From assembly GCA_047495785.1 (NCBI GenBank), contig JBLDXI010000032.1:1612001-1676000 (forward strand): 64,000 nt of DNA. The letters are read 5' to 3'. The position numbers and the translations under genes were made by a program. Numbering within the stretch: the first letter of the stretch is position 1; every line of letters starts with the position of its first letter. Shown piece after piece: positions 1 to 64,000 of this stretch. The stretch is from Lepidodermella squamata (lineage: Eukaryota > Animalia > Gastrotricha). The notes beneath the pieces were generated by a model. The model did not search any database. It saw only the letters and a list, made by a program, of their open reading frames with translations, and was not told the DNA's origin.

Positions 1-823
1 ATCGGCGATTTAACGATTTCAATTAAATCCTCCTTATTAGTTTTTGCAAGGGCGGTTTTCCCTCTAATTCCGTCCTCGGCTGATTGCAGGATTTGAATGA
101 ATTTATCCAGTTGTTGGATGAAATCTTCCGGGCCGTCTTTTGACAACTGACCCCAATCGTCGAGTTTTCGCAGCGATGGAACCATAAATTTCGACAAAAC
201 CTCGGCGATTGTTGACAATAGGGTGGATTTACCGAGATGAAACGACGACGTAATAATGTCTTGCGAAACATTGACAGCATTAATCGGCTTTGACGTATCA
301 TCCGTGGTTCGCAGAAAAGTAATACATGTCCCACTTAGAGGCTGAAAATTCGAAAATTTTTGAAAAATCATCTTCACATAAGTATTCTTAATACCTCTGT
401 TGAGCCGCTGGTAACAAAAAGCCGTTTTCCATCTGATGTTACCGGCTCGATATCAACAGCATCTTGGTAGAAAAGCGTTAAATATCGCCGGCCGCCGTTT
501 CGCGCGTTCAGAAATTCGTCGAACTGATCGAACTGCTCGTCGCAGGCGAGGAAATTTTCGACCTGTTCCGTATCGAGCCCAGAACACATGGCGATATGCT
601 GAGACAGGTATTTGTACCGCTCATCTTTCATCTCAACGAGGCGCCTCTCATCCCTGACTAGTTTCTTTATCTGAGGTTTGCCTTTGTTTTGATTGCCATG
701 AGGGAATATCTGATAAACCGATTAAAAATAAGAATTTTTTATGACGGAATAATGTAATTTTTTTACCGATTCTCTTTTTGTGGAGTTTATTAAAGGCGGC
801 GCGAGATCTCCAGATTCCGCCAT
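1..823 (-). CDS. DNAH5: Axonemal outer-arm dynein heavy chain (DNAH5/DNAH8-like), 5' end; continues off the left edge
   Basis: Exons 823-767, 709-395 and 341-<1 join in phase via GT-AG introns (57, 53 nt): MAESGDLAPP...DERYKYLSQHIAMCSGLDTEQVENFL...YLTLFYQD...KRLFVTSGSTE|PLSGTCITFLRT...LLSTIAEVLSKFMVPSLRKLDDWGQL...FIQQLDKFIQILQSA. This parallels the recalled DNAH5 N-terminus (DARHNYL...LMFYYQD...KVFVTEG...LTGVCVFFIRT...IFIPALR...WGEL). Confidence 0.8.
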
Positions 824-887
824 TTTATTGCTTTAAAAATCACCAAAATAATGATACCAGCTGCCTAAATTTGTGAAATAAAAATAA

Positions 888-991
888 TAAACAAAGGTGC
901 TGTATGTTTAAGAACCAGCTGGAGGCTGTTAGCGTATAGAATAAGGTGGCTGCAAGCTAAAGCCGCCTGAAAACCGGTGGCCATTAGCAAC
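888..991. promoter_or_regulatory. Candidate ciliary-gene promoter: forkhead (FOXJ1-type) sites and an RFX X-box
   Basis: TAAACAAA at 888-895, TGTTTA at 905-910, and GTGGCC-ATT-AGCAAC at 977-991, which fits the RFX consensus GTNRCC-N0-3-RGYAAC. These lie 65-170 bp upstream of the dynein ATG. Confidence 0.5.
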
Positions 992-2102
992 GACAGCATC
1001 TCCCACGTTCAATATTATTGTGCACCCGATATAGCGATCAAATTGTTGCGCGCTTCGTATATGCCGTTTCCTTTTATTAGGCAGTTGAGTGTGCCATATG
1101 TAATAATAACGAATCAGGTATAGGTATAGGTACAGGATAAAAAAAATCGAAGGCGTTGACGCGCTTCGTGCTATAAATTATGCACGTGGCTTTTTTGTGC
1201 GCGACCGGTGAAATTGGTTACTAACTCGCGAACTCGCCTGCGATAATATTTTGCCGGCAGTGCTGTGATCGATTTCTATCCGATCGGATGACTTAGCTCT
1301 ACTAGCCTGGTAGAGAAGGTGGCTCGATATCGTGTGTGTTCACTTGGCCCTTCGCAGTGACCTCAAAAGTTCCTATTATTACTATGACCTATACTTGCCG
1401 TGCGCATTCAAAAAGAGCCGCAATATCTGTTATTGGTAGTGTCAATGTAGGTCACACATATACGAGTCAGATACGTTTTTAATTCAAAATCCAACAATCA
1501 CATATTACCAGTCTCAGCCGGAGAATTGTGTTGCTTTTTGTTGTCAGAGGTTCGATATAACTTTCAGTATCATTCCCCCCCCCTCCTCCCCATTGATAGG
1601 GTAGCTGGAAGAAGCCGCCGGAGGCGAGTTTGTTGACTGTAGTGCGTATCGTTTTTAATGAGAATTGGAAAATTTCAATATAATTGCGACATCGATCTTT
1701 TCAATGTAAAAGCGTGGATGCATCAAATATTTTTGAACCTCACCTATTTTCAGTAAAAAATTTACTATGATTTTGGCATCCTTTTGTTTCTGTTGCTTCT
1801 TTATGTTTTTATCATGATTATATTTGACCGCTTTTTATGCTGCTGAAATCTGAAGAATCCACGCGAATAGCATGGAGACAGCTGGCAAACAAAAGCCAAT
1901 TTTAACGCGTTCCATTTTCCTTTTTTCTCGCCTTATTGCTTTTAACATTTTTAAGAGTTCTCGCCTTCATTATTGTTGTTTTTGCCGCTAAAAATAACTG
2001 CCAATAAAAGTCCATCTTGTCTTACCATTTTTTGCTCCGATAGCTCATAAACACAACGTATATATTTTTCATTCATTTTATAGCTCAATTATTACATAAA
2101 AA

Positions 2103-5008
2103 ATGACGGTTATGAGCCAGTCTGAGCCTGCATTGAAAAAGCCTTTCGAGCGCTTGCCTACCAACGTCAAGCCAATCAATTACGCTCTCCGAATTCACCC
2201 GAACCTCGCCGATTTCACCTTCAATGGGTCGTCTGAAATCCTGGTCAAAATTATCGAGTCAACAAATAAAATCACGCTGAATGCTGTCGACCTTAAAATC
2301 ACATCGGCGACTTTCAAAACTGGGCAGAAATCTCTCTCGGCTACTACTGAGCTGAATACCGAGGATGAGCGAGCGATTTTTACTTTCACCGAAGATTTAC
2401 CTGCTGGCGAAGGTGTTTTGAGCCTGGTTTTCAACGGCGAAATCAGCGATAAAATGAAGGGCTTTTACCGATCGAAGTACGTCACCCCAAATGGCGAGGA
2501 AAAAGTCGCAGCAGTCACTCAATTCGAGGCAACTGAGGCCCGTCGAGCCTTCCCATGCTGGGACGAACCAGCTATCAAAGCCACATTCGATGTCACCATG
2601 GTTGCCCAGCGTGATAAGGTTGTCCTTTCGAACATGCCGGTAAAATCGGAGAAATCAGAGGGCGATGCTCTGAAGGTGGTTGAATTCGACCGGACGCCTA
2701 TCATGTCGACCTATTTGGTGGCTTTCATCGTCGGAGATTTCGAACACCTCGAGACAAAAGATGCTGATGGTGTGGTTGTTCGTGTTTTTACTCCAATCGG
2801 AAAACGAGAACAGGGACGGTTCGCACTTGAAGTCGCTGCTAAATCCCTTCCATACTACAAGGTATAAATTTCAATCTTAAAAATATTGCGATTTTTCAAT
2901 TTTTCGTGAATTAAAAAATTATTGAAATTTGAAAAAAAATTTAAAAATTTAAAAATTGCGATTTGGAATTTTCCAAAATTTTTATTTTGGAATTTTTGGA
3001 ATTTGGATTTTGGAATTTTTATATAATTTTCAATAATTTTTAAAAATTCCAAGGAATATTTTGGGATCGGTTATCCGTTGCCGAAAATGGACCTCATTGC
3101 CATACCTGATTTCGACGCCGGTGCCATGGAAAATTGGGGGTTGACCACCTACCGCGAGACAGCCCTACTCGTCGACCCTGAGAACACAGCTATTCGTAAT
3201 AAACAATACGTGGCTCTAGTCGTTTGCCACGAATTAGCGCACCAATGGTTCGGTAATCTAGTTACCATGGAATGGTGGACCCATTTATGGCTAAACGAAG
3301 GCTATGCGACTTGGATTGAATTCCTATGTGTCGATAAATTATTCCCCGACTGGCAAATCTGGTCTCAATTTTTGTCGATGGACTTCACGCCGGCTATGGA
3401 TTTGGATGGGTTGAAGAATAGCCACCCTATCGAGGTCGAAGTGGGCCATCCGAGTGAGGTTGACGAAATTTTCGACACGATTAGCTACTCGAAGGGTGCG
3501 TCAATCATTCGCATGATTCACGACTTTATCGGCGACCCGGCCTTCCGGAAAGGAATGAATCACTATTTGACGAAACACCAGTTCTCAAATACTGAAACTA
3601 ACGATTTGTGGGCATCTCTATCCGAGGCGAGTGGCAAAGATATAGCTCGAGTGATGAACTATTTCACCAGCCAAATCGGATACCCTGTTTTGTTCGTTGA
3701 ACTGAAGAACGGGAAATTGGCGTTGAAGCAGGAGAAATTCAACGCGGATGGTTCGCGAAATTTGAGTCAAGATGCTCCGATTTGGCCGTTGCCTGTCACG
3801 GCAATTCGCGAAAAGGGTGGCTCAAACAAACGATTCAGCGAATTCGTGCTTGATAAACGCGAGGCTGAAGTTGACGCGAGTTTCCTCGAAAACGACGAAT
3901 GGGTCAAATTCAACGCAAATTCCGTCGGTTTTTACCGCGTCCGGTATTCTCCGGATTTACTGGAGCGCTTATCCCGTGGCGTGAAGAGTGGCTCACTATC
4001 GCCTGCAGATCGGCTGGGCTTAACTGCTGATCTATTCGCGCTGTGTCGAGCTGGATTTGACGTATCGATTCCGCAGTTGCTGGGATTTTACTTGAATTTT
4101 GCCGAGACTGAGACGGACTTTTCGGTTTGGGACGATATCGCCGGGTCCCATTCGGCTATTGCTACATTGATGCAGTATACCTCACATGGCGACAGTTTTA
4201 AGGTGAGATAACGTTCAAAATAAAAATATCGTTTAATTTTAATATTTTCAGGCTTTTTCTCGGAAATTATTTGGGCCTATTTCTCGCCGCCTTGGCACGG
4301 AGCCTCGCAGCACTGATGCGCCGAGTGATGCGCTTTTGCGGGCTCTCGTTCTCACGAAAATGGGACACGCAGGTGATGCGAACACTATCGCAAAAGCGCG
4401 GCAACTTTTCGATGATCAAGTCGCTAAAAAATCGCCGATTCCGGCAGATTTGCGCGCAGCTGTGTATGGCATTGTGGCTAAATACGGCGGTGTTGATACG
4501 TACCAGAAAATGTACGAGTTGTTCAAGGAGACTACGTTGAATGAAGAGAAGATACGGCTACTACGCGCTATGGGGCAGCATGATGACATCAACCTCAAGC
4601 GAAAATTACTCGCATTTTCGCTGTCAGATGAGGTGAAACATACTGATTTTTGATGACTAAGAAAAATTCAATTTTCGTAAATTTCAGGTTCGATCTCAAG
4701 ATACGGATTATTGCATTGCTGCGATTACAAACACGCCTGATGGCCGTCGCTTAGCGTGGGAATTTTTGAAGGCCAACTATTCGCTGTTCGTCGAGCGCTA
4801 CAAGGACAGCATGATTTTCGCGTATATTTTCGAATCAGCGGCCGAAGGTTTCTATTCGACCCAGGACGCGGATGAGGTGGAGGCTTATTTCGCCGCTAAC
4901 CCCGTTGAATCAGCAACGCGCATGGCTGCCCAGACCGTCGAGGGCATTCGCATGCATGCCGCATGGCTGGCGCGCGAAAAAGCTGGACTTGACAAATTTT
5001 TCGGATAA
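2103..5008 (+). CDS. NPEPPS: Puromycin-sensitive aminopeptidase (M1 family), 869 aa
   Basis: Exons 2103-2861, 3054-4202, 4252-4632, 4688-5008. Motifs GFYRSKY, TQFEATEARRAFPCWDEP, GAMENWGL, HELAHQWFGNLVTMEWWTHLWLNEG (HExxH-x18-E), YSKGAS, VRSQD. No signal or TM segment. Confidence 0.93.
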
Positions 5009-6021
5009 CATGTCATTATGATTCACCCTACTACACAAATGATTCGCTTCTGACGACTGATTTCTATATAAATAAATATGGAATTCGACACCTGTGGATA
5101 GTTTTAATTTTATTGCGGCTATGATCAAACGAAAACCAGGCCATAGCGCGCATGCATTTTCCGCGTATTTTGAACTGATGAAAGACTATAGCGCCTTAAT
5201 TGCTGTTAAATTTTCGTTCAAATTTAAATTCAATATTTGCTGTTGAGGTGGGAGGAGTGCGGATGAAGGGCACCGTCAAAGCAGACAAAAGGTGAAACAG
5301 ATACACCTGAAACAGATAATAACCGTCATTTACCCTGTCCATCATCGTGTTGATAAATATGTCCGCACGACTCATCATCGCCGTAGAGTAAACAAAGCGC
5401 GGTGCCACCATGATACCGTTGCTAAATTTCGGCCGCGCGGGCTGAAAAATAAACAAATACCCAGTGGGCGCGCGCCGACACAGTGCGCGTGTTTGCGCGC
5501 GCTCATCATCGCACCGGCTAAATACTAGCACCTCAAAGTTCGAGGCCTTGAACGGGTGAGGAGTAAAGGCTGAAAGACTATCCTGGTTTTATTCGGCCGG
5601 TCATTCGTGCCGATTTCCGCCTCACAAGAATCTGCATTTTCACCCGAACTCGACGCTCGAGCACGTTTCCGACTTTTTGTCCCCGTGCTCTTGTTTTACT
5701 AACATAGTCATAGTTTAATGATGATAGTCGTATACTCTTGCTCGACCCCGCGTAGAAATTACCTGTGCAAGGACAAATTTCTATTTTACAATATTAAGGC
5801 GGCGTTTTTTATTTCGAAATTCGATTGCTCTTTCATTATTTGACCTACTTTTACGCACACTTTTATTACGAAAACTGGCCTGCGCTAAGATGACCTACTT
5901 TCTTTAGTAATAAACACAGCTAAATCTCACTTTCTGTTTTCTTGCTGCTACTCATCTCAGAAGAGCGAGAATAGGGAATAAGTTACTCGCTCTAATTTGT
6001 TGTCAATAACCGCCTTGCAGC

Positions 6022-9000
6022 ATGTCGTTAGTTTTGAGGCGCGTGCTGATAGGCGCGCTCGTTCTCATAGCAAATCGAACATCTTACGGCTACGAGTGGA
6101 TCGACGACCCATTCGACGTACCGCTGAATGAGGCGCCGTCTCCACTACAACGCGGCGGCTCGCCGTCCCTTGTCAGCGACCTCGATCGTTCAACTATTTT
6201 TCTATGTGATTTCGAATTCGGCCGATGCAACTTCCGATCAGTCTACGCGTATCGTAACTCGAACTTAGCGATGACGTCGAAGCAAGCGAGCACTAATCGC
6301 TCGGCATCAAGTAATAAATCTCGTGTTTCCTGGACGGTTTCGACGGGCATTGGCCATCTCGCTGCGGCGTCTCCTAGCGGGGGCGCGGATGGTTTCGCAG
6401 CCGCTAGTGGAGTTCGGCCGCAATTCGACCACACCTTGATGTCGAAAGAGGGCCACTTCATGCTGGCAACGTCTGGTGAACACCCTGCGTCGACAGCCTC
6501 ATCGAAGCCGGCATCTCACGAAGCAACTGGTCGAAGCCCATCTTCGAACGCTAATGCAGCGCAACACCCGCTGTTGGTCAGTGCCGAAGTCGCTTGCCCA
6601 CCCTCCGCGGCTCAGTGTTGCGTATCGCTCTACTACCATGCTGTCGGCGAAGATGTTGGTGCTCGTATTCTTTTGAGACTGGGGTCTTCAAACTCAGAAT
6701 TCGTCTTGGACGTTCTTCGCGGTGAAACGGTATGCATTTTTACATCCTTTATAATAACTAATAATATTTTAAATATTAATTGAATAGTTTAATTTTAATT
6801 TTAAATTGGATTTTAATTTATTTAATTATTTAATTAATTTGATTTTTGATATTTTTTCAAGCCCGGAAATATGTGGCGCAGGTGGTCGCATAACGTCGAC
6901 AATATGGCGCCATTCAAGCTAATGCTTGACGCTGAAGTAGCCGCGCCCACTTCGTACTTCGCCATCGACGATGTAAGCGTCGAGCGCGGCACTTGCGTGC
7001 GCACTGAATTCGACGAACCCGGCGCCGTCGTTCGCGCATCAACTTTCGCGTGCGCCTTCGACGACTCAATGTGCGGCTTCACGCAGGAACAATCCGCTGA
7101 CCAGTTCGACTGGGCGTGGCACCGAGGCCGTACCCCAACCCTCGACACAGGACCGGATGCTGACGTTTCGTAAGCAATTTATCAAAATTTTCAAAAATTC
7201 TCAAAAATATTGAAATGTAGGTCAATTGGTGGATATTTGTACGTTGAGTCGACTAAACGTACCCTCTTCGACCGAGCCGAAATCTACTCACCAATTTTTG
7301 ACTTTTCCGCTTTCGCCTCGGATGGAAGCAGGTGTTTGGAGATTGAATTCTACTACCACATGTTTGGAAGGTCTGGACTAAATTTCGCCTTATTTACCTA
7401 TTGGAAAAATCATTATTTTTTTAGGTCAACTGGAACTTTGAGTGTCTTCCTTGAAACCGCAGCCGGTAAACAAGCGATTTGGTCCCGTCGTGGCCAGCAG
7501 TCGTCGCAATGGTTGAAAACCGTCGTTTCCAACATGGCGCTGAAAGAACTCGCGGCAAATGCCAACGGCAATACAACGTTCCGGTTGTCGTTCGAAGCCG
7601 TTCTGACGGGAGTTTCGTACTCGGACGTCGCTATCGACCAGTTGGACGTCCGCTACGTCGCCTGCGCGAATGAAGGCCTCGCATGCCCGGCCCCGCCCGC
7701 TGTCGCCCAAGCTCAATTTATTTTCAAGGTATTTCCAATTTTATTTTCATTTAAATTAAAACTAAATGCTATTTTAAGGATGGTACGAATAAATCGGCAC
7801 CTCAGCCTGGTGCGAAGGCGATGTATGTATGCTCTCGTGGCTATGATTTGCTGGGCGCTATTGAGCTGACTTGTTCCGCTGACGGCACGTGGTCTCCATC
7901 GGCGCCTATCTGTGTTACAGCTCGAACAAATGGTAAAAAATTGCAAAGAATTCCACAGCAATTTTCATTATTTTTACTCAAATGTTTAATTTTTGCTTGC
8001 AGCGAGCAGCGATTAGTTTGAGATTTCGATGCTCCCAATATAAGTGGGAAATATTTTGCAGAATATTCATAAATATACTTTGAAATTGGTCTCATCTCCT
8101 CCTTAAATCATAATTTTAGCTCCTACTAAATATTTGCCTTCAAGTGCGCGCGTGCCTATTTCATGGTTTTGAGGGAGTTTCAGTAGAGCTGGCAAGGGTG
8201 AATGATTTTTCGACAGGTTTTCGAATCGACACCTTCACAACAAACCAGCTTCTGCGGCCAGCCGATACCATCATGAGCAGCAATGGCTTCGAAAATGCGA
8301 CTTCTCCTCCGAATGAACTACCTTCATCAGCTATGACGTTGCTGCTATTGGCCGAGGAGCGGCCTGTCCGTTCAGTGTTATACGCGGCTAAAATCGGTGC
8401 GGAAAGTGGCGATGACGAGGAAGAACTCGTCGTACCCCGGGTTCAATTATCCGCGTCTCGTTCCTGCGTCTGGCCGTCATTCATGAAAAACTGGCCGTCA
8501 TCACTGCCGTTGCCTAGCAACCGGTTACGAATTGTCACCGGGGCTCCATTGGCCTGCCACGGGCGGGTCGAGCGGTGGGAATTCGCATCCCCATTCCGAC
8601 CGGATTCGCCTCGCTTTTCCATGGTCTACCTAGCAGTTTTCCGCCGAATCGACCCAGTTCGGTATCGGTTAGTTGGCTCAAATCGCGTCCTTCTCGCCTC
8701 GCCAACCGATTTCGTGTCATTCGTCGTACCAGCCGAGCGACGAATCGCCGTTCGCCCGGGCGATTTCGTCGGCTACTACTACCGCAGGTCGCAAGACTCC
8801 GGCCTAGTGCTAGCCCTCGATGCCGAAACAACGCCGTACGCTGCGAGTGAGGACGAGCTGTTCGACGTAGTCGAAGCGCCGATTTTCGAAGATGACATCG
8901 ATGACGCGACGTCGCGTGTGCTCACCCTGGCCGATCCGCTGTGGATGCGCCACCGCGCCACTCGCCCGCTTCTTCGCGCTATCATCGTAGGCTATGAGGG

Positions 9001-12000
9001 TATATTACACGCACGCATGAAAAAAAACACGCCAGGGATGTGCTCGTATCATCGTTTAATTTCGCGCTTGTTACCCATTTTTCGATCAGCTTTGGAAATG
9101 GAAATAGCTCATAATTTCAAATTAATTAAAAATGATTAATTGGACCTGGGAATTAAGGCGGATAATTAAAATTTCAAGAAAATTTGAGATTAAATGTTGA
9201 GAACTTCAAATTGGCAAGGACATTTTTTAAGTGAAATCGAGCCGGATTTTTTCTATGGGACCCGCGAAAAAGTTGAAAACGATATACGAGCAACCCTGAG
9301 CAACAGCGCGCCGCGGTTCCAGTGATTGAAAATAATGACTATAATTTGCTTATTTTTACGGCGAAAATTGACTTGATACGAGCACTGACCTGCGTCTCGA
9401 AATTGCAAGCTAATTTCTTTTTTTTTCTATAAGGAAATTGTCCTGAGCGAATTGTCGCACACGCTGCTGCTGTTGGTCCGTCGACCATTTTGCCGGAGAT
9501 TGCCGACGACGAGTCGTGCTGGAACCTGTGTCGCCGCGAGCCCTCCTGCACGGCCGTGACGTGGGACGGCGATGCGCGTCGCTGCTTTGCCGTTGCTCAT
9601 GTGGCCTCGCTGCAACTAGGCGGCCCTCGATCCGCATCGGCCGCTACTTTTCTGAAAGAATGCGACGGCCAGTGCGAGTTGAGGCCGGCTACCCTGGGCG
9701 AGGACGATTCGGGGTCGGATGTGTCTCTTGATGGCGAGACGATGCCTGGTCCGGATGCGAACGGCAGACCTCCTCACACGCGAGGCGAGTTGACAACCCC
9801 GGCTGATTGCGAAGCTTACTGCAAATTAGCACCTGAGTAAGTTGAAAACTTAATTAATTAAAAATTAATTAATTAATAGGTAATAAATTAATTAAAAAAT
9901 CAAAATTGGAAAATGTTGGATTGAAAAATTGATCGAATAATATTCAAGTGCTTAAAAAATAAATAATTAGAAAATTAGTTGATTATTAATTAAATAAATA
10001 AATTTAATTAATTTATGTAATTATAAAATAAATTTCAGGTGTGTTGGCCTAACTCACGCCTCTGCTTGGGACGGCGTTTGTACCTTTTTCCGCTCTGTTC
10101 GTTCGCTCCGCCCGGCTGAACACCGCCGCTCTTTCGTGAAAATCGGTTGCCGAGCCGCGAAAAAGAAGCCGCTCGGCGAGGCCTGCTCAAAATCCTACGA
10201 ATGCGAAACTGGGCTCGTTTGCTGGTCTCCAATCACCGGCCATCAGACTGGAACTGGCGCTAACGGCCCACTGCTCGGCAGCCATGTTGCTCCATCCCTC
10301 AGCTATGGCGCTAATAGCTTCCGAATTTGTAAGTGTAACAGGAATAAATTTGAAAATTTTGCTAAAAAAATTTGAAACAGGCAACTGCATTGGATGCGAC
10401 CAGTTCGGGCAAACACCATCGACTTCAACCCCTAGTACGACGACTAGCTCGACGACCACAGTCACAACTACCACAACCAGCACTACAACTACTACGACAA
10501 CCACCGAACCCACAACAACGACTACTACGACCGAACCAACGACTTCGACTACTACAACCGAGAGGGTTACTACCCCTACTGCTACTACCCCTGCTGAAAT
10601 TATTGAGGAGGACACGACTACTACACCATTGGCTTTCGAAGCCCTGGCTATGCAGCCTCGGCCTCGTAACAACAACCCGACCATCCAGCACCAGCGCCTT
10701 GTTCAGGTGCCGGGTGAAAGGGCGACCCAGGCGCCCAGTGGGTGCCAACCCCGGACGCCACACATCGAAGGCGCCCGGTTGTTGGTCGACGGCGATGGCC
10801 TGCGAGTTGAATGCATCGAAGCAGGTCATCGCCTCATCGGCCCGTCTCGAGTCGTCTGCCTCGCATCTGGGGCCTGGTCGGCTCTACCGGCCTGTATCGC
10901 CGCTGACCCACTGGCCTGCGACGCCGGGTACACCGATGTCCAAGGACCTGCCTGGATACCGAAATTACTCGCCCCGGCTCCGGGAGCTTGGCTCAACATC
11001 TGCCCGGGTATGCCAGTCGCATGTGCTGGCAAACTCTTCGCCTGGCAGTATGTCTCGCTGTTCGGTGCATCCGATGCCCGAGTCGCTAACCAGTCCATCT
11101 ACCTGGCTGTGTGGCGTCAGGCCGGTGAGAATGCCTACAAACTGGTCGGATCGAACGTAGTCACACCCATTTCACCTGGTGGCCAACTTGAGCTGGTCGA
11201 GGAGTCGCAGCAGATTGACGTCATTGCTGGAGACATTTTAGGTTTGTTTGATTCAAATTTAAATGAGCTACTTCTAAAGAATTTTCTGAATTTTTTTTGC
11301 AATTATATTGAACAGAAAATTTTTCTTAAAAATGTAGTATTTTTGAAATAAATTTAATTTAATGAAATTTTTGAAAATTCAATATATTTGAAATTTTTTA
11401 TATTTTTTGAAATTTTGCTAAAATTCAAGAATTTTGAATTTTTTTATTATTAAATATCTACCTATTTTTCGTTTGATTTTAGGTGTTTACTACTCGGATG
11501 CCGAATCCTCGACCGCTGTCGGCGTTGTGCCATTTTTCGACGGCGAACGCGCCTCAGCAAGCGACCTAGCACCCTCATCGCACCACCGCAACACCGCCCC
11601 AGTCTGCGTATCAGCCCGCATGTCGGCGCTCGACATCGGAACAGCGATGATGGTGCGCGGCCGCCTCGTCATCGAACACCCGTCGATGGTCCGCCGCGTC
11701 TACGCCATTCGCGCCCACGTCCGCCGATCGCCCCACTCCCGCATCATCCTCTGCGGCGTGCCGCCCGCCGTCGCCCGCGCCGCCCTACTCCCCGGCTACT
11801 CCAACGACCTCCCCGCTCAACCCGGCGATTCCGTCGTCTACCAATGCGCGGAGGGCGCTAAAATGACCGGACCCGCCCGGGTCGTCTGCCTCGAGACTGG
11901 TAAATGGTCGGAATTACCCATCTGCGCACCCGGCGAGGTTGTAGTCGCTTCATCAGCCCCGCAACGCGCTAAATCATCCGCATCAGCCACGGCGAAACCA

Positions 12001-15000
12001 GTCGCCTCGACCCAACTCCCCGTACCGAACGTCTACAAATCGAAACTACCCCACAGCGTGACCGTCATCACGTGCACCGGGCTGCCACCCCCTGCTCGAA
12101 ATGCCCACCTAACCGCGTATGACGTTCGGCCTCACGCGGTTGGCGAGATAGTCGAGTACCGCTGCGATGTTGGCCATCGGTTGCCGGCATCGAACAACCC
12201 GGCTAACCGCGCCAATCGACCTGATGTATCAGAGTGTCTACAAACCGGCGAGTGGTCACAGCCGATTGGCTGCGAGAAAGAACCGACTATCGTGCCGACT
12301 GTTGATAACAACAAATCGCGCCAGGGTTGCGCGCGTCTGCCGACCATCCGAAACACCGAAGCCCCGGGTAAAACCGAAGACTTCTCCGCGGATGAAGTTG
12401 TCGAGCTGCGGTGTTTGAGCGGTTTCATCCCGACCTTACTTTCGTCCCGCTCCACTGAATCCACCCTGGCCCTGCGTTGCCTAGGCGACGACGCCTGGGA
12501 GGCAGGCGCGGCTTGTGTCGCCGAGCCGATCTGCGCGCTCGGGTCAGTTCGATCGATCGGTTCAGCGTTGACCCTGGGCGAACTTCGGGCCGACTCGCAA
12601 ATGGCGATCTGCACGTCATCTGTCGCTCGATGCGCTGGCGTGGTGGATAAATGGCTGTTTTACAGCGCCCCGACGAGTGAGAGGGTGACTATGACCTTCC
12701 GCGCCTGTGTTTTCCGGCCGACCTACGATACCGGGTCGGCGGGTGGCGGGGAGCTGCAGCCGGGTAATCGGGTTGTTTTTTCGGAATTACTTCGCGAGTC
12801 GTCAATGTCAGTCGCAGCAGCTTCACCCCAGCAAGCGTCGTTGCTGTATCGCCTCGTTGGGTGTAATTTATTGAAGACTCAGTCGACCCGAAGTGGCGCT
12901 GCTGGTTTGGTCGTTGCGCATGTCGATGCGGCGGAGCAGATCGGAGTTCAACCAGGTGAGTGAACATTCGGCGATAATTTTCAGAAAGGGTCTAAAAATG
13001 TTCGATTTTTCGATTTTTTTAATTTTTCTGAAAAAAAGTCGATATCGGAAAATCACTGATTTTTTAAATCGATATCGGAAAATCACTGATTTTTTAAATC
13101 GATATCTGAAAATCATTGATTTTTTTCTCTGGTTTCCAATTTTCATTATTTTTTTTATTTTTTTTTCAATTCAGGGGATGTAACCGGTATTATCTATGAC
13201 AATGCAACCTCACCGGCTGCCTTAGCATTTGCCGATGGATTTTTCCCTCTCAAAGACGCGCTACCGGGTGCTGATACCGGAAACGAGTTGACCTACGTCG
13301 ACGCGCAGTCAGCCGCGTCTCTCGACAACGCCGGCGGTTCTTCGGTTTGCGCTCTGTCCCACTTTTTCTACGGCGATGCACTCGCTTTCGGGACATTCGA
13401 AATCAGCGGCTGGCAGCGAGAAGCGCGCGCTTACCTGCTCGAGGCCCACATCGCCGCTCCTCACGCCTGCGCGACACCAGCCTTCAGCTACGAAGATGTG
13501 AAATTGCAAAATGACAAGGCGAACCCGAGGCAACAGGAGAAAGCTGTCGCTACTCTGGTTCTGAATTTAGCGTCGAAGATCGAATGCGAAGGCGAGATTA
13601 CGACCTGGCAATACGTGGCGAAGGCTGGCACATCGAAGCCTGGCGCGAGACTGGCGTATTTGAGCGTCTGGCGTCTGACAAGTGCGCAAAGCAATTCCTA
13701 TTCAATGGTCGGCTACAACGCTGTTGAAGATGATGGCGGCGCACCTGGATTGCGATACGGTAAATTTTAAAGAAATTAAGAACAAAATGATTTGAATACA
13801 TTTTAAATTAAAAAATTAAAATAATTTAACATTTTCACTGACTTTTTTGAATTTTTTGAAATTTCAACGAATAGGTATTGAAATTTTAAAGAAATTTAAA
13901 TTTTGAAATTTGATTCAGAGAAATTAAATTGAGGAATTTTTTTAATTTAGCTGAGGTTGACCCGAATGACCGAATTCTTGTGAAACCTGGTGATATCATC
14001 GGGCTGTTCTACGATGCGGGTGACGGTGATTACTTCATCGCCGAGTCGACTGACTCGAACGATGATTCTAATAAGGCCTTGTCTCTACCACTGACCGCCA
14101 GTAACGTGTTGATGCTGGCGACTTCGAAAGGCTTCGTTTCGTTCTCAAGGGCACTCAGCGCGAAATCACCCTTATTGCGCGCCTTCGTCACCCCGACAGC
14201 TGCCTGCCCGGAGCCGCCGCGCGTCGAGCACGCAGTTGCGCGCCCGTTATGGCCTAGTGACCAGCGCCCATTTGCGGGTGACCGGGTGCGCTACGTCTGC
14301 CCGCCGCAATTCGCGCTGCTTGGCAACGCGGAGGCTGAATGCTTCCGATCTGGCCACTGGTCGCCACCGCCGATTTGCAAGGCCCTGTCGCATTGTACTG
14401 CTGGGGGTGAACTGGCGGATTACTTGTCAACGGATACGCCTATCTACCTGGATATGCCATGGTTCTCACTATGTCCTGAAAACCACGTGGCTTGTTCGGT
14501 AAGTAAAATTTTTTTCGAAACTTCGAAACTTGGAGAGAATTTTTTCTTGTTGACCTCATTCGAAATCTTCAAACACTGTATTAAAATTGTAATGAAAAGT
14601 CATTAAAATTTATTAAGGAGGAATTTTTCAATTTTAATTTTTCATTTTTTTCAAGAATATTTTTTTAATAGCAAATTATTTTATATTCATAATTTTTTCA
14701 TTGCCTTTTTGCATTTTTTTCATGCCCAATTTTAATTTTTATCTATTCAGGGCACGACCGAATATTGGGAATTTTACGGCATTACTCCTGAGCTAAACGA
14801 GCCAACCGCCGTTTACCTGTCAATATGGCGCGCAGTTGGCGCTAATCGATACCGCTTAATCGGCGAGGACATAATTGTGACAAACTCATCCGGGGTTCAG
14901 CGACACAGGTCACGTGGTCATGAGGTTCAACGCGGCGACATCCTAGCCATTTCCTACGACCGTAATCTAGCTGTTGGCATTATCCCGTACTCGCGGCCGA

Positions 15001-17855
15001 AACTTGCGTCGAAAGCTGCGGCGATGAAACGAGGCCTGGCCGAGCCGGGCGCAGGGTCGATATCAGCGGCGTCGGCCTGCATTTCGGTGCCTATGTACAA
15101 GCCGGATATTGATACGAAGCTGAATGATGACGGCACCCTTGACATGTCGGCAGCAGCGGCTGGCGGTGCCCTCCTTATGCGAACACCTAAACATTATGTA
15201 AGCCATGAATCTAATATTGCCATTTCGGAAAATTTGTGAGAAAATGGTATTTGAAATTTTTTAAATTTCCGAAACTAAATTTTTGATAAAAATTTGAAAT
15301 TAAATTTTTTAATTAGTATATTCAATTTTTTTTATTTTTGATAATTTATTAATTTATTAATTCAGACACTAAAATTGGTCGTTCAAGAGCGAGCTAAGGC
15401 AAAACGGACATGCGGGGCTGTTCACGATACACCTGGCGGTACGATTGTATCCGGCTCGGAGCGGGTCCTCAACAAAACAACCGGCCTGTTGCCCACCCCG
15501 GGCGACTGGGTCCACGTTCGCTGCACGTCAGCCGGAACTGAAATATTCGCCGAATGCGCGGCTGACGGCGCCTGGCAGCCCGAGTTGGCCTGCCCTGACT
15601 TCTGCGCTTGGAACCGCTTGGGCGATGACGATTTCCACGAATTGTCCGGTTCGTCTCGAGTCGAACTTTACGCCTCGTCGACAGTGCCATGCTCCGGTCT
15701 CGCCTCGTACTGGGAGTTCATCTCGCTAGCAAATGGCCCGTACGAAATCGCGTTTGATGTATGGCGCCGTCTGCCGGCGTCTTACCAAATGGCGCCAGGT
15801 TCGTCCGAAAGCGGACCGGGCCCAACTGCTGCTCAGTTACGCCTCGTTGGGTCGACAACGGTGCGCGGGTCTGGGTCGGGCCGGCGCTTATTCGCCATCG
15901 CTGACCAGGCTCAATTCGCCGTAGCAGCCGGAGACCTAGTAGCAGTTCGCTACTCCCCCGGAACGCCGCCTGTCATACCCTACAAGTCCGGTATGCCATT
16001 AAAATTTATTAAGGTTGACGAAATTTCAATAATTTTGTAATTTTAGGAGCTTGGGTAAAGTCAAAGTCGGAGTTGATCGATATTGTTCATGGCGCCTATG
16101 CCGATGACGTAGTTCGGGACGCCGCTGGCGCCGGTCAGGTGCCATCGGGCGTTGTAATCAAAGTCATCGCTGGTACAGTGAAAAAGCGCGAAAAACTACC
16201 CGCCGTTGCGCTGCACCTGAAATCTGTTCAAATGTTCCCGTACGGCGTGTGCGGCCGCGATGTCACGTGCCCAGCCGCGTCCGAATGCGTGTTCCGCGGC
16301 TGTTTCGGCCACGTTTGCGTTTGCAAAGCCGGGCACTGGCCGAACGCGAACAGAACGCGCTGCCTGCCCGCCGCTCGCCTCGGCCAGCCGTGCGGCGACG
16401 ACGTAGCCGCTTGTGCGCACCCTAGCCTCGAATGCTCGCCGTCAAGCGGCCGTTGTGCCTGCCAAACTGGTTACGTACCCGCTGAAGATGCGGGCGGGGA
16501 TGACGATGGGCTGCGGTGTAAGGAAGACTTGACTTCATCTGGACTGCAGCGGGCGTTGCTGAATGAAACCTGTGATCATCGCAGAAAGTGTTCGTTCGAC
16601 CAGCATTGCGTCGAAGGCGCGTGCATGTGCGCCAATGGCCTGAAACCAGCTTCTGAGCTCGATCGACGCGCTTTTCCTGACAGCCACCTCGAGTGCAGAT
16701 CTGAAAAATTCACTGTAAGTTTCAAGTTTTGCTGAAATTTTTCATGGGCTGAAAGAATTGGAGGTCAAACTGCACTCAAAAAAATTAAAATTCCTCCTTA
16801 AAATTAAGAAAAGATTAAAATCAAAGCCATTAAAGCTTAGAATGTTTTTGAGAAAATCTTTCATTTTTCTTTCCCTATTGACACGCGCTATTTCGATGGA
16901 GAAAAAAATTGAGAAGCAAGAATTCGAAAACCCCATATTTTTATCACTTTCGGTTATGAAGAAATTCCAGTGTGAAGTTGGTCACGTGACCTTACCTGGT
17001 GTCACACCTGAGGGTTTATTTCGAGAACCGTGATAGCTACGAAGCCGCTCTCAAAGAAAAGGTTCATCAGCGTGATGAGATCTGCCTAGAAATGCATTAA
17101 GTTGGGTTATAGGTGATACTTCGTGTAAAATCGATTTTGATGACACTTCAGTGAAGTTTTCGCCAAACCCAATTTTCACTTATTTTCGGTCAATTACAAA
17201 AAACAGAAATTAATTAATTAAATGACCTAATTTTTTTTAGTGGGACATTGTCAATGCCGCGGAAGAGTGCCCTGGCGGCACAGTGGCGCCGCTTGTCCTG
17301 ATGACGGCCGACGACGTGGCTCGCCAGCAATTTGTTCGATCCGTCCTAGTTCCAACCAGCGCTACCGTCGGCATAGCCTTCCTCGGCCTCGTCGTCGGTC
17401 TCGTCTCGTACATGTACCGCCGGCGTAGGCTATCCAGCCACAGCTCATCGCCCAGCAGTTCAGCATCAAGCAGTTTGACTAACATCAGCACGGCGAGCGA
17501 TAGCAGTAGCCAACTTATCGAGTGCAAAGTAGCTGGTGCTGATGTCAAGTCGAATTCGAACCCGGCGAACAGCTGTGGTAAAGCAAAGGTGACAACGGCG
17601 CTGGGTCGTCTGGCTGTTAAATCGACCCGCCTGCTAACGCCGCCGTCTACCACTACAGCGACGGCAATAGCTATCGGCCATGCGCCGAGAAACACCGGCC
17701 TCACTGAGTGCGTTCTCGTCGGTGACCTAGTTTCGCTGCGCCAGCCTAGTAATAATAAACAGCTAGGTCAGCCGGCAAGCAGCTCGAGCAATCATCATCA
17801 CCACAATCAGAGTCATACGACAAGCTTAAGCCGAGCTAAACCGGCCAAGCCTTGA
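6022..17855 (+). CDS. Giant type I membrane mosaic protein (~2973 aa): signal peptide, 2 MAM, ~7 Sushi/CCP, 2 PAN/apple, Thr-rich mucin stalk, 6 copies of an unnamed domain, EB/EGF-like Cys repeats, TM, Ser-rich tail
   Basis: Phase-consistent exons 6022-6729, 6862-7169, 7221-7370, 7425-7728, 7779-7932, 8217-8999, 9434-9836, 10039-10328, 10381-11241, 11483-12955, 13175-13759, 13951-14498, 14751-15197, 15366-15990, 16047-16714, 17241-17855 (8922 nt). MAM: CDFEFGRC, TGPDAD, FYYHMFG, VAIDQL. Sushi: C..GY.L.G...C...G.WS...P.C. TM ATVGIAFLGLVVGLVSYMY followed by RRRR. The junction after 7932 is ambiguous. Confidence 0.78.
9033..9298. mobile_element. Degenerate MITE with hAT-like terminal inverted repeats, inside an intron
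   Basis: Left end CAGGGATGTGCTCGTATCATCGTTT; right end reverse complement CAGGGTTGCTCGTATATCGTTTT. A third partial copy lies at ~9360-9392. No clean TSD. Confidence 0.45.
10420..10630 (+). repeat. Coding Thr-rich low-complexity (mucin-like) repeat
   Basis: ACN-codon run encoding STSTPSTTTSSTTTVTTTTTSTTTTTTTTEPTTTTTTTEPTT. Confidence 0.85.
13039..13125. repeat. Intronic 30-bp minisatellite, ~3 copies
   Basis: Unit TCGATATCGGAAAATCACTGATTTTTTAAA, two exact copies and one variant copy. Confidence 0.9.
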
Positions 17856-18487
17856 CATTCAGTTGATTTTCTGTTTTTTTTTCTTTTTTTCAGTTATTCT
17901 AATTTCGGGAACTCTCGTGTGCAAATTATTTATTACTGTCATTAAAAACTATGATTTCCAACATGGCGGCTCTGAATCAAAACTGCTCGAGTCTTTTATA
18001 CCATTGCCATAATATTATATTAAATAAAATATGCAAATAAAATTATTCTATCGTCACCTGTTTTGAGATTAAAAATGCGAGAAAGAATAGAAGCATAAAC
18101 CATAAACAAATCACAAACTAGCGTAGCCTGGGTTGCGCATTCATGCATTGCGAAACGAAACTGAAGACATGTGTCAGCCGTGGTCGGACTTTAGGTGGGC
18201 GATGGGCAATCTTTACATTTCACTTGTAGCGTCATCTGGAAACGGCTCGCTTAAAATTGAACTTTGTCTCAGCATTCTAGTTCCATTGTTTCTGGGCAGA
18301 TGAGAGGCTCAAAATATTTGGCCCCACACACAGGACAAAAATATTAACTAGAAGCCATCGGACGCCAGTACCCATAACTTGTAACTCGCAAAGAACGAAA
18401 CGATCTAGCATCAGTACACTCTTTGATACACGTTGTATAAGGTCTCCGATTCGGCTAAATATTTTTCCAATTGCACGAAATAAACTA

Positions 18488-20019
18488 ATGATTCTGCTAC
18501 TGTTGTCTGGCAGCATCACTGCATTCCTGCTGATAACATACCGACGTTACCTGCTCGACAAGCGCTTTCGCCTCCCACCTGGCCCTGCTCCTATACCATG
18601 GCTCGGAAACCTCAATCAGTTGATGTTTAAAGGAGAGAAGCCCATTTTCTGGCAAACTCTGAGAGACCTGTCGAAGCAATACGGCCCAATTATGACGTTT
18701 TATATGGGTCCAATTCGAATCATCGTGCTGACCAGTGCTAAAACAGTTCACGAGGCGATTGTTGAACAAGGCAAAACATTCAGCTGGCGAATCGAACAAC
18801 GTATTCCAGGCTACGAGAAGATGCAGGATGCACTCATATTTGCAAACCATGAGAAATGGCGGAAAAACAGGCGGTTCGGCCTGAAGGCGATGCGAGATTT
18901 CGGTAAAGTTATTATGCTATGTATGAGCCCCAAGCTTTTACTACTGTTTTTTCAGGTATGGGTAAAGAAGCTATGGTGGTTAAAATTCACGAAGAGGTTG
19001 CTGTTCTGCTGGATGACTTGCAAAGAGCAGCCAAGGATAAGAAGCCGATTCAGCTTGATACATTTGTCGTGAATGCCGTTTGCAACGTTATTTGCTCGCT
19101 GGTCCTTGGCAAGCGTCTGCCATACGACGATCCGAGTTTCCTAGAAGTCATTAAAAAGATTGAGACATTCACAGAGCATTCAACAGCTGAAAGCAGCGCC
19201 TTCTTACTGTTTCCTTTTCTGAAATATTTCAAGACGCCAAGTCACGTTCTATCGATGAAGAGCGTTGCGGATTTACTGGAACAGCTACTCAAGCAGGCGA
19301 TTAAAGAGCACCGTTTGGACTATGACCCCGATAACATTCGTGACTTTCCTGATCTGTTCATCGCTACAGAAAATAGCAAAGATGAAGCTATGAGTTCACG
19401 AGCTTTTGCTGAGATCATGGGGGAAATGTTTGGAGCTGGAACCGAAACGACTGCTACTGCGCTGCGCTGGGCCCTATTCTACTTGACAAAGTATCCTGCT
19501 ATGCAACAAAAATGCCAAGACCTGATCGATTCGGTGATTGATACAGATCGTCTACCGACACTGGCTGATCGCCCCAAACTAGTCTACGTAGATGCCATTA
19601 TGTACGAAGTTCTTCGACATGCTTCCATTGCCCCAGTGGGAGTTTATCATTCGAATCTTGACGAGCATGCTAAATTGTCAGGCTTCGACGTGCCGCCAAA
19701 TTCTTTGGTTTTGTACAACGCCACTGCTCTTCATTTCGATGAAACATACTGGAAGAACCCCGAGGTTTTCGACCCAGAGCGCTGGATTGGCAAAGATGGC
19801 CAGCTGCTGAATCACTCCTCACATTTCATACCGTTCGGCCTGGGTCCAAGGGTGTGTCTAGGCGAGGGTCTTGCAAAGGTGGAATTTTTCATCTTCTTGG
19901 TTTCGATGCTGCATCGATACAAATTTACACTGGCTACGCCTGATTCCAAGTACGAGGATGGTTTTAATGGTTTAGTGCACAGGCCACCGTTGTACAAGGT
20001 TGCCGTTGAAAGCCGTTGA
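18488..20019 (+). CDS. Cytochrome P450, clan 2 (copy 1), 492 aa
   Basis: Exons 18488-18902 and 18956-20019. N-terminal anchor, PPGP hinge, WRKNRRF, AGTETT, EVLR, PERW, FGLGPRVCLGE heme motif. Confidence 0.95.
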
Positions 20020-20563
20020 TTGGCAGAAACGATTTGCTCAAGCGTTTGCTTCACAAGCTGGCTTGATAAGTTTTCATCGTAACCACACGTATCAGTACTG
20101 CGCATTCTTCTCGCGATTTTTTTAGCAGCTTCGTTTAATCATTGCTTCATAAGATAATTGACTGATGTTAACAAATTTACCCTGTTTTCAATAAAAATGT
20201 GCGATATGCAGCTGTTTTTAAAGTTGTTGTCAAAAGCCGGTGATTGTTAAAGGCATTCTGCTTAAAAAACCGTGCATAAACCATCATAGGCCTGATGAAA
20301 CAACAGAATATAAAATGGTACGTTTACAAACTGCTTCGGACTTCGGAAACGCGTCTGTTTCACCCACCGAATTTTGCTGCGCCCCCCCAAGTGAGAAGTG
20401 AGAACAATGGCCGGCGCGCGCGCGCACTGAAGTTACGCCGAAGTTATACCCTAAGAAATTTCAAGAAACGCTTCGAGTATTCAATTAAATTGCTCACGGT
20501 AATTTGTTTTGAAAAACTTGAATAAACACCTTGGAATCAAAGCGCTATTTATTAAATCTCATT

Positions 20564-20861
20564 GCCTTTCAACTCCTGCAAAAAATGAGAAACCGGACCG
20601 CAGTACTTCTATAATATTATACAATGTCATTTAAAATCTCACAGCGAAAATTAGATTTTTGGTTCATTTTAGATACTTACTCAAGTTTTCGAACATTCGG
20701 CTATAGTTGATACACGATACATCTGAATGTATTACATTTAAGATTAAGTACTACAACTGAACACAAAACTCTACGTCGCGTTGTGAAATTTTTAATAACA
20801 TGATATAATATTGTAGAAGTACTTCGGTCCGGTTTCTCATTTTTTGCATTAGTTGAAAGGC
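20564..20861. repeat. Inverted repeat (~80-bp arms) upstream of P450 copy 2
   Basis: GCCTTTCAACT...TGCAAAAAATGAGAAACCGGACCGCAGTACTTCTA pairs with TAGAAGTACTTCGGTCCGGTTTCTCATTTTTTGCA...AGTTGAAAGGC. A third direct copy lies at ~21012-21045. Confidence 0.85.
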
Positions 20862-21186
20862 TTTGAGCGGTGCCTAATAATATAACGCTATAATGGATCC
20901 TGAGGATTGTGATAGATGAACTTTTTACGATATTAGTGTAACTTGTCTAATAAATATACTACAAACCCCGGACTCCGTTGTTATAGTCTATACCACAGAG
21001 TGTTTTATCGCATGCAAAAAATGATAAACCGGACCGCAGTACTTTTATATATAATGAGTGATGTTTCGTCCTGGCACGCGTCATGGCGAAAATACGCGCG
21101 AGAAGAAGACGCACTGAGTCTACTATATCAACCCTCAATTGGAACGAAAATCGCCATTCAAGTTTCAAGATCTAGGAGACAAAAAT

Positions 21187-22712
21187 ATGCTCGTATTGCT
21201 GTTAGCAGGCGGCGTTACTGCACTTTTCCTCTTAACGTACAAACGTTACCTGCTCGACAAGCGTTACCGCCTTCCGCCCGGGCCTGCTCCAATACCATGG
21301 CTTGGCAACTTGAATAAGGTTATGCTGGCTGGTAAGAAGCCGATATTCTGGCGAATTCTACGCGATTTGGCTAACAAATACGGCCCAATTATGACTTTCT
21401 ACATGGGTCCGATTCGGATGATCATTCTATCCAGTCCCAAAACTGTTCAAGAGGCATTAGTTGAGCAGGGCAAAACGTTCAGCTGCCGCCTGGAACGGAG
21501 ACTTCCTGGCTTCGAAAACATCCAGGAGGCTATTGTATATGCGAATCATGAAAAATGGCGGAAAAACAGACGATTCGGACTAAAGGCAATGCGCGATTTG
21601 GGTAAGATTCAAAAGCATATCACGTCGCCATTACGTTTTATTCTCCAGGAATGGGCAAGCAAGCCATGGTCGTTAAAATTTACGAAGAGGCCTCTGTCTT
21701 GCTAGATGTCCTACAAAAAGCTAGCGAAGAGAAGAAAGCGATAGAACTGAACACCATCATCTCAAATGCAGTCTGTAATGTGATTTGTTCATTGGTCTTC
21801 GGCAGGCGGCTGCATTACGAAGACCCTAGCTTTTTGAAGGTTCTAGATAGAATGAAAGCTATAACCGACCATTCGACAGTCGAAAGTACGGGTTTCTTAC
21901 TTTTACCTTTTCTGAAATACCTCAAGAAGAACAGCATACTACAAGCGATAGAAGACATGGCGGATTTGGTGGAACAGATGCTGAAGGAGGCGGTAAAAGA
22001 GCACCGCCTAGACTACGATCCTGAGAACATCCGTGATTTTGCTGATCTGTTCATCGCATCGGAAACTAGCAAGGATGACGCCATCGAGTTTCGAGAATAT
22101 GTTGAGATTATGAACGAAATGTTTGGAGCTGGTACAGAAACAACATCTACAGTACTGGGCTGGGCGCTGTTCTATCTGGCAAAATATCCAGCCATTCAGC
22201 AAAAATGTCAAGAGTTCATCGATTCGGTCATCGATACAGATCGCTCGCCGACTTTAAATGATCGCCCCAAGTTGACCTACATCGACGCATTCGTGAATGA
22301 AGTTCTTCGACACGCTTCCATCGCTCCGGTTGGGGTTTACCATACGAATTTGGACGAACATGCTAAGCTCTCTGGCTATGACATCCCACCAAACTCACTG
22401 GTCATTTACAACGCAAGCGCCTTGCACTTTGATGACGCTTATTGGAAGGACGCTGATGCCTTCAAGCCAGAGCGTTGGATCGGCAAAGACGGCCAGTTGT
22501 TAAATCACTCGTCAAATTTCGTGCCATTTGGATTAGGTCCCAGGGTGTGTCTTGGCGAGAATCTTGCAAAGGTGGAATTGTTCATCTTCTTGGTATCGAT
22601 GTTGCACCGATATAAATTTACACTTGCTACGCCTGAGTCGAAATACGAGGATGGTTTCAACGGCTATATTCACAAGCCTCCGTTCTACAAAGTTATCGTT
22701 GAAAGCCGCTGA
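21187..22712 (+). CDS. Cytochrome P450, clan 2 (copy 2), 492 aa
   Basis: Exons 21187-21601 and 21649-22712; the same motif set is intact. Confidence 0.95.
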
Positions 22713-23320
22713 TTATAAGTGAAATCAATCAAACTTACTTACGCCATGAGATTTAAAAGAACGCAGCCCGTAACTAAAACAATAGAAGGCATGTCATGTA
22801 CGAGAAACTGTTCCAAATACACTAACATCCTTGTTCCTTCATCCCGTTTTCGAGGAAGACAAACATGCCTACAACACAACTTCTGAAAAGTGTCGACTGG
22901 CTTATTCATAGGCATATTCTAGGGTTAATATAATAATAATAAAAATATATCAATAATATATATTTATTTCTTCTGAAAGAAAGCACATGTCTGAAATTTC
23001 TGTAAACATACCGAAAAATAAATTATGAAGCCTGTTTAATGATTCGAGCAGCCGATTCGTACAACCGCGTATTTTTGTATATATGTAATGATATTATATG
23101 ATATATAACACAATATAATATTTAAATGACTCCCTTGTTCGTATCTGCAATGTGCCATGATGGAGCCAGATGGCTGCGCTGGGCGATCTTTACATTTCCC
23201 GTGTATCGTCATCAGCAAATGGCTTGCTTAAAACTTGAACTTTGTCTCGTTCTATTTCCATTGTTTTTGGGCAGAAGCGAGGCTCAAAGAATTTGGCCCC
23301 ACGCGCAGGACAAAAATATG

Positions 23321-23500
23321 AACACGACCCCCTCGGACGTCAGTACTCGCAACTCGTAACTCGTAAAAGAACCTTGCTCTCGGACATCAGTGTGTTCTTC
23401 AATACCTGATAACTAAGGATTGAATATATACTGATGTCCGAGCGTTGCGTTTTTGCTCGAGTTACAGGTTGCAAGCACTGACGTCCGAGGGGGTCGTGTT
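23321..23500. repeat. 180-bp imperfect palindrome in the promoter of P450 copy 3
   Basis: The outer 24 bp are perfect inverted repeats (AACACGACCCCCTCGGACGTCAGT / ACTGACGTCCGAGGGGGTCGTGTT), with inner CTCGGACATCAGT / ACTGATGTCCGAG. Confidence 0.9.
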
Positions 23501-23703
23501 TTTTTTCAATAGCAAAAAAAACGCGGAAAAAACTTAGCTCGGACATCAGTACTTCCCTATTGACGGCAAATTATTTGTCTTCGCTAAAAATATCTTAGAA
23601 CGAACTACGCGCGCAACATGAACTCTGCGTTCTACATGATATAAGGCCTCTGATTCGGCAAAATATTATTACTTAGTAATTTTCAGATTGTTAAAATAAA
23701 GAA

Positions 23704-25233
23704 ATGATTCCGCTACTGTTGGCTGGAAGCATCACTGCATTCTTGCTGATAACCTACCGACGTTACCTGCTCGACAAGCGCTATCGCCTCCCACCTGGCC
23801 CTGCTCCTATACCATGGCTCGGAAACCTCAATAAAATGATGTTTACAAGCGAGAAACCAGTTTTGTGGCGATTTCTGCGAGATTTGGCGAAGCAATACGG
23901 CCCTATTATGACATTCTACATGGGTCCAATTCGAATGATTGTGCTGACCAGTGCCAAGGCTGTTCACGAGGCGCTAGTCGAGCAAAGCAAGACTTTCAGC
24001 TGGCGCATTGAACAACGTATTCCAGGCTATGAGAAGATGCAGGACGCCATAGTGTTTGCAAACCATGAGAAATGGCGGAAGAACAGACGTTTTGGCCTAA
24101 AAGCTATGCGAGATTTCGGTAAGGTGATTATTTTAATCGTAAGCCATCAGCTTATTTCTGTTTTCGCAGGTATGGGTAAAGAAGCTATGGTGGTTAAAAT
24201 TCACGAGGAGGCTGTAGTCTTGCTGGATGGGCTCCACGAAGCGGCTAAGAATAAAACGCCGATTGAGCTAAACACAATTGTCACCAATGCAGTTTGCAAC
24301 GTTATTTGCTCGCTGGTCCTCGGCAAGCGTTTGCAATACGACGATCCGAGTTTCCTAGAAGTCCTTAAGCAGTTGGTGACTATAACAGAGCATTCAACAG
24401 TTGAAAGCACAGGCTTCCTACTCTTCCCGCTTCTGAAATATTTCAAGACGCCAAGTCAAATTACAGCGGTAAAGAGCACCGCGGATTTGCTGGAGAAGTT
24501 GGTCAAGCAGGCGATTAAAGAGCACCGTATGGACTATGATCCTGAAAACATTCGCGACTTTCCTGACCTCTTTATTGCCAATGAAAACAGCAAGGAAGAA
24601 GCTATGAATGTGCGAGATTTCGCCGAGGTTATGAACGAAATGTTTGTCGCTGGCACTGAGACGACTTCCACTGCACTAGGCTGGGCCCTTTTCTACTTGA
24701 CAAAGTATCCTGCTATGCAACAAAAATGCCAAGACCTGATCGATTCGGTGATTGATACTGATCGTCTGCCGACGTTGGCCGATCGCCCCAAGCTGGTCTA
24801 CATTGATGCTGTCATGTATGAACTACTTCGACACGCTTCTATTGCTCCCGTGGGGGTTTATCATACGAATCTTGACGAGCATGCTAAATTGTCAGGCTAC
24901 GACGTGCCGCCTAATTCTTTGGTTTTGTACAACGCCACGGCTCTTCATTTCGATGAAACATACTGGAAGAACCCTGAGGTTTTCCAACCGGAGCGCTGGA
25001 TCGATAAGGACGGCCAGTTGTTGAATCACTCCTCACATTTCGTACCGTTCGGCTTGGGTCCGAGAGTCTGCCTCGGCGAGGGTCTTGCGAAAGTAGAATT
25101 TTTCATCTTCTTGGTTTCGATGCTGCATCGTTACAAATTTACACTGGCTACGCCTGATTCCAAGTACGAGGATGGTTTCAATGGTTTCGTTCATAAGCCA
25201 CCGTTGTACAAGGTTGCCGTTGAAAGCCGTTGA
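23704..25233 (+). CDS. Cytochrome P450, clan 2 (copy 3), 492 aa spliced
   Basis: Exons 23704-24118 and 24170-25233. The 51-nt intron is in frame and stop-free, which explains the 509-aa ORF. Confidence 0.95.
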   Translation: MIPLLLAGSITAFLLITYRRYLLDKRYRLPPGPAPIPWLGNLNKMMFTSEKPVLWRFLRDLAKQYGPIMTFYMGPIRMIVLTSAKAVHEALVEQSKTFSWRIEQRIPGYEKMQDAIVFANHEKWRKNRRFGLKAMRDFGKVIILIVSHQLISVFAGMGKEAMVVKIHEEAVVLLDGLHEAAKNKTPIELNTIVTNAVCNVICSLVLGKRLQYDDPSFLEVLKQLVTITEHSTVESTGFLLFPLLKYFKTPSQITAVKSTADLLEKLVKQAIKEHRMDYDPENIRDFPDLFIANENSKEEAMNVRDFAEVMNEMFVAGTETTSTALGWALFYLTKYPAMQQKCQDLIDSVIDTDRLPTLADRPKLVYIDAVMYELLRHASIAPVGVYHTNLDEHAKLSGYDVPPNSLVLYNATALHFDETYWKNPEVFQPERWIDKDGQLLNHSSHFVPFGLGPRVCLGEGLAKVEFFIFLVSMLHRYKFTLATPDSKYEDGFNGFVHKPPLYKVAVESR

Positions 25234-25699
25234 TTGGCAGAAACGATTTGCTCAAGGTTTTGCTTCGCATGGAGTCTAAATCAACGTTTTTATAATAACC
25301 ACACGGTTCAGTACTTCGCATTGTTCTCGCGATTTTATTGACAACTCGATTTTATTATCGCTAAAAAAGATGACCACTGTGTACAAATTCACCTTGTTTT
25401 CAATAAAATGTTGCGATTAGCATTCAAAGAATTAACGAAGAATTTTTTCAAAGGAGTGATTTCAAGAGGAACGAGGTAAGTGGTACCATTTACCAGTTAC
25501 CATTTTAGGCATGGTATGAACTATGAACTTCAAATTGAATTCATGGTATAGGTACCGCATATTGCATACCGCATACCCATAGTGACTGAATTCGGAATAG
25601 AAATTTAATTATTTGAAATAAAGGTTGCTCCTTATTCTACATTTATTTGAATCAAACATTCAAAATCCCCATTGTGGCTAATTCGAGATGTAATAATCG

Positions 25700-25877
25700 C
25701 TTTTTGTGCATTAAATTAGGCCCGACGAGCGGGACACATTTTTCATGCTTTCGAATAAATACCCACGGTTGCCAGTAATTCTCAATACAAGATAAGTTGG
25801 TGCAGTTGATATAGAACGAACGAATCAGCTGCGCGCGAGGCGTCACCAAACGTGTATAAAAAGTCCGATTCGTCCGC
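25700..25877 (+). promoter_or_regulatory. Orphan copy of the P450 proximal promoter
   Basis: Aligns by eye with 32050-32235 (GGACAC..TTT.CATG.TT..GAATAAA ... AACGAACGAATC.G.TGCG.GCG ... GT.TATAAA...CCGATTCGTC) but is not followed by a P450 ATG. Confidence 0.65.
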
Positions 25878-26612
25878 TAGCAATTACTAGCAATGCTCGC
25901 AATCGCCGATTCGCCAGAAAAATGTTTCTTTTCAGAACAGATCTCGTAATCTGATCTATCGACTGTTGAAAACCGCTTAAAAATATTCCTCACTATCGCG
26001 GAGTTATTAATGAAATGCGAAGCAAACAAATATTGGTCATACTTTAATATCGCACTCATGACCACATGCATCTATTCGGTTCCTTCGGAACCTTGATTCA
26101 AGCGGTCATTCATGCAGGAAAAGTGCTTCTGGATTCTGTGCCATCCAATATTCCTTAATTTCAGAATAAATTTGACTTAAGGTATTTTGGTCAAGAGAAA
26201 TGCTCAAAATATTTGTCCCTACGAGCAGGACACGACTTATAATAGCAAACGCGAGCCTCGGACGTCAGTACATTATAATATTCTTTAAACACCCGATACA
26301 TTAATGAGCGTAGCATTCTTTGGCGAGATATAGAGGTTACGAGCACCAGTTCCAGACGGTTGCGTGTTTATTATTACTTATACAGGAAAAAAATGCCTCG
26401 GACATCAGTACTGCTGATCATCACTCTTGCGTTTGGACACGAGTGAGGCTCAAAAAGATGTGTCCTAAGGTGCAGGACAGGGTTTTCTATACAACGAAAT
26501 ATTCGAAATAATGAAGAGAGCAGTCTGTAAGCACGGCAAACGGCTATAAAAGGGCTCCGAATCGTAGGCAAAATAAGAACACATTTCCCAGTTATCACAT
26601 ACAAATTAAAAA

Positions 26613-28142
26613 ATGATTCCGCTACTGTTGGCTGGAAGCATCACTGCATTCTTATTTATAACGTATCGTCGTTTCCTGCTTGACAAGCGATATCGTCTTC
26701 CACCAGGCCCTGCTCCCATACCATGGCTTGGCAACCTCAACAAAATGATGTTTAAAGGAGGGAAGCCCATTTTTTGGCAAATACTGCGAGATCTGGCGAA
26801 GCAATACGGCCCTATTAATACTTTTTACATGGGTCCAATTCGAATGATTATACTGAACAGTGCTGAAACAGTCCATGAGGCGATTGTTGAACAAGGAAAG
26901 ACATTCAGCTCGCGTCTTGAACGACGTATTCCAGGCTACGAGGAGATGCAGGAAGCGATTGTGTTTGCAAGCCACGAGAAGTGGCGGAAGAACAGACGTT
27001 TTGGCCTGAAGGCGATGCGAGATTTCGGTAAGATGACAGATTTTGTTTCGCGAATGAGTTGAACGCTTCACTCCACAGGTATGGGCAAAGAAACAATGGT
27101 TGTTAAAATACACGAGGAGGCTATCGTTCTGCTTGATGAACTGCAGGGAGCAGCCAAGGATAAGAAGCCGATTGAGCTTCAAAAAATTGTCAAAAATGCA
27201 GTTTGCAACGTTATTTGCTCGCTGGTCCTCGGCAAGCGTTTGTCATACGACGATCCAAATTTTCTGCAAGTCATCAGAAAAGTTGACGAAATGAGCGAGC
27301 ATTCAACGATAGAAAGCACGGGATTCTTGCTTTTTCCGCTTCTGAAATATTTCAAGACGCCAGGTCAAGTCTTAGCGGTAAAGAACACTGCGGATCTACT
27401 GGAGAAGCTGCTCAAGCAGGGGATTAAGGAACACCGTACAGACTATGACCCCGATAACATCCGCGACTTCCCTGACCTCTTCATTGCCACTGAAAATAGC
27501 AAGGACGAAGCAATGAGTATGCGAGATTTTGCCGAGGTCATGAACGAAATGTTTGTAGCTGGTACTGAAACAACATCTACTGCTCTGCGCTGGGCCCTAT
27601 TTTACCTCACGAAAAATCCTGCCATTCAGCAAAGATGTCATGAACTGATCGATTCAGTTATTGATACCGATCGTCTGCCGACGCTTGCTGATCGCCCTAA
27701 ACTGGTCTACATCGATGCCATCATGTATGAAGTTCTTCGACATGCTTCCATTGCTCCTCTTGGGCTTTATCATGCGAATCTCGATGAGCATGCTAAACTG
27801 TCGGGCTACGACATCCCTCCGAATTCGCTGGTATGTTACAACGCTACAGCTCTGCACTTCGATGAAACATACTGGAAGAACCCCGAGGTTTTCGACCCCG
27901 AGCGTTGGATCGGCAATGATGGCCAGCTGCTACTTCATTCGTCCCACTTTATGCCGTTTGGCTTGGGTCCAAGGGTCTGTCTAGGTGAGGGACTTGCAAA
28001 GGTTGAATTTTTCATCTTCTTGGTTTCGATGTTGCATCGGAATAAATTTACCCTTGCAACGCCTGAGTCGAAATACGAGGATGCTTACAATGGCATGGTT
28101 CACAGGCCACCATTCTACAAAGTGTTTATCGAAGGCCGGTGA
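26613..28142 (+). CDS. Cytochrome P450, clan 2 (copy 4), 492 aa
   Basis: Exons 26613-27027 and 27079-28142; motifs intact. Confidence 0.95.
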
Positions 28143-29179
28143 TTGCCTAAGGCATTCTGCTTACAATCATACACACTGTCATAAGCCAAATGAAACAACA
28201 GAACATGACATGATACTTCATAACAGGCTAAGTCTGGTAGCATTAATAAGCAAGAATAAAGATACTACAGGTTCAAATTACTTTTTTGTTAGCTTTTTGT
28301 ATAATAGCAATAATCCAATGAATCATTGGCGATGAATTTTTTCCAATGTCGGCTATTTTTTTGCTTCTGGGGCCCAAATGCGAAAAATTACTCGATTACC
28401 GAATAAATTTCTCCTGAAAAAGTCGATCGCCTAGTTCCTAGGGTGACCGGTTATTTTTCTGCAGGCATCAGGTGAAAAAAATGTAGGCGATTTTGTACAG
28501 AACATTCTTACTGTTAGTACTGTTGCGCAGAGGTGGAAACAGGTTGTGTAAACCGGCCGATAGAGAAACCCGTTACCGGTATGGTTCAGGTTAGGGACAA
28601 GGCCGGTTGGAGCAAAAAGCGACCGGTTTACCGGAAAATCATATTGCAAGGCGAAAGAGTTGTGTGTATAATAAAAAAATGCGTTTTTTGCTTTGTCCAT
28701 GCCATGGCTCTGGAAGCTTCAGCAGGAGTAAGAAAAGTTGCTTTTGCAGAAAAATAATGATTCCCAATTCCCTTTTTTCCAAATTAAAAATCCAAACGGG
28801 ATTTTCAGCTGCTAGGTTATTGAAGGGTCGAATTCCTGGCGAGATGGAAGAAGATAATTTCCGAATGATACGAAAATGGGACGAAAAGAGACAGCCTCAT
28901 ATAAAGCCCAATATTACATCCTCATATTTCAAATTAGTCTCAACTCCGACTAACTTTTAATCCTGAAAATACTATTATATGAAAATAAAGAGAGAAACCC
29001 AAGCGTCGCGCAAATAGAATCAATGAAAAGCTCGCTGAAAATTGTAAATAGTATTAAATTGCACAATCTGTGCTAATCAGGACCAAAACCGACATACCGA
29101 CAAAATGGACCGTTCTAAATTATTTCGCCCAGATTTGCGTGACCCCGTTTGTTGGCATTTTGTGTAATGAAAACAAAAC

Positions 29180-29410
29180 CGCCGGACGTCAGTACTTGAT
29201 CATAATTTTTACAAAAAAGCCCATGAAAAACTAGTAAAAACACGCGGCATCGGACATTAGTATTCTTCAATGCCCGATAACGAATACATGCCTACATATA
29301 CTGATGTCAGAGCGTTGCGTTTTTTCACGAGATGGAAGTTACGAGTACTAACGTCCGGGGAGGTCATTTTTCAAAGGCATGAAAAAACAACCTCAGACAT
29401 TAGTGCTTGC
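29180..29410. repeat. Degenerate palindromic promoter block homologous to 23321-23556
   Basis: Same forward-forward-reverse-reverse-forward order of CGGACRTCAGTACT variants, and a shared ATATACTGATGTC.GAGCGTTGCGTTTTT. Confidence 0.75.
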
Positions 29411-29546
29411 CATGTTAAAGATCATTTTTTGTCGCGGCTGTATTTTTTGCAGTTATGAAAACAAATTATGCTTGCGATGCCTATATAAGGCCTACCATTC
29501 GGCGAAACGAGAATTCAGTTTTCGCATTTCAAAAAATACTTTAGAC

Positions 29547-31081
29547 ATGTTTTTATTACTGTTGGCTGGCAGTCTTGCTGCCCTCTTGTTTGTAACTTAC
29601 GTACGTTTCCTACTTGACAAGCGATACCGTCTTCCACCTGGCCCCCAACCAGTTCCATGGCTCGGCAACCTCAACAAGCTGATGTTCAGCAAGGAAAAGC
29701 CTGTAATGTGGAAATTTCTGCGAGATCTGGCGAAGCAATACGGCCCTATCATGACATTCTACATGGGTCCTATCCGAATGATCATACTGAACAGCGCTAG
29801 CACAGTTCACGAGGCGATTGTTGAACAAGGCAAGACGTTCAGCTGGCGCATGGAACAACGCTTACCTGGCTACGAGGAGATGCCGGAAGCAATCGTGTTT
29901 GCAAACCATGACAAGTGGCGGAAGAACAGGCGTTTTGGCCTGAAGGCAATGCGAAATTTCGGTAAGGCAATTTTAAATATTTTTTAGAAATGAGTTCCAA
30001 GCTAATTTGCTCTACAGGTATGGGAAAGGATGCGATGGTCGTGAAAATTCATGAAGAGGTTGTAGTTCTACTTGATGAGTTTCAGACAGCGGCTAAGGAT
30101 AAAAAGCCGATTCAGCTTAATACAATTGTCGTGAATGCTGTTTGCAACGTTATTTGCTCGCTGGTTCTCGGCAAGCGCTTGCCCTACACCGATAAAAACT
30201 TCGTCGACTTTGTGAAGGAAGTGGAGAAAGTTACTGAGCACTCAACAGCTGAGAGCACGTTCTTCTTGCTGTTCCCTTTCCTGAAATATTTCAAGACCCC
30301 AAGCCAAATGTTAAATCAAAAGAGGCAGGTGGCTATACTGGACAATCTGGTCAGGCAGGCGGTCAAGGAGCATCGTATGGACTACGACCCCGATAACATT
30401 CGCGACTTCCCTGACCTCTTCATTGCAAGTGAAAGTAACAAGGACGAGGCTATGGATATGCGTGAATTTGTTGAAATGATGAACGAAATGTTCGTTGCTG
30501 GAACTGAGACAACATCTACTGCCTTACGCTGGGCTATTTTCCAGCTGTCGAAGAATCCTGCCATGCAGCGAAAATGCCACGAACTGATCGATTCGGTGAT
30601 TGATACAGATCGTCTACCGACGCAGGCGGATCGTCCCCAACTGGTCTACCTCGATGCCATTATGTATGAAGTACTTCGCCATGCCTCAGTTATCGCTCTT
30701 GGGCTCTATCATTCGAATCTTGATGAGCATGCCAAAGTCTCTGGCTACGACATCCCTCCGAATTCGCTGGTTTGCTACAACGCAACAGCCCTGCACTTTG
30801 ATGAAACATACTGGAAGAACCCAGAGGTTTTTGACCCAGAGCGTTGGATCGGCAAGGACGGCCAGTTGCTGAATCACTCGTCACATTTCGTGCCGTTTGG
30901 CTTGGGTCCCCGAGTCTGTCTTGGCGAGGGCCTCGCTAAGGTGGAATTCTTCATTTTCTTGGTTGCGGTTTTACACCGATACAAATTTACGCTTGCAACG
31001 CCTGAATCGAAGTTCGAGGACGGTTTCAATGGCTTAGTGCACAAGCCACCGTTTTACAAAGTTTTGGTTGAAAGCCGTTGA
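29547..31081 (+). CDS. Cytochrome P450, clan 2 (copy 5), 492 aa
   Basis: Exons 29547-29961 and 30018-31081; motifs intact. Confidence 0.95.
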
Positions 31082-32288
31082 TCAAGATCGACAAACGCTT
31101 TGCTTTACACACAATGTTCTTAATTTTGTTTTTCAATAAATCAAACATGATAAATTAAAAATTACCTTAGATCGTTGAGCAAATGCCGTTAGGACTAGTC
31201 GGTTTCTCAGGCTTGATTTTGGACTCAATAGCTAAAGTTGGTTAAAACTCAGGTCATTGAGACCTAGGTATTGTTTTTTCAGCGCACAAAGTAATCTAGT
31301 AAAACAAATGTACGAAAGAGGATACCTATAGAGCGATTGATCCGTGACGAATTTAGAGATGCGGCTTTCAAACTAGTGGCCTGCATGCCGGGTTTTGAAC
31401 TGTAAAAGTCTCATTTTAGATTCATTTTGCTGGGAATAGCCCCTTGGCCTCGCATTCAAATTAAGAGTTGACAATTAATAAGGTGGTTACATTTGTTGGT
31501 ATGAAGAAAATAAGAAAGAATTATGGATAAGCAGTCAGAGATATTTGGATAAACTTTGCAATATTTTCAATTCAGTGTAATCAATGTTATTTACCTATAA
31601 TTAAAGCATTCTCTGGGAATGGACTAGAAAGTTACGGCCCACTCAACTTCGAAAGTAGCCACGTTTCGGTAATTGAGTGGTTGACGATATCTTTGCCAAA
31701 CCCATCCAAAATCATTAGCTATTGAGAGGGATGGAGAGATGGTTATAATAGGACTTGTCGAGCAGGGTGCAGTGGGGTTGTAAACGTTTTGCAGTAACTC
31801 ATCATGTGAATGGGTCGCTAAGGTGGAGTATAGGTGGAGTAGACAATATATATTTCTGAAGCGAATGAGTGGGAATAACCTATACACATTAGTTTCTCCG
31901 TGTAATACATCAATTGATTTTGGGCAGAAGCAAAGCCCAAAAAAATTGGACCTACAATGCAAGAAACATATTATTACGGAAACATTCGTGATCCAATTTA
32001 GTATAGTATAGTATAGTAGTATAGTAGAAAAATCGCTATTTGGGCACAAACGAGGCTCAAAAGAAGTTGACCCTGCGCGCTGGACACTTTTTCCATGTTT
32101 TTGAATAAACTCAGCCCTAGCGTGTCAGTACTTCTTTACAAAAGATAATAAGTACCTTGGCGTAGCTGACAAAACGAACGAATCGGTTGCGTGCGGTGTC
32201 GCCAAGCGTATATAAAGCCGCCGATTCGTCTGATTCGACAAAATAAAAATTAATTTTCCATAAGTATTACATACATACAGCTTGAGAA

Positions 32289-33829
32289 ATGATTCTGCTA
32301 GTACTGGCCGGCAGCATCACTGCCCTTTTCCTGGTGACGTATCGACGCTACCTTCTCGACAAGCGCTATCGCCTTCCAGGCCTTCCACCTGGCCCCACGC
32401 CAGTGCCATGGCTCGGCAACCTCAATAAGATGATGTTCAAAGGCGATAAACTCATATTGTGGAAATTTCTACGAGATCTGTCGAAGCAATACGGCCCTAT
32501 CATGACATTTTATATGGGTCCTATCCGCATGATCATACTAAACAGCGCTAGCACAGTTCACGAGGCTCTCGTGGAGCAGGGCAAAACTTTCAGCTGGCGC
32601 CTAGAAAAGCGTATTCCGGGCTACGAAAAAATCCAAGATTCGATCGTGTTTGCGAACCATGAAAAGTGGCGAAAGAATAGGCGCTTCGGCTTGAAAGCAC
32701 TGCGTGATTTCGGTATGAAACTTATTTCGCATTTCTCAGCATAAGCTTAAAGTTTGATATCGCAGGAATGGGCAAAGATACAATGGTTGTCAAAATTCAT
32801 GAAGAGGTCTCTGTCTTGCTCGATGGCCTTCAAGAAGCTGCCAAGGGTAGAAAGCCGATTGAGCTTAAAACAATTATCACAAACGCTGTTTGCAACGTCA
32901 TCTGCTCAATGGTAACCGGTAGGCGTTTGGCTTATGATGATCCCAACTTCCTCGAGGTTTTGCGAAATTTGGAGGAGGTTACTGAACACTCAACGATTGA
33001 AAGCACGACCTTCTTGCTATTCCCGTTTCTAAAGTACTTCAAGCCCGCGAGTCAAGTTATAAATATAAGGAATACGGCCGATATTCTGGAGCAGTTGCTC
33101 AAGCAGGCTGTTAAAGAACATAGGATGGACTTTGATCCGGAAAACATCCGCGACTTTCCTGACCTCTTCATTGCCACCGGAAATAGCAAGGACGAAGCGA
33201 TGAGTTTGCGGGAATTCGCTGAGATTATGAATGAAATGCTATCTGGTGGCACTGAAACATCATCTACTGCACTGCGCTGGGCTATTTTCTATCTAACAAA
33301 GTACCCTGCCATTCAGCAAAAATGCCAGGACGTGATAGATGAAGTGATCGATACTGATCGTCTACCGACGCTTGCTGATCGCCCAAAGATGGTCTACATC
33401 GATGCATTCATGTATGAACTTCTCCGTCATGCCTCCATTGCTGCTGTTGGAGTTTATCACACGAATCTTGATGAGCATGCTAAATTGTCAGGCTACGACA
33501 TCCCTCCTAATTCTTTGGTTTGTTACAACGCTACAGCTCTGCACTTTGATGAAACATACTGGAAGAACCCTGAGATTTTCGACCCGGAGCGGTGGATCGG
33601 CAAAGATGGCCAGTTACTGAGCCATTCGTCACATTTCGTGCCCTTTGGTTGGGGTCCAAGGATCTGTCTGGGCGAAGGTCTTGCGAAAACGGAGTTCTTC
33701 ATCTTCTTGGTATCGATATTGCACCGAAACAAATTTACCCTGGCAACGCCTGATTCTAAATATGAGGATGGTGTGAATGGTATGGTGCACAAGCCACCGT
33801 ACTACAAAGTTGTCGTTGAAAGCCGTTGA
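32289..33829 (+). CDS. Cytochrome P450, clan 2 (copy 6), 495 aa
   Basis: Exons 32289-32712 and 32766-33829. A 9-bp duplication gives RLPGLPPGP; I-helix SGGTETSS; heme motif FGWGPRICLGE. Confidence 0.95.
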
Positions 33830-34244
33830 TCCACGCAGACATGCAGACATTTTGCTTTCTGTGACACTGATAATTATTAGCATCAATCAATAGGAATATT
33901 CCTCCTTGAAGTTGGAAATATAAATACATTTCTAAACCATGTCTATAGTCTGAGTAAACATTTTATGTGAGATCGTAGATTTCCCAAAAAATCATGGAAT
34001 TTGTTTCGATCACGCTGCACGTGAGTTAATAAGTTTGACCCGATGCCCGACAACGTTTTTTGATATGAGAGATTGCTGACACCTGGTCGACCAGAACGCT
34101 TGCCGCTCTGGTGGCCGAAAACTGTGTTTATTGGACAAGATTTGCAACCCTGCGTTTTAAGGAATGGGCTTTCAGGAGTACCTTACAAACTTGTATATAT
34201 TCAGTTGGAATCTGGAAATCTGGTATCTGAAGGGTAACTGAAAT

Positions 34245-34703
34245 ATGCTGCTGCTATTCTTGGTTGGCATTTTCTCTATATTGCCACTGATAACGCATCA
34301 ACACTACCTGCTTGACAAACGCTATCGCCTTCCACCAAGTACTAAGAACTAAATTTATCTAATTTCTACCAAAACTGCATAAAAATCCTGATGATGAAAA
34401 CCTTCTTAAAGTAAGTCAGACCAATCATTGCGATGGTACTAAAAACTAAAACATTTACGTCTCAGGCTGACAAAACCATCCTTGGTAACTTACGCAAGGC
34501 TCTTCTGACTCTATCAACGGTTGTGCACAGTAGCACCCCTCGGCCATAGGCCATAGCTGGGAAATTTGAATAAAATGACCTTCGGTAGCAAGCAACCCAT
34601 CATTTGGCGACTTCTACGAGATCTGCCGAGAAAACATGGCACTATAATGACATTCAACATGGATCCAATCCGAATGATTGTGCTCAGCAGCGCTGAAGCA
34701 GTG
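34245..34703 (+). pseudogene. Truncated P450 pseudogene (exon-1 fragment)
   Basis: MLLLFLVGIF...YLLDKRYRLPP, then a ~200-bp insertion, then P*LGNLNKM (TGG>TAG)...DPIRMIVLSSAEAV, after which homology ends. Confidence 0.9.
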
Positions 34704-35285
34704 GCGGTATTTCCGCGGTTTGCGGGCCGTTATTTCAAAGAGAGGAAAATAGTTGAAATTAATGTTCCGCCGTGAAACTGATTCATTCTTATTCGAGTAT
34801 TCGCTCAAATTTTCATCACCGTCGTTTAACAGTCGTTTCACCGTTGATCTACTCTCAGCTTACACTGAAGCTGCTAAACATGTAAGAAATCGCACGCTTA
34901 AACCTACTTAAAACAACACAAGAAGCCTAACACAAGAATGCACGGAAATACTTTTTATGGCAATGTCAATATTTAACCTCGAGGATAATTTATGCTAAAA
35001 ATCGCGGAAGTTATATCGTAAGTTAACCGTCAATTCACCGTAAACATACTTACCGTTGAAATGCCACGTTTTCATTGTAGAAATGCTTAATTCTTGGTGC
35101 TTATTCTATCCGCGGCACAGCAAAAAATTAAGATGGGAATGAAAAATCAATAAAGACATTACTTTTCTTTTATTATTCCGCGAATTAATACAATATATTA
35201 TGACTTTTTATAAAAATGCCAAACATAACAAACAGTATGTTCGCCTGGGATATTCTAATGTGAAATTGTTAATGATAAAAAAAGT

Positions 35286-37434
35286 TCAGTACAAAGCACA
35301 CCGGTTTTGGTAGCGTGCCATTTTAGAAGAAGCCGGGCAGTTGAATGCGCTGGAAAACTCTTGACTGTTACTCAGAGGTGCCAGAACTCTAAACTTCGAC
35401 GGTGAATGGGAATCTTGTAGAATCGGCAGAAAATTTGACTTAGGTTGTTTCAAGCACTGCAGCTGAGCAAATGATAGGAAAAACAGCTTGTTCTCCATGT
35501 CACTGCGGTGTTCCTTTTGAAATAGCGCGTACGAAAGAGGGACTGATAACATATCAGCAATATCGTCTTCAACGGTGTTAGCAGTTTCCAAGTATCTCCC
35601 AAATTCTCGGCCAATTTCTTGATACATTCCAGAGATGCACTGCTTTCGGCTGGCAAGGAAAGGATCCGCCTCAAAGACTGCCTTCAGCCCAACATTGTCG
35701 AACAGATGAGTCAGCTCATGTGAAATGGTAGTTGCAGCCGATCCGTGTTGAACAGCTGGTGGGTAGGAAGGTTCAAAAATTGGAACCATCCACGCAGGCA
35801 TCAAAGAAATGATGCGATTATTCATAATATGATCGTAATGTGCGTTGTAGTGTAACCCCATGGTGACCATGGATATATCGCCATTGATGTAATGCTTCAT
35901 AATGCCACCCTCCAAGAAACGACCTGCTGCATAGAAGTTCGCCATGTATGAGGCTCGCGTTATTGTCAAATTTCGATGGTAAGCCTCGATTTCAGCGCGA
36001 TTTAATACGAAATCCGGAGGCCAAATGTTGATTGTCAACGAGTCTATCAACTTCAGCACCTCAGTTTGAGTTTCTGGGCTGAAGCGCTTGGATTCTGAGA
36101 TTGCTTGAAGGAAGGTGCTTTTAGTTCCATCAGCGAGTTCACTAGCAATTGGAACGGATTTCTCATCGAAAAAAGCTCGCCTGAACATTGATGCCGATGC
36201 AAGTGGTAAGAACTCGATCACTTCGCTGAGGCAGTGCGCCTTGCTTGTCTTTTGAGGTGTTTCAAAGTACTTCAACAAAGCTTCAAAGACTAGAAAATTT
36301 TGCAGGGCCCTTTGGCCATTCTCGTTCGACATCATACCACTGATTTCGCGGCAGGTATCCTGGAGATATCCGCAGAATGAGTCATTTATGTATATCGACA
36401 TATTGAGCAGATCGAAGTTTCGAGATTGGCCAAAGCTGCTGAGTAATGAAGTCCAATTTAGGAGAGAGCAGCATTTGTCCAGCTCGGCAGGAGATGTTAC
36501 ATGGGTTCTGCCACGCTGCTCCGCAGGTTTGAAGCTGTACAGCTCTCTTTCAAACTTTTCGATGTCAAGTAGAGCAGAACCGTATGTCATGGTGATGGGG
36601 GCGTTGAGATTTGACGCTAGTGTTTTAAGAGCCGTTCGAGTACTTGGCCACGTACGAAGGGTTCCTGGAGAGATTGCAACTCTCAGTTTTTCCGAATCAT
36701 CCATATCACGCATGTCAATTGCGATAATATTGTCGGAGCTATAGTGGAATAGGCGCTCGAATCTGCTTTGAAAAGTTGATGATGACTGAATGGGGCTGTC
36801 GAACCCGCCCATCGATCGGACTATTTCTTGAAGTGCTGGTTTAGTATAGAACCACGAATGTGTGTTATAGCAGGCATAATAGTAGTTCAGAACTTTCATG
36901 TCACTCTCCCAGTTAAATTCATCGACTCGAGGAATTTCAAGAAGTTGAAGAAACTCCGTTATCCACCTGGCACTAGCCTCCTCGGGAACGCCATAGGTTA
37001 CATCGGGATCATTATCGTCATGTCCGTAGTTCCCGCAAGCGTATTCGTAGAAATCTTCGCATGGATTGGCTGAATGGAGCATGATATCAGACATCCTACT
37101 GATCCTTTGTGAACATTTTGTAGTTGCGCATGATTTCTCCAAGTCTGCAAGGTATTCAATCATGTCGCTTGAGTCGAAACCTTTGCCGGCGGTCGAGGCT
37201 GTTGTCGTTCGCGTCGCGAGAAACGAGTCCGCAAGGTAGGTAGCCATGTCACGTCGGTTGAGCTGATTCGAAAAATTTTCGGATCCGTCTTCCTGCTGAG
37301 ACCACAACGAAATGATGACAAATAGGCAAGGAGACAATGCAATCAAGAGTGAGATCAAATAATAGCAACTCGGAGAACACCTAAATTAATATAATGTAGA
37401 GTTGAAAACCTTGAAATCTGGCAAAATATTACAT
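35286..37434 (-). CDS. M13 (neprilysin/ECE-like) metallopeptidase, ~698 aa
   Basis: N-terminal hydrophobic anchor, C.T..C, ANPCEDFYEYACGNY, NAHY, HELTH (HExxH), EDDIAD, FFLSFAQLQC, HSPSKFRV, FNCP..S.M...RCALY. Main exon 37380-35286. The start is probably AT|G split by intron 37432-37381. Confidence 0.88.
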
Positions 37435-39377
37435 TTTGTTTTTTTTGTCGGAAATTGTGAATTCGAGCGTTATGACTGCCTTTTACAACGACGGCTGACT
37501 AAAACTGAGCTTGTTTCGATGACATACCGGAAATGAAAAAAGGAATGAGTAACCCGTCGCCTTCTTCAATATGAATTTATATGGTGGCATTCAGTTTTTT
37601 ACTGATTCATTTTTTCTTGGTTCATCCTTTCATCCTGAGTCATCTTTATTCCTTTTTCTTTTCTCTTTCATTTTTTTGAAAAGCGAACCTATAAATTATG
37701 AAAAAGATTTTTTGCAAGCCAACTTGAATGAAGAATGATGAATGATGAACGATGATCGATGAAATATTACATTTTTTTACATCAGATTACATCGCCTTTA
37801 CAAAATAACCAAAAATGACGGGGAACTTCCGTTGTCGTGGGTCGTGTTCCGTACCGTCGGTCAGTCTGTTCGTACGTCCGTCGTCAAGGAGGATCCTTGT
37901 GTGTGCGTGTGAGTACCCGAGAAAAAAAACGAAAACCACTTACACGTCAGGGAAGATATTGGTGAACCCATAAAATAAACCAAGTGACGCGGAAATCCCA
38001 CGTGGGGCGTGTTCCGTCCGTCGTCAATCAGGATGTTATAAAATGTACCTTGTGACCTTCGACTGGGATGTGAGCACTCGAACTTATGATGACAACGCGA
38101 CCTGTCGCTGCGCCCGTGGGAGTCGATCATTTTAATATAATCATATTTATATCGTTAGCGACGTTGAATAACTCAGATTTAAGCCTGATTACGTCAAGGA
38201 GAAAGGTGGCAAGTGAACAGCCATTTGTTGTTTCCCTCTCTATTCACTTGAAGTACAGCGCTTTTTATCTGTAACCCGTCACCTCGGAAGTGATAAACAA
38301 GCCTAAATCCGATGAGTTATTCAACGGAAGTTCTCCGTCAACTGTCAAAAGCCACAGGCCGACAGTGGTAGCTATAATAACAGTAAAAAGGACGACGGTA
38401 GGAATAAAATTCACTACCATGTACATGCCATGGTCGGATCAGATAGGCGATCTTCTCAGTGACAAGTTTGGGAGGAGAACCAGCATTGCTGCTGATTCTA
38501 GAGTCACAGCAACATCCTATCAAGTTTGATAATTCGCGATCACATTTGTTTCGAAAAAGAATTCTACTACCTACTACCAAAATGTTACCATAGAGCGTAA
38601 AGAACGTAGTGCTCTCGCATGATTGAGGCTAAAAAAGATGCATGAAAAGCGTTTCTGTATGCCTCATAGAGAACAGATTTCTCTATGGTTCTCTATGGTA
38701 CTTATGATTTGAGAATACAAAAACACTTCAGGCTTTTTCACACAACGGGAAAGTGAATTGAAGTCAATGCAAAAAATGGTCGCGTGCTCGTTGAAGTCAA
38801 GTTGAAGTTAAAATGTCTTAGTGAGAACACTCCTGCTGAATCACCTACCGCATTCTATGAATCTATGAATTCTACAGGTCACTCCAGGCAAAATATTGCG
38901 TTTTAGTCTAGATTTTATACCGGACTGATTCCCGATACAAAAAAATAACGTATACTTGTGAGGAATTTTTACGTTTTACAAGCTTATTTTACAGTCATTT
39001 TCAGAACGAGTTGAGTTAAGCGATTTATTTTGTATTTTTTAGCGTGACGTTTCGTTGTGTTTCAAGTAGTGTAAGTTAACTTTTGCAGATCGTTTGCCCT
39101 ACGACTTTATTTCACCGAAATACATATTTTCCGTATCCCGTATCTATAGTTGAAGGGGGCGTCGTTATTTCCTTCCTCGAGGGTTCACATAAATCAACCC
39201 GTCAAATGTGCTTGTCGCGTTTTGCCAGTCCAAACTTTAAAGCGGCGTTTAAATTTTCCAAGCACGCGATGCACTGCCATAAAGTTTTACTCCAGCCATA
39301 AAGCAGCTAGAAGCTCGTTGTAATGAGGTACCCGAGTAATTTTCATTGTTCATTTTTCACAACAAAAGTAAATAGTA

Positions 39378-40898
39378 ATGTTTCTGATCATCATCTGCAT
39401 TGTTATTGCAGCGGCCTTATGCTTTAGATTTCTAGCCGAAAAAAGATACCATCTCCCTCCCGGCCCATCGCCTCTCCCATGGCTGGGCAACTTGAATATT
39501 TTGATGTTTGGTGAGAAAAATCTAGCTTCATGGCGACTTTTCCGAGACATGGCTAGACAATATGGGCCTATCATCACCTTCTACATGGGCCCTATTCGCA
39601 TGATTGTGCTGAATAATAGGGAAGCCATCGATGAAGCGCTGGTTGACAACAGCAGAACATTCAACTGGCGCCTGGAACAGCGGCTTCCTGGTTACGAAAA
39701 AATGCAGCAAGCCATCGCGTTTGCTAACCATGACACATGGCGTAGGAATCGAAAGTTTGGCGTCAAAGCAATGCGAGATTTTGGTTAGATTACTTGAAAT
39801 ATCCCCATCAAAATTGTTGAAACTTTTCCATCAGGTATGGGAAAAGAAGCAATGGTTATCAAAATTCAGGAGGAGATCATGCCGTTACTGGACGAATTCC
39901 AAGCTATGGCGAATGAGAAGAAGCCAATTGATCCAAACGTGATTGTTACAAACGCAGTATGTAATGTTATCTGCTCCTTGGTTCTCGGTAAAAGAATGCA
40001 CTATGATGATCCGAAATTTCGACTAGTTCTCGACGCTCTTCTGGAAATCATGAGGCATTCAACTGTGGAAAGCACCGCATTTCTCCTCTTTCCTTTTCTG
40101 AAGTACTTCAAAACGCCGAAGCAAGTTAGAGCTATGCTGTCCATGGTAGAATTACTGGAGACATTGCTCAAGGAGTCTATTAAGGAACACGAACGAGATT
40201 TCGACCCTGAGGACATTCGCGACTTCCCAGACTTGTACATCGCATTGAATCTAAGGAAGGAAGACGCAATGGATTTGCGTCAATTTTCCGAGATAATGAT
40301 GGAGATGTTCGTGGCTGGAGCAGACACTACATCGACGGCCCTAACTTGGGCTCTATTCTACCTCAGCGAGAATCCGGCTATTCAACGGAAATGTCAGGAT
40401 GCAATCGATCAAGTCATTGATACGGATCGTATGCCTACCCTGGCTGACCGGTCTAATTTGGTTTACGTTGAATCAGTAATTCAGGAGGTGTTACGACACG
40501 CCTCGATTTCTCCTCTTGCACTCTACCATTCCAACTTGGACGAACATGCCAAGCTCTCTGGCTACGACATTCCACCGAATTCTCTGGTCTGCTACAACAC
40601 AACAGCTCTCCATTACGATGAGACCTACTGGGAAAATCCGGAAGTTTTCGACCCAGAGCGTTGGATTGGACCTGACGGGAAGTTGTTGAACCACTCCTCG
40701 CACTTCATGCCATTCGGCACAGGGCTAAGGATCTGTCTGGGCGAGAGTCTTGCTAGGGTTGAGTTCTTCACATTTCTCGTCGCTATTCTGCACCGCTACA
40801 GTTTCAAATTGAATACCACCGAGGTCACCTGCAATGATGGGTCGAATGGCTTTATCCACAAGACTCCTAACTTTGAGATACTTATCTCAAGCCGTTAA
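39378..40898 (+). CDS. Cytochrome P450, clan 2 (copy 7), 489 aa
   Basis: Exons 39378-39783 and 39835-40898; AGADTT, EVLR, PERW, FGTGLRICLGE. Confidence 0.95.
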
Positions 40899-41155
40899 AC
40901 TGTATTTCTAATTTAAGCTCTTATGGCTCTCATAATGTAGATAAAGGATGCTAGCTGGTACTTTTTCTTGTTACCAGGTTCTTATCTCAAATTGTCCGGA
41001 ATATACCGCATTCACCTGTTTAAAAGTATACATTTTGGGAAAATAAAAGATAAGATTATTTAATGACTTTCCGGACTTTTTCAAGAATCGCTGGCAGAGC
41101 TAATCCGTGACACTAGCTAATTTTCTACCGTGAAAAACCAGTTTATTGCAACAAG

Positions 41156-42681
41156 ATGCTGTTACTTATTATTGGCTTGACAAGCTCAGCGTTATTGTTC
41201 TTAACGTATCGACGCTACTTGCTCGATAAGTGGTATCACCTACCACCTGGTCCCGCCCCCGTGCCATGGCTAGGAAATCTCAACAAATTGATGCAGGCGG
41301 GAAAGAAGCCCATCCTTTGGGAATTCTTCCGGGATATGGCCAAACAATATGGGCCAATCATCACGTTTTACATGGGCCCCATTCGCATGATCGTCTTGAA
41401 CGACGCTAAAGTCATTCAAGAAGCCTTGGTAGAAAACGGAAAAACCTTCAGCTGGCGCATGGAGGGGAAGATACCTGGATACGAAAATGTTCCTGTTGGC
41501 ATTGTTTTCGCTAACCATGATAAATGGCGTAAACATCGGCGTTTTGGTATCAAGGCGATGAGGGAGCTTGGTAAGTGAGCCTATAAAGTTAAAAGGATCT
41601 TACAATATTTTGCCCTCTCCCAGGAATGGGGAAAGAATCGATGGTTACAAAAATTCACGAAGAAACCGAAATTTTGCTGGAAAATCTAAAGAGCTTAGCT
41701 AAGGACAAGAAACCAGTCGAGCCTAGCACAATGATATTCAACACGATTTGTAATGTTTTCTGCTCGATGGCTTTCGGCAAACGACTCAGCAGTGACGATC
41801 CAACATTCCACAAGCTGCTCGACTTCATGGCTGCTCTCAACGAGCAATCCACAGTTGAAAGCACTGCGTTCATGCTGCTGCCATTCTTGAAGTATCTGAA
41901 GACGCCAAGACAAGTGCAAACCATGTATGACATCATAGAACTGATGCATGGACTGCTGAAAACAGCAATCGATGAGCACAAGGCCGACTATGACCCGAGT
42001 ATAATTCGCGACTTGCCTGACCTATTCATTTCAGGTCAGAAGGAAGAAGCCATGGACCTTATGGACTTCACCAAAATCGTGTCTGATATGCTACTCGCCG
42101 GAACCGATACCACTTCAATTGCTATGTGGTGGACATTGTTCTACTTGACGAAGGATCCGGCTATTCAGCGAAAATGTCAGGAAACGATTGACCAAGTTAT
42201 TGATACAGATCGGTTGCCGACTTTGGCTGATCGGCCGAAGCTGGTTTATATCGAAGCGGTTATGAATGAAGTACTACGGCATGCTTCAGTCGCCCCATTC
42301 GGCCTTTACCACTCGAATCTAGATGAGCCCGGCAAGATATCCGGCTATGATATTCCAGCAAATTCTTTGATCGGCTACAATGCAACTGCTGTGCATCTCG
42401 ATGGCAATTATTGGAACGATCCTGATGAGTTCAAACCAGAACGTTGGATTGGCGATGACGGCCGGCTGCTGACTCATTCGTCGCATTTTCTTCCCTTCGG
42501 ACTCGGGCCGAGAATCTGTTTAGGCGAGAGTTTGGCGCGCGTCGAATACTTGATTGTCCTAGTTTCAATGCTTCATCGCTTCAATTTCACCCTAGCAACG
42601 CCAGATTCGAAATTGGAAGACGATTTCAACGGAATGGTTCACAAGCCGCCCCATTTTGAAGTCATAATCGAAAGCCGTTGA
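41156..42681 (+). CDS. Cytochrome P450, clan 2 (copy 8), 490 aa
   Basis: Exons 41156-41570 and 41624-42681; AGTDTT, EVLR, PERW, FGLGPRICLGE. Confidence 0.95.
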
Positions 42682-42998
42682 AACGAGTTATTTATTGTAA
42701 AGACAAACAAACTCAAGAATTTTGTAGTTTTCAGTTTTACAGAAGAAGATACACACCGAGTAGAAGAGCACCCTTTGCGGTTTAGACGGATAACACTATG
42801 AATTATATGCTTTTCCTCTATAATTATACAGCAACGGCGTTATGATTACCGGTGATAATAACTCATCTATGCTTTTATGAGGAATGTCTCGACTCTGCCC
42901 ACCTGCTGTTTCTTGAAGTCATGACAACACCTATTTTTCCGAGTTTTTCAAGAGTAAAAAAATGGCGAGATATTATAGACTGCGCAGGCACGGTTCGA

Positions 42999-44966
42999 TC
43001 AATTCGCGCAATGTGTGGCTGTGATAGGCAGAGTGGATGTAGTTCCGCAACCCATTTGAGGATCTTGCGCGGGCGAGAACACTGTTCTGAACGCTGAGGT
43101 GTAACAGTTCCGAATCAGTATGGTACACGAGTCGGTAGCTGCTGGAGGTGAGTAGACATATGGCCCGCAGAGGAAATCAACGGCGCCCCCACTGAAATGC
43201 AGGGCAGACGGCTTACGACTGGTGGCATACGATGGTCCACCAACAATCGAAGATACGTACCTTTAAGAAGCAACTTGAAATATGTAGCTATTAAGGTGGG
43301 TTAACTTACGTTGGGGTAGCCGTAGCCCGGTATGCCGCTGTTGCTGTACTAGCCGCTGATCGTAGCATACCTGTAAAAAGCGCCCAGTTTAGAAGCTTAA
43401 CAATGTTCATTGAAGGTCATTACCTTGACTAGGGCAAATTCGAGCTCCAGTAACGGTGGTAGCTTGCTGGCCAGCGCAGACCGCGACTGCAGTGGCAAGA
43501 GCAGTCGCAGACTGAGCTGCAGATGACGACCTGGTGCCGGCAAACAGGTCTTCCAAAACCCACGGCAAAAGGAACGCGCTTCCGTTATTGTTCATATCCA
43601 AGAACTGGCAAGCTGCCCGTACTACATCAGTCGAACAGCCGAAACCTGTCTGCCGTTTCTGCCTGCTGTTCAGAACAAACTCTTTCGCCTGGCCGAGGAC
43701 TCCGCCAATGAGGGGCGGAATGCTTTGCCACCACGTTTGCCAATCGAAGCGTGTCTGGTCCTCCCGCCAGTGATGGTTGTTGCCGTTATTAGGTGGATAA
43801 TTTGGTGGCGGGGTAGCAGGAGGCGGTGGTGCGTTGAAGCGGAGAATCAATCGCTTATTAACAGCCTTTCGCATGATATCTCGAACCTGTTGCTCGAAGT
43901 CATTTTGCGACGAGGCTGACCTGACGGTCCGTGATTGCTGTTTGCGAAGGTTCTGGAAAACCACTCGGAGCTCGTTCTCAATCGGAGCATAATGCGCACT
44001 GACAGCTGCCATCACCTGGCTTACGCTTGCTCCATTGATGTTCACAGGAGTCGTTGTGCTAGTCGCTTGCGTTGTAGTTTGCTTAGCCGTAGTTGCAGCA
44101 CTGGGTGGTAGGGGCAGCTCAGTACTCATAACCGGCAATCCTGTTCTTGGCTTCGTAGTAGTGACCGGCTCTTCGAAATTCCCACGACAAGCCACAATCC
44201 CAAGACCGAACTTTCCCAGCATAGAATCACCGCTGGCTCGGACCTTTCTCCTTGGCTTGCTTTTCGGCTTCTTCTTATTGATTTGCTCCGAAGCGGTGCC
44301 TAGCAACTGAAGGGTCGGAGATCTATCTTTTGCCTCATCGCCATTCAGTACGCTGGCTGATAGACCTGTTTTACGGCACGCCTCTGCCACGCTTTGGCAC
44401 GATGAAGACCGGCAGAGAAAGTCAAAGCCTGCCTGATCGAACGAGTCAACAACCAGCGGAGAGATGCTGCTTGTCGTGGACAAGTTAGCTAAGCTTCGCA
44501 TCGCGCCCGCCGAGATGCATGGACCTTTTTCAACCCCGCCAAGACTGCACATCGACGCAACAGCGAGAAGAGGCGGTAGAACCTTAGGCTTATCGTCGAA
44601 GCCCGTGAGAGACAGCAGGACTAGTTTGGTCGAAGATCCGTTAGTCGCAAGTTGATAGATCTTGCAAGCCTGGTCTCGGGCAGCGTCGCCGCAGCTTGTC
44701 AGGGGTAGCCCGCCACTGCCGACAGCGGGGGCTGAGGGTGGAAGGCCGAACATGCTGTTCACAGCGTTCGAGGCGGACGCACTGACTGTTGGTGGGGAGC
44801 GGCGTGAACTCTCGACAAGAGCGTCCATTATCTTGCCACCAATTGCGTCAGGGTCGGTAGCTCCGCCTAGCAATGCCTGCAAATCACCAAGATTTGTTAT
44901 TGGGGGCTGCGAACGGGCTGAATTGGTGATGTACACCAGGCTCAACAGAAACAGCACCACTTGCAT
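42999..44966 (-). CDS. Secreted 621-aa proprotein with two Cys-rich repeats; the C-terminal repeat has a Hedgehog/peptidase M15-like zinc motif
   Basis: Signal peptide MQVVLFLLSLVYITNSARS. Exons 44966-43424, 43370-43310, 43260-42999 (introns 53 and 49 nt, phases consistent). The last exon encodes YVSSIVGG...PSALHFSGGAVDFLC...ATHCAN*. RQKR precedes the domain. Confidence 0.75.
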
Positions 44967-45848
44967 GATTCACCGGTACAATGGAACTAATTCCTATATG
45001 TTTGGAGAAGATAAAAGTTTTGATCAAGCTGAATTGTTGAGCTTTCGGGTTCTGCGGCTTCAGGAGCGATCGATTCTCCCCCCGCTAAATCAAAAGTAAA
45101 CAATCGCAGGAAATGGAGCTGTCTGTAAGGTGGGGGAGTTTAATTGCAGAAAGGTAATAATCACGACATTATTGGCGATGCGTCATTGAGATAATTAAAA
45201 TCACAATTATTAGAGCACGAAAATAATTTATGATTCACGTTGTGTACCTGATCCGGCACCGTGACGGTGCAGCTACGCGACTCTCGAGTTGGTATTAAGG
45301 GCGCAAACACTGGTCTGAAGCAAGCCACGCATCCGGTAATAAGCTGTTTTTTGCTATTGTGCCTCCGCAGCCGTGCGTGACATGCCTCCATACAAGCACA
45401 ATAGCCGCGTGATGTTGGGATATCAATTTAACGCTGAATCATTATTATCATCATTCAGTGTTCAGGTCATAGTCTGCGATATATACCTACTACTTACTGC
45501 AGGTTACTGTATTCAGAATTCACGACACGGTGAAGATTTTAAGCATACAACCAAGGCTTGGAAAATTAATCATGAGAGTGACCGCAATGTCTTTTATCCG
45601 GAAATCAGCAAACATGAAAATGAGAGTTGGTAAAATTAATAAATATAAAAATAATAAAATCCTCCTTAAAATGTAAATTTCCAATCATTTTTCCTAATTT
45701 TTTTCATTTTTTTTACACCGAGTTTTTGAGAGAACGCCCAGGATTGTTTTAATTTCTAAATTAATTGACATCAATTTTACACAAAGGCATAAATAAACTT
45801 CAAAGTTGAGCGATTTTCGAGCGGCAGACAGTCATAACAGAAAATACC

Positions 45849-45990
45849 AAAAACAGCAAACGCGACAAAACAGCAAGTTTTTTTCAACTTGCGACATAAA
45901 AGCAGAAACGCGATGCATCTTTTAATTGGTGAGTTTTTGCTGTTATGTCACGAAATAAAATATTTGCTGTTTTGTCGCATTCGCTGTTCT
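45849..45990. repeat. Imperfect palindrome (MITE-like) made of AACAGC/GCGAC units
   Basis: AAACAGCAAACGCGACAAAACAGCAA pairs with TTGCTGTTTTGTCGCATTCGCTGTT; inner GCGACATAAAAGCAGAAAC pairs with GTTTTTGCTGTTATGTCAC. Confidence 0.7.
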
Positions 45991-46192
45991 GCGCAGTTGC
46001 TGTTTTAGCGCCATTCCTAACATGAGCATCTTATTGAAGGTATAAGGCCACATAGCCTTTTGTTCCATAGCTGTGTATGAAAAGATGCTTTCATAACCAG
46101 CCGTCTGTGCGCAATGATTCATCCAACATCGCCTTTTCAGCGCGCCTATATGCGCCATTATTCGCAAAACTTTAGCATTAGCTGCAGACTCG

Positions 46193-47530
46193 ATGCTTTC
46201 AATTCGCTATTTAACAGCGGCTAACAAAACCATATCGCCATGTCAAATCATCGCCATCAGCCTCGTTTCATTCTTCATCGGCTGGTTTCTATCAGCATTT
46301 CGATTCGACTCATCACTATCGCCTTATACTACGGCAGATGATTGCTTACCGCCGCCTCAGGGCGAAAATCTTCAAAATTCGCCTGCGAAAAGTATTCGCC
46401 TCCTATGCTTGGTGCTGACATCGCCCGTTACGCTGAAAACTCGGGCAATAAGCGGCGTTAATGAAACGTGGGGCAAGCGATGTGATAAAACAGTTTTCAT
46501 TTCATCGAAGCCTAGTGATGATCAATCGGTTATTGACTGCAACTGCACGGAAGGCTACGACTATTTGTGGGGCAAGGTGAAAGCCGGATTCGCCTTCACC
46601 TACCGCCAATACCCTGACTTCGACTGGTATCTGAAAGCCGACGACGATACTTACGTAATCGTCGAAAATTTCCGAGCCCTCGCGGCGAATTTCGATCGAA
46701 ACGAGGCGCTGTACATGGGCCGTAGGATAGCGGCTATGGTTGAATACATGGCTGGCGGGTCGGGCTATGCGCTCAGTAATGCGGCTGTGAAGCGGCTTGT
46801 TGAAAAGGGCCTGTCATCGGATGTTAAGGGATGCAGGCGTAAGAAGGAGCGCGGCACTGAGGACATTGAAATGGGCATGTGCATGCGCGCACTCAACGTG
46901 ACCTTTGTTGATAGCCGCGATCCGCAAGGTGAGTGACCTATTTTCATGACCTACTTTCCAATTAGTTGATACCGCCTTAGTAAATAAAATAAAATCATTT
47001 TTTAAATTTAAATTTTTTTAAATTTTTTTCTTGAGAATTTAAAAAATCAAATAATAATTTAAAAAATATTTTTTTTATCAACTGAAAAATAAATAAGAAA
47101 TCTGGAAATTTTCATTCAATTTTTTCAATGATTCAAAAATCGAAAAGACGAATTTTCGGATCTGAAAAAATAAAGTTTAATTTATTAAAAAATCATTTTT
47201 AAATATTTTTCTTCTATAGATAAGTTGGAGACATTTATCCCTCATGACCCTGTCGAGAGTTTAACAGTGAGCCATAATCGGACCAATTTTTGGCTCTACA
47301 TGTTCGACTACTACAAAAGCTTTGAAGACGTGAGTTAACTTCATACCTCCCTTAAATAATTCTCACCGATATATCGCCGCAATCAGGGCGCAAAATGCTG
47401 CAGCGACCGGCCAGTGTCGTTTCACCGGCTCAACGCATCAATGATGCATGCCATGGACTACTTTGTTTACCGTTTACAGGCCGTAGACAACAGCGCTCAC
47501 GCAAAGCGGCGGCGGCGGAATGCCGAATAA
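46193..47530 (+). CDS. C1GALT1: GT31 glycosyltransferase, core 1 beta-1,3-galactosyltransferase-like (copy 1), 329 aa
   Basis: Type II anchor; RLLCLVLTSP, TWGKRCD, LWGKVK, WYLKADDDTY, YMAGGSGY, EDIEMGMC, CCSDRPVSFH. Exons 46193-46928, 47220-47329, 47387-47530. Confidence 0.88.
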
Positions 47531-47748
47531 AGCAAACCGAATCATCGATTTTTTTGTTGTAGCTGCAATCGTAAATAAACAAAAGATACCCACACAATAA
47601 AGCACTAGTCGTTGTTTCGAATATAAAGAAAATTTTACAGTAACCTAGAATCACGAACGATTTTTTTCGAAAATTGCCAAAAATAATGAATAACATCGAA
47701 AATGCCGAATCCTCCTCGGTAATTGATTGATTAATTAGGAGTGATAAA

Positions 47749-48782
47749 ATGTGTATAATTCCTCAATTTTTTAGTCAAGCCTGGTTTAAACACCCTTCAA
47801 CGCATTACCTGATTCTCATCGCAATTTTGTCCTTTTCAATCGGCTGGCTCTCTGCCAAGTTTTACGACATAATAAACAACCACGAGAATCACAAAAATTG
47901 CCCGAATTTTTCTGCTTATCACCACAAAATCAAGGATGGCGATGAATCATCATCAATTCAGCCGGTTAGACTCCTTTGCCTTGTCATGACATCGCCGTCT
48001 ACCTTACAATCCCGAGCTATCGAAGGCGTGAATGCAACTTGGGGGAAGCGATGCGATCAATTGATTTTTGTATCTTCGAAACCTAACAATTCCTTACCTG
48101 TAATATCCTGTAACTGCAACGAAGGTTACGACAATCTATGGGGTAAAGTTAAGGCCGGGTTCATCCACGCCCATCAGCACCAACCTGGCTACGACTGGTA
48201 TCTGAAAGCTGACGATGATACTTACGTAATCGTCGAAAATCTAAAGGCTCAACTTCGGAAATTAAACCCTGAAAAGCCGGTGGTTCTCGGCCGGCGGATC
48301 AGTGCGTTAGTCAGTGGCGGTTACATGGCTGGCGGGTCTGGCTACGTCCTAAGCCGGGCTGCTGTTCGAAGTCTCGTTGAAGACGGTCTTTTGGCTGATA
48401 AATACAAAAGCTGTAAGCGGAAGCGGGAAAAAGGCGTTGAAGATGTTGAAATGGGCAATTGCCTCCACGCGATTGGCGTATCATTTGTGGACACCCGAGA
48501 CTCGGTTGACAATTTGGAGACATTTATACCGCATGATCCTATTGAAAGCTTAACTACAGCCCATAATCGCAGCAATTTTTGGCTTCATATCTACAATTAC
48601 TATCGAACTTATGATGACGTATGTTTTCATTTCAAACTGTTAAAAATTAATTTGATTTTTTTATAATTTTTTCCCAGGGGCAGAAGTGCTGTAGCGATCG
48701 ACCAGTGTCTTTCCATCGTCTCAATTCGTCAATGATGCAAACTGTAGACTACTTTGTCTATCGATTTAAGAAAGCCCTATAA
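47749..48782 (+). CDS. C1GALT1: GT31 glycosyltransferase, C1GALT1-like (copy 2), 324 aa
   Basis: Same motifs as copy 1. Exons 47749-48618 and 48678-48782, with AATAAA right after the stop. Confidence 0.88.
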
Positions 48783-49023
48783 CAATAAAACACCTGACCT
48801 ATAATTTACTAAATTTTATCCAAGTTAATAGAAGTTTCTGATAAGGTTATTATTGTCTAGAAAAAACTCATTTTTTTCCGGACAAGCGAGACTTTTTTAT
48901 CTACATCGTGTTTAGGTTATAAAAAAGGAATACGTGCAGTTTAATAATGTATAAAACCAATTCTTGCTGAAAAAACGTTATATCAACTTTGAAAGAAATT
49001 CACTTGTAAAAGGAAACAAGAAA

Positions 49024-50735
49024 ATGCTGCTATTAATTCTTGCGTTTTCAAGCTCGGCACTCTTATTTTTAACCTATCGCCGGTACCTGCTCGACAAACG
49101 ATACCGCATCCCACCAGGCCCAGCTCCACTTCCATGGATTGGAAATTTGAACCAGCTCATGTTGAGCGATAAAAAGCCGATTCTATGGAAGTTATTCCGC
49201 GATATGGCTAGAAATTACGGCCCTATCATCACGTTCTACATGGGGCCTATTCGTATGATCATTTTGAACAACACCAAGGTCATCAACGAGGCGCTGGTTG
49301 AGAATGCTAAAACGTTCAGCTGGCGATTGGAGCAACGAATTCCGGGCTATGAAAAACTACAACAAGCCATCGCATTTGCAAATCATGATAAATGGCGAAA
49401 AAATCGCAGATTTGGCCTCAAAGCGATGAGAGACTTTGGTAATAATTGGGAATTTTTTAATAAATTAATTAAATAGCATTGAGTTTAAAATTGACTTGAA
49501 AAAAATTCAAAAATTTCTAATTATTTGAAAACACTTTTTGAATTTTTAAAATTTGTTTCATATTTTTTAAACAATTTTTCAAATTTTTAAAAATTAAACA
49601 TTTCTCAAAATATTTGAAAAAGAATTGAATTATTTTTTAATAAATTATTTACGAGTTGATTTTTTCAGGAATGGGCAAAGAGACGATGGTTGTCAAAATT
49701 CAAGAAGAAGTTGTGCCTCTACTCGATGAATTCCAAGCTCTGGCGAAATCTAACAAAACCGTGGATCCTGGAATGATTGTCGCTAATGCAGTGTGCAACG
49801 TCATTTGTTCACTGGTCCTTGGCAATCGAATGCACTACGACGATCCAGTATTTCGCCACGTCCTCAAGCTTGTTATGGAATTGACAAGTCAATCAACCGT
49901 TGAGAGCACCGCCTTTTTGTTGCTACCCTTCTTGAAATACCTGAAAACACCTAACCACGTGCAGGCATTGATTTCAATGTCTGATCTACTCGAGAGCCAG
50001 CTTAAAGTTTCGATAAAAGAGCATGAGTCGGATTTTGATGCTGAAAATATTCGCGATTTTCCTGATTTATTCATCGCATCTCAGGGTCAAAAAAGCGAAG
50101 CTATGGACATTCGTGAATTCTCTGAGATTATGTGCGAAATGTTCATTGCCGGGGCTGAGACGACCTCAACAGCTCTAACTTGGACACTTTTCTACTTGAG
50201 TAAGAACCCGGAGATTCAGCGAAAATGTCACGAAGTCATTGATCGAGTTATTGATACTGATCGATTGCCGACCTTGGCCGATCGGCCTAAGCTGGTCTAC
50301 ATCGACGCCGTTATGCATGAAGCACTTCGACACGCTTCAATTGCCCCACTGTCTCTGTATCACTCCAACTTGGATGAACATGCTAAATTGTCGGGGTATG
50401 ACATTCCAGCAAATTCACTAGTTTGCTACAACGTGACGGCTCTTCATTTCGACGAAAATTACTGGACGAGCCCGGATGTATTCGACCCGGAGCGATGGAT
50501 AGATGAAAATAATGGCCAGTTGTTGAACCATTCGTCGCATTTTATGCCCTTTGGCACAGGGCCAAGAATCTGCCTCGGCGAAGGTCTTGCTCGCGTTGAA
50601 TATTTCATATTTCTTGTATCGATGCTACACCGCTACAAATTTACCTTGGCAACCCCTGATGCGACCTATGAAGATGGATTCAACGGGTCTATTCACAAAC
50701 CACCGAGTTTCAAGGTCGCAATGGAATGCCGATGA
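49024..50735 (+). CDS. Cytochrome P450, clan 2 (copy 9), 493 aa
   Basis: Exons 49024-49438 and 49669-50735 (230-nt AT-rich intron); AGAETT, EALR, PERW, FGTGPRICLGE. Confidence 0.95.
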
Positions 50736-50989
50736 AAAAACGAAATGAAATACTGAATTATCTTGCAAAATTTCGCTTAAACCTTGAATTTTTCTACTAC
50801 ATAATGTTCTTCATTCATTCAAATAAAAATGAATGTGAATAATAATAATTAAAAATAAACTAATGAAGTACTGTAAAAATAAGTAATTCAGAAAAGTCCC
50901 TATATTGAACTATCTCTGACAACTGTTTGAGGCCATGTACCCATTTTTATTCATTTTTATTATATCTTCTTAGCAAATAACTGACTAGG

Positions 50990-51562
50990 CATGGCCAGTA
51001 TTGCGGTTGTAGGTGGGTAAAACAACCCACTGCATGGTTTTACATCGCTCACCGCGATAGTATTATCGTAATCGCACAATTTCCAGCACTTTCTATGGTA
51101 TTGTCTAAAATGAGGCCCTCCCCACCCTCAATTTCCACCGGCAGCGGCGTGTTAAGGGATAGCAGATATTTTTCACTGCGCGTGCACCTAAGAAAGGGAC
51201 ATGTCCAGAGTGCGTTATCCGACGCAGCAGCGTGAATGAAAAGCGCTTAACCTCAATCATCAATGACAGCATTATCTAAAAGCGCAGAGAAGAGCAAACA
51301 ATGTTGTTTTTGTGCCTAGAGGTCAAAAGGATTTGTGCACTGACCTAATTACCAAATTAGCGGTTACCGGTGTTTGATAAGTTCCGCAAGATGTTATGTT
51401 TTTTTATCAAAGAGAAAAACGGCCGGTGTGTGAAAAACTCCGAAATTCCGCAATTTTACAAACGATAACGCCATATTCTATAGCGGGCTGATAAAACGCA
51501 AATTTTCCCTTCATTAAAGATGACATCACAATTAATACCCTCAAAAAAGTGGTAAGAAATCT
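50990..51562 (+). pseudogene. Relic sulfotransferase copy: duplicated promoter plus internally deleted exon 1
   Basis: Colinear with 52200-52930 (TTGTCTAAAATGAGGCCCT, TCTAAAA.CGCAGAGAAGAGCAAACAAT, CACTGACCTAA). It lacks the ATG region and resumes at NFPFIKDDITINT..KSG|gtaag; no downstream exons. Confidence 0.8.
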
Positions 51563-52700
51563 ATGGCATTAACAAAATTCTGGTGAATTCGGAAGGAATT
51601 CCTCAATGGCTATCGATAGAGTATTCCATTATTTCCGAAAATGCTCGGTCATGCTACCGAATTAAGCGAACACGTTCAGAAAAGATAGTCCCGATATAGA
51701 AATACAAACTACCCATACCCTGACATTTTGTTGAGGCTGATTAGGCTGATTCCTAATGCTACATGACATTGGTAATCTTTGAACTTCGAGGTTATTTCCC
51801 TCCATATTCGTAACTTGGCGTCCGGCGCAACACGGACAAAGATTTACAGGTTTCCTAGTTTGGAAATGCCCACAGGTTACAAGTCAACGATACCTATCGC
51901 CATTTGCTAGAGGTGATTTGTATCGTAAGTGTAAAAGCGTGTTTCCAAATAGCATGACACTGATCGCAGTCTTTTTGATCTCAAAATGAACACTCTTGGA
52001 CATCATCGGGCTGTTTGCTACTCGCACATTAAATTACACATAACACTTATTCGGAAGTCGGATTAAGCCATGTTCTCCCAACCAAACAATTAATTTTCTC
52101 GAGGCTAATTGAACATAACATCTATTGTACTCCTGTAAACGCTTCATAAACTTCAATGATGAGGGCTAAATATGTTTTTACATCTATGACAACCTGCTAG
52201 TGTATGACTTGTGGCTGCGGTTGTTTTTTACGTCGTTCACCGTGAATGCATTATCGTGTTCGCAGAATTTCTGGTATCATCTTGTTTTGTCTAAAATGAG
52301 GCCCTTTCTTGCCCCCGCTTTCCAGCACCCGCAGCGGTGTGGAAGGGGAGGGGGGTGCGCTTGCACTTTAGAAAGAGACATCCAGAGTACGTTGTTATCC
52401 GACAAAAGCGTCAAAAAAAGCTTTAACCTTAATTATCAATACCTAGGTTATCTAAAAACGCAGAGAAGAGCAAACAATATTGTTTTTGAGTCTTGAGACC
52501 TTACGGCACTCGAGGATTTTCGCACTGACCTAAATGCCGAATTAGCAGTTTCTGGTGTCTGATAAGTTCTGCGAGATTTCTTGTTTTTTATCAACAAGAA
52601 AAACAGAGGGTGTGTAAAAAATTCCGACATTATTTTACGAACGATAAAACCACATTTTAGCGGCCCAAAAAAAGCATTTTCGAGGCGCATCAAAAGCATT

Positions 52701-53755
52701 ATGGAGCAGCGAGAGGAAAATATCACTGACAAGCCTCCACATGAGTTGACCAGGATTCAATATGCGCTAAGTATGGAAATTTTGGGCAACCAGAAGCAAG
52801 GACCCTGCCTGATCAAATGTCACGGTCATTGGCTGCTACCGAACATTCCTTACATATGGAATGAATTGTACAATTTTCCTTTCACCAAAGATGACGTAAC
52901 AATCAATACTTTCCCAAAAAGTGGTAAGTAATCAATAACATTAGCAAAGTTGTCTCTAAAATGTTTCTTCGTCAAAAGGGACAAATTGGATGTACTTCAT
53001 TGTCTATATGATGAAAACGAGGAATTTCGGTAAAATTCCAGACCATTTGAAGTTTCCCCTGTTGGACGTCCGCCATCCGCCTGTATCGCCCAAGTACTAC
53101 GCCGAACTGCCATCTCCCAGGGTTCTTTGCTCCCACATGCCTGGCTCCCTGTTACCCCGCCATGTCTTCAACGGCAAAGTGGTGTACGTGTACCGGAATC
53201 CAAAAGACGTCGCGGCATCACTTTACCATCACTACCAAGGCCTTGCCGGTTGGCGCTTCGATATGCCGTTCGAGGAGTTCATCAACGATTACTTCCTAAA
53301 GGGCGAAGTCTTCTGGGGACCTTATCCTGAGCATCTGCAAGAAATTTTAGAGCTGAAGAAACAGGGCAAGCCTATTTTGTTTGTGAGCTACGAGGAACTG
53401 AAGAAAAACACTCGAGCTACGATAAAGAAGTTGGCTGAGTTCCTGTGCGAAGATTTGAGCGAAGACATCATCGACACGATCATTGAGCGAAGCAAGTTTG
53501 AATCAATGCAGGAAAACGAGGATGTCAACTTTTCCTACTGGAAAACGGTATTAGCAATTGAAGATAAAGAGACACAAATAAAACGCATATTTTCATTTTC
53601 TGCAGGTTGGAATCTGGCGCGATGATGCCAAATTTCTGCGAAAGGGCCAGGTTGGTGGATGGCGGAATCAATTCACGGACAAGGATTTGTTAGCCAAGTT
53701 TGAGGACTTCGTAGCCAAAAATGTGCCGGCAGAATTACTGCCTCTCGATGATTGA
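52701..53755 (+). CDS. Cytosolic PAPS-dependent sulfotransferase (copy 1), 313 aa
   Basis: Exons 52701-52923, 52979-53547, 53606-53755. TFPKSGTNW (5'-PSB), PRVLCSH (catalytic His), YRNPKDVAASLY (3'-PB), FLRKGQVGGWRNQF. Confidence 0.93.
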
Positions 53756-54050
53756 GAAAATAAGATATATTTTCCAGCTTGAACTTACAGTAATACAAAC
53801 TAATTTCTGTTTCGGGTGTTAATGACTGTTTACTTCTCTTTCATTGATTGAAATTTCAGGTGGATCATTGAAATCAGACCCTGAATTCCATTCTTATTTT
53901 CTTCTTTGTCCGTGATATTTATTTTTGTCAAAATAAAAAATGTTCTCGGATTTCGTGGAAAATTCCGCATTCATGGATTTCTCCTTCAGAGCAGGAGTTG
54001 ATCAGAGGAAAAACACCGAACGCATTCATTTAAGAAATCAAATGTTCAGT

Positions 54051-54080
54051 CATAGAGATCAGATTAATCTGATCTCTATG
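54051..54080. repeat. Perfect 30-bp palindrome flanked by a near-perfect 8-bp direct repeat
   Basis: CATAGAGATCAGATTAATCTGATCTCTATG is self-reverse-complementary; the flanks are TGTTCAGT and GGTTCAGT. Confidence 0.9.
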
Positions 54081-54627
54081 GGTTCAGTATAGAAATCGCA
54101 CTTATATCAAGATGATCACCCTCATTCCAGAAAAACCAGGCCGATTCAAAGATTCACACTCATGCCCCGAGACATTGGGTCAAAGAGACAAAACAAAACT
54201 CAACAGGGCAGGGTTATCACCTATTGCCGTTATAACGGCATTTATCGGTGTGGCTGTCGGAATTAAGGACCTGCCGAGCCACGCCTCCTACCCTCCATCA
54301 TAGCTATAACCAGCGGGCATATTTTGCTCATCAACTGGAGGACATAACAAGGGAAAAATAAGCTTATCTATATAATAATCATAGCTTTCGCGCTAAATGG
54401 TCATTTACTGACAAATTTTCTGTTTTTGACAAGGTCAAGCCGTTTTGTACTTTAATTTGTCCCATAAAAGCGGCATTATCAGGCAAATAAATGTACGGGG
54501 TGACAATCCCCCGATTATCAGAAGCTATAAAACGTGCTAAAAGCGGCGTACGCAGTATTTTCAGCCTCCAGTTTTTTCAGGTGACGACGACCAAAATTCA
54601 ACCAATCATCTCTATTTCAATCGCAAC

Positions 54628-55685
54628 ATGGAACAGCGTGAGGAGTTCATCACAGACAAATCCCCAGATCAGCTTAACATGCTTCGATATTGTCAAAGTA
54701 TGGATTTGCTGGGCAATCAAAAGCAGGGGCCTTGCCTTATAAAATGCCATGGCCATTGGCTGTTCCCGAATATTCCATACATATGGAACGAATTGTACAG
54801 TTTTCCATTCGTTGAAGACGACGTAACACTAATGACATTCCCAAAGAGTGGTAAGATATATAGAATCTGAACGCTAGAATCTTGAACATGTATTTTCGCT
54901 GTAACAGGATCAAATTGGATGTATTTCATTCTATACATGATAAAAACGAAAAACTTTGGGAAGATTCCAGACCATTTGAAGTTTCCATTGTTGGAAGTCC
55001 GCCATCCTCCCGCATCGCCGAAGTTCTACGCTCAGCTGCCAGCGCCAAGGGTCCTTTGCACCCATTTGCCAGGCTCATTGCTACCTCGGCATGTGTTCAA
55101 CAGCAAAGTGGTGTACGTGCACCGGAATCCGAAAGATGTAGCCGTATCGTTGTACCATCACTACACTGGCATGACAGCCTGGCCGTTCGACATGCCTTTC
55201 GAGGAGTTCATCAACGACTATTTCTTGAAGGGCGAAGTCTTCTATGGTCCTTATCCTGACCATCTGCAGGAAATCTTGGATTTAAAGAAACAAGGGAAAC
55301 AGATTTTGTTTGTAACTTACGAGGAGTTGAAGAAAGATACTCGAGCGACTATCAAGAAATTGGCTGAGTTTCTCGGTGAAGACTTGAGCGAAGAAATCAT
55401 CGACCAGATCATTGAGCGAAGCAAGTTTGAATCAATGCAGGAAAACGATGATGTCAACTTTGCCCACTTGAAAGCGGTAAATATCATAACATCAAATTGT
55501 TCGAAATACTTAAGCATGTCTTGGTAAAATTCTAGCGTGGAGTTTGGGGCGATAAGGTGAACTTCATCCGGAAGGGACAAATCGGTGATTGGCGCAACCA
55601 TTTCACGGACAAGGATTTACTGGCCAAGTTCGAAGAATACATTACGAAAAACGTTCCTGCCGAACTTCTGTCACCAGACCACTAG
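54628..55685 (+). CDS. Cytosolic PAPS-dependent sulfotransferase (copy 2), 313 aa
   Basis: Exons 54628-54850, 54908-55476, 55536-55685. TFPKSGSNW, PRVLCTH, HRNPKDVAVSLY, FIRKGQIGDWRNHF. Confidence 0.93.
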
Positions 55686-56416
55686 GCGCGTCTTGATACA
55701 CTTGTTTCGCAAACTATATATATTTTTCCTATATCACTCGTTCTTTAGTGATTTGCGTTGATGTCTTTGTACAGACATAGAAACAGGCTGCCGCTATAAT
55801 AACCCGTAGGCAGTATACTCATTTTTTGGTGATAATTAGAAATAACAATTGCTGCTTCAAGGCGCTAGCTTGCCGCTATCTCTAGCTATACGCTATGATG
55901 AGATTCGGCATATTCAGATACAACAACGTGAAATGGAAGTGTTTGATGGCATGGATCAAGAGTAAAGTTATGAAGGCATATTTCAGTATCTGCATTTACG
56001 TACAGCAACGGTTACCCAATAGAATTAACATAGCGCTCCACTAGAAGTGATCTCGGAATGAAAGCAGCCAAATAGGCCGCTTTTATTTTTCCTACCTAAT
56101 CTTCAGATTTTGAAGCGAAGAGTTTAAAGGGAAGGCAAGCCATAGTTTATCCGTTCTGAAGTGTCAAAAGTACGAATTTTGTCAAAACTGTCAGGGCGCT
56201 ATGGTTTGACCTAGAGGTGGATATGGTTATCTTTTTTCTGGCCAACCTGGCCAGTGTCAGTTACCGTGTTGCCATGCATTGGCTCGCGCAAAGATGCTAA
56301 AAAAAGTTTTACAATTTTTTGTGCTAATCATTTGTTTTACTGCTTCCGAACTTGAGCCCTGCGCTTCTTACTCAGGCTATTAATCACTTCTGGATCATGG
56401 CACCTGAAAATGATCA

Positions 56417-56560
56417 AGGGCCCTAAGGCAAATTGCAGATCTGGCCCACGCGGGTCCTTGATAGTAAGGGATTTTTTATCTGATTTGTCAAGAATATTTT
56501 ATAGGGCCCTAAAGCAACTTACTTACTTGCTTCACTTGCCTAATGGATGCTCCGGCCCTG
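56417..56560. mobile_element. Probable hAT-type MITE relic (right end)
   Basis: Two AGGGCCCTAA.GCAA units and a terminus TTGCCTAATGGATGCTCCGGCCCTG resembling CAGGGCCGG-ended non-autonomous elements. The left TIR was not found. Confidence 0.35.
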
Positions 56561-56951
56561 CCTCCCACCTCATCAGATTATACCCGGAATGTCGATTTTC
56601 CTAACCCTCACCAGTTACCAGTTCTGCTGTCCTACTTCGCTCTCTATTATACCTGCTGTTTTGTGCCCAAGATTGTTGAGAAAGCCTCGATTAGGACCAC
56701 AACCCAAATCATAACCATATCGGGGGAACCTGTTTTTTTACCAGCTGTTTTCGATCCCTGGCTTGACTATAGGAGGTAAATTCTCGATGTTATAAGCGTT
56801 CTTTCGTCGACATAAAGATAGTTGGCTTTTGCGAAAATTCCATCCATTTCCTATCGTAGTCGTCACTGTAAAATGTTTTATAAACTTGACTGTGATGTTG
56901 GGAAATATTGGCATTTATTCACTTAAATTCTCTCTAAAAATGAAATATTGT

Positions 56952-59007
56952 TTAGCTCCACAAATCACATCTGTCTTTCGAAACCATAGGAGCACCTTTC
57001 GGGCAGTAAAACGCCCCCGCAAACTCGGCCGAATTCAACAGCGGCAAGTTGACCTGAAGCTTCGTAGTCTTCGCCTTATTACCTCCATCATCTAACAATT
57101 GATTCCTAAGGCAAGTCGACTGGGCGTTGGCAATGAACAACAGCCTAGCATCCTCCTCAGTGTACTTGGGCATTTTCTGCTTAAACATTTCAAAAGTCAA
57201 CTTCAAGCCCTGCAAATCCGCTGTTAACTCTGATCGGGGCGGGTAGCTGTCCTGACTAGCTGATTTTGACTTCAGCAAAGCATCGACACATTGATTTTTC
57301 GGCTCAGGCAGCGAAACTTGCCTCGCTTCCATCAACAATCGAGCGATTTCTCTGAACAAAAGCGGCAAGGATTGCCCGTAAATTGCAGCCTGAGGGTACA
57401 CATCGGCATTGAAGGCAGTCACGAGAAACGGCAAATTGAAAATAATCTCATTCGACTCTCTTCGAACAGCGACTGGATAATCCGGGGTGCCCAACTTCCG
57501 AAGTTGATCCGTATTACTTTTCCGTCCGAAATTGAATTTTCTCGACTCAATTCGATTTTCGACGTACGAAAATGCGTTGATATTCAGTTCGTCGTACATC
57601 GCATCGATTTCGTTTTGATCCAAAGATGACTGAAACGGCCAGGCATCTACCTTGATTGTTAGATTTTTCGATTTTGCCTCGATGAACTTTATGACTTGGT
57701 CAAGCTCTCCTACAGCAAATTTCGCCAATTTTTCATCGACGAAACTTCGCCGGTACATCGAGGAAACACCTTCGAACATTGCCGTAGAAACAGCCGATGC
57801 ACATTTGTCTCGATTTGTTGCGTCCAAGTAGTCGACAATTGATTTTAGAACAAAGAAATTTTGAAGTGTTGTGCGGCCCTTTTCGGTTGATATCGAGTCC
57901 TCAACCGATTTGCAGATATTTGACAGAGAGCAACAAGTGACGGCGTTAACCTCCGTCTTACTCGGGTCGACTTTCCAATTTTTGAGGGTGATTTCGGAAA
58001 TTTCACTCCAGTCGAAGATCGAGCAACATTTTCCGATAACTTTAGCTTCAGTTGAGGTTGAGTTGCTACATTTTTTAGCCGCTTCGTTCGCCGCATGGGC
58101 GAAGTTGATTACGTCATCGATTTCAGCTTCACTGGGTACCGGAACCCGTAATTTCTTCGTAATTTCCATCAATAGAGGCTTTCGTTTAGAAATTTGTTGA
58201 CTGGCATCAGTCGCCACGCTGTGTGGGTTGAAAACCAGAAAATTTACATTGGAATAGCCGAATAATTTCCGCAACTGTGAGTTCAAAGCACTCGTATTCG
58301 CAACCATCGACTCTTCGTTGAAGCCGCCCATTTTTTCAACAATTGAATCGATACTGCGGCCCAAGTTCGTGGCGTCTCCACTGTATTCACATGACGCGTA
58401 AAAATCGTGAACTTTCACATCAGTCTTCCATCTTGGTGTATAAGGCAACTTATTTACTAAAAAATGAAATGTTGATTATTTATCAATTAAGTTTGAGGTG
58501 GTTTTTTGTGGCTCACCGAAAATGTCTTTGAAAGATTCATCGATTGCTTTAGCTGACCATTTGATAGTTTGGCGAACTTGGTTTCTAACCTTGGCTTCAT
58601 ATCCGCAGGCAAATCTGTGAAAATCAATGCAAGGATCGGCGCTGTGATTCAGCATCGTGAACATGATATCGACTCGATGGGCGCACGACTGGCTGCGGCA
58701 TAACAGCGTGACGTTTTCTTGGGAGATCAACTGGTTTTTCACCGGGCCTTTCTTCGGCGAACTCGTGAAAATCAAGTATAGAGCAGCGGACAGTAGGGCT
58801 ATGAAAACAACCGCCAGTATTGCGATACTTAACAATGCACCTGAAAGAGAAAATTATTCAACAACTAATTCGAAAAATAGGCGTTATTTTACATCTTCGC
58901 CTTCTGGTGCGAATCCTATGGTATTTTACCGAACCGGCATAAGCGTTTAGCAGCTTTTGCGCAGCTCCGTCGTTGACGCTTTCGTTGTTATTCGTAGAAG
59001 CAGTCAT
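56952..59007 (-). CDS. Catalytically inactive M13 (neprilysin-like) type II membrane protein, 647 aa
   Basis: Exons 59007-58893, 58840-58517, 58456-56952. Short tail, RRRR, TM, CRSQSC, ADPCIDFHRFACG, LLFIANAQSTC, FAGAFYCPKGAPM..KDRCDLW. HExxH is replaced by REIAR. Confidence 0.85.
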
Positions 59008-60484
59008 GGCTTCAGGAATTCAGGCTTAAACCGGTACCTTTCTCAGATTGCACAGGTCTGGGTTCTATAGAATGGGGGCGTTTCACTAGTTTGATAACGC
59101 TATAACTTTTTGCACGCGTTTATTACAAGGAAAGGTGATAAGAATATAGCGTTAATTTAAAAGCTACAAGTGATAAGTTTTTTTTGCGATGAATTGGATA
59201 CGCTGCTATGCAGCAGTGCAAGTAAGAAAGAAAGTATGACCTATCGTTAGAAGGACTTCTAGCTTGATAGAACCCGTAATATCCGCTGGAGAGAACTGCA
59301 AAATGTTACCTTTTGGCCAGTTGAAAGACATGATCTCAGAAAAAACTACGCATGAATCGCCATTCCGATGAGTAAACTCACAAGTACCTGCTCCAGCTAA
59401 TGAGGGCTAATAAGTACGTCATTCTGGAACCATTCAACAATGCGACAACATATCTGCGACGTTTTTTCTATAGTGTGTATTGCGGATTGTAATATATGAA
59501 AATATTATACAGCCCAATGATGGACATTGCTAGATCGATGGAATCCAAGAAACATGTTGTCTGGTATATGGCTTCTATATGAATCTTGGTCGCACCTTAA
59601 ACAAGGAACCAAGGCGACGCTGATGATAAAAAAATCACCAAACGGTTAAACAAATATTGACATCTAATGCCATTCGAAAGGCATATGGCTATCACTTTTT
59701 TTTACTTTTGATGGGCTTCGAGGAAATCGGAACGAAGAAATTTATTTGCGCAATGCTACTTCTCTCCATCAGCCGGGCAGAAGGAGGTAGCCTTGCACTC
59801 ACTTCGCCGGCTTCAAGGCTTATATAGCAAGGCAGAAGGCAGATATCATGCATATTCAATCATGGGTATGTCTGCTTTAATCCAACGACCAAGAGTACTT
59901 AGATCTTAGATCGAAGAAGAAGAAAAAGGCTAACAATCGAAGGCGACAAACTTTCCATACAATTCAAGCTTGGCTTCAGCAAATTTGTCGTTGGCAATTT
60001 CATCCTTTTTAGCCGCTTCCTAGGAATACTTGGCCATAGATTCTGCGGCAGTTGGGAAAAGCTTCCGCAAGCTCTTGTTTACTGACTTCTGAATGGAATG
60101 TTTGGCTTAGCAGATCTGTCATCTAATCGATGCAACTTTGTTTTGACTTGTTCGGTTCTTCTTCTACATAGGCATTTATGCCCATGTAATTTTTTCATGG
60201 TTATAATAGCTGAGGGTTAATCAACTTAGTGTGATTATACTATTGTCTTGCTGGATCAATTAGCGCGTACTCAACTGAAATAAAAAATAGCTGGCTTTTA
60301 AGGTGGTTGTTTCATCTTCGATGCGCCATCATTTTCTCAGTTCGTCACTTTGTCATTCAAAAAAAGTGATGAAATAAAAAAAAACAATTTTATCCGCGGA
60401 CAAAAACAACTTGAAAAATAATGAACAATTGAGTTGGTCGAAGCTAGCCCGAGCAAAGTAGGACTTACTTAACCTCTTTGCCCT

Positions 60485-62965
60485 TTACGCCCTGGTTAAA
60501 ACTCGGTTTGATGAGGATCGACTTGACCCATATTGCCTGCGCGGATGCTCAGGCATTCCTTGGTCGTAAAAGTTGATTAAACCAGGGCAATTATAAATGT
60601 GCCATATATTACCTTGTATGATTAATACCGCAATCAAGCCCACTCCGACAAGTAAAGACGCGATTTCGGTTAGGACAGCCAGAAATCCATTATCATCCGC
60701 TCGCAGTAGCCCTACGAAAAAAGCTCCAGCCAACACAAGGACGGTTGAGTAAAGAAAGACCGACAGCGATCGAAGCTTTTTAGCTGATGGTTTCGCGGCG
60801 AGAAAATTTGCTATTAGTACAGTTTTCGAACTTTTCCCGAGAATAATCAGCTGTAGCATCCCTGCTAAGATCGCCAACATTTTTGAAGTAATCGTACCGT
60901 AAAACAGAGTGTCGAGTACAGCGCATTCATGACGAAACGGCTGGTGAGCTAAACTGGGATCTAATTGCGAAAATTCCATCTGGAATTTCACTTCCCTGAT
61001 TTTCAAGTCTCCTGCTTGAGAACTTGCTGAGATGAGAACAGCTTGAAAAAGTGAATAAAAGATAGCATAAACCATCGGTCGTCTCGAAAGGCGTGTTCGG
61101 GGCGCAGTTTTCTCATTGATCATTTCCTCAACAGACATTACAACCATTGAAAATCCTGTCCAGATTAGGATCACAACCGAAAAACACTGATTTTTAAGTT
61201 GCCAGTCTGGTGAGTTATCTGAATTTGATATTACGAAAATACTCGAAAGAATCAAAATTTGCCCGACGGCCCGACGGAAGACCAGAAAAAAGCTTTTGCC
61301 AGCTTTTACCGAGAGGTAGATTACCGCTAATAGGATAACCATTTCAACTAAGGCTACAAGTTGCAGGGTCACGCTTATTTCGAATCGTGTTAAAGGTACT
61401 GATTTACGGATAACTTCGACAGCATCCCTTGGTTTCTTACCATCGGGCGTTTCCCACTTCACTCTATCCCATAAAACAGTCAGCGGGTCTGGATTGTTAC
61501 TTTTGTAGTAGGCAATTACTGTTCTCTGAACAGAATAGCCGCCATTCGCCGATGTCTTGCTAACCTTTAACTGTCTGTACGATATTGGCATCGAGCCAAC
61601 TGACCACGCTGTCTTCGGGTCAAACGCAAAATCTCCCTTCATGCCACTCGTGAAAGGCAGGCTGTAAAGTCCTAACTTCAAGATTTCGACAATTTTAGAC
61701 CCATTCCTGCGAAAGTTCTCTGAATTTGTGAACCAATCCGATAGGGTCATGTTCTCTGACCTTAGGATAGCTTCAGTCTGGTTTAAGAGTAATCCTAATG
61801 CCAAGACTTTGTCGTAACTCATTGAGAAGAAGTTGTTGTAAAACCAAACATCTTTCAGTTTGGACTTGGCGTACGCATAGATTTCGTCGTTTGTGAGCCC
61901 GGTGAATTCTCTGTAACTTGGCCCGTAAACATCTGTTAAGGAGGATCCAAAAGACTCAGAACTCAAGGCATAGTTCAGGACGTCCATGATCATATCCTTA
62001 GAACACCACGACCTTAGAAACGGTGGAATTTCAGCTGTTTCGTCGTAATGTATCGTTGCCATGACAATGACGTAGCTAGGTCCGACCATTTTGAATTTAT
62101 GAAAGTAACAAGCTAGAGCTACGGTACTCAGGCTTTGCGTGACGATGATGCGTGGTTGCCGAGCCTGAAGTTCGGTGAAGCCTGAAGATAGCTCGTAGTC
62201 ATCTTCAGTGAACATTCGAAACCTAGCGAGATACACCAGAGCAACGTCGTGATGTTCAAACCATTTGACATAGCTTTCTTCTAGCATCGTGTCGAAAGGG
62301 CCATTATCTGATAGGACAGCAGCTCGTTTCCAGCCCATTTTCTGGATGAATTTAGCTAACCCGATGCCAATGTAGTCGCCCCTTTCACCTAAGCCGAAAT
62401 AATTTCGATAGCGATGTCTATTATTCCAAATATCGACGTGTTCTGGCGTGACACTAATGCCAATCACATCGTAATTTGCTATTATCAAAGCTGACAGTCG
62501 TTGGGCAGTCACTGAGCAATCATTGATGCCGAAAAGTGGGAATCTGTCGCTTGCTTCAGGATTTCTTTCCAAGATCCCAATTAATTTCAAAATAGTTGGA
62601 GGATCGAGACACTAAAATTATACGATTTACGTAAATTAAGGATGAATTTTTTACCTTACGTTTGAGTCGCTTATTTCAAGTTGCAGCTCGTAATTTGGCA
62701 ACCAACTTGGAAGGGACCGAAGTCTTTCCAAAGCAAAAGAGGCAGCGAGGGTTCCCAAGGGGCCAACTGCGAAAATAGGACTCTGATACTCAACAAAGAA
62801 TGGTATCTTAATGACTGTTCGGTTGCTGATGGAAATCGATGGATCTTCACTGTAAGTTGACGAGGTTACCAGCGAGGGTACCGGGCTATCGATACTCCAT
62901 ATGGCCACATTAGCCCGAAAAAGGGAGAAAGAAATCGCTGCAAAGAAAGTCTGCAAGTTAGACAT
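60485..62965 (-). CDS. Divergent class C GPCR (GABA-B-like: Venus-flytrap domain + 7TM), ~790-810 aa
   Basis: Exons 62965-62660 and 62611-60485 (48-nt intron; a further in-frame 54-nt intron at 60612-60559 is possible). LPNYELQLEISDSN|C, NRHRYRNYF, MGWKRAAVL, QPRIIV, CYFHKFKMVGPSYV; seven hydrophobic segments and no Cys-rich linker. Confidence 0.8.
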
Positions 62966-63210
62966 GAGAGGCAAAATATCGTAATAACCTTATAGGCGTT
63001 CTAGGAAATTATGTAGGAATCGTCCACGCATGAACCGGCGAGCCAGTGTGAACGCGTCATAGAAAACGTCATAGTATGCCTAATTTTGCGATTTAAAGGC
63101 TCTCGTGTAACAAGAGAATTCTAATTTTGGCGAAACTACGTGACCGAGCTTCAAGTTGACTACATGTTTTCAATTTTATACAATAACTGACGTCATTATT
63201 ATATGCAAGT

Positions 63211-63867
63211 ATTACGTATCTTTTATTTGACATGATTGTGTTGGGGCCCGAGTCCGAATTCTGCCCGTACGCGTTCGGGCCGGCCCGTCCGCAGACGGGT
63301 AAGAATGATTTGCCGCTCCGCGCTCGGGCCGCTTTAAAACATGCCCATATGCGACGTTTACTGTAAATTTAACAAATTCGAAGGAATCACGCTTCACCGC
63401 ACACGGGCCGGCCAAGGTGTTGGCCCGAGCACGGCGGAGAACAATAGGAACCAGCGCTATTGTTCAGCGCCGCACTCGGGCCGCCGGGCTCGGGCATCTG
63501 GAATCGAGCCGTCGGGCTTGGGTCGCCGGGCTTGGGTCATCCTACAACCAACGCCCGACCCGATAACTGTATCAAGTCCCGGCCCGAACCCGGCGGCCCG
63601 GGTACGGCGCGCGCGAGTCCCTAACAATAGTGCTGGTTCCTATTGTTCTCCGCCGTGCTCGGGCCAACACCTTGGCCGGCCCGTGTGCGGTGAAGCGTGA
63701 TTTCTTCGAATTTGTTAAATTTACAGTAAACGTCGCATATGGGCATGTTACAGACTGGCCCGAGCGCGGAGTGGTAAAGTGCTGTTACCCGGTCGCATAC
63801 GGGCCGGCCCGAACGCGTACGGGCCGAAGTCGGGCTCGGGCCCCAACAATTGTACATCAAAATACGT
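63211..63867. mobile_element. ~650-bp foldback/MITE-like palindromic element
   Basis: Arms ~63214-63495 and ~63590-63867 are reverse complements. The 63338-63464 segment matches 63623-63749 with only 2 mismatches by my reading. Rich in GGCCCG/CGGGCC. TGCAAGT flanks both sides. Confidence 0.85.
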
Positions 63868-64000
63868 TGCAAGTGTCTTTCGCAGCCATACGAGAGCCGT
63901 TGGGACAGCTAAAAGCTTTCCTGAATCCTTCGAAATGGGACAAGGCTGCATTGACGCGTAACATAGGATGCGAATGTTGACCTTCTCTGTCGAATGCGAC

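Follow-up and report, generated by a model that had tools for sequence, protein, structure and literature searches.

In the window, by which we mean the whole stretch of 64,000 nucleotides analyzed here, the minus strand carries a gene of three exons (44966-43424, 43370-43310, and 43260-42999) that is transcribed, spliced, polyadenylated, and under purifying selection. Its 621-aa product is probably a lineage-restricted, convertase-processed secreted pro-protein with an unclassified C-terminal domain. As judged by sequence comparison, this domain of 183 aa and nine cysteines appears to belong to no described family; its similarity to the LAS peptidases is a motif-level resemblance, and membership of the Hedgehog/M15 group is not supported beyond the motif. 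An earlier note on this DNA had described the hidden exons and the motif and had read them as a secreted zinc protein of the Hedgehog/M15 type. Our analysis confirmed the observation and partly supported the interpretation.

The uninterrupted open reading frame (ORF) on the minus strand encodes 519 aa, from the ATG at 44966 (start codon 44966-44964) to a stop codon at 43409-43407, and a GT donor (43423) lies 15 bases before this stop. Two additional exons had been proposed beyond the end of the ORF at 43407, and both were borne out by RNA contigs and by an intron-less relative. Coding exon 1 (43424..44966, minus strand), delimited by the ORF list and by contigs of run X1, encodes aa 1-514 and the first base of codon 515. 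It is followed on the same strand by intron 1 (43371..43423, 53 nt, GT..AG), by coding exon 2 (43310..43370, 61 nt), which encodes an Ala/Thr/Ser-rich link within the C-terminal domain, by intron 2 (43261..43309, 49 nt, GT..AG), and by coding exon 3 (42999..43260), which is placed by its translation and by the relative and encodes aa 535-621 and the stop codon (43001-42999). The joined coding sequence measures 1866 nt and its product ends in THCAN. A single X1 contig of 1258 nt spans 42737-44096 and omits exactly 49 + 53 nt, and both of its joints read CT..AC on the plus strand, i.e., GT..AG on the minus strand. The RNA check of the junctions that the earlier note had called for thus showed exact removal of both introns. 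Elsewhere, the X1 contigs were colinear with the genome over 43421-44943 and had no other joint, so exon 1 contains no further intron.

The 3' untranslated region (42678..42998, minus strand) extends to a poly(A) site that is marked in run X1 by a poly(T) loose end before 42678. Poly(T)/poly(A) loose ends of this run were found at 42678 and 42777, and X1 contigs extend to 42695/42737 within the 3' untranslated region. The presence of such loose ends identifies X1 as RNA. The DNA-like run X2 showed no splice joints at the gene. The relative, which is found on three metagenome contigs, codes for the counterpart of aa 308-620 within a single uninterrupted frame, with exon 2 aligning without gaps and no gap at either junction. 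Together, two independent lines, the RNA contig and the intron-less relative, confirm both junctions.

A second haplotype was present in contigs of both X1 and X2 and differed at 34 of 436 positions over 44373-44808, and further variants were scattered outside this interval in contigs of both runs. Among the 37 coding variants listed, 31 are synonymous and 6 are non-synonymous, an excess that indicates purifying selection. Exon 3 carries two variants in X1, both of them synonymous.

We then describe the protein from its N terminus, all coordinates being on the minus strand. Residues 1-19 (44910..44966) form a probable signal peptide, with a hydrophobic core and A-R-S before Gln20; by inspection, the precursor therefore looks secreted, as had been suggested. 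An N-terminal Cys-rich region with seven cysteines follows (C92-C197, 44376..44693, from the translation) and closes with a ..DFLC.. block that resembles the one in the C-terminal domain. Next come a basic stretch, a Thr/Pro-rich low-complexity linker visible in the translation (aa 268-306, 44049..44165), a middle region (aa 308-377, 43836..44045) that aligns with the relative with fewer identities than the C-terminal domain, and a Pro-rich stretch. The sequence RQKR (aa 435-438, 43653..43664), a furin-type proprotein-convertase site, is immediately followed by Gln439. The presence of this site and of the Gln after it had been noted before and is confirmed by the translation and by the relative; cleavage itself would be expected from the sequence. 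The C-terminal domain starts at this Gln (aa 439-621, 183 aa, 43002..43652), is delimited by conservation, and is interrupted by both introns. It contains nine cysteines, at positions 444, 453, 497, 511, 566, 580, 587, 606, and 619, in line with the claim that this part of the protein would be rich in disulfides, and exactly two histidines, H556 and H618. Exon 3 holds five of the cysteines together with H556, D563, and H618. In the block HFSGGAVD (H556...D563, 43176..43199), the His is encoded at 43199-43197 and the Asp at 43178-43176, and H618 (43011..43013), three residues from the C terminus, adjoins C619.

An exhaustive phmmer search with the 519-aa ORF against 1.84 billion representative sequences returned one real cluster and one low-complexity match. 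The cluster is P0001 (members P0003 and P0004), and it comes from ENA metagenome contigs L001-L003. P0001 is a true homologue from another organism. The intron-less frame lies at 1396-2337 of genomic contig L003 and is 44% identical to the window protein over aa 308-620. Identity amounts to about 60% in the C-terminal domain, rising from 55-59% over its first half to 68% in exon 3 (P0001:207-290), vs about 29% in the N-terminal region, making the C-terminal domain the best-conserved part of the protein.

The relative shares the N-terminal region, the middle region, the furin-type site, and a C-terminal domain with nine cysteines and the H, D, and H residues. All nine cysteines are kept, as are an N-G-S/T sequon within the domain (NGS/NGT) and the convertase site, which reads RTKR then Gln in the relative and stands directly before the conserved domain in both proteins. 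The sequence just upstream of this site has diverged to the point that gaps are needed to align it, and the Thr/Pro-rich linker is poorly conserved. The motif of the relative is HFRGLAVD, so that H, G, A, and D are common to both species; H618 is also kept, the C terminus there being AAHCSY, and by our reading of P0001 its domain likewise has exactly two histidines. The H-x6-D pair and the terminal His pointed out previously are thus present in the window and conserved in the one relative. The two genes differ in their introns, the relative having none in its C-terminal part and one in its N-terminal region that is missing from the window gene; the relative also carries large insertions in its N-terminal region.

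Further searches added no other member. A word-based search with the ORF gave no match, and word-based searches with P0001 and with a profile of the C-terminal domain retrieved only P0001 itself. Two scans of JGI metagenomes, one of bacterial and archaeal genomes, and one of viral contigs revealed no further relative. In these searches, the C-terminal domain was represented by the exon pieces of the window and by intron-less P0001 as a proxy for the spliced domain; the exon 3 half was covered by word- and pattern-based searches and by family scans, which could miss its distant relatives. Within this coverage, the gene appears to be lineage restricted; its C-terminal domain was seen in two organisms only, although billions of predicted proteins were searched. 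The suggestion of an ancient bacterial origin found no bacterial or viral relative to sustain it. Likewise, we rejected gene transfer from bacteria, as no bacterial or phage relative was found and introns are present.

LAS proteins are defined by an H-x(6)-D motif and an H-x-H motif, a catalytic Glu, and a fold of a sheet plus helices, and the first zinc motif of the M15/Hedgehog group reads S-x-H-x-x-G-x-A-x-D (PMC6027127). In the M15 subfamilies, the second zinc motif takes the form [DE]-x-x-H or H-x-D, and in the LAS fold helices line one side of a central antiparallel beta-sheet, with the three ligands meeting at one metal. HFSGGAVD conforms to H-x-x-G-x-A-x-D, and therefore to the first LAS zinc motif. 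The full signature, which had been claimed for this site, holds for its H-x-x-G-x-A-x-D part and fails for the serine, which stands at -3 from the motif His rather than at -2. A six-frame translation of the whole window (128,000 residues) contains the motif a single time, and the motif arose in 146 of 200,000 shuffles of the C-terminal domain (0.07%). The measured probability of 2.6e-6 per position corresponds to about 26 chance matches per proteome, assuming ∼10 million residues, and at this rate a motif-directed reading will meet chance cases.

We looked for similarity to LAS proteins beyond the motif. Searches of Pfam, NCBIfam, and PHROGs at E values up to 10 with the ORF, the exon pieces, and the relative found no LAS family and only chance-level matches, single-sequence and profile searches of PDB sequences gave no meaningful match, and tblastn against phages gave no gene match. 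In Smith-Waterman alignments with the Hedgehog fragment of PMC6027127 and with E. coli MepK, only a nine-residue block aligned, with z at most 2.25 vs shuffles. For profile comparisons, we used two reference alignments, M15A (MepK and five phage peptidases) and M15C (T5 endolysin and seven relatives). With hhalign, the C-terminal domain matched M15A with a probability of 0.3-0.8% over 12-32 columns and M15C with a probability of 1.8-3.3% over 15 columns, vs 23% (E 9e-4) over 58 columns for the control comparison of M15A with M15C. The aligned blocks were centered on the motif, and one reached about 22 columns upstream. The real hhalign score exceeded 99.3% of column shuffles, a result that is not independent evidence because the region was chosen for its motif. 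When the motif was masked, 30% of shuffles reached the real score upstream and 72% did so downstream, so that the flanks behaved like shuffles. The masked control pair itself gave 5% upstream (p = 0.05) and 70% downstream; with such a weak control, the masked-flank test has low power and its negative outcome is only weak evidence.

The second zinc motif is absent. H618 stands alone in ..ITATHCAN, with no His at +/-2 and hence no H-x-H, no acid three residues before it (T-A-T-H), and no Asp at +2, vs an invariant D130-G-G-H133 in the T5 family and H-x-D in M15A. No equivalent was found for the invariant arginine of SGYR / G-x-R, which binds the substrate in M15, the only nearby Arg (TSRK) being Gly in the relative. 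The catalytic general base of Shh is E177. No equivalent of such a base could be placed in the C-terminal domain, where the strand ahead of the motif is SIVGGPSYATS. AlphaFold2, run with alignments of just two species, returned a mean pLDDT of 32 both for the full C-terminal domain of the relative and for the exon 3 part from the window. The Hedgehog/M15 zinc-peptidase fold put forward in the earlier note gained neither a profile match nor a sequence match to a solved structure.

These comparisons bear on several readings of the C-terminal domain. We regard it as unlikely that the domain has the LAS fold, and as doubtful that it represents an unrecognized animal branch of the LAS/Hedgehog-DD-peptidase group, which would have diverged beyond the reach of current profiles, be stapled by disulfides, released by furin, and have kept the H-x6-D...H triad while losing the catalytic residues. 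A related reading, in which a very divergent and inactive LAS fold would hold zinc through H556, D563, and H618 and serve as a Hedgehog-like module freed by furin, also strikes us as quite improbable. In its favor, the HxxGxAxDF block matches the zinc block of MepK and T5 endolysin and is where all hhalign alignments land, with a score above nearly all column shuffles; the sole two histidines are conserved, and the third zinc ligand would be a His near the C terminus, as in T5 endolysin. However, the motif is the reason why the region was picked, the flanks do not differ from shuffles, the hhalign probabilities remain at 0.3-3% vs 23% for a true LAS pair, and neither a family or PDB match nor an H-x-H was obtained. 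In addition, the N-terminal ..DFLC block of this species has no His, which hints that the block plays a structural rather than a metal-binding role. An active LAS-type zinc peptidoglycan hydrolase, acting as an antibacterial effector and possibly of bacterial origin, could draw on the same motif evidence, but we hold it to be very improbable indeed: the domain lacks the catalytic residues seen in the comparators (no acid at -3 of H618, no SGYR/G-x-R Arg), no bacterial or phage relative appeared at any threshold tried, and the gene has spliceosomal introns.

A different kind of alternative concerns processing. The protein might be an uncut component of extracellular matrix or mucus, in which the dibasic site is unused and the Cys-rich regions cross-link the ends of a glycosylated linker. 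The Thr/Pro-rich linker, the Cys-rich regions at both ends, the odd number of cysteines, and the Cys spacing and DFLC block shared by the N- and C-terminal regions would fit such an arrangement. We nevertheless find it very unlikely, as R-x-K-R-Gln has been kept even though the residues immediately before it have diverged, the linker is poorly conserved, and the similarity between the two ends is not significant (hhalign 0.9%). The secreted, convertase-processed pro-protein is therefore the reading that we favor. Some observations stand against it, namely, the good agreement with the LAS zinc block, with conserved H/G/A/D and exactly two histidines in both species, the D-to-His spacing and near-terminal His reminiscent of T5 endolysin, and the low power of the profile tests.

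Other identities were considered and rejected. The similarity just mentioned raised the possibility of an internal duplication, as both Cys-rich regions have C-x8-C, C-x(9-13)-C, the ..DFLC block, and C-x6-C in the same order; the match, although colinear, is weak (BLAST E 0.07), and in this species the N-terminal copy of the block has Ser where the C-terminal domain has His. An EF-hand loop comprises 12 residues, D-x-[DNS]-x-[DNS]-G-x-[ILV]-x-x-x-E. The candidate loop DMNNNGSAFLLP, with its DMNNNG core, agrees with this pattern at positions 1, 3, 5, and 6. Both species, however, have Pro at position 12, and the relative has Asn at position 1. The Atlas lead to this identity had a score of only 0.85 with few shared features, and Pfam gave no EF-hand match. 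More generally, the ESM Atlas yielded low-score leads only and no meaningful match. A TGF-beta/cystine-knot reading was set aside since Pfam gave no match and, by our reading, the Cys spacing differs.

In the pathway that we propose, the signal peptide would direct the precursor into the secretory pathway, where it would be N-glycosylated at the conserved NGS/NGT sequon and acquire disulfide bonds. A furin/kexin-type convertase would then cut after RQKR and free the C-terminal domain, which would now start with a Gln that could cyclize. The nine cysteines might pair into four disulfides and leave one spare Cys for a covalent dimer or for help in metal binding, and both histidines may form a putative metal site with D563. 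The freed domain would work extracellularly as a binding module or ligand and not as a peptidase, and the H-x6-D block would resemble LAS enzymes only locally and over a short stretch, which does not prove common descent. We infer cleavage, glycosylation, and secretion from sequence features together with general knowledge of proprotein convertases.

The analysis adds a well-supported gene model, in which RNA and an intron-less relative both attest to exons that the ORF track does not show, and it defines a conserved Cys-rich domain of 183 aa without a family. If the domain did conceal a Hedgehog/DD-peptidase fold, the known range of this fold in animals would widen and a new furin-released zinc module would be gained; as an animal branch of its own, it would be a Hedgehog-like secreted ligand or binding module with an origin outside the Hedgehog family. 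If the domain is not LAS, it is a further example of a lineage-specific secreted protein and an illustration that HxxGxAxD alone does not identify a LAS protein.

With the LAS/Hedgehog-DD-peptidase zinc proteins (Shh-N, M15A members such as E. coli MepK, and M15C members such as the phage T5 endolysin), the C-terminal domain shares a single block. In it, the His of H-x-x-G-x-A-x-D stands between Leu and an aromatic residue, and Phe follows the Asp, giving Val-Asp-Phe at the end; the counterparts are HTKGQAMDF in MepK and HITGDAIDF in T5 endolysin. The distance from Asp to the following His is 55 residues with a near-terminal third His, as compared to D73 and H133 in the 137 aa of T5 endolysin, and the location, here a predicted one, would be extracellular in both cases. 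The domain differs from LAS enzymes in the lack of profile or flank similarity, of H-x-H, of an acid at -3, and of an SGYR-type Arg, in the serine shifted by one position, in its nine cysteines, and in the about 115 residues of the domain that precede the motif and match nothing in LAS families. TGF-beta family members and Spaetzle/NGF-type ligands are convertase-processed, Cys-rich secreted precursors. The C-terminal domain is longer than theirs (183 aa) and has no Pfam match to these families, but the precursor resembles them in its probable signal peptide, its long pro-region, an R-x-K/R-R site immediately before a conserved Cys-rich C-terminal domain, and an odd number of cysteines, which would be compatible with a disulfide-linked dimer.

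The gene under study, which lies on the minus strand, converges with a plus-strand gene at 41156-42681 that is cytochrome P450-like, judging from its ORF translations, and ends in a stop at 42681. Transcript contigs place the poly(A) site of the cytochrome P450-like gene at ~42777 and that of the gene under study at ~42678. Thus, the 3' untranslated regions of the two genes overlap in antisense orientation over ~100 nt (42678-42777). Beyond the other end of the gene, a 247-amino-acid ORF on the plus strand (46193-46936) looks by eye like a glycosyltransferase of the fringe/C1GALT type, given its DDDTYV motif, and further exons probably follow. Closer to the gene, an acceptor-like site ending in TAG (aattag, 44985-44992) precedes the start ATG by ~25 nt. 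Such a site would be compatible with spliced-leader trans-splicing; the transcript contigs reach only 44943, short of the 5' end.

Within the coding sequence, DMNNNGS (43578-43598) looks like the opening part (first half) of an EF-hand loop, and it includes a conserved N-glycosylation sequon. A canonical EF-hand was ruled out at this place, since position 12 of the loop is a proline.

In the region 44373-44943, two haplotype contigs mismatch at 34 of 436 positions (~8%). Both showed comparable depth in the RNA run and in the DNA run, and the listed differences between them are almost all synonymous. Together, these results point to a highly heterozygous organism or to two retained allelic copies.

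We also compared the gene with its relative from another organism, which is carried on ENA metagenome contigs. The relative has an intron acceptor within its N-terminal Cys-rich region, at about position 355 of contig L003 (L003 300-360), where the window gene is continuous, and it lacks both introns of the window gene at the matching places (L003 1396-2343). Intron positions therefore differ between the two genes and are not conserved across the two organisms.
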